A stretch of DNA of 32,000 nucleotides from Candidatus Baldrarchaeum yapensis. GTDB taxonomy: Archaea > Asgardarchaeota > Baldrarchaeia > Baldrarchaeales > Baldrarchaeaceae. A program made the translations under genes and the position numbers. Position 1 is the stretch's first letter. Every line of letters begins with the position of its first letter. The notes below the pieces were generated by a model, which was given only the letters and a program-made list of their open reading frames with translations, had not been told where the DNA came from and did no database searches. The stretch spans positions 1 through 32,000 of the forward strand of contig JAEOSH010000016.1 of assembly GCA_016840465.1 (NCBI GenBank). The letters are read 5' to 3'. Positions 1 through 32,000 of the stretch are shown one piece after another.

Positions 1-593
1 ATTTTCAGCAATTCTATCAGACCTTCCATTACCCCCTCCCCTTTAATTGCGGACGCCTCAATTATTTTAACACCGTCCAATTTCAGTATTTCGCGAATGC
101 GTTCGGCCTTAAGGGCGTTTTTGAGGTCCTGCTTATTTGCAATTAACACCATAGGTATATTGTCTCCTAAGAAATTCCTTATTTCTTCCAATAGAGCGAA
201 GATATATCCCGCTTGGCCGGGCTTTGTGCTATCTATTACGAAAAGTACGCCGTCGCTACCTTTAGCTATAGCTTCTCTGACGTTCTTGAAATGCAACTGG
301 CCAGGCGCTCCCATGAGAGTTACTTCCCAGATCTCCATGTTTTTGCTCTTCAAATCCTCCCTTCTCAGCTTAGAACTTTCAATTATCTTGTCCTCATCTC
401 CGTGCAGCCATAACACTCTTCCCATGTCGAATCCAACGGTTGTGGAGATGATTGTGGATCCGTGCTTGTATATTCTTTCTATACTTACTGCTTTAGGGTC
501 GAGTGAGTGAACTAGTGTTGTTTTACCTGCTTGGAAGGGACCCACCACGTACACTTTTATTTTTCCCGCCACGTTTGTATGTTGGCCATGCAT
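1..593 (-). CDS. Small GTPase, MglA/CvnD-like (3' end runs off the window; not in the ORF track)
   Basis: Manual translation from ATG at 593 (SD-like GAGGT upstream): MHGQHTNVAGKIKVYVVGPFQAGKTTLV...STTVGFD...LMGAPGQLHF...GVLFVIDS...LIANKQD...EASAIKGEGV. G1, G2, G4 (NKQD) and G5 (SAI) are present; G3 is GAPGQ with no Asp. The frame stays open to position 1. Confidence 0.92.
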   Translation of the reverse strand, partial: MHGQHTNVAGKIKVYVVGPFQAGKTTLVHSLDPKAVSIERIYKHGSTIISTTVGFDMGRVLWLHGDEDKIIESSKLRREDLKSKNMEIWEVTLMGAPGQLHFKNVREAIAKGSDGVLFVIDSTKPGQAGYIFALLEEIRNFLGDNIPMVLIANKQDLKNALKAERIREILKLDGVKIIEASAIKGEGVMEGLIELLK

Positions 594-872
594 TCCACTG
601 ACCTCGCGGTTCTTGAGAACGTGATTCTCGACTTAATGCAAATTTTTCAATTACCGGGTCATCGGGGGCTCTTGATATACTATAATAGTTATGTTACTTA
701 AGTTTTTTACAAAAACTGGCATAGTTCGAGTTTTCTTTTTGGAAGAAACAATAATATTGTGATTTTCTGAATATGCAGGCAGTATATAAGTACGTATTTC
801 TTTTTGGCTAACGTTTCCGTTATTAGGCGGAGGCGCAAGCATAAGTTTAGAGCGTGTACAGAGGTAATTGCT

Positions 873-1289
873 ATGGATGTCAGGTGGGTTCTACGAGATT
901 CTATTCGCATTGCAATGTATTTAAACAGACGCCATGGGGGTGTATATGTATACTTGTGTGATGCAAATAAACTTGTGGGAACAGCTGCCCTTTATCCCCG
1001 TGTTCTTGGCAGGACTCCCTACGTAGAGTTGGCGAATTTCTTTATTATGGAGAATTTTCGAGGAAGGGGTATAGGAAGTGCTGTTGTCGAGGAATTATTG
1101 AAGTTCGTCAAGGATAGGGGGTATAAGGGGCTAATGGGCTATATTCTTTATTCTGATTCTCTCAAAAACATTGTTAGGAGGTTGAAGTTTTATTTTAACC
1201 TTAAAGCCCATATAAAAATAATAATGAGGGAGTATGGCAGGACTTTTAAGGGAACAAAAGTCCCAGTTTTCCGTTTCTTTATATATTAG
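873..1289 (+). CDS. GNAT-family N-acetyltransferase
   Basis: Motif A FFIMENFRGRGIGSAVVEELLKFVKDRG. Start moved from 804 to ATG 873, which has GAGGT 7 nt upstream. Confidence 0.8.
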   Translation: MDVRWVLRDSIRIAMYLNRRHGGVYVYLCDANKLVGTAALYPRVLGRTPYVELANFFIMENFRGRGIGSAVVEELLKFVKDRGYKGLMGYILYSDSLKNIVRRLKFYFNLKAHIKIIMREYGRTFKGTKVPVFRFFIY

Positions 1290-1293
1290 TGGG

Positions 1294-1926
1294 CTATCTA
1301 TCCATCCATTCACTATTTATTGGACACATTCGGCATATCTCTTTGTCTAACATTTCTAATAATATTCGTGATGGAATTACGTCGAAGAACACGGGTTTGA
1401 GAATGTTGGTTGTGGAGAGGGGCAGCACGAGGGATTCCTTCACTCCTGGAAGGTATTGGAATTCGTCAATAACCTTTTGGAGCCTTCTCTCATCACTTTC
1501 AACGATTGTGAGAACGACGTGATACTTTCCGACACTTTTTAATGCCATTAGTACCTTCGGGCAGTGGAGGGCTATATTGAGACACTTGTTTACGTGGGAG
1601 TATTCGTAGAAGGAGAGGCATAGGATTGCAAATTTAAGGTCGAATTTTTTCGCATTAAAGAGAACCCTAAGGGAGATGATTTCGCGCTCAAACAACTTCT
1701 TCAGGCGATTTCTGACGGTGACTCTTGTCACGCCGACGTCTTTGGCTATTTCCTTAAAAGACATTCTGGGGTTTCTTACTAGGTTTTTCAGGATTGCAAG
1801 GTCCGTTTCATCGAATATAGGATCTTTTTCGTGGAATTTTTTAGCCTTTTCAATTACCCTCATCATAAGGACTACCAACTCCTCATTCGTAATGTACATA
1901 ACGAGAATTTTGAAATTTTTACACAT
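1294..1926 (-). CDS. Lrp/AsnC-family transcriptional regulator
   Basis: HTH DETDLAILKNLVRNPRMSFKEIAKDVGVTRVTVRNRLKKL followed by a RAM-like alpha/beta domain and a C-terminal CxxC (CRMC). Start is uncertain (1926, 1899 or 1866). Confidence 0.88.
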   Translation of the reverse strand: MCKNFKILVMYITNEELVVLMMRVIEKAKKFHEKDPIFDETDLAILKNLVRNPRMSFKEIAKDVGVTRVTVRNRLKKLFEREIISLRVLFNAKKFDLKFAILCLSFYEYSHVNKCLNIALHCPKVLMALKSVGKYHVVLTIVESDERRLQKVIDEFQYLPGVKESLVLPLSTTNILKPVFFDVIPSRILLEMLDKEICRMCPINSEWMDR

Positions 1927-2113
1927 GTGGAAGTCCGGGAAGATCGTACGTTAATTACCACCGCGCTCATGCAATTAAGGACTGTTGTAGAAAGTGCTAT
2001 ATCTTATTTGTGTGACATGCGTTGCACATTGTTTTACGCTGTCGAACAAGCGATTTTGGACGTGGAATCAAGAAGTTAATAAGTTAACACAATCGCTAAC
2101 GAGAGAGGATTGT

Positions 2114-2674
2114 ATGCCGAAAGTGCACATAGGGATCCGTATAGACGTCGAAAAGCTAAAGTCCATAGAACAAATGGCGAAGAAAGAAGGAAAGACCATG
2201 AGTGCGTTCATACGTGACATATTAGAGGAGTACATCAGGAGGCGAGAGGACGACTTTTTTGAGACGATTCCGGTGATTGTCGAGGTTTATGATAAAATGC
2301 TCGAGAATTTGCTTAATACCGGTAAACTCCCATTAGACGAGGCACTATCTATGCTATATAACTATTTTGTTTGGAAATACGGCAAAAGCCCCGCGGACAT
2401 GGAATTAGACGAGGTACTATCCGAGTTGAGGCATCTTCTGACCCATTTTTGCAAGTTAGAGCTTTGGAGCATCAAGAAGTACGGGGACCGCATTATGATT
2501 AGGATAAAAACAGTGAGCGTCAGACAGACGATTTGGGCTTTAAAGATAGTAAAGGCATTTGTTGAGCGTTTTTCGAAATATACTGTCAAGGTGGAGGATA
2601 AGAACCGGAGGGATGTCATAATATTTCTGCGGCCACGTAGTTCACGTGGAAGTAAACTTATATATCCAAACTGA
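2114..2674 (+). CDS. Ribbon-helix-helix (CopG-like) protein with a C-terminal domain of unknown function
   Basis: MPKVHIGIRIDVEKLKSIEQMAKKEGKTMSAFIRDILEEYI is a typical RHH. Start set at ATG 2114 behind GAGAGG. Confidence 0.8.
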   Translation: MPKVHIGIRIDVEKLKSIEQMAKKEGKTMSAFIRDILEEYIRRREDDFFETIPVIVEVYDKMLENLLNTGKLPLDEALSMLYNYFVWKYGKSPADMELDEVLSELRHLLTHFCKLELWSIKKYGDRIMIRIKTVSVRQTIWALKIVKAFVERFSKYTVKVEDKNRRDVIIFLRPRSSRGSKLIYPN

Positions 2675-2689
2675 TTGCAAATTTTGTTA

Positions 2690-3781
2690 TTACAGTCTCT
2701 TGGCGGCCGCCCTTATTATGGGGTCCATGAACTCGTACTTCCCGTTCTCGTCCTTAAGTATAGATGCTTTGACCAGGTTCTTCAGCAATGTTGTAACGGT
2801 TGGGCTTGGGAGTTCCCTTCCTTCCGACGCTTCCATTTTTCTCTTTATTTCGCTCCACCTATTAGTTCCCTCTGCTACGGATTTCAGTATTATCACGTAT
2901 CGTCTTCTTCCCGCCTCTCTAAGTTTCAGGAAGTTGTTTATCTCGCTGATGGCTTGGTGCACTGCCATTTCGAATATTTCGTCTACGATCTCCTCTGTCA
3001 CTTTTCCCACGCTTACGGCTTTAGCGCCGAAAAATGTAAGCCATCCTGGAATTCCGTTGAATTTTTCGACTGCGTATTCCAGCACTTTTGTGTTCGGGTG
3101 CATGTTGTACTGTTTAAAGCCCATTTTCAGGAATTCGAGGGAGAGTTCTCTTGAAAAATTCTCAAGACGTACCTCATGAACGTATCTCCCGTAAAGGGGA
3201 GAGTCAGGGTCATCCAATGCAAGTGTTCCATACAGCAGGCCCATTTCTGAGCCCGTCAAAACCGTTGAGATGTTTCTCCGGTAGTCGTATATGTGGGCGA
3301 GCATTATTACTATCTGTCGGGCTCCTCTTATCTGCTGAAATTCATCAAACGCCAAAACGATTCTTGTTCCGTGATCCCTAGCCCACTCATCCATCTCATC
3401 TATTATTGATGAAATGGAGGCTTTCTTCCAAGATATCGAGATGCCGATGCCTAGAACCTCGACTCCCTTAATGTTTTTCATATAATCCTTAATTGTGTCC
3501 CAGATTTTTCTGTGTTTCCTTGCCATTTGGTTGAAAGCTTCCTGAAACGCGAGCATAATGTCTTTCTTTGAAGGATTGATGGGAAGGTTCCTGCAGTCGA
3601 CTATCACGTGCGGATACCCTGCTTCTTTCAGCCCTACTAAGAGCAGGGATGTCTTTCCGGTCCTTCTAAGTCCTAAAATCAGAGATAACGGATATCTAAG
3701 GCCATCTATGAACAGTTTAAGCTCATGTTCCCTGTCAAAGAAGTCCTCCCTGCGCTCCTTAGGACGAGGGTCAAACAACAT
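2690..3781 (-). CDS. Archaeal AAA+ ATPase (ATPase_2-like) with C-terminal winged helix
   Basis: N-terminus MLFDPRPKERREDFFDRE, Walker A GLRRTGKTS, Walker B LAFDEFQ, TGSEMG, GRY, GIPGWL, and a C-terminal wHTH ending YEFMDPI. Confidence 0.92.
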   Translation of the reverse strand: MLFDPRPKERREDFFDREHELKLFIDGLRYPLSLILGLRRTGKTSLLLVGLKEAGYPHVIVDCRNLPINPSKKDIMLAFQEAFNQMARKHRKIWDTIKDYMKNIKGVEVLGIGISISWKKASISSIIDEMDEWARDHGTRIVLAFDEFQQIRGARQIVIMLAHIYDYRRNISTVLTGSEMGLLYGTLALDDPDSPLYGRYVHEVRLENFSRELSLEFLKMGFKQYNMHPNTKVLEYAVEKFNGIPGWLTFFGAKAVSVGKVTEEIVDEIFEMAVHQAISEINNFLKLREAGRRRYVIILKSVAEGTNRWSEIKRKMEASEGRELPSPTVTTLLKNLVKASILKDENGKYEFMDPIIRAAAKRL

Positions 3782-3817
3782 AGGGGTACCCCTACTAAGT
3801 ATCCCTACCCCTACTAA
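3781..3817. promoter_or_regulatory. Palindrome plus direct repeat at the ATPase start (putative operator)
   Basis: Perfect 14-bp palindrome TAGGGGTACCCCTA (3781-3794) and direct repeat TACCCCTACTAA at 3787-3798 and 3806-3817. Confidence 0.55.
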
Positions 3818-3904
3818 TAATGTTTTCCCTTAGAGTCAATTAGCCCGTTTTTGTGGGCGCATAAATTCGTAAAAATATGCAGTAAGTTGCGGAAAATGAT
3901 GTCC

Positions 3905-4081
3905 TCACTTCTTTTCTTCCTTCTTTATTTCCTTTTTCCATTCTTTTATTATGTCCAAATTTTTATCCTCAAAGGAGAGGTTCTTTGCTTCTAGAGGCTT
4001 TCCAAGCCACTTCTTGTAGAAGGTCTTCAGATCCGGAAGGAACTCGAATATTACGGGATATTCGGGCGGCATGTTTGTCAT
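3905..4081 (-). CDS. 58-aa hypothetical protein translationally coupled to the GTPase (not in the ORF track)
   Basis: ATG at 4081 overlaps the GTPase TGA (ATGA) with AGGAG upstream. Translation: MTNMPPEYPVIFEFLPDLKTFYKKWLGKPLEAKNLSFEDKNLDIIKEWKKEIKKEEKK*. Confidence 0.7.
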   Translation of the reverse strand: MTNMPPEYPVIFEFLPDLKTFYKKWLGKPLEAKNLSFEDKNLDIIKEWKKEIKKEEKK

Positions 4082-4608
4082 AGAGTCTCCTTCTTCTTTC
4101 TCGCCAAGAACTCGTTCAGCTTCACATATTCGAATATCATGTCAAAGAGTCTGCCGACATTTTCTTTAAGTAATGCTGATGTTTGGAGGTAGAATTTCAC
4201 GTTTATTTTCTTTTTAAGTTCGTCTATTGCTTTTTCTACAGTTTCGTCATCTATTTTCTTAATATCTCTCTTATTCCCGACAACTATGACAGTCGTGTCC
4301 TTTCCTGCAAACTTAGTTATGTGATCAGCCCATGTGGATAGAAGACTCTCGAGCGTTTCGGGTCTTGACAGATCAAACACTAATACTACGAGGGATGCAC
4401 CTTTAAGTAAGTCTATTATTGCTTTTCTGAACCACTCCTGCCCAGCAAAGTCCCATACTACGATCTTGTAATTATCCTTTGTGAAGGTGTAGAAATCGAC
4501 CCCTCTTGTTGACCTTACCTCCGCAATACTCTCGCCCATGAACGCCTTTATTAAAGATGTCTTCCCGACAGCCGATTCTCCGACAAATGCTACTTTCATG
4601 GGTATCAA
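4078..4608 (-). CDS. Ras-superfamily small GTPase (Rab/Roc-like)
   Basis: G1 GESAVGKT, G2 STRGVDF, G3 WDFAGQE, G4 GNKRD, G5 TSAL. Start is TTG 4608 (TTGA overlap with the upstream stop, GAGGAGG upstream) or ATG 4599. No C-terminal Cys; basic tail RKKK. Confidence 0.95.
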   Translation of the reverse strand: MIPMKVAFVGESAVGKTSLIKAFMGESIAEVRSTRGVDFYTFTKDNYKIVVWDFAGQEWFRKAIIDLLKGASLVVLVFDLSRPETLESLLSTWADHITKFAGKDTTVIVVGNKRDIKKIDDETVEKAIDELKKKINVKFYLQTSALLKENVGRLFDMIFEYVKLNEFLARKKKETL

Positions 4609-4994
4609 GCAAAGACCCTCCTCACGCTTGTCATCAGGTCCATTATTATTTCCCTTGAGGTCTCCATTTCCTCCTTTGGGCATGATGTGACAAATATTAT
4701 CCCGTAATCCTCGTATCCTATGAGTAGGACGTTATCTCCCTTATCAATATGCATTATTACTGATCCTTTGAACTCCTTGACATTCATTAGGTCTCTGAGT
4801 TTGTTAATAGCATTGTGCACCAGCGATATCGCAACATCCTCGTCCACACTGCTTTTAAAGAGTATAAATCCGTCTATTGTGGATATAACGAGGTTTTTGA
4901 GGTTACTGATCTTTTTTGCTTTCTTATCTATCACCTTTTGAAAACTGTCCGGTTTTCTTCTGAAAATTTTGTCCAGTAATTTCTGAGGGTGCAT
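4605..4994 (-). CDS. Divergent roadblock/LC7 (or longin-like) domain protein
   Basis: Helix-LVISTIDGFILFKS-helix-beta strands-C-terminal helix; it parallels IIVRTDGLILAT in the canonical roadblock two genes upstream. Confidence 0.62.
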   Translation of the reverse strand: MHPQKLLDKIFRRKPDSFQKVIDKKAKKISNLKNLVISTIDGFILFKSSVDEDVAISLVHNAINKLRDLMNVKEFKGSVIMHIDKGDNVLLIGYEDYGIIFVTSCPKEEMETSREIIMDLMTSVRRVFA

Positions 4995-5028
4995 GCCACC
5001 ACCGAAAAAAGATGTTGAAGAGGTGGTA

Positions 5029-5511
5029 TTATTGCTTTTTTATGTAAGCTATCTTGAGGATACATTTCTCGTTGTTCAAGTCAGTTTCATGCTCTATGGA
5101 CCCTACAGTAACATTTCCCAACACTGTCTGTACGAACGCCGATGCGAGAGATATCAGGCAAAGAGGGCAGGTTTTTTCTCCCTTTTCTGCGGCGAGCCTT
5201 GCCATTTCGAGAAAATCACATCCCGTGACCTCGCATGTTACCTCGTACGCGTCTCCTGCATCTTCAATCTTGAGGTTAACGTTCTTAACAACACCCATCT
5301 GTTTTGCAAACTTTGCGTAACTCTCGATAAAGTTTGTGATGTTCGAGTAATTAAATCCGTACTCTTGAACTTTTTTCATCAAAAAACCAATGTCCTTGAC
5401 GAGTATATCGGCGACACGTCTGTATATGAGTTTTAATGATATGCCTAAGTTCTCTATCGCTTTGAACAAATAATAAAATATCCATCCACGCGCAAAACGT
5501 TGCTTGCTCAT
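5029..5511 (-). CDS. V4R / HNOX / Bet3-fold protein with conserved cysteines
   Basis: Helical N-half, then beta hairpin YEVTCEVTGCDF, TCPLC and terminal KCILKI, the Cys pattern typical of V4R domains. Strong SD GAGGTGA upstream. Confidence 0.68.
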   Translation of the reverse strand: MSKQRFARGWIFYYLFKAIENLGISLKLIYRRVADILVKDIGFLMKKVQEYGFNYSNITNFIESYAKFAKQMGVVKNVNLKIEDAGDAYEVTCEVTGCDFLEMARLAAEKGEKTCPLCLISLASAFVQTVLGNVTVGSIEHETDLNNEKCILKIAYIKKQ

Positions 5512-5534
5512 ATTCTCACCTCAATTCAAAGTAA

Positions 5535-5942
5535 TTATATTTTTTTCAGAACTTCTCTAATTTTGTCAGCAGCCCTTTTCATTTCAACGAACATGAGACC
5601 CAAGTTTGCATCCTTTTGAGCGATAGCAACAAGAGATACTTCCGGGGTAACGGATACAAGCATTATTATCCTGTTTGACCCGCGAATTATCGCATTTTCT
5701 AGAGTTCCACCACCCAACTCCTCAAGAACTCGCGCCCCCACTCCGAAGACGGATGCGCTCATCGCGGCTACGATGTCCCCATCTATATCCTCGGGCAATG
5801 CGGTAGCGAGAATGAGACCATCGGTCCTGACAATAATTGATCCTTCTATTTCGGCGTCCTTTCTTTCCATCTCCTTCAAAATGGATGTTAGAGTTTCTCT
5901 GTATGAAACGATACTTTTCTTTCCTGATTTAAAAATTAGCAT
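5535..5942 (-). CDS. Roadblock/LC7 (MglB-like) domain protein
   Basis: EIEGSIIVRTDGLILATALP..DIVAAMSASVFGVGARVLEELGGGTLENAIIRG...NLGLMFVEMKRAADKI. Start moved from 6035 to ATG 5942, which has GGAGGT 6 nt upstream. Confidence 0.95.
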   Translation of the reverse strand: MLIFKSGKKSIVSYRETLTSILKEMERKDAEIEGSIIVRTDGLILATALPEDIDGDIVAAMSASVFGVGARVLEELGGGTLENAIIRGSNRIIMLVSVTPEVSLVAIAQKDANLGLMFVEMKRAADKIREVLKKI

Positions 5943-6144
5943 ATGCGGACCTCCATCAACTAATAAATATTCTCGATATTTTTCGATCTGAATATTGCCG
6001 TGTCCCTTCTGCAAGAAATACTGGTTACCTTTCATTTTTATATTTCGTTTTTCTTGCGATAAGGCATGTAACTTGTTTTAAGTTGGCAATTCCAAGTGAC
6101 GAGAATCTCTGTAACCCCCGAGCACATCGGAGAACGCTGAATAA

Positions 6145-6177
6145 CATGCATTAAAATTCATGCATTAAAATTAATGC
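6145..6177. repeat. 14-bp tandem duplication containing an inverted repeat (putative double operator)
   Basis: CATGCATTAAAATT occurs twice (6145-6158, 6159-6172). GCATTAA-AA-TTAATGC (6162-6177) is a perfect 7-2-7 palindrome, with a one-mismatch copy at 6148-6163. Confidence 0.75.
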
Positions 6178-6188
6178 TATTATTTTCG

Positions 6189-6640
6189 TTAGAGTCTGTA
6201 CTTTATGTGTATTTTCTCCTTACGCCCGGGGCACTCGGGGTTGGGGGCATCTCACTTCATATTCCATGCTCTTCTCGAAAAACTTATACTTTGGCTTCCC
6301 ATCCGCCTTACGTAGTCGAGAACAATCCATGAGGATCGCACGTGAAAGCCTTCTACTGGTTGCTGTATTCTAAGTTCCTTCTTAGACTTTTTGTACAATT
6401 TCCCTTTCTAGCAACACTTCCCAGTGAACCTTGGAGTATTTGAGGGACTCTCGCTCAACTCTGAGCGTACGGTCTCCATTCTTCAATTCGAGTGAGATTC
6501 TTCTTCCATCAACCTGCTCACGGTGGTATCTTATGAGTGCCCTCTCTTTCTTTCTGCCTTCACCAGCAATAAAAAGAAATGCCAGAAGGTGATATAGAGA
6601 TGCTATATTTCTGTGTCGTGCCTCTATCTGTTCCTGACAT
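6189..6640 (-). pseudogene. Frameshifted hypothetical gene (about 149 aa if restored)
   Basis: Four single-base indels in short runs (about 6633, 6406, 6306, 6245) join protein-like segments into MSEQIEARH...VHWEVLLEGKLYKKSKKELRIQQ...YEVRCPNPECPGRKEKIHIKYRL*. The reconstruction is manual. Confidence 0.5.
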
Positions 6641-6788
6641 AAAAGTGTGTGTTATGACTCCGTTGTAGTGTGATTCCTCTCACCCTCCCCGTAAATATAC
6701 GAAATCTCTTAAGATTTAATAAATTACCAAGAGTTAGGATTTAAAGGCAAGAACGGAATAAAGTATTGTTCCAAAGGTTGCGTGGGAG

Positions 6789-8558
6789 ATGAGGATGGTA
6801 AGGTGGGAACTGCTTGAGGAATTGTTCGCGCCACCAGAAAAGGGGCCTAATAAACTTTATACTCTAAAGGAGGTAGTTCAGGAGTTCATAAAGCCGGGTT
6901 CTCTGATACACTTTTCGGTTTCTTCGAGTTATCCATTTGCGGTAGTCTACGAGATGATCCGCGAGTACATGGGGACGGCCGACAAGAAATTTGACGTAAT
7001 AGTTGCCGGAGCATCCATGAACGTCGGGATAATGGTCGCGGCGGGACTTATAAGGAAGGTCATAGCAAGTTACGCTGGTGACGTGTATCCCCGTCCATCA
7101 CCATCCCCTATAATTCAAAGGGCAGTCATGAAGGGAGAGATAGAGATCGAAAACTTGTCACTACTTTCTTATGTGCAGAGACTATTAGCAGGTGCGTTAA
7201 ACCTCGAATTTATGCCGACCAATTCGCTTATGGGGACTTCACTTTCCGATGAAAACGCAAAAAGGGGAGTATACAAGGAGATAGAGGATCCCTTTGGAAG
7301 TGGTAAGAAGATAGGGCTTATAAAGGCGATAAAACCGGATATCGCGCTAATACACGGGTGGGCTGCTGACCCTTCGGGCAACACCATCATATGTGCGCCC
7401 CTCGGCGAGGATCGATTTGGAATTTTATCCGCGAGAACCGTTATAGTCACCGTTGAACGGCTTGTGGACATGTCCTTCATCAGAAAGCATGCACATATGG
7501 TTAGAATACCAGCACATTTCGTTGATGCCGTTGTACATATTCCATTTGGAGCGCATCCCGCGTGTATGAGGGGAATACTCCCGCATGAGGGGTATGCCGA
7601 GGACATAGATTTCATTCTGGATTACAGAAGGGCCAGCAAACGCGAGGACACGATGCAGAAGTGGCTAAAGGAATGGGTCATCGATGTGAAGGATCATGAG
7701 GGCTACTTAAAGAAGTTGGGACGAGACCGATTACTAAAGCTTTGCGCGCGGAATGCTCCAGGTGCTTGGAAAACGGAGCTCATAAATAAGGTTGATCAAA
7801 TAAGTGGGGAATATCCATATTCTCCTGTTGAGATGATGACCGTCGCGGCTGCACGTGTGCTTGCATCGAAGGTTAAAGAAAAGAACTACGAGATAATACT
7901 TGCGGGGCACGGAATATCGAACCTTGCAGCGTGGCTGGCGTATAAAATTCTACAAAAGGAAAATGTATCTGCTGAACTCATTGCCGAAATCGGCTTTTAC
8001 GGATATGACCCGAGGCCTGGGAACCCCTTCATCTTCAATTGGCAAAACATTCACGTGTGCAAGTCACTTATTACGATATTAGAGACCTTAGGAATGGTTC
8101 TTCCGAACAGTCGTACGTTAGCATCGCTAGCTGCAGGGCAGATAGATAAAAATGGAAATATAAATTCAACCAAGGCAATGGGCTTCTTCCTTGTTGGTTC
8201 CGGAGGTGCAAATGATGTTGGAAACATGGCAAAGGAAATCGTTGTGACCGTTCCGCATACGAAATTGAGGTTGGTCGAGAAGGTTGAGTATGTGACCACG
8301 AGAGGCGATAAGGTCTCAACGATCGTGACAACGCTGGGAATCCTTGAGAGAAAAAACGGGGAATTTGTACTGACACATGTGCTTCCAATTGAGGACATGA
8401 GTAAGGAAGAAATAATAAGGAAGGCCGTAAAGAATACTGGCTGGGAACTCAAGGTTGCAGATGATGTCAAGGAGGTTCCTCCTCCGACTGAGGAGGAGTT
8501 ACTGATAATACGTATTTACGATCCGGATAGGTTTTATCTACGGGAGGAAAGATTCTAA
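6789..8558 (+). CDS. Family I CoA-transferase, fused alpha+beta subunits (glutaconate CoA-transferase-like)
   Basis: Alpha half ends around AVVHIPFGAHPACM. Beta half has SPVEMMTVAAAR, LIAEIG (candidate catalytic Glu), AGQIDKNGNINST, GSGGANDV and TIVTTLGILE. Confidence 0.88.
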   Translation: MRMVRWELLEELFAPPEKGPNKLYTLKEVVQEFIKPGSLIHFSVSSSYPFAVVYEMIREYMGTADKKFDVIVAGASMNVGIMVAAGLIRKVIASYAGDVYPRPSPSPIIQRAVMKGEIEIENLSLLSYVQRLLAGALNLEFMPTNSLMGTSLSDENAKRGVYKEIEDPFGSGKKIGLIKAIKPDIALIHGWAADPSGNTIICAPLGEDRFGILSARTVIVTVERLVDMSFIRKHAHMVRIPAHFVDAVVHIPFGAHPACMRGILPHEGYAEDIDFILDYRRASKREDTMQKWLKEWVIDVKDHEGYLKKLGRDRLLKLCARNAPGAWKTELINKVDQISGEYPYSPVEMMTVAAARVLASKVKEKNYEIILAGHGISNLAAWLAYKILQKENVSAELIAEIGFYGYDPRPGNPFIFNWQNIHVCKSLITILETLGMVLPNSRTLASLAAGQIDKNGNINSTKAMGFFLVGSGGANDVGNMAKEIVVTVPHTKLRLVEKVEYVTTRGDKVSTIVTTLGILERKNGEFVLTHVLPIEDMSKEEIIRKAVKNTGWELKVADDVKEVPPPTEEELLIIRIYDPDRFYLREERF

Positions 8559-8716
8559 TAACTACATTTTTCTAACTCCACGGCACTCCATGTCATTTCA
8601 TTTAATCATATCAGCGGTTAACCTATTGCCAGTTCTATTCATGCTTTTTACTATCTAAGATTTAAGAGGCGTTAAAGGAATCATACTCATGTTACTATAA
8701 GGCGGAGCGGGTAGAA

Positions 8717-9919
8717 GTGAGGCTCTCTCCCTACGGAGTACTACTACTCGTGGAAACGTTTGTGCTTGTCATGTGCATATTAGGGTTCGGCTGGTCCTCT
8801 TTCTTAGCAATAATGCATGAGTTAGGTAGGGAGTTCGGTGTAGATGTGGTACACATTACGTTCTTACAGTCTATCTTTTGCCTCTCGTTTGCGCTTACAA
8901 CAGTGCCCGCAGAGGTTTTGAGCAGGAAGATGGACGAGGAAGTGATATTCGGCGTTGGAGCGCTTGTTTTTGGAATACTTATGGTACTTCATAGGTTTTT
9001 GATGGGGTTTACGTGGTTTCTTATAATATTTGCGCTAATGGGAGTTTTTGCGTCGGTATTTCTGGTAAATCTCGTGAAATTTCTGCCGAGGAACTTTCCT
9101 CAAGGAAAGGTAAGAGAGTTTGGTATTTGCGGGTGCATCTTCCTAGCGTATAATACGGGATCAGGTATAAGCGTCATCGTGAGTGTACCGCTCAGCGTCA
9201 GAATTGGAGGATGGCGTGGCATTTTCCTCGTATACGGGTTGATTTCTATATTCTTCTCGATCCTATTCTTTGTGATGAACAGAATATTTGCACATTTGTA
9301 TGGTCCGAGAATGACGAGAAAGGAGGCCGATGGAAAAGGAAAGATAGAACTTGCATTCATAAGGTTGCTTATAGTAGTGATGTTGCTGTTATTTGTGCTT
9401 TCTGGGGTCTGGATAGGGGTTACAACGCAGCTTCCACGAGTTTTGTTGCAGTGTCAGTGGACGCTTTCAGAGGTTGGTATGATCCTAGGTGCTCTATTTT
9501 GGTCAGCCGTAGTTGGGAACCTTGTTATTTTGTTCTTACAGAGAAAGTTTGTACGAAAGATACAGGCTAGTACATTCTTGGGATCTGCGGCTGCTCTGGC
9601 GATGCTACTCATGACATTACCGTCTCTGCATTTTTTCATATGGCTAGGCTCGGTGATCATAGGGTTTTCATTAGGTAGTATGGAGATTCTCATTGGTTCC
9701 CTTATTCTTGAGAGATTTCCATTAGACTTTTCTGAGGTTGTACTAGGCGTTATAGTAGTGATGTTGCTAATAATGGTTTCTGTCGGAGGGGCTCTCTTTT
9801 CCATACTCTTGGGCCTAATAGGGATGGCTTCCTTAGATAGGGTATATGTATTTCCGGTCATATGTAGCATTCTTCTAATGCTATCGGTCGCGCTCATGTT
9901 TTTAATTCCGGGGGATTAG
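8717..9919 (+). CDS. MFS transporter
   Basis: 400 aa with about 12 hydrophobic segments in two halves and a central hydrophilic loop; motif A is degenerate; GTG start. Substrate is not assignable. Confidence 0.8.
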   Translation: MRLSPYGVLLLVETFVLVMCILGFGWSSFLAIMHELGREFGVDVVHITFLQSIFCLSFALTTVPAEVLSRKMDEEVIFGVGALVFGILMVLHRFLMGFTWFLIIFALMGVFASVFLVNLVKFLPRNFPQGKVREFGICGCIFLAYNTGSGISVIVSVPLSVRIGGWRGIFLVYGLISIFFSILFFVMNRIFAHLYGPRMTRKEADGKGKIELAFIRLLIVVMLLLFVLSGVWIGVTTQLPRVLLQCQWTLSEVGMILGALFWSAVVGNLVILFLQRKFVRKIQASTFLGSAAALAMLLMTLPSLHFFIWLGSVIIGFSLGSMEILIGSLILERFPLDFSEVVLGVIVVMLLIMVSVGGALFSILLGLIGMASLDRVYVFPVICSILLMLSVALMFLIPGD

Positions 9920-9921
9920 CA

Positions 9922-10776
9922 GTGTCACTATCGATTGTACTAATAGTAATTATCGTAATTTCCGCAGTGGTGATCGCGCACATAATTTCAACGAACCTCA
10001 CATTGTATCTTTTCTACAAAAGGGCAATGAAGGTATCAAAGCGGGTAATTCCAGTAATTAACTCTGAAATTGACACAGTAATGAAGAAATCAGAAGTCTC
10101 ATTATCGAAAACTGTACGACCGTTCCTAAGTGACATGATCATGCTGAGATACGAACCCTACATGATATTTTCTCGTAAATTTGATGAATCCGTGGTATTG
10201 GATGGTAAGAAATTGCATTCGATGTTTGGTGCGCCCATCCTCAACAAGGATGGAAAAAGTATTGGAGCGTACTTCTATTGGAAAAGGTATCTATGTTTTA
10301 CGACAACTCATATACTGAGAGCGTTCATCTCCCTAGAACTGAATGGTTTCTCGGTTTATGGAGCGGCAAAAGATAAGCAGAAGTTGAATGAGGCGTTACG
10401 CGTAATAGTAACTGATGACGTGTTTGCCTGTATAGGCGAAGTTCACGTTACACGTTTTAAAGTAAGGGAGAGGATTATCACCACAAAAAAGACACTATTA
10501 CGACCTGTGGCAATAGTAGATTCCACAAATGGCCGGCGCTTCGAGATATCATACGATTTTATGAAGATTCCGGGTATAAGGGAAAGGCATATGTTCAGGC
10601 GCGCAAGGATACTTTATAATGAAAAATTGGTGGCGGAGATGGTCCGCCATAGGGGATATACTGCATTAGTCCCGGGGAAGCACATTAATCTCATCGATAA
10701 TAGGTTGTTATTAGTCGCATTAGTGCTCATGGCCGAGCATCTATGGAATCTCCGGTCATCCGGATTCCTTCTTTGA
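9922..10776 (+). CDS. Membrane-anchored hypothetical protein, possibly LURP-one/Tubby-C/scramblase fold
   Basis: N-terminal TM helix, beta-strand-rich body and a C-terminal hydrophobic helix DNRLLLVALVLMAEHL. Starts 2 nt after the MFS stop. Confidence 0.5.
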   Translation: MSLSIVLIVIIVISAVVIAHIISTNLTLYLFYKRAMKVSKRVIPVINSEIDTVMKKSEVSLSKTVRPFLSDMIMLRYEPYMIFSRKFDESVVLDGKKLHSMFGAPILNKDGKSIGAYFYWKRYLCFTTTHILRAFISLELNGFSVYGAAKDKQKLNEALRVIVTDDVFACIGEVHVTRFKVRERIITTKKTLLRPVAIVDSTNGRRFEISYDFMKIPGIRERHMFRRARILYNEKLVAEMVRHRGYTALVPGKHINLIDNRLLLVALVLMAEHLWNLRSSGFLL

Positions 10777-12747
10777 TTCTCTGACAAGATGGAGTATGTC
10801 ACACGCCTCTAGTCCGTAGCTGAAAGCGGCCGTTATGAGGTTGTGATAGCATGTGGGGCATGCGGTGGAAATTCTCTCGGCATCCGTTTCCTGTGCCATC
10901 ATACCTATCTTGTCTGACATCTTTTCTGCGACTTCTTGGATGTACATATTAAGCGGGCCACCACAGCACCATGCGAGATTTCTAGATTCCTCCATTTCCA
11001 CAAATTCGAGGTTTTCTATGGATTCCAACACCTTCCTGGGCGGATCATATATTCCGAGGTGGCGACCCAAGTGACATGGGTCATGATACGTTACTTTCAC
11101 GCTAGATGGCATTTTTAGGCGTAATTTTCCACTTTCAATGGCTTCTGCGAGAATTTCGGTTATGTGCAGAAAATTTATACCTGATGCCCTGTAGTGCTTC
11201 TTGAATGTCCTGAGGCACATCGGACAAACCGTTATAACGGTTGATATGCCCATATTTTCCATCCTTGTCCTAACCATCTCCATTATTTCATTGAACTTCC
11301 TCCTCATGCCGATGAGGAGCAACGGCCCTCCGCAACAAATCTCATCTCTTCCCAAAAAGGTGAAATCCACGCCTAGGAACTCTAATATTTCGAAGGAGGC
11401 TACCGCGATGTCTTTATAGCTTATTGATGCCGTGCATCCAATAAACAGAAGTGTTTCACTTCTTCTTTCCCTCTTGGGCAGTCGCGCTTTAATCCCTGCA
11501 CCGAATGGATCAAATTTTGTGAGAATATTCGTGGCGACATTTTTCAGTTCATCGGGGTACAGATCCTTCTCTTCGCACATCTCCCTAATGGTTTCAACGT
11601 GACTTCCCGCATTTATCTGCACTGGGCAAACTTCTCCGCATCTATAGCATTCAGTACACAAGAACAGCCCCGCTTCTACTCCTCTTTCAAGTCCTTCGGT
11701 TAATGCGGTGAAGCATACCCCCCTTCCGCCAAGATAAGGATCTCCTCCGAAGACGTTTCCAACGGCGTTGTAGACGGGGCATTCAACAAGACAATATCCA
11801 CAGCCTATACAGTAAAGCAACTCGCCAAACCCCGCTTCAATGATGTTTGTTCTGCCAGCATCGAGTAAAATAAGACAGAGATCTTTGGCCCCATGTACTC
11901 CTCTGTATAGCTTCTTTTCAATATCGGCCGTCTTACTCGGGCCCGAAACGATATTTATGAATGATGTGGTGATAGAACCTGTCGCGTAGAACGTTTGAAG
12001 CAGGACTGCGTTTAGGGCGTCCTCGAGAGAAGGAAGTATTTTGTCTATTGAGGTTATTATCAGCACCTTTTCACAATCCTGCAAGATACGTGATATGTTT
12101 CCCTCATTGTGGATTGCAACGAGCGCGCCTTCATTTAGGGCTATCGCATTTGCGCCTATTATACCGATTCGAGACTCCCGATACCCCTTCTCGATATTTT
12201 CTTTAATTACACGAACAAGAACCTGAGGATCCGGTTCTACATCGATATTTAAGGTCCTAGATAGCATTTGCGCAATTTCGGTTCTCGAGAAATGGCATGC
12301 AGGGCCCGTTGGATGAGCCGGCTTCTCTCCCGCCAATTGGATTATTCTATCTCCAATATCCGTCTCCACAACCTCAATTCCCTTCCTTTCTAATTCCCTC
12401 GTGAGATGTATCTCCTTAGAAACGTTCGATTTTGATTTCACGAGGACTTTTTCCCCCTTCACCTCCCTTAATATGAAGTTGAGGGCTTCCTCACGTGTTT
12501 TTGCGAAATATACGCGAATTCCTGCAGATTCGAGTTTCGGTATCAACTCGTCCACTGCACGCTTTATATCCTTCAAGATTCTCTCTTTTGCTTCCCGAAG
12601 TTTTGCCTTCTTGCGTTCGAGGTCACTCATTATACTCATGTTTTGCTTCTGCCTGACTTTGACCTCCATGAAGGCCGCTCGCATCGCATTAAGTCTTTCT
12701 TCCGCACTTAATGCTCGCAGGGCCAATTCCCTAACGTTCTTGTCCAT
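10756..12747 (-). CDS. LutB/LUD-domain Fe-S protein fused to two CCG (HdrD/GlpC-like) domains
   Basis: LUD motifs KSKSNVSKEI, ETDIGDRIIQL, HPTGPACH, SGPSKTADIE; ferredoxin motifs CIGCGYCLVECP and CTECYRCGEVCP; CCG motifs ICCGG..TVCPMC and YHDPCHL..WCCGG..TACPTC. Confidence 0.9.
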   Translation of the reverse strand: MDKNVRELALRALSAEERLNAMRAAFMEVKVRQKQNMSIMSDLERKKAKLREAKERILKDIKRAVDELIPKLESAGIRVYFAKTREEALNFILREVKGEKVLVKSKSNVSKEIHLTRELERKGIEVVETDIGDRIIQLAGEKPAHPTGPACHFSRTEIAQMLSRTLNIDVEPDPQVLVRVIKENIEKGYRESRIGIIGANAIALNEGALVAIHNEGNISRILQDCEKVLIITSIDKILPSLEDALNAVLLQTFYATGSITTSFINIVSGPSKTADIEKKLYRGVHGAKDLCLILLDAGRTNIIEAGFGELLYCIGCGYCLVECPVYNAVGNVFGGDPYLGGRGVCFTALTEGLERGVEAGLFLCTECYRCGEVCPVQINAGSHVETIREMCEEKDLYPDELKNVATNILTKFDPFGAGIKARLPKRERRSETLLFIGCTASISYKDIAVASFEILEFLGVDFTFLGRDEICCGGPLLLIGMRRKFNEIMEMVRTRMENMGISTVITVCPMCLRTFKKHYRASGINFLHITEILAEAIESGKLRLKMPSSVKVTYHDPCHLGRHLGIYDPPRKVLESIENLEFVEMEESRNLAWCCGGPLNMYIQEVAEKMSDKIGMMAQETDAERISTACPTCYHNLITAAFSYGLEACDILHLVRESKKESG

Positions 12748-12846
12748 TTCCCTGACCCCATTCTTCCAAAACGATTATACCTTCACATTCCAAAGAAGAC
12801 ATAAGAAGATAACTGACCCTCATTACGGCGTGATGAGCTGATCGAC

Positions 12847-13446
12847 ATGAGCGATGAGGGCAAAATTGATCCGTTGCTTATTAGATTCATGATAGAGTTA
12901 TTTGATGCGATTTCGGAGGGGATGGTGTCTCGTGTTGTCTACTTGGGTGCGTTTATTGATGAGATTCTAGGGTTAGCAGAAAAACTGAGAAGCGACGGCG
13001 TTTTAGGAGATTTGGAAAAGACGAATTTTAAGAGAACGTGTGATTTCTTAAGGGAAATGTGGAGTGTACGTTATGCGTTCTTCATTAGGATTGCGTTCTC
13101 GATTTGTATTTTGCTGATTGGAGCCTCAGTTTTGTTGTTTTTAGGGCTTACGACAATTTCAGATTGCGCATTCCTGTTATTACTCACCCTGCCGATTGCA
13201 ATCACGTTTTTGTGGATTCAATGCAATGGATACTCTAAAAGATTATTACAGGAGTACGAGGATGTCGTTAGCCCTCCGGTTTTCGTGAAACAGACCGCTA
13301 AAGAAGTTGTTCAAGATTTAATAGGGTTGTGCAAGAATATGGGGTTGCCAAAGGCCATCGGCATTCTAAGGTTGTTTAATGGAGAGTATGAGGGAATTAG
13401 AATCATCAAAAAAGTGAATGATGAGATTTTATGCGAGATTTCGTGA
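12847..13446 (+). CDS. Hypothetical membrane protein (2 TM hairpin)
   Basis: 199-aa ORF with two adjacent hydrophobic segments in the middle; divergent from the LUD gene. Confidence 0.7.
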   Translation: MSDEGKIDPLLIRFMIELFDAISEGMVSRVVYLGAFIDEILGLAEKLRSDGVLGDLEKTNFKRTCDFLREMWSVRYAFFIRIAFSICILLIGASVLLFLGLTTISDCAFLLLLTLPIAITFLWIQCNGYSKRLLQEYEDVVSPPVFVKQTAKEVVQDLIGLCKNMGLPKAIGILRLFNGEYEGIRIIKKVNDEILCEIS

Positions 13447-13500
13447 ATCATTAGAGTGCTGAATCGAATTGCTCCATCAGTAGGGTCCAAAATCATATTG

Positions 13501-13525
13501 CTTGCGTGGGGAGTGCCCGCGCAAG
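13501..13525 (+). other. Intergenic GC-rich hairpin
   Basis: CTTGCGTGGG-GAGTG-CCCGCGCAAG forms a 10-bp stem (one G-U pair) with a 5-nt loop. Confidence 0.35.
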
Positions 13526-13581
13526 ACTATTGTAAAGAGTTTTAACTACATTCACAATACATTTAAATCCTCTAACCTTTC

Positions 13582-13622
13582 CTTACCGATTGTTATAAGT
13601 AAGACTGTTGATATATTGTAAG
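13582..13622 (+). promoter_or_regulatory. Putative antitoxin operator in the TA promoter
   Basis: CTTAC (13582-13586), 12-nt spacer, GTAAG (13599-13603), and a second GTAAG at 13618-13622, just upstream of the AbrB start. Confidence 0.4.
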
Positions 13623-13637
13623 AATTAGTGATGTTGT

Positions 13638-13901
13638 ATGTACGAAATAGTTAGTGTTACCAAGAAGGGTCAGGCGACCATACCGAAGAGGTTACGAGAG
13701 AAGTACGGCATCCAGGACAAGGTTATGGTTATAGATGTAGGTTACGGGATACTCCTTAAGCCGGTACCAACGCCCGATCAGGCATATGGGTCTCTCAAAG
13801 GGTTGTTTGGCAAAAAATCGTCAAAGGAATTACTAAGGGAAGCAAGAGAGGAAGACCTAGAAAAGGAGAAGAGGTTACTAGAGCATGTCGGTGAAAAGTA
13901 A
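13638..13901 (+). CDS. vapB: AbrB/MazE/SpoVT-family antitoxin
   Basis: VSVTKKGQATIPKRLREKYGIQDKVMVIDVGYGILLKP; overlaps the PIN gene. Confidence 0.9.
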   Translation: MYEIVSVTKKGQATIPKRLREKYGIQDKVMVIDVGYGILLKPVPTPDQAYGSLKGLFGKKSSKELLREAREEDLEKEKRLLEHVGEK

Positions 13902-14313
13902 GGAGAGAATAGTCTTCGATACTGAGGCCATTCTTGCCTTTTATTTGGGAGAGGAGGGCGGTGATGTGGTAAGAGATTATCTTAAGAGAGTCCAAGCGGA
14001 GGAAATTGAGGGGTACTTCAATATAGTCAATTTAACGGAATTTTACTACATACTTTATAGACGGGATCCTAAGATCGCGGAGGAAAAGGAGAAAGAACTC
14101 CGACTTTTCGGTGTCACCATTGTCCCCATAGAGGATGATGAAATTTGGAGAGAGGCTGGGAAAATAAAGGGGAAACACGCATTGTCTCTTGCGGATGCCT
14201 TTGCCGCCGCAACTGCCAAGGTGTTAGGTGGCAAATTGCTAACTGGTAGCGATGAAGAGTTCGAGGGCTTAGACTTAGAGGTAATAAGAATAAGAAAGAA
14301 AAAGGATTCCTGA
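13885..14313 (+). CDS. vapC: PIN-domain (VapC) toxin
   Basis: IVFDTEAILAF, NLTEFYY, LSLADAFAAATA and LLTGSDEEF; the acidic PIN residues are intact. Confidence 0.92.
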   Translation: MSVKSKERIVFDTEAILAFYLGEEGGDVVRDYLKRVQAEEIEGYFNIVNLTEFYYILYRRDPKIAEEKEKELRLFGVTIVPIEDDEIWREAGKIKGKHALSLADAFAAATAKVLGGKLLTGSDEEFEGLDLEVIRIRKKKDS

Positions 14314-14376
14314 GATCCATGAGAGCTTATAAATTCCAAGATTATCTCCTAGTTTCATGAACACGAGTATCCCGTA

Positions 14377-16052
14377 TTACTGCAAAATTGCGCCTTTTGA
14401 GGGCGACGTTACATATTTCCGATATCTTGCAAGAATGGTTCCTTCTTTCACCCTATTCTCGACCTCTCGTGGTACTCTCCACTCCTCTCTTCGCCTTCCT
14501 AATTCTTTCTCGGGAACGAGAAGTTCGAGTTTCCTTCCGGTATATCTATGAGTATCTGATCCCCGTCCTCAACTAATGCTATAGGCCCGCCCTCGTATGC
14601 CTCGGGCGGTACATGACCTATGCATGGACCTCTTGTGGCGCCGCTGAACCTTCCATCGGTAACCAGTGCAACTTTATCCCCCAATCCCGATGAAATAACC
14701 GCTGCCGTCACCGATAGCATTTCTCTCATGCCCGGTCCTCCCTTTGGCCCCTCGTACCGTATTACGATCACTTCACCCTCTTTTATTGTCCCCATCAACG
14801 ACGACGTTGAACGCCTCCTCTTCGGAGTTAAATACGCGGGCCACACCCTTGAACTTGAGCATAGACTTGCTGACGGCGCTCTGTTTTACAACAGCCCCTT
14901 CTGGTGCAAGTGTACCATACAATATCGCTATGCCGCCCTCTCTCCTTACAGAATTGGAAACTGGTCTGATGATGTCGGTATTTCCCACGCGAGCGTCTTT
15001 GACATTTTCCCATACAGTCTTTCCGGTCACTGTAAGGCAGTTTTTCTTAATTAATCCCGCATCGCCCAGTACCTTGAGCACTGCTGGTACTCCACCCGCA
15101 CGGTCGAGATCCTCCAAGTGATATGGACCGGAGGGACTGAGTGCTGTAATTGTTGGCACTTTTCTGCTAATTTCGTCAAACGTTTGCAGGGAGAGTTCCA
15201 CACCAGCGCACTTTGCAATTGCGATCAGGTGGAGTATCGTGTTTGTTGAACCACCAAGCGCCATATCAACGGCTATTGCGTTTTCAAAGGCGTCCTCTGT
15301 AAGGATATCAGATGGACAAACATTCTTTTCAAGCAACTTCATGACACATCTTCCCGCGTTGCGGGCAACGTGTATCCTTCTTCTATCAACGGCCGGAATT
15401 GTCGATGAGCCGGGAAGCACGAGTCCTAGCGCCTCGGTAAGGATGTTCATCGTATTTGCGGTAAAGAGCCCGGCGCAACTTCCGCACGTGGGCATAGCAC
15501 ATCTTCCGATTTCATTTAACTCCTCCTCGCTCATAGTTCCTCTTTTAGCGGCTTCAACTACCTCGAATAGGTCCTTGAGATCAATTTTTCTGCCTTTAAA
15601 GGTTCCGGCAAGAGACGGGGCGCCATTTATGAAGATCGATGGAATATCCACCCGAGCTGCGGCCATCAGCATTCCTGGGACTATTTTATTGCAGTTAGTT
15701 ATGAACACGGCGGCATCAAAGCGGTGCGCCTCGAGCATTATCTCGACCGCGTCAGCGATTATGTCCCTACTGGGCAGGGAGTAACGCATATCAATATGCC
15801 CCATAGCTATTCCGTCACAAACTGCGATAACATTGAACTCCAGGGTACCCCGCCCATTTCCCTTATGCCTTCTCTGGCGGCTTCCGCAATGCTCCTAAGG
15901 TGTATATGGCCCGGAGAGGTCTCACTATAACTGTTGATGATTGCAATCAACGGTTTGCGGAAATCCGAGTCGTCGAGTCCGATTGCCCTAAAGAGCGCTC
16001 TATGAGGGATCCTCTCGGGGCCTACGTGTACGGTAACACTCCTATGCTTCAT
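14377..16052 (-). pseudogene. ilvD: Dihydroxy-acid dehydratase interrupted by three frameshifts
   Basis: Motifs [66 protein letters not shown] and TDGRFSG are spread over four frame segments. Single-base indels lie at about 15844, 14791 and 14535; restored stop TAA at 14377. Start is 16052 or 16076. Confidence 0.9.
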
Positions 16053-16180
16053 AGATCCTCTCTCCTGATCTTTCATCTCTCTTCCATATACCATATATGA
16101 ATGATTTGTTGGGGTCGGTGGATAATTTGTTTAACGCTAACCTTTCAAATTTCAGCCCACTTCTTAACGAAGGTGATGCT

Positions 16181-16666
16181 ATGGTACATGCGATGGAGCA
16201 TAAGATATGGGCGGGCTTCATCTTCTCGTTATACTACATGATCTTCGAGAGGTATTTTGCAGTTCTACGGGTTCCATTTTGGCCTGCACTCCTAATAACG
16301 ATCCTAGGGGCGCATTTCCCGGACTTCGATCTCGACTTCGGCAGACGTTTTCATAGAAGCCCCATAACTCACAGCGCGCTTATACCTGCTATTCTCTTCG
16401 CATATCACATTTTGTACATTCTCGACAAAACGTCGCTGGTGCTCATGGCGTTGTTCTTTCTGGGATATGCCTCACATCTTCTACTAGACATATTCCCGGC
16501 AAATGCGTCGATATTAAAAAGGTTTACTTACATTTTCCGCAATTACGTTCCCGGAGATATTAGAGGGATACCCAAAAGATACGAAAAAACCTTTCTAGTC
16601 GTGTCCGGCGTTCTTTGCATAGTATTTGCGGTCGTATTCCTTACAGTTGCAGCATTTACGCTTTAG
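16181..16666 (+). CDS. YdjM-like membrane-bound metal-dependent hydrolase
   Basis: GAHFPDFD, HRSPITHS and GYASHLLLD in a multi-TM protein. Start moved from 16097 to ATG 16181 behind GGTGA. Confidence 0.75.
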   Translation: MVHAMEHKIWAGFIFSLYYMIFERYFAVLRVPFWPALLITILGAHFPDFDLDFGRRFHRSPITHSALIPAILFAYHILYILDKTSLVLMALFFLGYASHLLLDIFPANASILKRFTYIFRNYVPGDIRGIPKRYEKTFLVVSGVLCIVFAVVFLTVAAFTL

Positions 16667-16679
16667 ACAACATTAGCGA

Positions 16680-17384
16680 TTAGATTAGGCGGCTTATTAT
16701 TGCCAAGAATACGACCGCCAGCAATAACATCGCAATTGCGGCTATTATCAACAATATGAGTTCGCTCTCGGAGGGGTAATGAGGCATCTGCTCGGGGTGT
16801 GCTAGAAGTTCACCAGCTGTTTCTGGCGATATCACATCTCCCTTCACCGATGCACTTATTATGCTAATTATCGGTTCGGGCTCCTGCAACAGGTCGCCAT
16901 AAGCAGAGGGATCCGCCGGGTCTTCTCCCGCATGCTTTCTAAGGAAATAGCGCACCCACACCTCCTCGAGCAACGCACTGGATAAAAAATACTGTCTCAC
17001 CTTATCGGCGTATACTACGATATTGTCAGTCACCTGATCGTACATTATGGAGTAGGTAATGTTTCTTATCCTCACAAAGAACGGTCTGTTTTTCAGATAG
17101 TTTTTTAACGACCTCCAAAAGTCCTTGAATGCTATACGAAGGGCGTACTCGAGGTCGGTGAGATGTGATGGAACTTTTACTGGGCTTACTTCTATGAGGT
17201 CTCGGACGGTGAGGGGTTTCATGCAGAGGGGGCATGTTCCCTTTTCTTTTAACCACTGCATGATATGATTCTTATGACCCTTTACGTGACAGTACGGGCA
17301 TTCTACGATGGCATCGCTTTCCTTCAACACCTTAAAACATATTATGCATCTCTCCTGCTCGCGATCCTCGGCTCCTTCGCTCAT
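16680..17384 (-). CDS. RING-finger protein with a C-terminal transmembrane anchor
   Basis: C13-x2-C16, C29-x2-C32, H37-x2-H40, W44, C51-P-x-C54; terminal ILLIIAAIAMLLLAVVFLAIISRLI*. Confidence 0.82.
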   Translation of the reverse strand: MSEGAEDREQERCIICFKVLKESDAIVECPYCHVKGHKNHIMQWLKEKGTCPLCMKPLTVRDLIEVSPVKVPSHLTDLEYALRIAFKDFWRSLKNYLKNRPFFVRIRNITYSIMYDQVTDNIVVYADKVRQYFLSSALLEEVWVRYFLRKHAGEDPADPSAYGDLLQEPEPIISIISASVKGDVISPETAGELLAHPEQMPHYPSESELILLIIAAIAMLLLAVVFLAIISRLI

Positions 17385-17601
17385 TTTGAACGTCTCCGCA
17401 ATTTTTACTCCTTAAGTGCGCAGATGACATCGTGAGACGCACAGTCATGTTATTCTTACCATCCGGTTTAAGAAGTCTTTCTGATGCGGTGTTTTCAAAG
17501 ATTCCTCCAAACATTTGCCTCAAGTACCATAATGTTGTGTAATTGCCGCGAGTAGTCTTTTTACAAACTTGAAATGCAAATGCATTACAGATGATGCGTC
17601 A

Positions 17602-17620
17602 CTTTAATTTCACATTAAAG
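17602..17620. promoter_or_regulatory. Palindrome upstream of the HTH regulator
   Basis: CTTTAAT-TTCAC-ATTAAAG, a perfect 7-5-7 inverted repeat ending 11 nt before the GTG start. Confidence 0.45.
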
Positions 17621-17631
17621 CGTAGGAATTT

Positions 17632-18849
17632 GTGTTACTATCGCGTGGAAGGCTTCGGAAAGGGGGAAGAGTGGTGCTAGGAACCAGCATCGGGCGGGAG
17701 GTCACGGAAGTACTTAATAGGTATCGCATACACCCCGACACTCTGGCATCGTGGTTTAGATTGATAAATTTAAACGATAAACCATCCATTGGAAAAACTG
17801 AGCGACGTATCATGGCAATTTTGGCCGTTGCTCCTACCTTATCGAACAGGCAAATATCAAGAATTATCGGGATAAGTGAAAGTAGTGTTGCGTATCACAT
17901 GAAAAAGTTGAGGAATAAGTATGGCCTATGCGTAATGTCGCATTTTAACCCCTGTTTGGCGGGTTTAGAAAACATCCTAGTAATATTAAGAATGCCTCGT
18001 GATCGAGAGAGCAGAAGATTCCTCGGAAATGTCAATTCAAAGTTTTTGATGCTTGCGATGCGAGGGTCTCCTGACAGCGAAAAATATCAAGGCTATCTGC
18101 TTATGTATGCCGTTCCGAGGAATATAGGGACTAAAAGATTCATGAAGGAGTTCTGTGACGTTATCGGATCATACAAAGGGGAGGTCTATGCCTTCACGAT
18201 CAAGGGTGTGTTCACGGGAATCAACTTCGCGCTTCCGTATATTAGCACGTGGAAAGTTCCGCGCAACTGCCGTAATTACGATGCTAGTGAACTGACTCAT
18301 TTCCTTTCTGGGGACATTTTCTGGTATTCCGATAATGGGCATATCAGAGATAAAATAGATCTTCTCCTTTTTCTGCTAAAATCATACGACTTCAAAATGC
18401 GAAGTTCACAACTTGTCACACTGATGCACCGCATATTAGGCAAACGTCTATGTGATGCCGCTGTGAGGAGAAGAGTTAGGAAGTTGTCCGCAATGAACGC
18501 ATGGAGACCCTTCATTTGTTTCCGGAGACTAGGGCTCGACTCTTGTGTTGTATTGAATTTAATAGGGGATTTCGAGACGGTTGCCAGCATAATTATGAGT
18601 GCTTCTTGTTGTTTTCCTCAGTACTTTGCGTACATTCACGAGAAGGGTGCAGTTTTGCTGATCAACGTCTCACGTGCACTACTGGGGGAGATCAGTAAAA
18701 GGATTATGTCATTTGTGGAGGGGTGTGATGATCACCATTTCCTTGTAAGCTACGACAATGCGTTACCCCTGCTCAGGCTAGAAGTCATTGATATGTGGAG
18801 CAACGAGGAGAGGGGATGGCAAGTCGCCAGCATTTTGCGGAACACTTAA
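17632..18849 (+). CDS. Lrp/AsnC-like regulator with two HTH modules
   Basis: HTH1 ERRIMAILAVAPTLSNRQISRIIGISESSVAYHMKKL; a weaker second HTH-like segment ending LCDAAVRRRVRKL; each is followed by an alpha/beta domain. Exact start is uncertain. Confidence 0.65.
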   Translation: MLLSRGRLRKGGRVVLGTSIGREVTEVLNRYRIHPDTLASWFRLINLNDKPSIGKTERRIMAILAVAPTLSNRQISRIIGISESSVAYHMKKLRNKYGLCVMSHFNPCLAGLENILVILRMPRDRESRRFLGNVNSKFLMLAMRGSPDSEKYQGYLLMYAVPRNIGTKRFMKEFCDVIGSYKGEVYAFTIKGVFTGINFALPYISTWKVPRNCRNYDASELTHFLSGDIFWYSDNGHIRDKIDLLLFLLKSYDFKMRSSQLVTLMHRILGKRLCDAAVRRRVRKLSAMNAWRPFICFRRLGLDSCVVLNLIGDFETVASIIMSASCCFPQYFAYIHEKGAVLLINVSRALLGEISKRIMSFVEGCDDHHFLVSYDNALPLLRLEVIDMWSNEERGWQVASILRNT

Positions 18850-18952
18850 AGATTTGGTCGAGATTATAAACACTGTAGCTGGTAAATACCGATGCAGAAT
18901 ACTTTTTACGTGTCTTCGACCTTTGAAACTTTAACCACATGGAGGAGTTATC

Positions 18953-19816
18953 TTGAGCCAAAAGTATCGTGGGGCCCTTGCGGACCTTTTAGGGAATACG
19001 CTCGGAAGGGACAAACGGCTTCTGATAGCGGATGTATTTCTTCGCCATATCGAGGCAACTTGTAAGAAATGTCTTTCGAACAGAATAGTATGTGCGACAA
19101 GGCCCATTTGCGGAAAGGACAGGCCATTTTGCTCGATTCTCGTAGAAATAAATGCTAAAGATCTCATTAGTGAGTTCTGTTACAGGTGGATGCTGGTATC
19201 AGTACGGCAGACGATTCTTGGGAAGAAAATACTTCAAGACTTGTGCGTGTACGCGAAAGACCTGCCACATAGTATTGATAGGAAGAAAAAGCGCCTTCCG
19301 GAGGGTACCTCTTTTAATAAAATTGTCGAGGATCTCGCTGAGGCTTTGCGCGCGAATCACATAAAGTTTCATGTCGAGAACAGGGACATGGTGGCCGCGA
19401 TCGTCTCAGACAATTTCCTAGTATTGATAGATGGCGAAAAGGGAATTGCCCGGGTGAATCCGCGTAATTACGCGTTTTCGAAAAAGGAAGAAATAGAGGC
19501 AGTTTTGAAGGGAATGTCCGAGATAGAGGGAGTTAAACTTGATATTCGAGAGGAGTTCGAGGGTCTTTTGATATTAGAATTTGAACTTTCCAAGATCTCG
19601 CCACATCGCGCCGATGAAATAAAAGATTTACATGTGCCGCCCGAACTTGAAAAGTTCTGCCACCACATCGGGGTTACACGCTCAGATAACTCCGTGAAGG
19701 TGATAATAGACCTGCTGTTGAATCCCTTTCCGTCCATAACGGCTGGTGAGTTGATGAAGGTTTTTGATGTGATAAAGAAGCTGAGGACGGTGTTTTCTGC
19801 TGAGGAGAGGAGGTAG
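18953..19816 (+). CDS. Hypothetical protein with an N-terminal Cys cluster
   Basis: TTG start with GGAGGAG upstream; CKKC..C..C..C..C within about 45 aa; first gene of a tightly spaced run. Confidence 0.75.
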   Translation: MSQKYRGALADLLGNTLGRDKRLLIADVFLRHIEATCKKCLSNRIVCATRPICGKDRPFCSILVEINAKDLISEFCYRWMLVSVRQTILGKKILQDLCVYAKDLPHSIDRKKKRLPEGTSFNKIVEDLAEALRANHIKFHVENRDMVAAIVSDNFLVLIDGEKGIARVNPRNYAFSKKEEIEAVLKGMSEIEGVKLDIREEFEGLLILEFELSKISPHRADEIKDLHVPPELEKFCHHIGVTRSDNSVKVIIDLLLNPFPSITAGELMKVFDVIKKLRTVFSAEERR

Positions 19817-19821
19817 AGGAA

Positions 19822-22800
19822 TTGAAGGATGAGAAACCAACTTTAACACTCGTGCGGCAACTAGGAATGAGTGATAGAGAGGCTACCATTTACGAGGTTT
19901 TACTCAGATCGGGTGTGCTGACATCAGGTGAGATTTCCGCATTAACAGGTTTTCCGCTGGACGATGTTGAACGGACATTGGCTTCATTAGCGAAGAAAAA
20001 TGTGGTTTTGAAGGTTCCAGGGATCATTGACCGTTACGTGGCGATGCCTCCATTTATGCTCCTTGGCGAGACTTTGAGTACATGTAGGGAGGAGATTTTG
20101 AAGGCATATAAGCAGTTTTCTGACGTCATAAAGCGCATAGAGGGAGAAATAACGAAATTAGCCAAAGATTTCAGGGAAAATTCGAAGAAAATACTGGAGG
20201 ATGGTGTTAAAACTGTTAGTGAGAGGATTCCCGAGTTAATGAAGGACTTAGAGGAAATCTTATCTGAGAATCTCGAAAAGATCTCAAAGGACTTGGAAGA
20301 AGTTGAGAATAAGATAACCAACGTCATAGAGAGAGCCATAAAAGGCATATCGTCGGTTGTGAAGGAGGCTAGAAGTAGCGCGGAGCGAAGCATTTCGAAC
20401 GGAGAAAGAGCTTTAGTGGGAGTACTAGAAAGGACATTAGAGGAGGTAAATTCGACGATTGAGGAAAAGAGTGCGGAGCACGCCTCCGCCGGTCAGGAAG
20501 TTCTGGACGGTTTCCATGTGGAGGTCGAGAGGATAACGGGTGATGTCAGTAAGCAACTTGAGGCCCTCAAAAGCAACCTCATTGAGAGGGTTTCGGGAAT
20601 TCGATCCGACTTCTCAGAGACTTTTAAGTCCATGCTCGAGCGCTTTGAACAAATTTCTGCAGAGTTCACAGAGGTTTTGGAGGGATTAATGACCGGCATC
20701 GAGAGGGACGTACCGGGATCGCTTGGAAAGGTTCTCGAATTGCACCGAGACGTATTAGCAAAGACTAAGGAGAATATCAGTACTACCCTGTCAGAGGTCT
20801 TATCGCGTGTCCAGAGCGGAATTGCGTCCATGAAACGTGATATAACTACTTTTCTTACGGAGACCACAATGACTGAAGAGCAACAGCTCGGAGACCTTGA
20901 GAAGATGATCGATAACTTGCTCAAGGAGTTGCGAGAGACGTTGGATAACGCCTTTAATACAATTTCCAGTACAGTTGCCGGTGCAACAAAGCACGCGAAG
21001 ACAATGATAGAGCAAAACGCGAGAAGCCTAGTCGTTAAGGTCGCGCAAGTTGCCAGATCGTTCATAAATGCCTATTACACACACGCTGTGAGGTTCCGAG
21101 ACTCTGTGCTGAGCGCCATTTCAGACGAGTTTGATGCTCTAAAAGTGGAGTTTGACGGATTAAGGAGGAATCTCACGGAGAAAATAACGGATATTCTTGA
21201 AACCTACAAGAGCGGCTCTAATACTGTGATCAGAGAGATAGAAGGATGGGCCAGCACCACATTTTCGGATATAAGTGCAAATATGGAGAAATTCAGGTCA
21301 GATATCATTAAGATTATAAAGCAGACGAGAGATGCCGTTAATAAGAGAATTTCATCGGTTGCGATTGATAAAGATGTTTTCGGTGATCTCAATCAGGGAC
21401 TGGCGAGGATTTCGGATCTTGCAAAAAGAGCGCTTACTGGCATCATTAGTAATCTTGAGACCCATATCAACAGGCTCACTGATGTGTTGCACAGTTATAT
21501 CTCCTCTCAAATTTCAAGCCTGCGAGCAAGAATTGAGGCAGCCATGCATGAGGTGGAGGGGGCATCGGATCCCGTTAAATTTATGAGCGAAACTCTTGCG
21601 GAAATTGAGGAAATAATACGTACGATGGATGAGGGACTGAAGCAGAAGGTGAGTTTCGAGTTATCGAGGATGCGTCAGTCCGTTGACAGACTTTCATTAA
21701 CCCTAGAGAGCGATGTTGACACCTGGCAGAGGGATTTGGAACAACTTGTCGAGGACATTATGGGACAGATAAACTCGATGCTGAACTTTTCGGTAGATGT
21801 CGTGACTCGCACAATGGAAACTGCCGAGAGGAGAATTTCTTCATCTATGGAAGGTTTACAAAAACTCGTGAGCAGGTTAATAGAACACACGAAGAAGCAG
21901 ATAACATCCATAGTCAGTAGCGAAATCAGGGGGATTGAAAGAGAGACTGAAGCCTTCATTAACGGGCTGAAGGATACTTTTTCAAAATTCATCGAAAGTA
22001 TTTCGATGCTCGGTGGAAGAATTGGCGAGAAGATAAAGTCGGAACTTGAGTTTCTGAAGAGAATGGAGGAGATGGGCAAAAAGTTGGATGATGCGATAAT
22101 GGAGGTGTTTTCAGAGTATCAGAGTTCAATGGTCAAGGTCTTCGACGAGAGCGAGAAGGCAATAGAGTTGGCATTAGACAGCCTCAGGGAGTTAGACGAG
22201 GAAATAATAAGCGTCAGGAAGAGTTTTGAGAAGTCTTTCAAGTCGTTCATCGATGATGTGAAGCGCAGGATCGACGGCGCTGTAAAAGCCCTAGAGGGAT
22301 GCTTTGATGACGTTAGTAAAAGCATAGAGGATGCCATTCAGGAGGTGATGAAGATAGTTTCGCAAAATACCGACAGTTTAGAGAGGAGGGTCGATGGATT
22401 ATTCACCAGTGCAAGAAAAGAGATTATAGATAGGGCGAAGGAGAGGATAAGCAAATGTCACGATAGGATAATCAAAGTTGGTAGGCTGTACGCGGAAGAA
22501 TTGAAAACCGAGTCCTCCGCTATGAACTCGCTCCTCTCTGATATGCAGAACTCCCTTGATGTCTTAATATCGACTGGTACTAAGAATATTCACACTACGA
22601 TGACCTCGATAGAGGAAAAGGTTAGAAAGATGATGAGTGAACACACTGTAAAGGTAAAGAGCGCTCTTGATGACGTTAAAAAGAAGTTAAATGAAAGTAT
22701 AAACAACCTCGTTGCCAGCAGTAAAGATCTGCTGTCTAATATGAGTAAGGAAATAGGATCGACGCTAGACAACGTGAAAAAGAAGCATGAGGAGCTAGGG

Positions 22801-23538
22801 ACATCCATCGGGGCGGAAACGACCTCTACATTATCGAAAGTTTCGCCTCGTGTGTCTTCCCTCCTCGAGGAGTTTCGAAGAAAAGTAGAAGGAGATTTGA
22901 TGTCGGTTGCAAACGAAATATCTCTGAAGGCGAAGGCCCTTTCGCTGGAACTCGATGGCGCGGCATCGCAGATAATAGAGGGGGTTTCACGCGGATTGAA
23001 GCTTGCTCGCGTGGATGAACATATAAATGCTCTTGAGGATGAGATGAGAGATGCAGAAAACCTTATAAAGAGGCTACTGGAGGTTTCCGTGAGCATTGGA
23101 CCATATCTTGCGTCTAAAACGTGGTATTGCATCGGAGTAAATGCCATAATTGCACGTATCAGAGACATAATATCGAGAGCGGAGGAGAAGCTTGCAGTAA
23201 TGGCTCCACGGTTTTCTATGCTTGCAGATCTTGTGGATCCGCTATTGGAGGCCGGGCAGAGATGTAGAATTTTCGTGATAGCGGAAGTAAGCGATGATGA
23301 TGACCTGAAGGTGGCGGGCGAACTTTCAAGATCTGGGAACATACGAGTGAAAAGGGCGGCAACGGGCTCCTATTACTGTGTCCTAAGGGACGACAAAGAG
23401 GTTTTAGTGGCCCCGATGGAAGACGAGGATCGTGAGGCCATGGCTTTCACATCGCAACTGGATGGTTATGTATCGCTGATAAAGGAGATCTTTAACTTCT
23501 TTATGAGAAAGAGCACTAGGGTGATGCAGAAAAAGTGA
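19822..23538 (+). CDS. TrmB-family protein with a roughly 1000-aa alpha-helical insertion
   Basis: N-terminal TrmB wHTH (LGMSDREATIYEVLLRSGVLTSGEIS...RYVAMPP) and C-terminal TrmB effector-like domain (TWYCIG..IRDIISRAEEKL..RDDKEVLV..LIKEIFNFF) flank a Pro-poor amphipathic helical region of about aa 78-1099. Confidence 0.85.
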   Translation: MKDEKPTLTLVRQLGMSDREATIYEVLLRSGVLTSGEISALTGFPLDDVERTLASLAKKNVVLKVPGIIDRYVAMPPFMLLGETLSTCREEILKAYKQFSDVIKRIEGEITKLAKDFRENSKKILEDGVKTVSERIPELMKDLEEILSENLEKISKDLEEVENKITNVIERAIKGISSVVKEARSSAERSISNGERALVGVLERTLEEVNSTIEEKSAEHASAGQEVLDGFHVEVERITGDVSKQLEALKSNLIERVSGIRSDFSETFKSMLERFEQISAEFTEVLEGLMTGIERDVPGSLGKVLELHRDVLAKTKENISTTLSEVLSRVQSGIASMKRDITTFLTETTMTEEQQLGDLEKMIDNLLKELRETLDNAFNTISSTVAGATKHAKTMIEQNARSLVVKVAQVARSFINAYYTHAVRFRDSVLSAISDEFDALKVEFDGLRRNLTEKITDILETYKSGSNTVIREIEGWASTTFSDISANMEKFRSDIIKIIKQTRDAVNKRISSVAIDKDVFGDLNQGLARISDLAKRALTGIISNLETHINRLTDVLHSYISSQISSLRARIEAAMHEVEGASDPVKFMSETLAEIEEIIRTMDEGLKQKVSFELSRMRQSVDRLSLTLESDVDTWQRDLEQLVEDIMGQINSMLNFSVDVVTRTMETAERRISSSMEGLQKLVSRLIEHTKKQITSIVSSEIRGIERETEAFINGLKDTFSKFIESISMLGGRIGEKIKSELEFLKRMEEMGKKLDDAIMEVFSEYQSSMVKVFDESEKAIELALDSLRELDEEIISVRKSFEKSFKSFIDDVKRRIDGAVKALEGCFDDVSKSIEDAIQEVMKIVSQNTDSLERRVDGLFTSARKEIIDRAKERISKCHDRIIKVGRLYAEELKTESSAMNSLLSDMQNSLDVLISTGTKNIHTTMTSIEEKVRKMMSEHTVKVKSALDDVKKKLNESINNLVASSKDLLSNMSKEIGSTLDNVKKKHEELGTSIGAETTSTLSKVSPRVSSLLEEFRRKVEGDLMSVANEISLKAKALSLELDGAASQIIEGVSRGLKLARVDEHINALEDEMRDAENLIKRLLEVSVSIGPYLASKTWYCIGVNAIIARIRDIISRAEEKLAVMAPRFSMLADLVDPLLEAGQRCRIFVIAEVSDDDDLKVAGELSRSGNIRVKRAATGSYYCVLRDDKEVLVAPMEDEDREAMAFTSQLDGYVSLIKEIFNFFMRKSTRVMQKK

Positions 23539-23544
23539 TGGGCC

Positions 23545-24843
23545 ATGGCGGATGTAGCAGTATTACTGGCATATATGATACTACTGACCCTTGTTTACGG
23601 CGCGATAGTCAGCGAAGTACTTCCGAAAAGCGTAGCCGCTCTCCTAGGGGGAATTGCGGCAATAATAATCGGCAGGGTTGCGGGAATATTTGATGTTAGC
23701 GAGATAGTGAAATTCATAGACATGAAGGTGCTTCTCATAATAATCGGCATAATGATGTTTGTTGAAGTTGCTAGACGAAGTGGTATGTTTCAATTCATCG
23801 CACTATATATTATGAAGTTCGTGGGCTACAAGCCGAGAAGGGTGCTCATAATTCTATGTGTGCTGTCGGCAATGCTGTCAGCATTTATAGGGAACATAAC
23901 GGCGATGATTATAATCATATCTGTCACGACATTAACCCTGATACCACTGGGGGCAGACCCGATACCATTTCTCATTGCGATTTCCATAGTACTCGATCTT
24001 GGGGGCACAATAACTCTTATCGGGAGTCCTGTATCGATACTGATAGGATACTCGGCCAACTTCTCGTACATAGACTTTCTGATCTATTCGGCTCCCCTTG
24101 CGATGATACTTGTTTTGGTGCATATTCTATTTTTCCTGACGGTATTCAAGAAAACGATTCCACCTAGGTTTGATGTTGATCCGGAGATACTCGCTGAGTT
24201 GGATCCATGGATGGTAATAACAGATAGGGATCTCTTTTACAGATCGATTGCCATCTTCATCCTCACGGTAGTTCTCTTCATGACGTACGAGTTTCTCGAG
24301 TTATCTGCCGAGTTTGTTGCCCTAACGGGTGGTATATTGATGCTGTTCCTTGGATTGCGTGCAAGTGATCCCAAAGAGGTTTTTAAAGGAATTGAGTGGG
24401 AAGTAATCTTCTTTCTGCTGGGACTCTTTCTGCTGATGGGTGCGATTGAGAAATCAGGGCTACTAGAAGTGATTGCTGAGCAGGTAGTCCACCTCACGGG
24501 CGAGAACCTTCTCCTTACAATAATCTTAATAATGGGAGTGGCGTGTGTCCTTTCAGCGATGATCGATAACATACCAGTAACACTGATGATGATACCAATC
24601 ATAAAAACAATCGTCACCATGAGTGGTCTCCCAGCGACCCCTCTCTGGTGGGCACTCTTGTACGGCGTAATACTGGGTGGGAACCTGACGCCTATCGCCT
24701 CTCCCACAAAGATAATTGCTCTTACTGTACTCGAGAGAGAGGGATACAAAATTTCGTTTAAGGAGTTCATGAGGTATAGCATTCCGACTGTGCTCCTTTC
24801 CATGGCTGTAGCGGTTCCGTACCTCATGAAATTAGCGGGGTGA
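23545..24843 (+). CDS. ArsB/NhaD/SLC13-type (IT superfamily) anion or Na+/H+ permease
   Basis: LSAFIGNIT, GGTITLIGSPVSI, SAMIDNIP and LGGNLTPIASPTKII in a highly hydrophobic 432-aa protein. Confidence 0.9.
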   Translation: MADVAVLLAYMILLTLVYGAIVSEVLPKSVAALLGGIAAIIIGRVAGIFDVSEIVKFIDMKVLLIIIGIMMFVEVARRSGMFQFIALYIMKFVGYKPRRVLIILCVLSAMLSAFIGNITAMIIIISVTTLTLIPLGADPIPFLIAISIVLDLGGTITLIGSPVSILIGYSANFSYIDFLIYSAPLAMILVLVHILFFLTVFKKTIPPRFDVDPEILAELDPWMVITDRDLFYRSIAIFILTVVLFMTYEFLELSAEFVALTGGILMLFLGLRASDPKEVFKGIEWEVIFFLLGLFLLMGAIEKSGLLEVIAEQVVHLTGENLLLTIILIMGVACVLSAMIDNIPVTLMMIPIIKTIVTMSGLPATPLWWALLYGVILGGNLTPIASPTKIIALTVLEREGYKISFKEFMRYSIPTVLLSMAVAVPYLMKLAG

Positions 24844-25796
24844 TCTTATTGAGTGAGAAAAAGGCTAAGGCCAGAGAAGTGGAAGGACTGATGGAAAAAA
24901 TAATGGAAGAAGTCAGTAGGATGATGCCGGTCGTTGAGCCCCTAAAGCTAGCATTCGAGGTTCCATCCATCCAACACGTGGTTGCGCTTACGGGTGGTGA
25001 AAACCTCCACCCTAACACGGCAACCTTTGCTAAGGAGATTGCAAAGCGTCTGAATGCGGAAATCACAGTATTATTTCCCATGCGTGAGATCACTCCTGAT
25101 GATATCTTTAATGAACGTGCCGAGGAGGTTGCAAAGTATGCTGATGTGCTAAGAGAAGAAGGGATAAGAGTGAGGGAGTCTACCTGTTTTAAATATTCGG
25201 AATTAAAGGAGGTAGTTCAAGAGGTTAATACCAGAAAGGCCGATATGGTCCTTGTCCCCAAATGTTTGGGGGAGGAGGAAGTTAAGGAGAGATGCCACAT
25301 AAGCGATATCGTTCAGGTTCTGACAACCGAGTTGAACGTCCCGCTCTTCATAATAAGTGAGGAGGATATACTGCCCGTATCAATGCTTGATAATCTGCTC
25401 GTTCCAGTCAGACGTACTGACAGAAAGTTCGGAAACGTCGCGTTGAGCGCCGCACTTGCATCTAAGAAGGGTACTATTGAGATTTTCTCCGTCATAACTG
25501 AAGATGAAGTCGAGTCAGGGATGGAGAGTAGCGATAAGCAACGGAATCAGGTTATTAAATCGTTAAGAGAAAGAAGGGAGGCGTTCGTCACTTCTGTGGA
25601 AAAGGCTCTAGCAAAGTTCGTTTCCCCACAACGGATAAAGATGAGTGTGACTGTGGGTCATCTGGATGAGAAGATCATTGAACGCGCGGAGGAGACCAGG
25701 AGCGTGATCGTTGTCAATAAAGTGGGGAAAGTCGGAATAACCGGAATTTTAGAGGCATTAATGAGGGACGCAAAAGCTCTTATAATAGTGCCCTAA
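24840..25796 (+). CDS. Tandem universal stress protein (USP)-like domain protein
   Basis: HVVALTGG..FAKEIAKRLNAEITVLF, KADMVLVP, VLTTELNVPLFII, then a second repeat NLLVPV...; GTGA overlap with the permease stop. Confidence 0.65.
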   Translation: MILLSEKKAKAREVEGLMEKIMEEVSRMMPVVEPLKLAFEVPSIQHVVALTGGENLHPNTATFAKEIAKRLNAEITVLFPMREITPDDIFNERAEEVAKYADVLREEGIRVRESTCFKYSELKEVVQEVNTRKADMVLVPKCLGEEEVKERCHISDIVQVLTTELNVPLFIISEEDILPVSMLDNLLVPVRRTDRKFGNVALSAALASKKGTIEIFSVITEDEVESGMESSDKQRNQVIKSLRERREAFVTSVEKALAKFVSPQRIKMSVTVGHLDEKIIERAEETRSVIVVNKVGKVGITGILEALMRDAKALIIVP

Positions 25797-25797
25797 C

Positions 25798-26595
25798 CTA
25801 TTCTCGGTACTTTTGAGCCTCCTCAACCAATTTTTTCACCCTTTCTTCGTCAACGGGGTTTGTTGTCACGTTATTGACCTTCACGCTCGTACCAACGATA
25901 ACGCCATCCGCAATTCTCATGAAATCCCCTATATTCCAGTGATCTACGCCACTTCCCACAATTATTGGCGTTCCTTCTCCGATATGACTCTTCACCTCCA
26001 TTATGTGTTCTATTGGTGGAGGATCACCGGTTCTCCTACCCGTGACTATTATAGCATCTGGATGAGCACGCATGACAATTTCACGCGCAGCATCGCCTAT
26101 CGGTTGTGCCCATAGAGGAGTTGCATGTTTCACGTGAACATCTGCAAATATCTTTACGTCTGATCCGAGGAATCTTTTATATCTTAGGAGATCTGGGGCT
26201 ATACCGGATATTATACCTTGTTCGGTCACATAAGCTCCTATGAGAACATTAACCCTGATGAAACTTGCACCAGTCACGGTTGCGATCGCCATTGCTGATA
26301 TTCCATCATTTCTCAGTACATTGATTCCTATTGGTATGTCCACGTGGCTTGAAACCTCCGATACGACTAAAGTCATCGCCGCAACGGTTTCGGGGCCGAC
26401 TCTTTCCCTATATGGAGTATCGCCGAAGTTCTCTATTATAATTCCGTCAACGCCTCCCCGCTTATAAGCAACGGCGTCCCTTATGGCTCGAGTTATTACT
26501 TTCTGCATGGGAGTGGGGTTGTGAGATCCGGGCAAGGGGAGGAGATGCACAACTCCGATTACTGGCTTGCGTGTCCCGAATATTTTCTCCAGCAT
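25798..26595 (-). CDS. btpA: BtpA/SgcQ-family TIM-barrel protein
   Basis: KPVIGVVHLLPLPGS, DGIIIENFGDTPY, GINVLRND, FIRVNV, ADVHVKHA, DAIIVTG and ADGVIVGT. Confidence 0.92.
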   Translation of the reverse strand: MLEKIFGTRKPVIGVVHLLPLPGSHNPTPMQKVITRAIRDAVAYKRGGVDGIIIENFGDTPYRERVGPETVAAMTLVVSEVSSHVDIPIGINVLRNDGISAMAIATVTGASFIRVNVLIGAYVTEQGIISGIAPDLLRYKRFLGSDVKIFADVHVKHATPLWAQPIGDAAREIVMRAHPDAIIVTGRRTGDPPPIEHIMEVKSHIGEGTPIIVGSGVDHWNIGDFMRIADGVIVGTSVKVNNVTTNPVDEERVKKLVEEAQKYRE

Positions 26596-26706
26596 TGGCA
26601 ACACGCCCACGGTTTATAACTCCTTGTAGAGTATATACCGATGACAATATTAATGCCTAGGGATCTCATCCTTTAGGCACAGTTTACGTATTAGAGGTCT
26701 GATCGG

Positions 26707-28008
26707 ATGGAAGGCCTTTACGAAGTTTTCGGCAATTTGCTGATGCGCTCATGTGAACGCTCCTTTATGAATCTGAGGGAGAAAGTCCGCCGGCACACGA
26801 AGGATATAAGAGAAGGAGAACGGGCGGATATTAACGTTGGATTTATCGATGGAAGTCTGAGTTTCGATGATCGAAGAGGAGTGGGTGTGTTCTTATTCTC
26901 AGCATGCGGACTGATAGTGGATGGGAAGTCGCTTAGAATGCATGAGTTCTTTTGTACTTCGAAATCTCCCGTTCCTCATATACTTTTTCCGAAATTTCTA
27001 GTTCAAACTCGCGGAAACAACCTCATGTCAATTTTCGAGTTGATGGTTGCACTTTCAATGATAAGAACGGAAAGCGCTCACTTGATTCTCATGGATGGCT
27101 CATATATCTCAACACTGCTCGCCCCAGCGGGTGCGTTGAGGGCGTTGTATAGGGACATAAGGAACCGGCTTGACAGACTACGAGTTCAGAGGTTCATAGA
27201 CGAGGTGAATTCATTCTTACAGGAGGTTATAGAGAAGAGATTTCCGGGAATTTTGGAGATGAAAGATGCCAAACGATGTTTCATCAACTTTCTTATGAGT
27301 TCTAGGAACATTGCGACCGATTTTTACCGGAGGTTGTACCATATATGTAGTGGTGCAGGCATTGGAGAGGTTTCAATGGATCTACTGAACTATTCAAACA
27401 TGTGTGTCGAGGAGAATTTCTTCCTTTTCCTTCTCGATTTCGTACTGGAAGAGGCAAAAGATAAGGGAATTGCTGTAGCATGGTTTGCGAAGGACAGTGA
27501 CAGTAGGTTCATCACAAGGGGGGATGACCATTTAAAGTGGTTGACCGACGAGGCATTTCTTGACGAGGTGTGGAAGGATCTGTCCAATGTTTACATTAGG
27601 ATTTCTGATATTTCCTCGCTTTCGCCGATCTCCCATGGGAGGGCGGCTGTGAGGAGCGTGGCGGATAAGGGTGACTGCATTTTTCAATATGACCTTGCGG
27701 AGAGGTTTTACAAAGAATGGGGAGGGTATGATGGAATATATGTGAAGTTTCTGAAAGGCCCGGTTTTCCAGATAACATTGCCTGCACACTTCTCCAGCGT
27801 CATTGATCGGATACCGTCGATCCTGTTGCCCATGTGCGAAAAGAGGACAGGTTGTCCTCGGCCGATAATCTATGTGCACTTCAAAGCCCTTATGAAGGAA
27901 AGCGTGGCAAGATTATTTGCAGATGAGTTATGGTTTAAAACCCCTAGGACAGAATGGTTGATTCGTGTCATGCTATCAAGGTCGGGAAGAAGGAGGATAG
28001 GTGTTTGA
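26707..28008 (+). CDS. nurA: NurA-family nuclease
   Basis: FIDGS, LILMDGS, FAKDSDSR and C-terminal GCPRPIIYVHFKA (GYP..AH-like); TTGA-coupled to the HerA gene. Confidence 0.8.
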   Translation: MEGLYEVFGNLLMRSCERSFMNLREKVRRHTKDIREGERADINVGFIDGSLSFDDRRGVGVFLFSACGLIVDGKSLRMHEFFCTSKSPVPHILFPKFLVQTRGNNLMSIFELMVALSMIRTESAHLILMDGSYISTLLAPAGALRALYRDIRNRLDRLRVQRFIDEVNSFLQEVIEKRFPGILEMKDAKRCFINFLMSSRNIATDFYRRLYHICSGAGIGEVSMDLLNYSNMCVEENFFLFLLDFVLEEAKDKGIAVAWFAKDSDSRFITRGDDHLKWLTDEAFLDEVWKDLSNVYIRISDISSLSPISHGRAAVRSVADKGDCIFQYDLAERFYKEWGGYDGIYVKFLKGPVFQITLPAHFSSVIDRIPSILLPMCEKRTGCPRPIIYVHFKALMKESVARLFADELWFKTPRTEWLIRVMLSRSGRRRIGV

Positions 28009-29651
28009 GTTCGGAAAAAATAGGAAGAGTTGTTAATGTTGTAGGGAGGAATCGCGTCACAATCGCTGTTAATGAGGACAAACTCGTGAAAGTTTCGAAG
28101 CCGGGTGTTTATGTCAAAATCCCCGTATTCGGGGTAACGTTATTCGGCGTTGTGACGAGTTTCTCTCTAAGTGATGAACTCTACAGAGCATCTAGAATTG
28201 TTGAGGAGTTCGAAGGGTACGGAGAGTTCCGGCTTTCGCGAAATGAAATTCTAGTAACGCTTGTTGGATCCATGGACGAGCATGGTAACATCAAAAGGGG
28301 AATTCCGCTACTGCCGAGACCCGGAGATCACGTTGAGCTGGTGGATACTGATACTCTCAAGAGGGTGTTTGAGAGCGGAGATGTTGAAATCGGCAGACTC
28401 AATACAAACTCCGACGTTAGGGTATTCTTAGACATAAACAAACTATGTTCTAGGCATCTGGCGATTCTTGCGATGACAGGTGCTGGAAAGTCAAACGCGC
28501 TTGCGGTTATACTCGGAGAACTGCTGAAAAAATTTCCATATGCAAGAGTACTGCTTATAGATACCCATAGTGAGTACGTATCGATGGCAAAAACGGAAGA
28601 TTTCAATGCTCGCGTTTTCACTCCGCTCAAACCGATGATAGAATTGCTGGAGAATCAGTTTGACGTGACCCCTCAAATATTTGAGGTGCCATATTGGGTT
28701 CTGAGCCTAGATGAATGGTATAGCTTACTGAGACTCGATACGAGGGCGACGAAGCAACGCATGTACCTACGTGATGGAATCAGAAAGATCAAGAGAGAGT
28801 TGGACATCAACGCAGGTGCAAACGATCCCCTCTATTTTGATATCAATGAACTGATTTCTAAGCTTAAATCGGGTAGAAAGGACGCATCATTAGAAGACTT
28901 ACTAAATAAGATGGAAGAGCTGCTGGAGGATGATGAGAAGAGGTTTATAACGGAACCTGAGGAGACCAAGGATCTTCTCGAGGATCTTAAGAGGGGCTAC
29001 TTGGCAAGCGGGCACAATGAAAAAGAAGCAATAAAGAGAGCGTCTTACGATCTATACTATCGTCTGGCAGAGAGGGTTCTGAAGGAGGGGCTTAACATAG
29101 TTGCTTTAGGCGGGCTGTCGGGCGATACCCAAGATGCCATCACCTCCACAATTTTAAGGATGATCTGGCGCCTGATAACAAATCTGAGATATCAGGGAGT
29201 CGTGTGGCCGACAATGATAGTTTTAGAGGAGGCGCACAACTATGCACCCTCGGGAAGGTATACTGCATCTAGAGGGGTCGTAGAAACCTTAGCAAAGGAG
29301 GGGCGTAAGTTCGGGATTTGCCTTGTTATAATATCACAGAGGCCTAGAGAACTCTCTGAAACCGTACTTGCACAGTGCGGAAACTTAATTGCACTCAGAA
29401 CTGTAAACCCCGCTGATCAGAACTACATTATCAGTAGCCTTGAGGAGGTGAACAAGGAGATAATTGAGGATCTCCCAGGGCTAGAGACCGGAGAAGCGAT
29501 AGTTTCAGGACCTGCGATAAGATTTCCTGCGATTGTGCAGGTTTATAACTTCAAGGAAAGGTTCGGAATAGAGTTAGGCGGGAAGGACATAGACTTTAGA
29601 ACTCACTGGATGCACGGCGCCGTTGGTGGGTCATTTGGAGAGGAGAAATGA
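28005..29651 (+). CDS. herA: HerA-family helicase/ATPase
   Basis: N-terminal HAS-barrel-like region, HLAILAMTGAGKS, IVLEEAHNYAP, KEGRKFG and SQRP. TTG start at 28005 behind AGGAGG. Confidence 0.92.
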   Translation: MSSEKIGRVVNVVGRNRVTIAVNEDKLVKVSKPGVYVKIPVFGVTLFGVVTSFSLSDELYRASRIVEEFEGYGEFRLSRNEILVTLVGSMDEHGNIKRGIPLLPRPGDHVELVDTDTLKRVFESGDVEIGRLNTNSDVRVFLDINKLCSRHLAILAMTGAGKSNALAVILGELLKKFPYARVLLIDTHSEYVSMAKTEDFNARVFTPLKPMIELLENQFDVTPQIFEVPYWVLSLDEWYSLLRLDTRATKQRMYLRDGIRKIKRELDINAGANDPLYFDINELISKLKSGRKDASLEDLLNKMEELLEDDEKRFITEPEETKDLLEDLKRGYLASGHNEKEAIKRASYDLYYRLAERVLKEGLNIVALGGLSGDTQDAITSTILRMIWRLITNLRYQGVVWPTMIVLEEAHNYAPSGRYTASRGVVETLAKEGRKFGICLVIISQRPRELSETVLAQCGNLIALRTVNPADQNYIISSLEEVNKEIIEDLPGLETGEAIVSGPAIRFPAIVQVYNFKERFGIELGGKDIDFRTHWMHGAVGGSFGEEK

Positions 29652-30159
29652 ACGAAGGTGGATACTCGCCGTTATCCCAGTCATGTAGAACGTCGACAAT
29701 AGCAATAACACACATTTAGGAGCCGGAGATATTCAACATTGATAACTCGGCGTAACGCTTTACTTATGTTTTTAGGACGATAGATCATTTACCTGCGTAA
29801 AATATGTTTTTTGACAGGACATTCAACGGAATTATAGCCGTAAAATATTTTATTATCATGAAATTCGTGAGGGGTTAGGAAAGTGTCGAACTATATATAG
29901 GGATACCAATATATCGGGCGATATCCTTCTGATAACGCCATAATAATCCGACAGAAAACTTCAATCTTAATGCTAGATTTTAGCATGGAGATATAAAATC
30001 GGAGGGATTGCAGTAATTGCACATGCAGGTGAGAACTGTGAATTAACTTTTTCGACAATGTTGCACTTTTAGGGTCTTTTTCTACAAATCGGGATGGAAA
30101 TTGCTTAAATATCGGAAGGGTACATCTCCTAACAATCTAGTCGGGATAGGGTGCACCTC

Positions 30160-31833
30160 ATGAACTCATTTGATCTCATAGTTGGTGGAAGAAGAGTCTC
30201 TTCTGGCGTTTACGATTATCAACTCGACATGGAAAGAGTGATTGAAGATCCAGGGCTCATGATTGCCTTTGCATTGAAGAGAGCAGGGTGGTTAGGAAAG
30301 CTTCCATCGTTTATCCTCAAGCGCGTTGGTAAAACTCCGGAGCAACGGTTTCTGACTGATTATATAAGGGTTCATGGAAAGCCGAAACTCGACGAAACAA
30401 AACTTGACGAGATAGTATTCGCGAGATATAGTGTTGCGACGAATAAGGAGATAGAGCAGGCAATAGATGTTGCATATAGAAACAGAAAGAAGCTATACAA
30501 GTCTAAGATATTTGGCGAGCCTAATGGAGGGCTGACGACAGACGAAAGAGTTGATCTGCTTGAGAAGGTCGGAAGGCTCCTGATTAAAGAAAAGGAAACG
30601 TTTAAGAGGCTATCATTTGTCGAAGGAAAACCCCTGAAGATTTTTGAGTGGGAGTTCCATGCGGTTGAGAGAATGGTCAAACGCAACTTTTTGTCCTTCA
30701 TGGCGTCCCTCATAGAGGAGAGAGAGTTGGAAAGCATATATGGACGTGGAAGATTGTATCTTATCAGGCAACCGGTAGGGTTATTCGTAATCTATTCGCC
30801 TTATAATGCCGCACTTGGCCTAGGATTGTATGCCGTCCTGAGCTCACTAATAAGTGGAAATGCCACGATAATAAAGCCTCCATCGAAGAATCCTGTCTCT
30901 ACAATTTACATGGCATACTTATTCGCCGAGGTTTTCGCGCAAGAGAACGTACCTGAGGTCTTCGGTTGCATAGTGGCCCAAGGCGAGAAGTTGATAGGTA
31001 AGTTGATTAAGGATCCGAGAGTTGGAGGAATAATGTTTTATGGACAAAGCGAGCCCGGGTTGAGAATATGGGGAGATGCTGCACGCCATGCAAAGGTCTT
31101 CGTTCCCGAACTGGCCGGAAGTGATGTATGCATAGTATGGAGAGATGCTGACCTCGAAAAAGCGGCAAAGTATGTGGCAAAATACAGATTCCTCGGATCC
31201 GGACAGTTCTGCATGTCGATTAAGAGGCTGATCGTGGACAGGTATATTGCTGATGACTTCATAAAGTTGCTCGTCGAAGAGGCACAGAAGCACAGACCTG
31301 GACTCCCATCCGATCCAAATACGTCCCTAGCAATAATGCCGCCCAATGTGCTGTATCGTGCACTTTTCGAACTAAATGATGCCATTGCAAAGGGAGCAAA
31401 AGTCGAATGTGGCGGTGTTAGACTCAATTACATGGGTGAGGAGGATCCCGCAGGTCTCTTCCTAGCGCCAACGGTTTTGACAAACGTTAAGCCAAATATG
31501 CTCATATGTGACCCGTCGAGGGAGGCATTCTTCCCAATACTCCCAGTTCAAGTCGCGGACTCTATAGAGGAAGCAATAAGACTCGCAAATAGATCAAATT
31601 ACGGCTTAAGGGCATCGTTGATAACTGAAAATGAGGAATTACAGAGAAGATTTGCCGTTGAGGTGGAATCAGGCGGAGTTCTCATAAATAGTGAGGACCA
31701 CATGCATTTAGACATCCAGATGCCGAACTTAGGAGGCGTTAAGTGGACCGGGGTTAAAGGCGCGAAGTACTTCCCGCTAGAAATGACTATCCAGAAGTAT
31801 GTGTACATTGGAAAGGGATACGATGGAAACTAG
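30160..31833 (+). CDS. Aldehyde dehydrogenase family protein (atypical)
   Basis: SPYN, GNATIIKPP, ELAGSD, GQFC (catalytic Cys), EAFFPILPV, ANRSNYGL and GGVK. ATG 30160 (or GTG 30151). Confidence 0.88.
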   Translation: MNSFDLIVGGRRVSSGVYDYQLDMERVIEDPGLMIAFALKRAGWLGKLPSFILKRVGKTPEQRFLTDYIRVHGKPKLDETKLDEIVFARYSVATNKEIEQAIDVAYRNRKKLYKSKIFGEPNGGLTTDERVDLLEKVGRLLIKEKETFKRLSFVEGKPLKIFEWEFHAVERMVKRNFLSFMASLIEERELESIYGRGRLYLIRQPVGLFVIYSPYNAALGLGLYAVLSSLISGNATIIKPPSKNPVSTIYMAYLFAEVFAQENVPEVFGCIVAQGEKLIGKLIKDPRVGGIMFYGQSEPGLRIWGDAARHAKVFVPELAGSDVCIVWRDADLEKAAKYVAKYRFLGSGQFCMSIKRLIVDRYIADDFIKLLVEEAQKHRPGLPSDPNTSLAIMPPNVLYRALFELNDAIAKGAKVECGGVRLNYMGEEDPAGLFLAPTVLTNVKPNMLICDPSREAFFPILPVQVADSIEEAIRLANRSNYGLRASLITENEELQRRFAVEVESGGVLINSEDHMHLDIQMPNLGGVKWTGVKGAKYFPLEMTIQKYVYIGKGYDGN

Positions 31834-31839
31834 TTTCTT

Positions 31840-32000
31840 TTATATCATTTCACGTATTAATTGCAAGACTCTATTCTTTGCTCCTCTCAGTACATCGTCT
31901 CCATGACTCACAAATACTATGTCGAAGTCCAACTCCTCAAGCCTCTTTATGGAGGCTTTTAGAAGGTCAAAGTCATAGCAGGAAGGTGCTGGTGGCAGTT
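31840..32000 (-). CDS. C-terminus of a metallo-beta-lactamase-fold protein (partial; not in the ORF track)
   Basis: Manual translation ...YDFDLLKASIKRLEELDFDIVFVSHGDDVLRGAKNRVLQLIREMI*, matching the MBL 'SL..L..LDFD...P.HG' end motif. Confidence 0.7.
   Translation of the reverse strand, partial: LPPAPSCYDFDLLKASIKRLEELDFDIVFVSHGDDVLRGAKNRVLQLIREMI

Follow-up and report, generated by a model that had tools for sequence, protein, structure and literature searches.

Results

A five-gene operon on the minus strand

The window (the whole stretch of DNA that was analysed, 32,000 nucleotides from Candidatus Baldrarchaeum yapensis) carries, on its minus strand between positions 5942 and 3905, five co-oriented and tightly packed genes, g1 to g5, as read from the open reading frames. 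These are g1 (5942 to 5535), encoding a Roadblock/LC7 protein of 135 amino acids (aa); g2 (5511 to 5029), a 160-aa Cys4 protein with a predicted Bet3/TRAPPC3-V4R-H-NOX fold; g3 (4994 to 4605), a fast-evolving protein of 129 aa with a predicted Roadblock fold; g4 (from a TTG at 4608 or an ATG at 4599, to 4078), a Rab-like small GTPase of 176 or 173 aa; and g5 (4081 to 3905), a trailing open reading frame of 58 aa homologous to the C-terminus of Acetone_carb_G proteins. The gap is 23 nt between g1 and g2 and 34 nt between g2 and g3; g3 and g4 overlap by 4 nt with the TTG start only (the ATG start leaves a 5-nt gap), and g4 and g5 overlap by the 4 nt ATGA. Each start is preceded by an SD-like motif (GGAGG, GAGGTGA, GGTGGTGG, GAGGAGG and AAGGAG, from g1 to g5). 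The operon described in the sequence-only reading, with its two gaps, two 4-nt overlaps and SD-like motifs, is thus borne out, and independent gene callers predicted the same five genes in six other assemblies (99.9-100% identical over the operon), calling g4 as either 176 or 173 aa.

An alternative start of g1 at 6035 gives a longer frame of 166 aa, but the 135-aa start has the GGAGG motif, agrees with orthologue lengths of 124-145 aa and was chosen by the callers in five of the six other assemblies. A candidate archaeal TATA-like box (GAAATATAAAA; positions 6036 to 6046, minus strand), read by eye from the sequence, lies directly 5' of the ATG at 6035; if it is used, transcription would begin about 25 nt downstream, and the ATG at 5942 would therefore become the first start. 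Archaeal promoters lie outside the reach of a sigma-70-type scan.

A canonical Roadblock protein and a divergent one of predicted Roadblock fold

The product of g1 matches Pfam Robl_LC7 (PF03259) with an E value of 5.7e-15 (55.3 bits, against a gathering cut-off of 23) over profile positions 12-91 of 91, which confirms the earlier identification of a canonical Roadblock; it also gives a weak signal for the Pfam family MAPKK1_Int/LAMTOR3 (E 0.004-0.007). Roadblock genes that directly adjoin g2-family genes in other Asgard genomes encode proteins 38-46% identical to it.

The second, divergent Roadblock of that reading, g3, is visible mainly as a fold. It matches no Pfam family at E ≤ 0.1 and hence does not reach the PF03259 gathering cut-off, and relatives were found neither by a word-index search nor in 250 genomes of the phylum. 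Its ESM Atlas model (pTM 0.83) matches Robl_LC7 clusters with a TM score of 0.70. A single-sequence AF2 model (pLDDT 61, low confidence) has the topology alpha-beta-beta-alpha-beta-beta-beta-alpha, and its top 50 Foldseek matches in the PDB are all Roadblock-fold chains (TM 0.6-0.67; MglB, MglC, the RagC C-terminal domain, LAMTORs, LC7 and Asgard Roadblocks), the best being MglB (6izw, 6h5b, 6hjm), the RagC C-terminal domain and LAMTORs. A positional orthologue occurs at locus L118 (127 aa, 31% identity, E 9e-9); taken together with it, g3 aligns to Roadblocks in the correct register (HHalign probability 37%, E 3.6e-4), and a 138-aa protein at the g3 position in genome G042 aligns to Roadblocks with a probability of 88.5%. 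On the strength of these models, g3 is assigned at fold level as a fast-evolving Roadblock-fold protein, with weak profile support.

A Cys4 protein with a predicted Bet3-like fold

The g2 family is small and mostly Asgard: 1.84 billion proteins gave no more than 58 cluster representatives, and 125 of the 400 phylum genomes surveyed carry it. Neither g2 nor any of 15 family members matches a Pfam family. A search of the genome with PF02830 (V4R) returned seven other proteins and not g2, and profile alignment of the g2 family with these seven gives a probability of 0.5% (HHalign). PF04051, the TRAPP Bet3 family, has no match in the genome; against the PF04051 proteins of other Asgard archaea the g2 family scores 2%, and those proteins align with V4R at 96.6%. 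A search of PDB sequences with the g2 profile found no Bet3 or TRAPPC3.

The AF2 model of g2 (built on an alignment of 15 relatives; pLDDT 76.6, pTM 0.68) has two layers, four helices packed on a sheet of four strands, and matches the Bet3/V4R/H-NOX fold along the whole chain. The top Foldseek matches in the PDB are TRAPPC3/Bet3, the V4R domains of PoxR and MopR, and H-NOX (TM 0.55-0.59 to TRAPPC3, PoxR and MopR), and the top AFDB cluster is annotated as a '4-vinyl reductase domain' (1.9e-9). With VIA-align the model is closest to eukaryotic Bet3/TRAPPC3 (146-152 of 160 residues, Z 9-10.4; for Bet3 6aq3, Z 10.4 and rmsd 3.8 over 152 of 160 residues), against Z 8.9 for Thor-TRAPPC3 (7yh3) and 7.3-7.8 for bacterial V4R sensors, and the matches include Bet3 chains from TRAPP-Ypt1 complexes. 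The cysteines conserved across the family are C98, C115-P116-x-C118 and C150; in the model C98 follows strand 2, C115 and C118 open helix 116-123, and C150 lies inside strand 4. Of the earlier claim of a Cys-bearing V4R/Bet3 protein, the cysteines and the fold therefore stand, and membership of Pfam V4R or TRAPP by sequence does not: by a medium-confidence model, g2 is a protein of the Bet3/TRAPPC3-V4R fold that has no profile relation to either family.

A Rab-like GTPase and a trailing fragment-like frame

The product of g4 matches the Pfam families Ras (2.7e-27, 95.7 bits), Roc (1.7e-21) and Arf (6e-14), and stays just below the cut-off for Gtr1_RagA (21.2 bits against 22). All five G boxes are present (G1 GESAVGKT, G2 the T in STRGVDF, G3 WDFAGQE, G4 GNKRD, G5 TSAL) and the catalytic Gln is kept in DFAGQ. 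Its closest solved relatives are Rab6, Ypt6, Sec4, Rab12 and Rab1 (Rab6 best, 1.6e-20), and the top 60 PDB sequence matches are Rab, Ypt or Sec4 throughout, in agreement with the initial call of a Rab-like GTPase. The C-terminus (...KLNEFLARKKKETL) is a basic tail (ARKKKETL) that has no Cys and so no geranylgeranylation motif, and Cys is also absent from the ends of the aligned orthologue and paralogues (L049-L057) and of the orthologues at L118, L120 and L125; lacking the prenylation Cys, g4 is Rab-like rather than a bona fide Rab. Among 400 genomes the g4 orthogroup (50-61% identity) was seen only in this genome, in family f22 and in family f19, to which Ca. Njordarchaeum guaymaensis belongs.

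The sequence-only reading had counted g5 as a microprotein, the fifth member of the operon. It matches Pfam Acetone_carb_G (PF08882) with an E value of 0.0057 (17.3 bits, below the cut-off of 21) over positions 91-113 of 113 only, and does not have the full-length domain with its zinc-binding Cys pairs. It is 43-76% identical to the C-termini (the last ~55 residues) of proteins of 161-193 aa that 34 other Asgard genomes encode; two of these full-length homologues (164 and 193 aa) match PF08882 at 1e-37 to 3e-41, and searches of the present genome turned up none of full length. In relatives the position of g5, after the GTPase, is taken by a ~270-aa double zinc-ribbon protein, of which this genome yielded no copy; that protein is likely an effector. 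We rejected g5 as a microprotein partner, as a fragment-like piece that is not conserved in the operon: it is a leftover or recruited part of an unrelated Acetone_carb_G gene and lies outside the module.

Sister cassettes and conservation of gene order

At the edge of the window the contig end truncates a gene for an MglA-type GTPase, of which the 5' part remains at positions 3 to 593 (minus strand); it is 64% identical to the GTPase heading a cassette in genome G004. Longer contigs from the same organism show it to be the first gene of a cassette B (GTPase of 206 aa, Roadblock of 124 aa, g2-like protein of 155 aa), with a cassette C next after it (210, 127 and 156 aa in the same order). With these two cassettes, which lie just downstream of it and mostly beyond the window, the operon forms a set of three in about 9 kb; the GTPases of B and C are of the MglA type, and g4 is only ~26% identical to them over part of its length.

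Conservation of gene order had been named beforehand as one of the points on which the first reading could fall, and on this point it stands. The order Roadblock, Bet3-fold protein, Roadblock-like protein, GTPase is found again in two further Asgard lineages, with proteins 31-61% identical, and linkage is looser elsewhere; the arrangement is not chance. Loci L118 and L119 keep the full four-gene order (g2 36%, g3 31% and GTPase 58% identical), as does locus L125 of G042 (Roadblock 42%, GTPase 61%), where a 162-aa protein aligns with the g2 family at an HHalign probability of 53%. Locus L120 has Roadblock, g2-like protein, GTPase and 270-aa protein, with no g3-like gene; at L123 and L128 the Roadblock and g2-like genes are adjoined by a divergent GTPase, and at L117 the linked GTPase is convergent. 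In the family tree, the A-type clade to which this g2 belongs (support 99/95) is sister to the cassette-C clade, and a GTPase of the g4 orthogroup is adjacent in five of its six representatives (the window's gene included), in four different arrangements. Across the best 30 g2-family loci, a Roadblock gene lies within 1.5 kb in 18 and a GTPase gene in 11 (none at the other 19), and these GTPases are of the MglA type except for the window's own.

Discussion

We conclude, with a probability of roughly 0.6, that g1 to g4 form one conserved transcription unit, which encodes a small-GTPase switch and the proteins that regulate it. We read the operon as a small-GTPase regulatory module that would work on the lines of MglA/MglB or of a conservon and whose sensor or scaffold subunit would have the Bet3 fold; the Roadblock/Bet3-fold pair is older than the Rab link and usually accompanies MglA-type GTPases, so that this logic, and not that of TRAPP, comes first. 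A Roadblock dimer (g1/g1 or g1/g3) would serve as a platform that docks on the GTPase g4 and controls which nucleotide state it is in, in the manner of MglB with MglA, of CvnB-type proteins in conservons and of LAMTOR dimers with Rags. The g2 protein probably resembles Thor-TRAPPC3 in being a dimer that zinc stabilises and that has a cavity for a ligand, and it would be an input or scaffold subunit attached to the platform. In this lineage the MglA-type GTPase of the sister cassettes would have given way to a Rab-like one that has a divergent Roadblock of its own, and the basic, Cys-free tail of g4 may give it a weak affinity for membranes. The initial interpretation as a TRAPP-like switch thus keeps its operon, folds, Rab-like GTPase and gene order, and loses the microprotein, the V4R/TRAPP sequence membership and the priority given to TRAPP.

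In common with MglA-MglB of Myxococcus xanthus and Thermus thermophilus, the operon has genes for a Ras-superfamily GTPase and a Roadblock/LC7 protein side by side; in structure the g3 model comes closest to MglB chains (some of them from the MglA-MglB complex), and the GTPases of cassettes B and C are of the MglA type. Unlike the Mgl systems, the operon has a GTPase that is Rab-like and falls outside the MglA type, two different Roadblock-fold proteins, and a conserved Bet3/V4R-fold Cys4 protein that has no counterpart there. The actinobacterial conservon (CvnA-D) is an operon of four genes for a small GTPase, a Roadblock of the MglB type and other conserved subunits, a sensor among them, and is present as several paralogous cassettes per genome (PMC4316618, PMC13343842), and Roadblocks of the MglB/CvnB type co-evolve with their cognate GTPases (PMC4316618). 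Paralogous cassettes are found here too, and the Bet3/V4R-fold protein may stand in for the conservon sensor; the differences are an archaeal host, a Rab-like GTPase, and the absence of the CvnA histidine kinase and of Pfam CvnC (DUF742) among the genes called in the operon and in cassettes B and C.

The four genes may instead be two independent pairs that are merely co-transcribed: g3 and g4 as an MglB/MglA-like GAP and switch, and g1 and g2 as a Roadblock/sensor cassette of their own, working for other GTPases (such as the MglA-type enzymes of cassettes B and C) or for none, with no four-protein complex. Pairs of the g1-g2 type are indeed widespread with MglA-type GTPases or with no GTPase within 1.5 kb, an unrelated, convergent FtsX gene follows the closest g2 homologue in one relative, and Ca. 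Njordarchaeum guaymaensis and several other f19 genomes have the GTPase orthologue with no adjoining Roadblock or g2-like gene (a ~270-aa protein is there instead). Against this, the A-type g2 clade is repeatedly tied to the one GTPase orthogroup, and at L120, where the GTPase directly follows g2 and no g3-like gene is present, the g1/g2 pair is its only co-encoded Roadblock partner. We regard independent pairs as unlikely.

The TRAPP core, the GEF of Rab1 and Rab11, combines Bet3/TRAPPC3, Trs31 and Trs33 with the longins Bet5, Trs23 and Trs20; Ragulator combines the Roadblock heterodimers LAMTOR2/3 and LAMTOR4/5 and acts with RagA/C, the defining Rag feature being a C-terminal roadblock domain. 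Were the operon a forerunner continuous with either, g2 and the Roadblocks would form one complex that is itself the GEF of the Rab-like GTPase, and several features are of that kind. The full-length g2 model is nearest to Bet3, its gene keeps a conserved order with those of a Rab-like GTPase and of platform-fold proteins, the Roadblock-fold proteins co-encoded with the GTPase are two and differ from each other, g1 carries the weak LAMTOR3 signal, and the g3 model matches LAMTORs and Rag C-terminal roadblock domains. Roadblock and longin are, moreover, related platform folds, both used by regulators of Rab, Rag and Arf (PMC10933270). On the other side, the g2 family has no profile relation to the Thorarchaeota-type Pfam TRAPP proteins, in a genome with no PF04051 protein; its partners are Roadblocks and TRAPP's are longins; the operon has a single Bet3-fold gene where TRAPP has several paralogues; g2 has a putative Cys4 site and mouse Bet3 has none (PMC10933270); g4 is a G domain only (173-176 aa), with no Rag C-terminal roadblock domain; and no LAMTOR1-like anchor is encoded. 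Z differences of 1-3 on a model of pLDDT 77 are thin, and the Roadblock/g2 pair lies mostly beside MglA-type rather than Rab-like GTPases, so that the Rab link looks secondary and lineage-restricted. Continuity with TRAPP or Ragulator is improbable to our minds.

Among Asgard proteins, those of Tran et al. 2024 (Thor-TRAPPC3, a Roadblock and Thor-Rab; 7yh3, 7yh2, 7f8m) are the same three protein kinds from the same phylum. Thor-TRAPPC3 forms a homodimer that has a Zn-Cys4 site and a cavity, for which its authors proposed ligand binding (PMC10933270), and g2, modelled in a similar fold, has four conserved Cys that may be the counterpart of that site; the differences are that g2 comes from another sequence family and that one conserved operon here holds all three kinds. 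A conserved Asgard operon of a LAMTOR1-like Roadblock, a Rab-like GTPase and a DENN-domain protein, which Liu et al. (bioRxiv 10.1101/2020.10.19.343400) put forward as a module for GTPase regulation, likewise joins a Roadblock-superfamily gene to a Rab-like GTPase, but its third component is a DENN protein and not a Bet3/V4R fold; the words 'V4R' and 'TRAPP' are both absent from the text of that preprint. A candidate operon of this LAMTOR1-like/Rab-like/DENN kind lies elsewhere in the present genome (C64:44439-46836).

A fortuitous juxtaposition of functionally unrelated genes, with g3 and g5 as spurious frames, might be argued from the lack of g3 sequence relatives in large searches and from the fragment-like g5, but it is hardly credible given that conservation of order across lineages already contradicts it for g1-g4, that g3 has a positional orthologue and a confident ESM Atlas Roadblock-fold model, and that the starts overlap or are closely spaced with an SD motif at each.

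In Asgard archaea, eukaryote-like small GTPases number in the dozens, and proteins of the Roadblock, longin and TRAPPC3-like kinds are many. According to the one structural study of such proteins (Tran et al. 2024, PMC10933270), the small-GTPase genes of MK-D1 lie generally outside operons with Roadblock, longin or TRAPPC3 genes, so that partners cannot be assigned by gene neighbourhood. The present operon and its copies in two lineages nominate candidate partners for one GTPase orthogroup, namely one Bet3-fold Cys4 protein and two proteins with a Roadblock fold, and the orthogroup has another conserved partner in the ~270-aa double zinc-ribbon protein; the apparent microprotein g5 is not to be counted in the system. 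The products of g1 to g4 are small, soluble and suited to reconstitution. It is a long shot, in our estimate, that the Roadblock/Bet3-fold pair is a true archaeal exchange or GAP platform, coupled to a Rab-like GTPase in the Baldr and Njord lineages, and a living relative of the TRAPP ancestor whose ligand cavity and zinc site couple a small-molecule signal to the switch; if so, the logic of Bet3-fold and platform-fold subunits controlling a Rab would be older than eukaryotes. The Roadblock/Bet3-fold pair itself is an old and widespread Asgard cassette, normally found with MglA-type GTPases, and as such offers an evolutionary route from prokaryotic switches of the Mgl and conservon type to eukaryote-like Rab regulation.

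Organization of the operon and its trailing ORF

The operon lies on the minus strand of the window (5942-3905) and consists of g1 (5942->5535, 135 amino acids [aa]), g2 (5511->5029, 160 aa), g3 (4994->4605, 129 aa), g4 (from a TTG at 4608 or an ATG at 4599 to 4078, 176 or 173 aa) and g5 (4081->3905, 58 aa). The intergenic gaps are 23 and 34 nt; g4 and g5 overlap by 4 nt, g3 and g4 do so only if g4 begins at the TTG, and a GGAGG-type motif stands 5' of all five starts. The sequence-only reading had described five co-oriented genes with such gaps, overlaps and Shine-Dalgarno-like motifs, and this layout confirms that its observation was accurate in detail. Gene callers report the same five genes in six further assemblies of the organism, with operon identities of 99.9-100% (the genome comprises 2,267,786 bases in 100 contigs).

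The intergenic region upstream of g1 is unusually long (750 nt) and harbors an exact 14-nt tandem direct repeat (6145-6172, minus strand; AATTTTAATGCATG x2) that includes a TATA-like TTTTAA and, judged from its sequence, might serve as promoter or operator. A scan for sigma-70 promoters and intrinsic terminators, of a type that does not apply to archaea, gave no more matches than shuffled expectation, and neither Rfam nor tRNA searches found anything in the window. Downstream of the operon and on the same strand is an archaeal ATPase gene (2690-3781, minus strand; ATPase_2 and an MCM_C winged helix by Pfam). A 445-aa protein, ATPase-like by eye, follows the operon on the same strand in another Asgard genome, G042 (locus L125:30-1367, minus strand), and has no detectable similarity to the window ATPase.

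The trailing gene, g5, had been listed as the microprotein gene of the operon, but its product is no dedicated microprotein: its whole length aligns to the final ~55 residues of proteins that are 161-193 aa long and occur in 34 other Asgard genomes, and the two of these homologs that were run against Pfam are clear Acetone_carb_G proteins (PF08882). We likewise rejected the idea that g5 was split off from the C-terminus of the GTPase, because its homologs are the C-termini of Acetone_carb_G proteins rather than of GTPases. Searches of the organism's own genome found no full-length copy, and g5 is translationally coupled to the GTPase gene via ATGA; we read it as a remnant or recruited piece, at a place where the operon's original 3' neighbor was lost.

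Products of the first four genes

Two of the original assignments were borne out directly. Pfam places the g1 product among canonical Roadblock/LC7 proteins (55 bits versus a cut-off of 23), and g4, proposed as a Rab-like GTPase with all G boxes, is a Ras-superfamily GTPase that has the catalytic Gln and lacks none of the five G boxes. Among solved structures its closest relatives are exclusively Rabs, led by Rab6 (1.6e-20) and followed by Ypt6, Sec4, Rab12 and Rab1. Its C-terminus is a basic tail without Cys, so g4 is Rab-like yet, as far as its sequence can tell, cannot be prenylated as Rabs are. The nearest named relative is in Candidatus Njordarchaeum guaymaensis, and the g4 orthogroup was detected in only 7 of 400 genomes of the phylum (its own, family f19, which includes Njordarchaeum, and family f22).

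The g3 product is an orphan at the sequence level (the sole match in a search against the PDB was a spurious adiponectin repeat), yet it adopts a Roadblock fold in models. An ESM Atlas model with a pTM of 0.83 aligns to Robl_LC7 clusters with a TM of 0.70, our own low-confidence model has Roadblock topology, and the top PDB matches of the g3 model are MglB (MglA-MglB complexes included), followed by the RagC C-terminal domain and LAMTORs. At the level of predicted fold, the earlier suggestion of a divergent Roadblock holds.

The g2 product has no match in Pfam, and its family is small: a set of 1.84 billion proteins yields only 58 cluster representatives of it. A Foldseek search with its AF2 model (built from 15 relatives; pLDDT 76.6) returned TRAPPC3/Bet3, the V4R sensor domains of PoxR, MopR and DmpR, and H-NOX; VIA-align gave Z 10.4 against Bet3 (rmsd 3.8, 152 of 160 residues), 8.9 against Thor-TRAPPC3 (7yh3) and 7.3-7.8 against V4R sensors. 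Profile comparison did not reproduce these links: by HHalign the g2 family scored 0.5% against the seven true V4R proteins of its own genome and 2% against Asgard Pfam-TRAPP proteins, whereas a comparison of these V4R and TRAPP proteins with one another gives 96.6%. Against PDB sequences, g2 alone found only chance matches (for example, TRIM5 zinc-finger fragments), and a 51-member g2 profile only designed helical proteins and similar. Given structural matches and a failing HHalign link, g2 is best described as a predicted fold-level relative of Bet3/V4R that is in neither Pfam family; the proposed V4R/Bet3 identity stood as to fold and failed as to sequence and profile. For g2 and g3 the assignments come from structure predictions whose confidence is medium or low, and independent ESM Atlas and AFDB matches back these assignments.

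Residues C98, C115-P-x-C118 and C150 are conserved in the g2 family. Thor-TRAPPC3 binds zinc via four Cys (PMC10933270), and the four Cys of g2, which may lie at the corresponding place, form a candidate zinc site. Elsewhere in the genome (contig C52:48976-50168), ~40 nt separate the end of two tandem canonical V4R genes (PF02830) from a Rab-like GTPase gene that runs towards them, a second V4R/GTPase juxtaposition.

Conservation of gene order

In the g2 family tree, g2 falls in a clade of six representatives (support 99/95). Within that clade, loci L118 and L119 carry a Roadblock gene, a g2 ortholog (36%), a 127-aa g3 ortholog (31%, E 9e-9), the GTPase (58%) and a 274-aa protein; a search from the GTPase side gave, in G042, the order Roadblock (42%), a 162-aa g2-like protein (HHalign 53% to the g2 family), a 138-aa Roadblock-like protein (HHalign 88.5% to Roadblocks) and GTPase (61%). 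Counting the operon itself, three lineages thus share this four-gene arrangement, always with a fast-evolving Roadblock-type gene in third position; gene order, which the sequence-only reading had put forward as a test of its proposal, is thus kept. Other loci of the clade have variants: Roadblock, g2-like, GTPase (55%) and a 270-aa protein (L120, L121); GTPase divergent to Roadblock and g2-like (L123, and likewise genome G083 in the search from the GTPase); g2-like with a convergent GTPase (57%; L117); and a partial upstream ORF and g2-like followed by a convergent FtsX gene (L013).

After the orthologous GTPase, several loci encode a ~270-277-aa protein (L118:1823-2647, L120:5070-5882 and L047:5720-6553), whose gene overlaps the GTPase stop by 4 nt in L118 and L047. 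It has two N-terminal zinc-ribbon-like repeats (CPxC...H.DH) and a helical C-terminal half, falls in no Pfam family, and is likely an effector or partner of the GTPase. Four of the eight other GTPase loci inspected (L127, L129, L130 and L132, Njordarchaeum included) have the GTPase with no adjoining Roadblock, followed by this protein; a fifth, L131, has a Roadblock gene ahead of the GTPase and a convergent zinc-ribbon gene. With a query from relatives, no homolog was found in the organism's own genome (96% completeness).

The wider Roadblock/Bet3-fold cassette

Profile search found the g2 family in 125 of 400 genomes of the phylum (45 of 85 genera). Among its 30 best loci, a Roadblock gene lies within 1.5 kb in 18 and a GTPase gene in 11, typically in the order g2-like, Roadblock, GTPase, Roadblock; the GTPases there, apart from the operon's own, belong to another family, the MglA type, and show signals of Arf, Ras and ATP_bind_1 in Pfam. 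The organism itself has two such cassettes beyond the window start, ~3.3 kb downstream of the operon (L110:14918-18381). On longer contigs, cassette B encodes a GTPase (206 aa, seen in the window as the truncated ORF at 3-593, minus strand), a Roadblock (124 aa) and a g2-like protein (155 aa) that keeps only three of the four Cys, and cassette C encodes proteins of 210, 127 and 156 aa in the same order; in the family tree cassette C falls in the clade that is sister to that of g2. The operon and both cassettes make three GTPase/Roadblock/Bet3-fold units within ~9 kb. A genome of the same order (G004) has GTPase, Roadblock, g2-like, Roadblock, g2-like.

Further contexts were observed. Fusions of the g2-like domain occur in other Asgard families. 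At L133:1313-2398, L134:1277-2353 and L135:2036-3085 a multi-pass membrane domain stands N-terminal to it in the same protein (~350-365 aa), and the neighboring gene encodes a 368-373-aa protein that is longin-like by the look of its sequence; at L136:421-1998 it forms part of a long protein with coiled coils, and the genes that come next encode two Roadblocks and a coiled-coil/Roadblock fusion. The closed 3.6-Mb genome of another Asgard archaeon (G039:C1) has 9-13 g2-family paralogs, several in tandem arrays (for example, 2733157-2736522 and 3383732-3386552) and most with no Roadblock within 1.5 kb. Contig C64 of the organism (15450-17793) carries Roadblock (minus strand), Roadblock, Roadblock, MglA-like GTPase and Roadblock.

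Proposed working of the operon

Operons that pair a Roadblock with a GTPase are a classic theme (Koonin and Aravind 2000; Wuichet and Sogaard-Andersen, PMC4316618), and an Asgard operon in which a Rab-like GTPase is encoded together with a DENN protein and a LAMTOR1-like Roadblock has been published (bioRxiv 10.1101/2020.10.19.343400); C64:44439-46836 in the organism's genome, where a GTPase gene lies with genes for a double-Roadblock protein of 314 aa and a protein of 297 aa, may be that operon. Asgard Roadblock, Rab-like and TRAPPC3 structures have been published, with the explicit statement that in MK-D1 their genes are generally outside shared operons (PMC10933270). We found no description of a conserved Roadblock/Bet3-fold/GTPase operon in the literature searched.

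The genes g1 to g4 are encoded together, and this arrangement is conserved. We favor a model (probability roughly 0.6) in which a Roadblock platform, g1/g1 or g1/g3, would set the nucleotide state of g4, and g2 would be a subunit joined to the Roadblock partner and serving as sensor or scaffold, because Roadblock dimers are GTPase-facing platforms in MglB-MglA, conservons (PMC4316618, PMC13343842) and Ragulator, and Thor-TRAPPC3 is a zinc-stabilized homodimer with a cavity, for which its authors proposed ligand binding (PMC10933270). Complex prediction for g1-g4 with the GTPase as partner scored 0.02 against a mark of 0.32, without controls, and speaks neither for nor against binding. That the genes encode two independent pairs, merely co-transcribed, seems to us unlikely. 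We consider it more doubtful still that the gene products form a TRAPP-like GEF for the Rab-like GTPase: the fold data are compatible with this, but the g2 family has no profile link to TRAPP, its partners are Roadblocks rather than longins, and the cassette usually occurs with MglA-type GTPases. Chance juxtaposition is contradicted by synteny and effectively excluded.

Beyond the Roadblock-platform model for this operon, the wide distribution of the g2 family and its MglA-type neighbors indicate that the Roadblock/Bet3-fold pair is the ancient unit, its pairing with a Rab-like GTPase being a variant restricted to particular lineages.

Follow-up and report, generated by a model that had tools for sequence, protein, structure and literature searches.

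An operon encoding a canonical roadblock protein (RB1), a second protein of probable roadblock fold (RB2), a small GTPase of Rab-like type, and a four-cysteine (Cys4) protein of the Bet3/V4R/H-NOX fold was identified in a Baldrarchaeia (Asgard) archaeon, within the 32,000-nt stretch of DNA analyzed here (the window). A roadblock, a member of the V4R-like family, and a small GTPase are kept adjacent in many Asgard lineages. We favor, with some reserve, the reading that the locus encodes a roadblock-platform GTPase switch with the Bet3/V4R-fold protein as an accessory subunit, its five genes forming one operon for the switch and its own regulators.

Positions 3905–5942 comprise five genes, all co-oriented on the minus strand. 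RB1 (5535..5942) is separated by 23 nt (5534–5512) from the gene for the 160-aa Bet3/V4R-fold protein (5029..5511), which is in turn separated by 34 nt (5028–4995) from RB2 (4605..4994, 129 aa). Two GTPase starts are in use by public gene callers: TTG 4608 (4078..4608, 176 aa), which overlaps the RB2 stop in a TTGA, and ATG 4599 (173 aa), which leaves a 5-nt gap. An ATGA overlap joins the GTPase to a 58-aa micro-ORF (3905..4081), and motifs of the GGAGG/GAGGTGA/GGTGG type stand ahead of every start. The co-orientation, the 23- and 34-nt gaps, the two overlaps, and the SD-like motifs noted in the preliminary description were all confirmed from the ORF list and the sequence. Directly past the last stop codon lie oligo-T tracts on the minus strand (3871..3896; T4 at 3896–3893 and T5 at 3875–3871), a possible archaeal terminator as judged from the sequence. 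A scan for bacterial-type promoters and terminators, which is inapplicable to archaea, returned sites no more numerous than in shuffles, and no tRNA or Rfam family was found within the window. The 2.3-kb operon holds only two population SNPs, both inside the micro-ORF and both synonymous in its frame.

RB1, read as 135 aa from ATG 5942 with GGAGGT 6 nt upstream, is a Roadblock/LC7 (MglB-like) protein that matches Pfam Robl_LC7 (PF03259) with an E value of 9.4e-15 and 54.6 bits against a curated cut-off of 23, bearing out its earlier assignment as a canonical roadblock. A 166-aa reading from 6035 is possible; homologues comprise 121–135 aa, and public gene calls mostly give 135 aa. Identity is 54% to the roadblock of a second module in the same species (module C, described below) and 44–52% to the roadblocks of orthologous clusters. 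The GTPase matches Pfam Ras (E 2.7e-27), and the five G boxes previously attributed to it can be read directly from its sequence: GESAVGKT, the T in STRGVDF, DFAGQ, NKRD, and SAL. Because all 60 listed matches among PDB sequences are Rabs as well (Rab6 at 1.2e-20, Sec4, Ypt6, Rab1, and Rab11), its description as Rab-like is upheld. GVDF, DFAGQE, and similar stretches, compared by eye, may correspond to RabF motifs. The aspartate of the G3 box (DFAGQ) is present, unlike in the xxPGQ of the MglA family, and the basic C-terminus contains no cysteine and hence no prenylation motif of the Rab family proper. Only 9 Robl_LC7 and 12 Ras-family matches occur in the 2.27-Mb genome.

The 160-aa protein has no match in Pfam, including TRAPP (PF04051) and V4R (PF02830). 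Its AF2 model (pLDDT 90, pTM 0.79) was compared with known structures using VIA-align, in which the best row was Thorarchaeota TRAPPC3 (7yh3_D; Z 9.3, 146 residues aligned, rmsd 4.0); eukaryotic Bet3-family subunits scored Z 8.1–9.3, H-NOX proteins Z 6.5–8.2, the V4R domains of DmpR, MopR, and PoxR Z 7.0–8.0, and MJ1460 Z 6.9. An unbiased search of 48,161 chains ranked TRAPP 3cue_B first (Z 9.0). The TRAPP Bet3-family and Thor-TRAPPC3 matches reach Z 9.0–9.3 over 144–154 residues, where scores of 8–9 belong to the "middling" band of the tool and the Bet3, V4R, and H-NOX scores lie only ∼1–2 Z apart. Full-length structural matches are confined to one superfamily, comprising Bet3/TRAPPC3, V4R, H-NOX, YslB, and BcsD. 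Among the four cysteines (C98, C115, C118, and C150), the first is invariant in an alignment of 29 family members and the other three are conserved at 90% or more. The Cys-bearing V4R/Bet3-fold protein of the preliminary description is therefore retained for its fold and its conserved cysteines, but not as a member, at the level of sequence, of the Pfam TRAPP/Bet3 or V4R families.

Sequence profiles place the protein apart from TRAPP. Comparison of its family with 12 Asgard PF04051 proteins, including Thor TRAPPC3, was not significant (hhalign probability 5.8%), and the protein was therefore not filed under TRAPP. The PF04051 profile matches nothing anywhere in this genome, whereas it has a match in every genome examined from one Asgard family (43 of 43); PF02830 has 7 matches in the genome, the 160-aa protein not among them. 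The family does align with a sister protein encoded in module B (the B-type protein; hhalign probability 90.5%, E 1.4e-6, 138 columns). Precomputed annotation marks this sister, and not the 160-aa protein, as PF27323 (RdxA_C), a family that appears in only 18–24% of the members of the Atlas feature matches. A V4R-like profile gave chance-level matches only among PDB sequences, and a word-index search with the 160-aa protein returned one homologue.

The roadblock/LC7 fold follows the order alpha-beta-beta-alpha-beta-beta-beta-alpha, and the secondary structure of the RB2 model is ordered as expected for it. The AF2 model itself is poor (pLDDT 54.5) because only two sequences exist; its Foldseek matches, at TMq 0.48–0.58 and E values of 2.5e-3 or weaker, nearly all belong to MglB, to Asgard roadblocks, or to the C-terminal domains of Rag proteins. 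The ESM Atlas model of RB2 (pTM 0.83) matches Robl_LC7 clusters at TM 0.70–0.73. No Pfam match was obtained at E up to 0.1, PF03259 included, and comparison with a 26-sequence roadblock profile was not significant (hhalign probability 3%, E 0.014). The second, divergent roadblock proposed earlier survives, tentatively, at the level of fold, but not as a sequence-profile match. A word-index search found nothing, and the sole homologue found (31% identity, E 1.6e-8) is encoded by a 127-aa gene that occupies the corresponding position in Njordarchaeia. Three of five orthologous clusters lack RB2, and a heterodimer is therefore not essential to the module.

The fifth gene was counted as part of the module in the preliminary description and now drops out of it, the micro-ORF not being conserved outside the species. 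It possesses a GGAG motif, is called in public annotations, and is probably translated by coupling, as what would be a lineage-specific addition. No relatives were found by BLAST, HMM, or Atlas. Its position in orthologous clusters is held by an unrelated 270-aa zinc-ribbon gene, to which it has no similarity and of which tblastn detected no remnant in the window; a search of this genome with one query did not find the 270-aa gene, for which Pfam gives nothing except weak zinc-ribbon matches. Downstream of the operon, on the same strand, lies a 363-aa winged-helix gene of the ATPase_2 + MCM_C type (3781..2690). A PIN/MazE pair and an RHH gene also occur near the operon.

Conservation in relatives, on which the preliminary description had made its proposal depend, was observed for the gene association in Njordarchaeia, in three other lineages, and in a wider Asgard survey. 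Orthologous RB–Bet3/V4R-like–Rab-like GTPase neighborhoods in these four lineages encode V4R-like proteins 30–39% identical to the 160-aa protein and GTPase orthologues, beside the RB–V4R-like pairs, that are 49–58% identical. The Njordarchaeia cluster reads RB–V4R–RB2-like–GTPase–274 aa and that of a second lineage RB–V4R–GTPase–270 aa; in two further lineages, the GTPase adjoins RB–V4R in convergent or divergent orientation. Longer contigs of the same species contain two more GTPase–RB–V4R-like modules, 3–7 kb beyond the window start, which show synteny with a Baldrarchaeota MAG from a different family. Module B, paralogous to the operon, consists of GTPase–Robl_LC7–PF27323 protein, its GTPase gene being truncated by the contig end at 1..593 (minus strand) of the window, and is followed by module C (GTPase–Robl_LC7–V4R-like–GNAT). 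The best PDB match of the module B GTPase is MglA (E 5.8e-11). This GTPase is MglA-like, as are its counterparts in module C and in Loki and Thor clusters, all having a G3 box that lacks the aspartate (xxPGQ).

The survey covered 59 V4R-like loci from 40 other Asgard genomes. A same-strand roadblock lies within 300 nt of the V4R-like gene at 29 of the 59 loci and a GTPase within 1.5 kb at 19, with roadblock/V4R-like adjacency found in 9 of 12 families. Loki- and Thor-type clusters are arranged as V4R-like–RB–GTPase–RB–RB, the extra roadblocks being divergent. One Asgard family carries V4R-like genes in tandem arrays with no roadblock nearby, and several families have RB–V4R-like pairs with no GTPase within 5 kb; the V4R-like family is therefore not everywhere tied to GTPases.

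When an RB1 dimer was modeled together with the V4R-like protein, the prediction lent weak support to a contact between them, with a score of 0.53 (runs of 0.51, 0.53, and 0.62) against 0.00 for the best of three controls. At least 84% of the contacts agreed between runs, and the pLDDT of the partner was at least 86. According to a calibration that holds only roughly here, because of our own alignments and the 2:1 set-up, the mark applied is one that 58 of 80 solved complexes attain, as do 2 of 110 mismatched pairs, and passing scores at 0.60 or under were given by only 7 of the 80 solved complexes plus both passing mismatches. What this keeps of the single complex envisaged earlier is, weakly, that one pair. 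With the gene association kept in relatives and this pair weakly supported, the refutation set out in the preliminary description does not come about.

In the switch that we favor, a roadblock dimer (RB1–RB1 or RB1–RB2) would serve as a platform, binding the GTPase and determining its nucleotide state, by analogy with MglB on MglA and with the roadblock and longin platforms in Ragulator. The accessory subunit docked on this platform would be the Bet3/V4R-fold protein. Structural zinc is the most likely occupant of its four conserved cysteines, as in Thor-TRAPPC3 and PoxR, which bind the metal through four cysteines (PMC10933270), and the switch may be modulated by a small hydrophobic ligand bound in the core of the protein. 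Given a GTPase with only a basic tail and no lipid-anchor motif, membrane targeting, if any, would have to come from the partners. For a roadblock to act on a Rab-like (DxxGQ) GTPase would depart from the textbook case, because a survey of small GTPases in prokaryotes found none of 121 non-MglA (Rup) GTPases coupled to MglB (PMC4316618).

The switch could also be real with the V4R-like protein forming no stable subunit of it, being instead a co-expressed binder of small molecules or metal that acts as an upstream sensor or as a downstream effector or cargo binder. V4R domains and TRAPPC3 do bind hydrophobic ligands (PMC10933270), V4R-like tandem arrays exist without roadblocks, and the complex score falls in the weak band; set against these are the tight same-strand adjacency to roadblocks, across nine families, the score of 0.00 for every complex control, and the RB–V4R-like pairs that stand alone, which suggest that the direct partner is the roadblock and not the GTPase. 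We regard this arrangement as unlikely, if still deserving of some weight. Less probable again is the proto-TRAPP of the preliminary description, in which the Bet3-fold protein and the roadblocks would form a TRAPP-like exchange factor that activates the GTPase and stands as ancestor or sister of the TRAPP core of eukaryotes. It draws on the TRAPP Bet3-family chains and Thor-TRAPPC3 as best structural matches of the 160-aa protein, on a GTPase closest to Rabs, including Rab1/Ypt1, on the weak predicted RB–V4R-like contact, and on a Heimdall protein in which a longin is fused to a TRAPPC3 domain (PMC10933270). However, PF04051 is matched neither by the protein nor elsewhere in the genome, the Thor TRAPPC3 profile comparison was not significant, the Bet3, V4R, and H-NOX scores are close, the partners are roadblocks and not longins, most related modules carry MglA-like GTPases, a relative of the B-type protein (45–47% identical) is found among response regulators and a histidine kinase, and Thor genomes have their true PF04051 genes separately, elsewhere. 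The mostly MglA-like modules and the two-component relative make the module look like a GTPase-regulatory design general to prokaryotes and not like a specific ancestor of TRAPP. The proto-TRAPP label is one of fold analogy. Leaving ancestry aside, we are similarly doubtful, and if anything a shade more so, that the complex of the Cys4 Bet3/V4R-fold protein with a roadblock dimer is an exchange factor, or a ligand-gated GAP/GEF, for the Rab-like GTPase.

The two readings that lie furthest from a GTPase switch with its own regulators are both very improbable. An anti-mobile-element or conflict system built on an MglA/MglB-like switch would employ the downstream winged-helix ATPase; such a system would suit the position of that gene on the same strand, the nearby PIN/MazE pair and RHH gene, and the MglA–MglB-like modules noted in predicted conflict systems (preprint 10.64898/2026.10.19.760177). 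Yet the ATPase is present in no orthologous cluster, the oligo-T tracts lie between it and the operon, and the module is stable and widely inherited in Asgard genomes, not patchy island content. Least credible of all are chance neighbors with unrelated functions. Asgard genomes possess many roadblock and GTPase genes (10.1101/2020.10.19.343400), but the operon spacing, with overlapping stop and start codons, speaks against coincidence, and the arrangement is more than chance because the same three families adjoin in several divergent lineages (30–58% identity) as well as in three modules of one genome.

The favored roadblock-platform switch bears on a question posed by Asgard genomes, which encode small GTPases, roadblock proteins, and longin proteins by the dozen and a few Bet3/V4R-like proteins, namely which regulator is paired with which GTPase. 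Genome layout in MK-D1 is of little help for such pairing (PMC10933270). In the locus and its relatives the pairing is explicit and conserved, a single Rab-like GTPase going with one or two roadblocks and a single Bet3-fold protein. All of these are small and soluble components that can be expressed and assayed together. If their complex controls nucleotide cycling, it would be a prokaryotic case of Bet3-fold and platform-fold subunits working on a Rab-like GTPase, with bearing on the origin of TRAPP- and Ragulator-type regulators. Were it an exchange factor, the TRAPP-like principle, in which a Bet3-fold subunit sits on a platform of roadblock/longin type and acts on a Rab-like G protein, would already be present in Asgard archaea as one self-contained operon, alongside MglA-type versions in Loki/Thor-type genomes. 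Even if there is no complex, the conserved linkage flags a so far undescribed accessory part of MglB/roadblock–GTPase switches in archaea. Our literature search, which left many journals uncovered and is no proof of novelty, found no published description of a V4R-like–roadblock–GTPase linkage.

Among known systems, Ragulator–Rag employs roadblock heterodimers as a platform for the Rag GTPases. The operon likewise appears to encode more than one distinct roadblock-fold protein per GTPase, the RB2 model matches Rag C-terminal roadblock domains, and one extra roadblock of a Thor-type cluster shows a weak LAMTOR5 match. However, the operon GTPase is a single 176-aa G domain with no C-terminal roadblock domain, no LAMTOR1-like wrapping scaffold was found in the operon, and Ragulator itself has no Bet3-fold subunit. 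The TRAPP core combines Bet3-family and longin subunits and is the GEF for Rab1/Ypt1. Here, too, the gene for a Bet3-fold protein accompanies genes for platform-fold proteins and for a Rab-like GTPase, and TRAPP chains are the top structural matches of the Bet3-fold protein; it differs in lacking PF04051 sequence membership, in having roadblocks and not longins as partners, and in its Cys4 site, the position of which is occupied by a hydrogen bond in mouse TRAPPC3 (PMC10933270). The Asgard TRAPPC3/V4R-like protein from Thorarchaeota (7yh2/7yh3; Tran et al. 2024, PMC10933270) shares the length (∼155–160 aa), the fold, and the four cysteines, but the 160-aa protein belongs to a different sequence family. 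In MK-D1, GTPase genes generally lie outside operons with roadblock, longin, or TRAPPC3 genes (PMC10933270), whereas here the V4R-like family is encoded together with roadblock and GTPase.

Roadblock and longin domains are recognized GTPase platforms (PMC3747258), and the MglB dimer is a GAP for MglA (PMC3199381, PMC4316618). As in MglA–MglB, where two MglB-like genes for each GTPase are frequent (PMC4316618), a roadblock gene adjoins the gene for a small GTPase, and the neighboring modules and Loki/Thor clusters carry MglA-like GTPases; the GTPase of the operon is instead Rab-like with a normal DFAGQ, and the described MglAB module has no conserved third component of the Bet3/V4R fold. Liu et al. 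(preprint 10.1101/2020.10.19.343400) describe a conserved Asgard operon that joins a LAMTOR1-like member of the roadblock superfamily to a Rab-like GTPase and to a third component, likewise a candidate regulator. That component is a DENN protein there and a Bet3/V4R-fold protein here, Pfam DENN has no match in this genome, and an overlap of their operon with the 270-aa gene is possible. The actinobacterial conservon (histidine kinase CvnA, roadblock CvnB, CvnC, and GTPase CvnD) is likewise a multigene operon in which sensor-type partners are added to a roadblock–GTPase pair (PMC4316618); the Baldrarchaeia operon differs in having neither a histidine kinase nor a CvnC-type gene, its accessory protein being of the Bet3/V4R fold.

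The operon comprises five minus-strand genes (window 3905-5942), placed from the ORF list and the sequence, that encode the roadblock protein RB1 (5942..5535, 135 aa), a 160-aa protein (5511..5029), the 129-aa protein RB2 (4994..4605), a GTPase (4608..4078; 176 aa from a TTG, or 173 aa from the ATG at 4599), and a 58-aa ORF (4081..3905). Intergenic gaps measure 23 and 34 nt, the stop codon of RB2 overlaps the TTG start of the GTPase gene (TTGA), and the GTPase stop codon overlaps the start of the 58-aa ORF (ATGA). Each of the five starts is preceded by a purine-rich GGAGG-like motif, and the final stop codon of the operon is followed by two oligo-T tracts (near 3871-3896). The co-oriented arrangement with these gaps, overlaps, and start motifs, as given in the preliminary description, is borne out by the ORF list, the minus-strand sequence, and public gene calls; the latter contain the same five genes in other assemblies of the species, with only the starts of RB1 and the GTPase differing.

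The source genome (2.27 Mb, 96% complete) belongs to the Asgard class Baldrarchaeia; the window covers the opening 32 kb of one of its contigs. An 846-nt region (5943-6788) between RB1 and a divergent CoA-transferase gene is free of ORFs longer than 52 aa and of matches to Rfam families or tRNA genes; a population variant (L033) differs in this region and has RB1 called at 140 aa. Downstream of the operon by 123 nt, on the same strand, lies a gene (2690-3781) for an archaeal ATPase_2 protein whose C-terminal part forms an MCM-type winged helix. It adjoins an RHH gene and is absent from the orthologous clusters of other lineages. Elsewhere, the window encodes a PIN/MazE pair (13638-14313), a 234-aa protein with an N-terminal RING finger (16680-17384, minus strand; zf-RING_2, E 2.7e-7), a eukaryote-like domain, and an adjacent pair of NurA nuclease and HerA helicase genes (26707-29651, plus strand). 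A 1238-aa protein (19822-23538, plus strand) carries a TrmB-type winged helix at its N-terminus and, behind it, some 1000 residues of amphipathic helical repeats resembling those of apolipoproteins (Pfam Apolipoprotein, E 8e-33).

RB1 is a canonical Roadblock/LC7 protein (Pfam Robl_LC7, E 9.4e-15). The GTPase matches Pfam Ras (E 2.7e-27) and possesses all five G boxes, and among the PDB sequence matches listed, 60 of 60 are Rabs, headed by Rab6, Sec4, Ypt6, Rab12, Rab1, and Rab11. Because its C-terminus is a basic tail devoid of cysteine, it is described here as Rab-like and not as a prenylated Rab. For RB2, Pfam gave no match, and profile comparison with roadblocks was not significant. Its ESM Atlas model (pTM 0.83) aligns with Robl_LC7 clusters at TM 0.70-0.73, and the matches of a low-confidence AF2 model are nearly all MglB, Asgard roadblocks, or the C-terminal roadblock domains of Rag proteins. 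These models suggest, with moderate confidence, that RB2 is roadblock-like at the level of fold. The 58-aa ORF has no relatives detectable by BLAST, HMM, or Atlas searches. Across eight assemblies of the species, the operon (2.3 kb) holds only two substitutions (window 4001 and 4004), both inside this ORF and synonymous in its frame; together with the coupled start, these two population SNPs are the sole hints that the ORF may be coding.

The 160-aa protein lacks a Pfam match, and homologue searches retrieved few sequence relatives. An AlphaFold2 model built from a 29-sequence alignment (pLDDT 90, pTM 0.79) displays four to five helices packed against a four-stranded sheet. Foldseek matched this model to the V4R domains of PoxR and MopR, to TRAPPC3/Bet3, and to H-NOX, the sole other matches being a few de novo designs with poor TM-scores. 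Using VIA-align, the best row was Thorarchaeota TRAPPC3 (7yh3_D; Z 9.3, 146 aligned residues, rmsd 4.0), with eukaryotic Bet3-family proteins at Z 8.1-9.3, V4R sensors at 7.0-8.0, and H-NOX at 6.5-8.2, values that fall in the "middling" band of the tool. A search of 48,161 representative chains conducted without Foldseek again placed TRAPP chains and Thor-TRAPPC3 at the top, and the remaining full-length matches all belong to the same superfamily (YslB, DmpR, BcsD, H-NOX, PoxR, and MJ1460). The modeled structure thus points to a fold class, with no choice made between Bet3 and V4R. Four cysteines (C98, C115, C118, and C150) are conserved across the family in the 29-sequence alignment; in the equivalent region of Thor-TRAPPC3 and PoxR, four cysteines bind zinc (PMC10933270). 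Given that profile membership fails for both PF04051 and PF02830, the protein is named neither TRAPPC3 nor a V4R-domain protein, and is referred to here as V4R-like. By sequence, it appears to represent a separate family that is related to PF27323, a recent addition to Pfam. The protein assignments of the preliminary description therefore hold: a roadblock, a Rab-like GTPase, and a V4R/Bet3-fold protein, together with a second roadblock-like protein at fold level and with the moderate confidence noted for RB2.

The proteins closest to the 160-aa protein (30-39% identical) are every one encoded directly downstream of a roadblock gene, and each of these loci also adjoins an orthologue of the Rab-like GTPase (49-58% identity). 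The Njordarchaeia cluster runs roadblock, V4R-like protein, a 127-aa RB2 homologue, GTPase, and a 274-aa zinc-ribbon protein. A second lineage displays roadblock, V4R-like protein, GTPase, and a 270-aa protein; a third displays a 269-aa protein, roadblock, and V4R-like protein, then a convergent GTPase gene on the opposite strand; and in a fourth, the GTPase gene is divergent and upstream of the roadblock and V4R-like genes. Therefore, the conserved core is roadblock, Bet3/V4R-like protein, and Rab-like GTPase, an association that is kept in four other lineages, and functional linkage of the operon's genes is well supported by this conservation. RB2 was found in two of the five lineages, counting the Baldrarchaeia operon, to which the 58-aa ORF is confined. 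The approximately 270-aa protein kept in three clusters (L095:1823-2647, L097:6070-6882, and L093:3451-4260) carries two zinc-ribbon-like repeats of the CxxC...HxDH type, and its C-terminal half is helical; it belongs to no Pfam family and was not found in the window's genome by one query. In two clusters, its gene lies directly downstream of the GTPase gene, the place of the 58-aa ORF.

Longer contigs of the same species reveal two further modules 3-7 kb past the window start (L027:14918-18927). Module B is ordered GTPase, Robl_LC7, and a 155-aa PF27323 protein, with part of its GTPase gene visible at window 1-593 (minus strand), where the contig break of the window's assembly cuts it. Module C is ordered GTPase, Robl_LC7, a 156-aa V4R-like protein, and GNAT. 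As both lie just outside the window, three GTPase/roadblock/V4R-like modules occur within about 9 kb. The GTPases of B and C are MglA-like (best PDB match MglA, 5.8e-11) and miss the aspartate of the G3 motif. RB1 shares 54% identity with the module C roadblock, the 160-aa protein shares about 26% with the module C V4R-like protein, and profile comparison (probability 90.5%) indicates that the A/C-type proteins, from the operon and module C, are homologous to the B-type. A Baldrarchaeota MAG of another family is syntenic with modules B and C at 64-77% identity. The window's own genome contains further roadblock/GTPase clusters without a V4R-like gene (G000:C64:15537-17712 and G000:C30:40820-41866), one of which comprises four roadblock genes around a single GTPase.

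A profile of the V4R-like family matched 42 of 301 Asgard genomes, and 59 neighborhoods from 40 of these were surveyed with genes labeled by profiles built here. When nine extra roadblock-labeled genes were compared with Pfam, seven matched Robl_LC7, only one above the curated cutoff. A same-strand roadblock lies within 300 nt of the V4R-like gene at 29 of the 59 loci (9 of 12 GTDB families) and a GTPase within 1.5 kb at 19. The order V4R-like protein, roadblock, MglA-like GTPase, roadblock, roadblock, sometimes with one more roadblock, is common to five families, including that of Candidatus Harpocratesius repetitus (complete genome) and one bearing true PF04051 genes. In another family, V4R-like genes stand in tandem arrays, up to a dozen genes long, that lack roadblocks. 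This family carries 12-13 paralogues, mostly in arrays of two to four (e.g., L038 and L039 of the complete 3.58-Mb genome G039), with no roadblock or GTPase within 5 kb. B-type relatives (45-47% identity; L127 and L128, from metagenome genomes) stand in tandem behind the genes for an MglA-like GTPase and a PatA_N-roadblock protein; the cluster, with two PF27323 genes in all, is flanked by response regulators and a hybrid histidine kinase. As a B-type relative sits in such a cluster, the design is probably not confined to Asgard archaea.

Prediction of an RB1 dimer with the 160-aa partner, both with alignments, gave a score of 0.53 (runs 0.51, 0.53, and 0.62), compared with 0.00 for the best of three controls, a verdict of weak support. 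At least 84% of contacts are common to the runs, with partner pLDDT of at least 86. In calibration, 58 of 80 solved complexes passed the mark, as did 2 of 110 mismatched pairs; passing scores of 0.60 or lower came from only 7 of the 80 solved complexes and from both passing mismatches. These counts hold only roughly for this run, the set-up of which differs. Of the single complex envisaged in the preliminary description, a contact between the RB1 dimer and the 160-aa chain is thus predicted, weakly. Taken together with the conserved adjacency, the score makes direct roadblock-V4R-like contact plausible.

What the analysis shows is the operon's gene content, folds, motifs, and conservation. Dimers of roadblock proteins are known to bind small GTPases and to govern the GTPase cycle, and so RB1, alone or with RB2, likely regulates the Rab-like GTPase. 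From its fold, Cys4 site, and the complex result, the 160-aa protein may be an accessory subunit that docks on the roadblock and carries structural zinc and possibly a ligand cavity. Both roadblock and longin domains serve as platforms for GTPases (PMC3747258), and MglB is the GAP of MglA (PMC3199381, PMC4316618). Among the prokaryotic GTPases surveyed in one study, the MglA family alone was coupled to roadblocks (PMC4316618); a Rab-like partner is therefore unusual, and it is the most interesting feature of the operon.

Structures of Asgard GTPase, roadblock, and TRAPPC3 proteins were solved by Tran et al., who noted that MK-D1 GTPases generally lie outside operons with such genes, making partner matching hard (PMC10933270). 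Our literature search found no description of roadblock, V4R/Bet3-like, and GTPase clusters, though supplementary gene-family tables may contain an earlier one. The conserved Asgard operon outlined by Liu et al., with a LAMTOR1-like roadblock, a Rab-like GTPase, and a DENN protein (10.1101/2020.10.19.343400), appears from that outline to be a different one. The operon described here provides a compact, well-defined, and conserved group of proteins in which the action of candidate Bet3-fold and roadblock-fold regulators on a Rab-like GTPase could be studied in Asgard archaea. The "proto-TRAPP" label attached to it earlier is best read as an analogy; in its working, the operon would resemble an MglB-MglA or Ragulator-type switch, with the added Bet3-fold component its own.

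Follow-up and report, generated by a model that had tools for sequence, protein, structure and literature searches.

What kind of protein carries the end domains of a TrmB-type regulator on either side of about a thousand residues of helix, and what would such a rod be for? The question is raised by a gene on the forward strand (nt 19822..23538, stop included) of the 32,000-nt window analyzed here, the whole stretch from position 1 to 32,000 of contig JAEOSH010000016.1 of Candidatus Baldrarchaeum yapensis. The ORF list, the translation, and Pfam matches at both ends define it as a single open reading frame of 1238 amino acids (aa) with a TTG start. This start is supported by a Shine-Dalgarno-like GGAGG (nt 19809..19813, +; sequence inspection) located 8 nt upstream, within the 3' end of the preceding gene, and by a spacing from the N terminus to an "LG(L/M)S" motif that is the same as in homologues. 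The product, P0001, is strongly acidic (net charge -2 in the N-domain, -33 in the insert, and -5 in the C-domain) and has full-length collinear relatives in other genomes, with hundreds of relatives in all. The giant rod protein of this Asgard archaeon is real, a confirmed observation far beyond chance.

Both termini are TrmB-like, as the initial annotation had proposed. Residues 13-77 (nt 19858..20052, +) form a TrmB-type winged helix-turn-helix (wHTH) according to Pfam PF01978 (39.5 bits; cut-off, 25.6), AlphaFold (AF2; pLDDT, 75-88), and structure alignment, the N-domain being collinear with 5bpd and 3qph and residues 16-93 aligning collinearly with TrmBL2. TrmBL2 is the Thermococcales chromatin protein TK0471/PF0496 (PDB 5box, 5bpd, 5bpi, and 5bqt). 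At the other end lies an alpha/beta domain of the TrmB/TrmBL2-type PLD-like fold (residues 1099-1224, nt 23116..23493, +), identified by PF11495 (Regulator_TrmB, residues ~1101-1212; 27.4 bits; cut-off, 22.2) and Foldseek. The term "effector domain" first given to it proved too broad: because the match is confined to positions 3-114 of the 233 in the profile, its first, PLD-like half, we assign the domain to the TrmBL2 type, which lacks the sugar-binding subdomain; the chain ends 14 aa further on. The family profile of this domain matches TrmB (3qph) and TrmBL2 (5box/5bpd), reaching the TrmBL2 chain end; Foldseek returns TrmBL2, FAM83, Nuc, and Zucchini with a probability of 1.0; and VIA-align superimposes family member P0033 on the first subdomain of the TrmB effector domain (2f5t_X) with a Z of 16.4 and an rmsd of 2.5 A over 131 residues. 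Conserved alignment columns yield a family motif, RDxEEVLxAP, and the HKD motif is absent from the P0001 C-domain.

Between these two domains, ordinary TrmB (PMC4158304) and TrmBL2 (PMC4877046) have just a short dimerization helix, in line with the short coiled coil given for this position by the initial annotation. In P0001, Fourier analysis and AF2 delineate a hendecad (a-d-e-h) amphipathic helical rod across residues 78-1092 (nt 20053..23097, +). The insert as first delimited (nt 20053-23118, residues 78-1099) does contain exactly five prolines (137, 298, 584, 1009, and 1094), no transmembrane (TM) segment (no 19-residue window exceeds a Kyte-Doolittle value of 1.26), and no Walker A motif; no signal peptide was found in P0001. 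Hydrophobicity gives a single dominant Fourier peak at 3.66-3.68 residues (11/3, hendecad) with a power of 509 (50 shuffles reach 108 at most) and no peak at 3.5 residues, which decides the proposed choice between 3.5 and 3.67 for the latter and bears out a rod of 11-residue periodicity spanning tens of nanometers. The register is visible in the sequence itself, where its hydrophobic positions form a narrow a-d-e-h stripe of Leu, Ile, Val, and Phe like those of coiled-coil cores. Its phase is constant across residues 81-510 (39 hendecads), shifts at ~515 and ~590, and slips in the C-terminal half at ~741-807 and ~1065, unmirrored in the N-terminal half. In the relatives P0005, P0006, and P0009 the phase is constant over ~96 hendecads, and of the 95 relatives whose inserts exceed 300 aa, 94 have their peak between 3.6 and 3.72.

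The AF2 model, which is of low confidence in the rod (pLDDT, about 60; pTM, 0.35), renders 976 of 1015 insert residues (96%) as helix, distributed over seven helices (78-305, 310-512, 524-538, 545-575, 584-820, 828-1058, and 1062-1092) with six short breaks, so that the continuous helix of some 1000 aa initially described is better called nearly continuous. AF2 breaks at 513-523, 539-544, and 576-583 (pLDDT, 30-45), phase shifts, and a charge-mirror axis together mark an irregular central zone (residues 513-591, nt 21358..21594, +), which contains G580 and P584; geometrically, the rod is centered on residue 585. The mirror axis in this zone would correspond to the bend of a folded-back arm or to the dyad of an antiparallel dimer. 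Further breaks outside the center fall at 306-309 and 821-827.

The protein is not the singular oddity it first appeared to be. A survey of insert length among homologues, as had been suggested, revealed both end domains in 108 of 150 library representatives, whose inserts range from 100 to 1694 aa and fall into fixed length classes. In one such class, 14 clusters with a median pairwise identity of 15% measure 1296-1316 aa overall and 1080-1091 aa in the insert, and the other classes behave alike: within orthologous groups, rod length is fixed to a few residues while identity drops to about 15%. The C-domain profile matches 395 of 400 genomes of the phylum, including all 90 high-quality genomes (90/90), and named family members come from Asgard lineages, except for one MAG labeled Bathyarchaeia. 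Our search of the literature found no published description or characterization of a giant rod with a TrmBL2-type head; P0001 is one member of an Asgard-wide family without a known published description. New here are the antiparallel pairing of the rod, the lost DNA-reading residues, and the conserved Cys-rich upstream partner.

Evidence on how the rod is arranged comes from its charges. When the charge profile is compared with its reflection about the rod midpoint, 45 of 92 members show anticorrelation, versus 8% of shuffles; here the strongest anticorrelation axis had to lie at 0.45-0.52 of the insert, and hendecad-block shuffles served as the control. The midpoint axis persists after high-pass filtering in 37 of the 92, and removal of the leading 20% of the insert leaves it at its original residue in 27 members and shifts it to the new center in 10. 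In P0001 alone the signal falls short of significance, as 12% of block shuffles do equally well. Its axis lies at residue 583.5 unfiltered (r = -0.38, 495 pairs) but at 547 once the profile is high-pass filtered; the unfiltered axis coincides with the rod midpoint, the AF2 break at 576-583, and G580/P584. Because the two rod halves are length-matched and charge-complementary in mirror register across the family, they pair antiparallel. The helical-rod scaffold of the initial annotation thus holds as to the rod, but not as simply one long strand. In P0001 the antiparallel form would be either a fold-back arm of ~68-75 nm or an antiparallel dimer of about 150 nm, which the mirror-charge signal fits equally well.

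We favor, with moderate confidence, the first of these: P0001 would be a TrmB/TrmBL2-derived member of an Asgard-wide family whose fold-back hendecad rod acts as a structural spacer or tether of fixed length. The ancestral layout of winged helix, dimerization helix, and PLD-like domain without a sugar-binding subdomain is retained, and the connecting helix has lengthened from about 30 residues into a hendecad (11/3, a-d-e-h) coiled coil of about 1015. Folding back within the irregular zone at residues ~540-590, the rod would form an arm of about 460-505 residues (68-75 nm) and place the winged helix of a chain next to its own PLD-like domain in a TrmBL2-like head, a layout resembling an SMC-like protein minus its ATPase. 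Such heads may dimerize in the TrmB/TrmBL2 manner and may be anchored on DNA or on a protein partner, and P0001 would probably work with the co-translated Cys-rich upstream protein. Judged from sequence, its function is most likely that of a structural rod or tether, as opposed to that of a sugar-sensing transcription factor.

As to the anchor, the recognition helix reads "LDDVER" in P0001 versus "NRVYD" in TrmB and "PRTYD" in TrmBL2. In the structure-sequence alignment, Tyr50 of TrmB, essential for DNA recognition, is replaced by Glu, with Glu and Asp occupying this and the neighboring Arg columns. None of 95 members has Tyr at this column in the family alignment, the recognition helix is acidic or polar across the whole family, and the N-domain has a median net charge of -1, being zero or negative in 68% of members. 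Since the Tyr and Arg residues with which TrmB and TrmBL2 read DNA have given way to acidic ones, DNA binding by the head cannot be assumed, the suggested role in chromatin organization is weakened, and DNA anchoring appears doubtful. These features would be expected if the TrmBL2-derived head had been reused off DNA as a protein-protein module, with the rod serving a cytoskeletal or organizing purpose, a reading that we hold as a tentative possibility. The winged helices of RPC82/RPC62, cullins, and ESCRT-II are such protein-protein modules, and the P0001 N-domain also scores 30 bits with HTH_9, the Pfam model for the winged helix of RPC82, with a family-member model reaching a Z of 11.0 against RPC62 in structure comparison. 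On the other side, basic residues kept in or near the wing in the family alignment (K59, K/R63-64, and R71) could grip the DNA backbone nonspecifically, as TrmBL2 does at high occupancy (PMC4877046), and a protein partner of the head is hypothetical.

A protein of no recognized fold does lie alongside. The gene directly upstream (nt 18953..19816, +; stop at 19814-19816) encodes a Cys-rich protein of 287 aa that has no Pfam, PADLOC, or Atlas match, and the gap of only 5 nt between its stop and the P0001 start suggests coupled translation. Homologues with a conserved Cys motif (C-x2-C-x6-C-x5-CG..R ... FC) occupy the same place and strand in four other genomes from three families (L021, L023, L025, and L032), ending 0-100 nt before the giant gene, and the two genes are adjacent in 5 of 21 loci, across 4 taxonomic families. 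By its position, the Cys-rich gene is a conserved partner of the giant gene.

The second antiparallel form, which we judge rather unlikely, is an extended homodimer. Two continuous helices of ~1000 residues, lying alongside each other with opposite polarity, would make a strut of about 150 nm, each end of which combines the winged helix of one chain with the PLD-like domain of the other; it could link two sites that are far apart or polymerize end to end. The insert sits exactly in the helix through which TrmB dimerizes, and these helices are antiparallel (Phe81/Ile91' and Phe84/Leu88'; PMC4158304). A continuous helix also fits because, among members with a clear axis, about half lack Gly and Pro in the 8 residues to either side of it and because 13 of the 14 proteins in the 1082-aa class carry the hendecad phase unbroken through the center; in addition, insert lengths grade continuously from 100 to 1694 aa, a range that single insertions would easily produce. 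However, the AF2 monomers of both P0001 and P0033 break at the axis (a monomer run cannot show a dimer), the 225-aa insert of P0033 doing so exactly at its own mirror axis with no Gly or Pro there. The center of P0001 has G580/P584 and a 75-residue irregular zone, family prolines cluster near the midpoint (53 at 0.44-0.52 versus about 11-12 per equal-sized bin elsewhere), and winged helices 150 nm apart would lose the paired-wHTH geometry of TrmBL2 (PMC4877046).

Compared with this fold-back or strut arrangement, a conventional TrmB-type regulator of neighboring genes, with the long helix as a linker or long-range signal relay, seems improbable. P0001 belongs to a tight four-gene cluster: 6 nt past its stop lies a CitMHS-family permease gene (nt 23545-24843, +; Pfam CitMHS, 231 bits), which overlaps by 4 nt a gene for a USP-like protein (nt 24840-25796, +; weak Pfam Usp match, 23.9 bits), and transporters often adjoin TrmB regulator genes (PMC4158304). 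Yet this arrangement is conserved solely within the same order (L021 and L038) and is therefore probably a local operon, not a feature of the family, whereas the giant gene is phylum-wide. Furthermore, the sugar- or effector-binding subdomain is missing, the DNA-reading residues are lost, and an exact rod length kept at 15% identity is unexpected for a linker.

We consider it very improbable that the rod is a parallel in-register dimer or tetramer whose winged helices and PLD-like domains sit at opposite ends, 150 nm apart, like tetrabrachion or an ATPase stalk: parallel rods with hendecad repeats do exist, the peripheral stalk of rotary ATPases being one (PMC3293630), and the asymmetric phase slips of P0001 pose no problem for such an oligomer, but the family-wide midpoint charge axis and its controls would not be expected. 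Least probable of all is an amphipathic helix of the apolipoprotein, perilipin, or synuclein type with its 11-mers flat on a lipid surface, of which the 11/3 periodicity is a hallmark and with which PF01442 (114 bits; cut-off, 90) and ApoLp-III (56 bits) agree, since five prolines in 1015 residues leave no Pro-punctuated 22-mers, the stripe is of the coiled-coil-core type, mirror charge complementarity favors helix-helix pairing, a fixed rod length has no obvious reason on lipid, and signal peptide and TM segment are both lacking.

Among known systems, TrmBL2 shares with P0001 its domain order, an amphipathic dimerization helix between winged helix and PLD-like C-domain. It differs in a connecting helix of ~30 aa, in its recognition helix, and in coming from Thermococcales, P0001 being acidic and from an Asgard archaeon; the NCBIfam TrmBL2 model scores P0001 at only 16 bits (cut-off, 530), and DNA coating or tetramer formation by P0001 would be hypothetical. 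The sugar-sensing regulators TrmB and TrmBL1 (PDB 3qph and 2f5t) share the PF01978 winged helix, the first subdomain of the effector domain, and a helix after the winged helix that pairs antiparallel; P0001 lacks their second (beta-barrel, sugar-binding) subdomain and has a helix about 30 times longer. Apolipoproteins A-I, A-IV, and E and apolipophorin III have the amphipathic 11-mer periodicity and the above-cut-off PF01442 match, so that the 11-residue half of the "11/22-mer" likeness first proposed stands, but P0001 lacks their Pro-punctuated 22-mers and secretion signal and appears as an archaeal cytoplasmic protein with a wHTH; the likeness is best taken as an analogy through periodicity, not homology. 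A long 11/3 a-d-e-h core is also found in the Zorya ZorA tail, the tetrabrachion stalk, the A/V-ATPase peripheral stalk, and FilP/Scy, and PADLOC and NCBIfam ZorA models match the P0001 rod solely via their tail regions; those rods are parallel oligomers on membrane or motor parts, whereas P0001 would pair antiparallel and has no MotA/ExbB domain, TM segment, or S-layer anchor. Finally, SMC-type proteins (Smc, MukB, JetC, and Rad50; archaeal ClsN and Sph1-4) differ in their Walker A/B ATPase head, in place of which P0001 has a wHTH and a PLD-like domain, in their hinge domain or zinc hook (the P0001 rod has no CxxC), and in mostly heptad rather than strictly hendecad arms. What they would share with P0001 is a long arm of two length-matched antiparallel helices, a single head built from N and C termini, and an arm length conserved despite sequence drift, and it is Smc, MukB, and JetC that Foldseek returns, at low TM-scores of 0.07-0.14, as the best whole-chain matches of the P0001 model.

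The giant gene at 19822-23538 (+) is a single unbroken ORF in the window (ORF list, translation) and encodes P0001, a protein of 1,238 aa in which a winged helix and a phospholipase D (PLD)-like C-terminal domain are joined by a long helical rod. Its TTG start is credible, since GGAGG lies 8 nt upstream and homologues show identical spacing between their start and the "LG(L/M)S" of the first helix. The TrmB-like termini recognized in the initial annotation are borne out: residues 13-77 match Pfam TrmB (PF01978, 39.5 bits, cutoff 25.6; residues 1-120 scanned alone), for which phmmer ranks structures of TrmBL2 and TrmB first in the PDB, and the C terminus matches Regulator_TrmB (PF11495, 27.4 bits, cutoff 22.2; residues 1080-1238 scanned alone). 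The same annotation had assigned an "effector domain" to the C-terminal end, a term that is wrong, as only profile positions 3-114 of 233 are matched and only the first, PLD-like subdomain is there. Positions 115-233 have no counterpart and the chain stops 14 residues past the first subdomain, so that P0001 has no sugar-binding second subdomain of the kind seen in TrmB and TrmBL1.

In the AF2 model of P0001 (residues 13-1212), both end domains are confident (pLDDT 75-88). Foldseek matches the C-domain to TrmBL2 with a probability of 1.0, and also to the PLD-fold proteins FAM83, Nuc, Zucchini, and PLD1/2. P0033, a 450-aa relative with a 225-aa insert, aligns with the first subdomain of the TrmB effector domain at a Z score of 16.4 and an rmsd of 2.5 Å over 131 residues (VIA-align). 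PF11495 is matched by 26 of 71 family C-domains, and the family profile of 71 C-domains matches TrmB (3qph) at residues 87-201 and TrmBL2 (5box/5bpd) at residues 116-259, up to the end of that 263-aa chain. The HKD catalytic motif HxKx4D is absent from the family C-domain; the corresponding place is taken by a conserved motif, RDxEEVLxAP, without His-x-Lys. Because the family profile reaches the TrmBL2 chain end, the folds match, and the second subdomain is missing, P0001 has the layout of TrmBL2, namely, a winged helix-turn-helix (wHTH), a dimerisation helix, and a PLD-like domain. This arrangement without a sugar-binding subdomain is known for TrmBL2 (PMC4877046, PMC4158304).

Between the end domains, the insert (residue 78 to about 1092-1100) contains five irregularly spaced prolines (137, 298, 584, 1009, and 1094) in about 1,015 residues. 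Neither a Walker A motif ([AG]x4GK[ST]) nor a transmembrane (TM) segment occurs anywhere in P0001, and no hydrophobic window exceeds a Kyte-Doolittle value of 1.26; here, the initial annotation was exact to the residue. The choice between periodicities of 3.5 and 3.67 that it had posed has a clear outcome. Over residues 78-1100, the hydrophobicity spectrum displays one dominant peak at 3.66-3.68 residues (power of 509 versus a shuffle maximum of 108), and nothing stands out at 3.5. When the sequence is laid out in rows of 11, hydrophobics fall at the classical hendecad a-d-e-h positions. The phase is steady from residue 81 to about 510, i.e., for 39 consecutive hendecads, and shifts at about 515 and 590, gradually over 741-807, and at about 1065. 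Comparison of the four long AF2 helices against hendecad-block shuffles (best z of 3.6, most below 2) gave no internal duplication and no repeat beyond the hendecad. The rod proposed initially stands, as a hendecad helix, and the effector domain attached to it does not. Pfam Apolipoprotein (PF01442) matches seven stretches of P0001 with 114.2 bits against a gathering threshold of 90, a score that we attribute to periodicity and composition. ApoLp-III and Baculo_PEP_C (Pfam) also match the rod, as do ZorA tails via NCBIfam and PADLOC, and all of these matches mirror its periodicity.

A word-indexed homologue search with full-length P0001 returned P0001 alone, and its relatives came from an exhaustive search that yielded 241 representatives (E below 1e-3). 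Both end domains are present in 108 of the best 150 of these 241, with inserts of 100 to 1,694 aa, and a periodicity peak of 3.60-3.72 (median, 3.67) is observed in 94 of 95 members with inserts above 300 aa. The survey of insert length that the initial annotation had envisaged reveals discrete classes at about 541, 713, 753, 866, 1,082, 1,255, and 1,543 aa. The 1,082 class comprises 14 clusters with total lengths of 1,296-1,316 aa, three of which show zero hendecad phase slips over approximately 1,050 residues. Since this class keeps its inserts at 1,080-1,091 aa with a median pairwise identity of 15%, the conserved property of the rod is its length and not its sequence. In addition, P0071, P0097, and P0144 (inserts of about 257 aa) form a small length class peaking at 3.5 (heptad) rather than 3.67. 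P0144 carries about 190 extra residues past the C-domain, and P0110, with a peak at 3.47, carries about 300.

Of 41 related genomes, 40 are matched by full-length P0001. Among 400 genomes of the phylum, 395 contain matches to the C-domain profile, as do 90 of 90 high-quality ones; a genome usually has 2-7 such matches, most of them in ORFs of 750-1,800 aa. Distribution outside the phylum was judged from source names and Atlas taxa: members derive from Loki-, Hel-, Frey-, Sigyn-, Heimdall-, Hod-, and Njordarchaeota, "Promethearchaeota," and "Asgard group," with one from a MAG labelled Bathyarchaeia, and the nearest long clusters in the Atlas are Promethearchaeota. The giant gene is single-copy in its own genome, where no second giant copy was found; long ORFs on contigs C45 and C54 have weak wHTH matches and lack the family C-domain. 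On a further contig of this genome, a 246-aa ORF (C85:1696-2433, -) carries a family-type C-domain (E of 1e-16) with no match to the family N-domain profile, and might be a short relative with another kind of head.

The topology of the rod was approached without structure prediction, by correlating the net-charge profile of each insert with its own mirror image at every axis. An 11-residue smoothing window with Fisher z was used in place of a 7-residue scan, which was dominated by the hendecad oscillation and small-n edges. Among 92 members with inserts of at least 450 aa, 45 have their strongest charge anticorrelation within 0.45-0.52 of insert length, a range in which only 8% of hendecad-block shuffles place it, and the axes cluster tightly at 0.47-0.49, the midpoint of the helical part. 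The signal is kept after high-pass filtering in 37 of the 92. After removal of the first 20% of the insert, 27 members retain the axis at the residue where it was, and in only 10 does it shift to the new centre; the axis is therefore no artefact of the centre. This family-wide anticorrelation at the rod midpoint, with its controls, supports a charge-based prediction that the two halves of the rod pair antiparallel and in register across the family.

The mirror analysis of P0001 puts its best axis at residue 583.5 (r = -0.38 over 495 pairs), which coincides with the geometric midpoint (585), an AF2 helix break at 576-583, and G580/P584. A second axis at 547, the best after filtering, adjoins an AF2 break at 539-544. 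Both fall inside an irregular central zone (513-591) marked by low pLDDT (30-45) and by shifts of the hendecad phase. The mirror signal of P0001 taken alone is not significant, as 12% of block shuffles reach the observed value. The AF2 model of P0033 (pLDDT 74.9, pTM 0.50) shows helices at 78-184 and 191-303, with the break at this protein's own mirror axis and neither Gly nor Pro there. Whole-chain Foldseek of the P0001 model gives Smc, MukB, and JetC as best matches, with very low TM-scores.

At 0.148 nm per residue, the rod would be either a fold-back arm of 68-75 nm or an intermolecular antiparallel dimer of about 150 nm. About half of the members have no helix breakers at the axis, the hendecad phase runs unbroken through the centre in the 1,082 class, and the helix crossing of the TrmB dimer is antiparallel (PMC4158304), all of which are compatible with the dimer. 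Helix-breaker positions and proline histograms show a mild midpoint enrichment that is not decisive for locating turns, and a two-copy prediction of the P0033 complex gave an ipSAE of 0.01-0.03, a value that counts neither way for dimerisation. We consider both forms plausible, the intermolecular dimer being the less probable of the two. We also observe helix-destabilising patches at like distances from residue 583.5 in the two arms of P0001: P298/G299/G302 (-282 to -286) versus G859 (+275), and a Thr-rich stretch at 342-351 (about -237) versus G819/G826 (+235 to +242), with AF2 breaks or low pLDDT at 302-315 and 790-861. These paired patches may represent an "elbow" or chance, the rod having 45 glycines.

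In a collinear alignment to solved structures, the recognition helix of P0001 reads LDDVER opposite NRVYD of TrmB and PRTYD of TrmBL2, and a canonical TrmB of the same genome reads PRPNVYE at this position. The tyrosine (TrmB Tyr50) is described as indispensable for recognizing DNA (PMC4158304). It is found in 0 of 95 family members, where the column holds Glu (25), Gln (13), Lys (12), and then Arg, Asp, and others. The preceding columns are mostly acidic in these 95 members, and the basic residue beside Tyr50, needed for DNA recognition, is not kept in the recognition helix of P0001. Net charge has a median of -1 in the family N-domain, and in P0001 amounts to -2 for the N-domain, -33 for the rod, and -5 for the C-domain. 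Because conserved basic residues persist around the wing in the family alignment, non-specific contacts of the head with the DNA backbone are possible. "DNA-binding" would nevertheless be a designation that P0001 owes to its ancestry.

Four genes are packed on the plus strand around the giant gene. It begins 5 nt past the end of a gene for a Cys-rich protein of 287 aa (18953-19816, +) and is followed by a CitMHS permease gene (+), which starts 6 nt past its stop, and by a USP-like gene (+) with a 4-nt overlap with the permease. Homologues of the Cys-rich gene lie directly 5' of the giant gene on the same strand, with gaps of -6 to 100 nt, in four other genomes from three further families, and have a C-x2-C-x6-C-x5-CG..R motif in common. 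The Cys-rich protein has no Pfam, PADLOC, or Atlas feature match, and its Atlas model is poor (pLDDT 0.50). The permease and USP neighbours are shared by loci of the order and not beyond it. Another recurring neighbour is the gene for a membrane-anchored RING-finger protein described below, whose homologues are found at a distance of 4-7 kb in three further Asgard loci (L022, L023, and L032).

Several other features of the window were recorded. Its DNA occurs in vent and sediment metagenome sequencing runs, which may be where the assembly came from, and no RNA run is among those listed. The 234-aa product of 16680-17384 (-) carries a RING-H2 finger (PF13639, 31 bits) in its N-terminal part and a hydrophobic anchor, LILLIIAAIAMLLLAVVFLAII, in its C-terminal part, and has the look of a membrane-anchored RING E3-like protein. 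The gene at 17632-18849 (+) encodes 405 aa, of which residues 55-95 form one HTH_24/AsnC-type helix-turn-helix and some 300 have no family match; no counterpart was found beside the giant gene in other loci. Within the giant gene, two antisense ORFs at 20493-21065 (-, 190 aa) and 22590-23342 (-, 250 aa) are most likely shadows of a purine-rich coding strand and not genes, GC and AT skew both being strongly positive over 19-24 kb. A dihydroxy-acid/6-phosphogluconate dehydratase ORF at 14773-15804 (-) is seemingly truncated (N-domain profile from position 52, C-domain 63 of 191 positions) and could represent a gene fragment, the result of a frameshift, or a pseudogene. Finally, a NurA-HerA pair at 26707-29651 (+) lacks adjacent Mre11/Rad50. 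The closest named homologues of its HerA are from Thermoproteota (Thermofilaceae, 47-50% identity) and not Asgard (Njordarchaeia, 41%), which may reflect gene transfer or the lineage's own position.

Beyond the domains, the hendecad repeat, the family-wide support for antiparallel pairing, and the length conservation observed in the P0001 family, we infer that P0001 is most likely a structural rod of fixed length whose head derives from TrmBL2, and which would work as a spacer or tether. A near-constant rod length despite almost complete sequence change points to a mechanical or measuring function under direct selection. In a broader and less probable reading, the family would constitute non-ATPase SMC-like molecular rulers universal to Asgard, with several paralogues per genome and precisely fixed arms of about 40 to 125 nm, which would tether or space chromosomal DNA, or further structures of the cell, over set distances. 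Such rulers would be, by way of analogy, a prokaryotic forerunner of the long coiled-coil tethers and scaffolds of eukaryotes, and their partners, for example the Cys-rich protein, would be specific to a lineage.

Eukaryotes have their closest known prokaryotic relatives in the Asgard archaea, of whose cell and chromatin architecture little is, to our knowledge, understood. The family described here is present in almost every searched genome of the phylum, in several copies, and amounts to a known chromatin protein, TrmBL2, minus the DNA-reading residues and plus a putative SMC-like arm without a motor. If its function is architectural, it would represent a new class of prokaryotic scaffold, and homologues in cultured Asgard strains make it an accessible target. 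Current labels for these genes, such as "helix-turn-helix domain-containing protein," "sugar-specific transcriptional regulator TrmB," and Pfam "Apolipoprotein," are misleading.

The closest known protein to P0001 is TrmBL2, which has the same architecture, with the connecting helix of P0001 being about 30 times longer; P0001 scores 16 bits against the TrmBL2 equivalog NF041141, far below its cutoff of 530. Non-specific DNA coating, a stiff filament, and a tetramer are properties described for TrmBL2 (PMC4877046). A review of the TrmB family covers only proteins of about 260-350 aa (PMC4158304), and no description of long TrmB-like proteins was found in the literature searched. In architecture, the SMC arm comes closest among known systems, although P0001 has no ATPase, hinge, or hook: in addition to lacking Walker A, it shows no SMC, Rad50, or AAA Pfam match. 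Archaeal SMC-related proteins (ASRPs), among them ClsN and Sph, carry Walker motifs (PMC9389158), and the haloarchaeal "SMC-like" Sph with its partner RdfA, being an ATPase-headed ASRP, was rejected as the same family. ZorA of Zorya was likewise rejected, as only model tails match, with scores far below the NCBIfam cutoffs (49 against 250), and P0001 has no MotA/ExbB TM channel domain or TM segment; among known defence systems, PADLOC gave only coiled-coil likeness to ZorA tails and LmuB. Apolipoproteins A1/A4/E are secreted and built from tandem 22-mers punctuated by proline, whereas P0001 has few and irregular prolines and begins with a wHTH instead of a signal peptide. With the PLD superfamily (Nuc, Zucchini, PLD), the family C-domain shares the fold without HxKx4D. 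As for the rod itself, the closest known counterparts are hendecad coiled coils, which are parallel, whereas the P0001 family reads as antiparallel.
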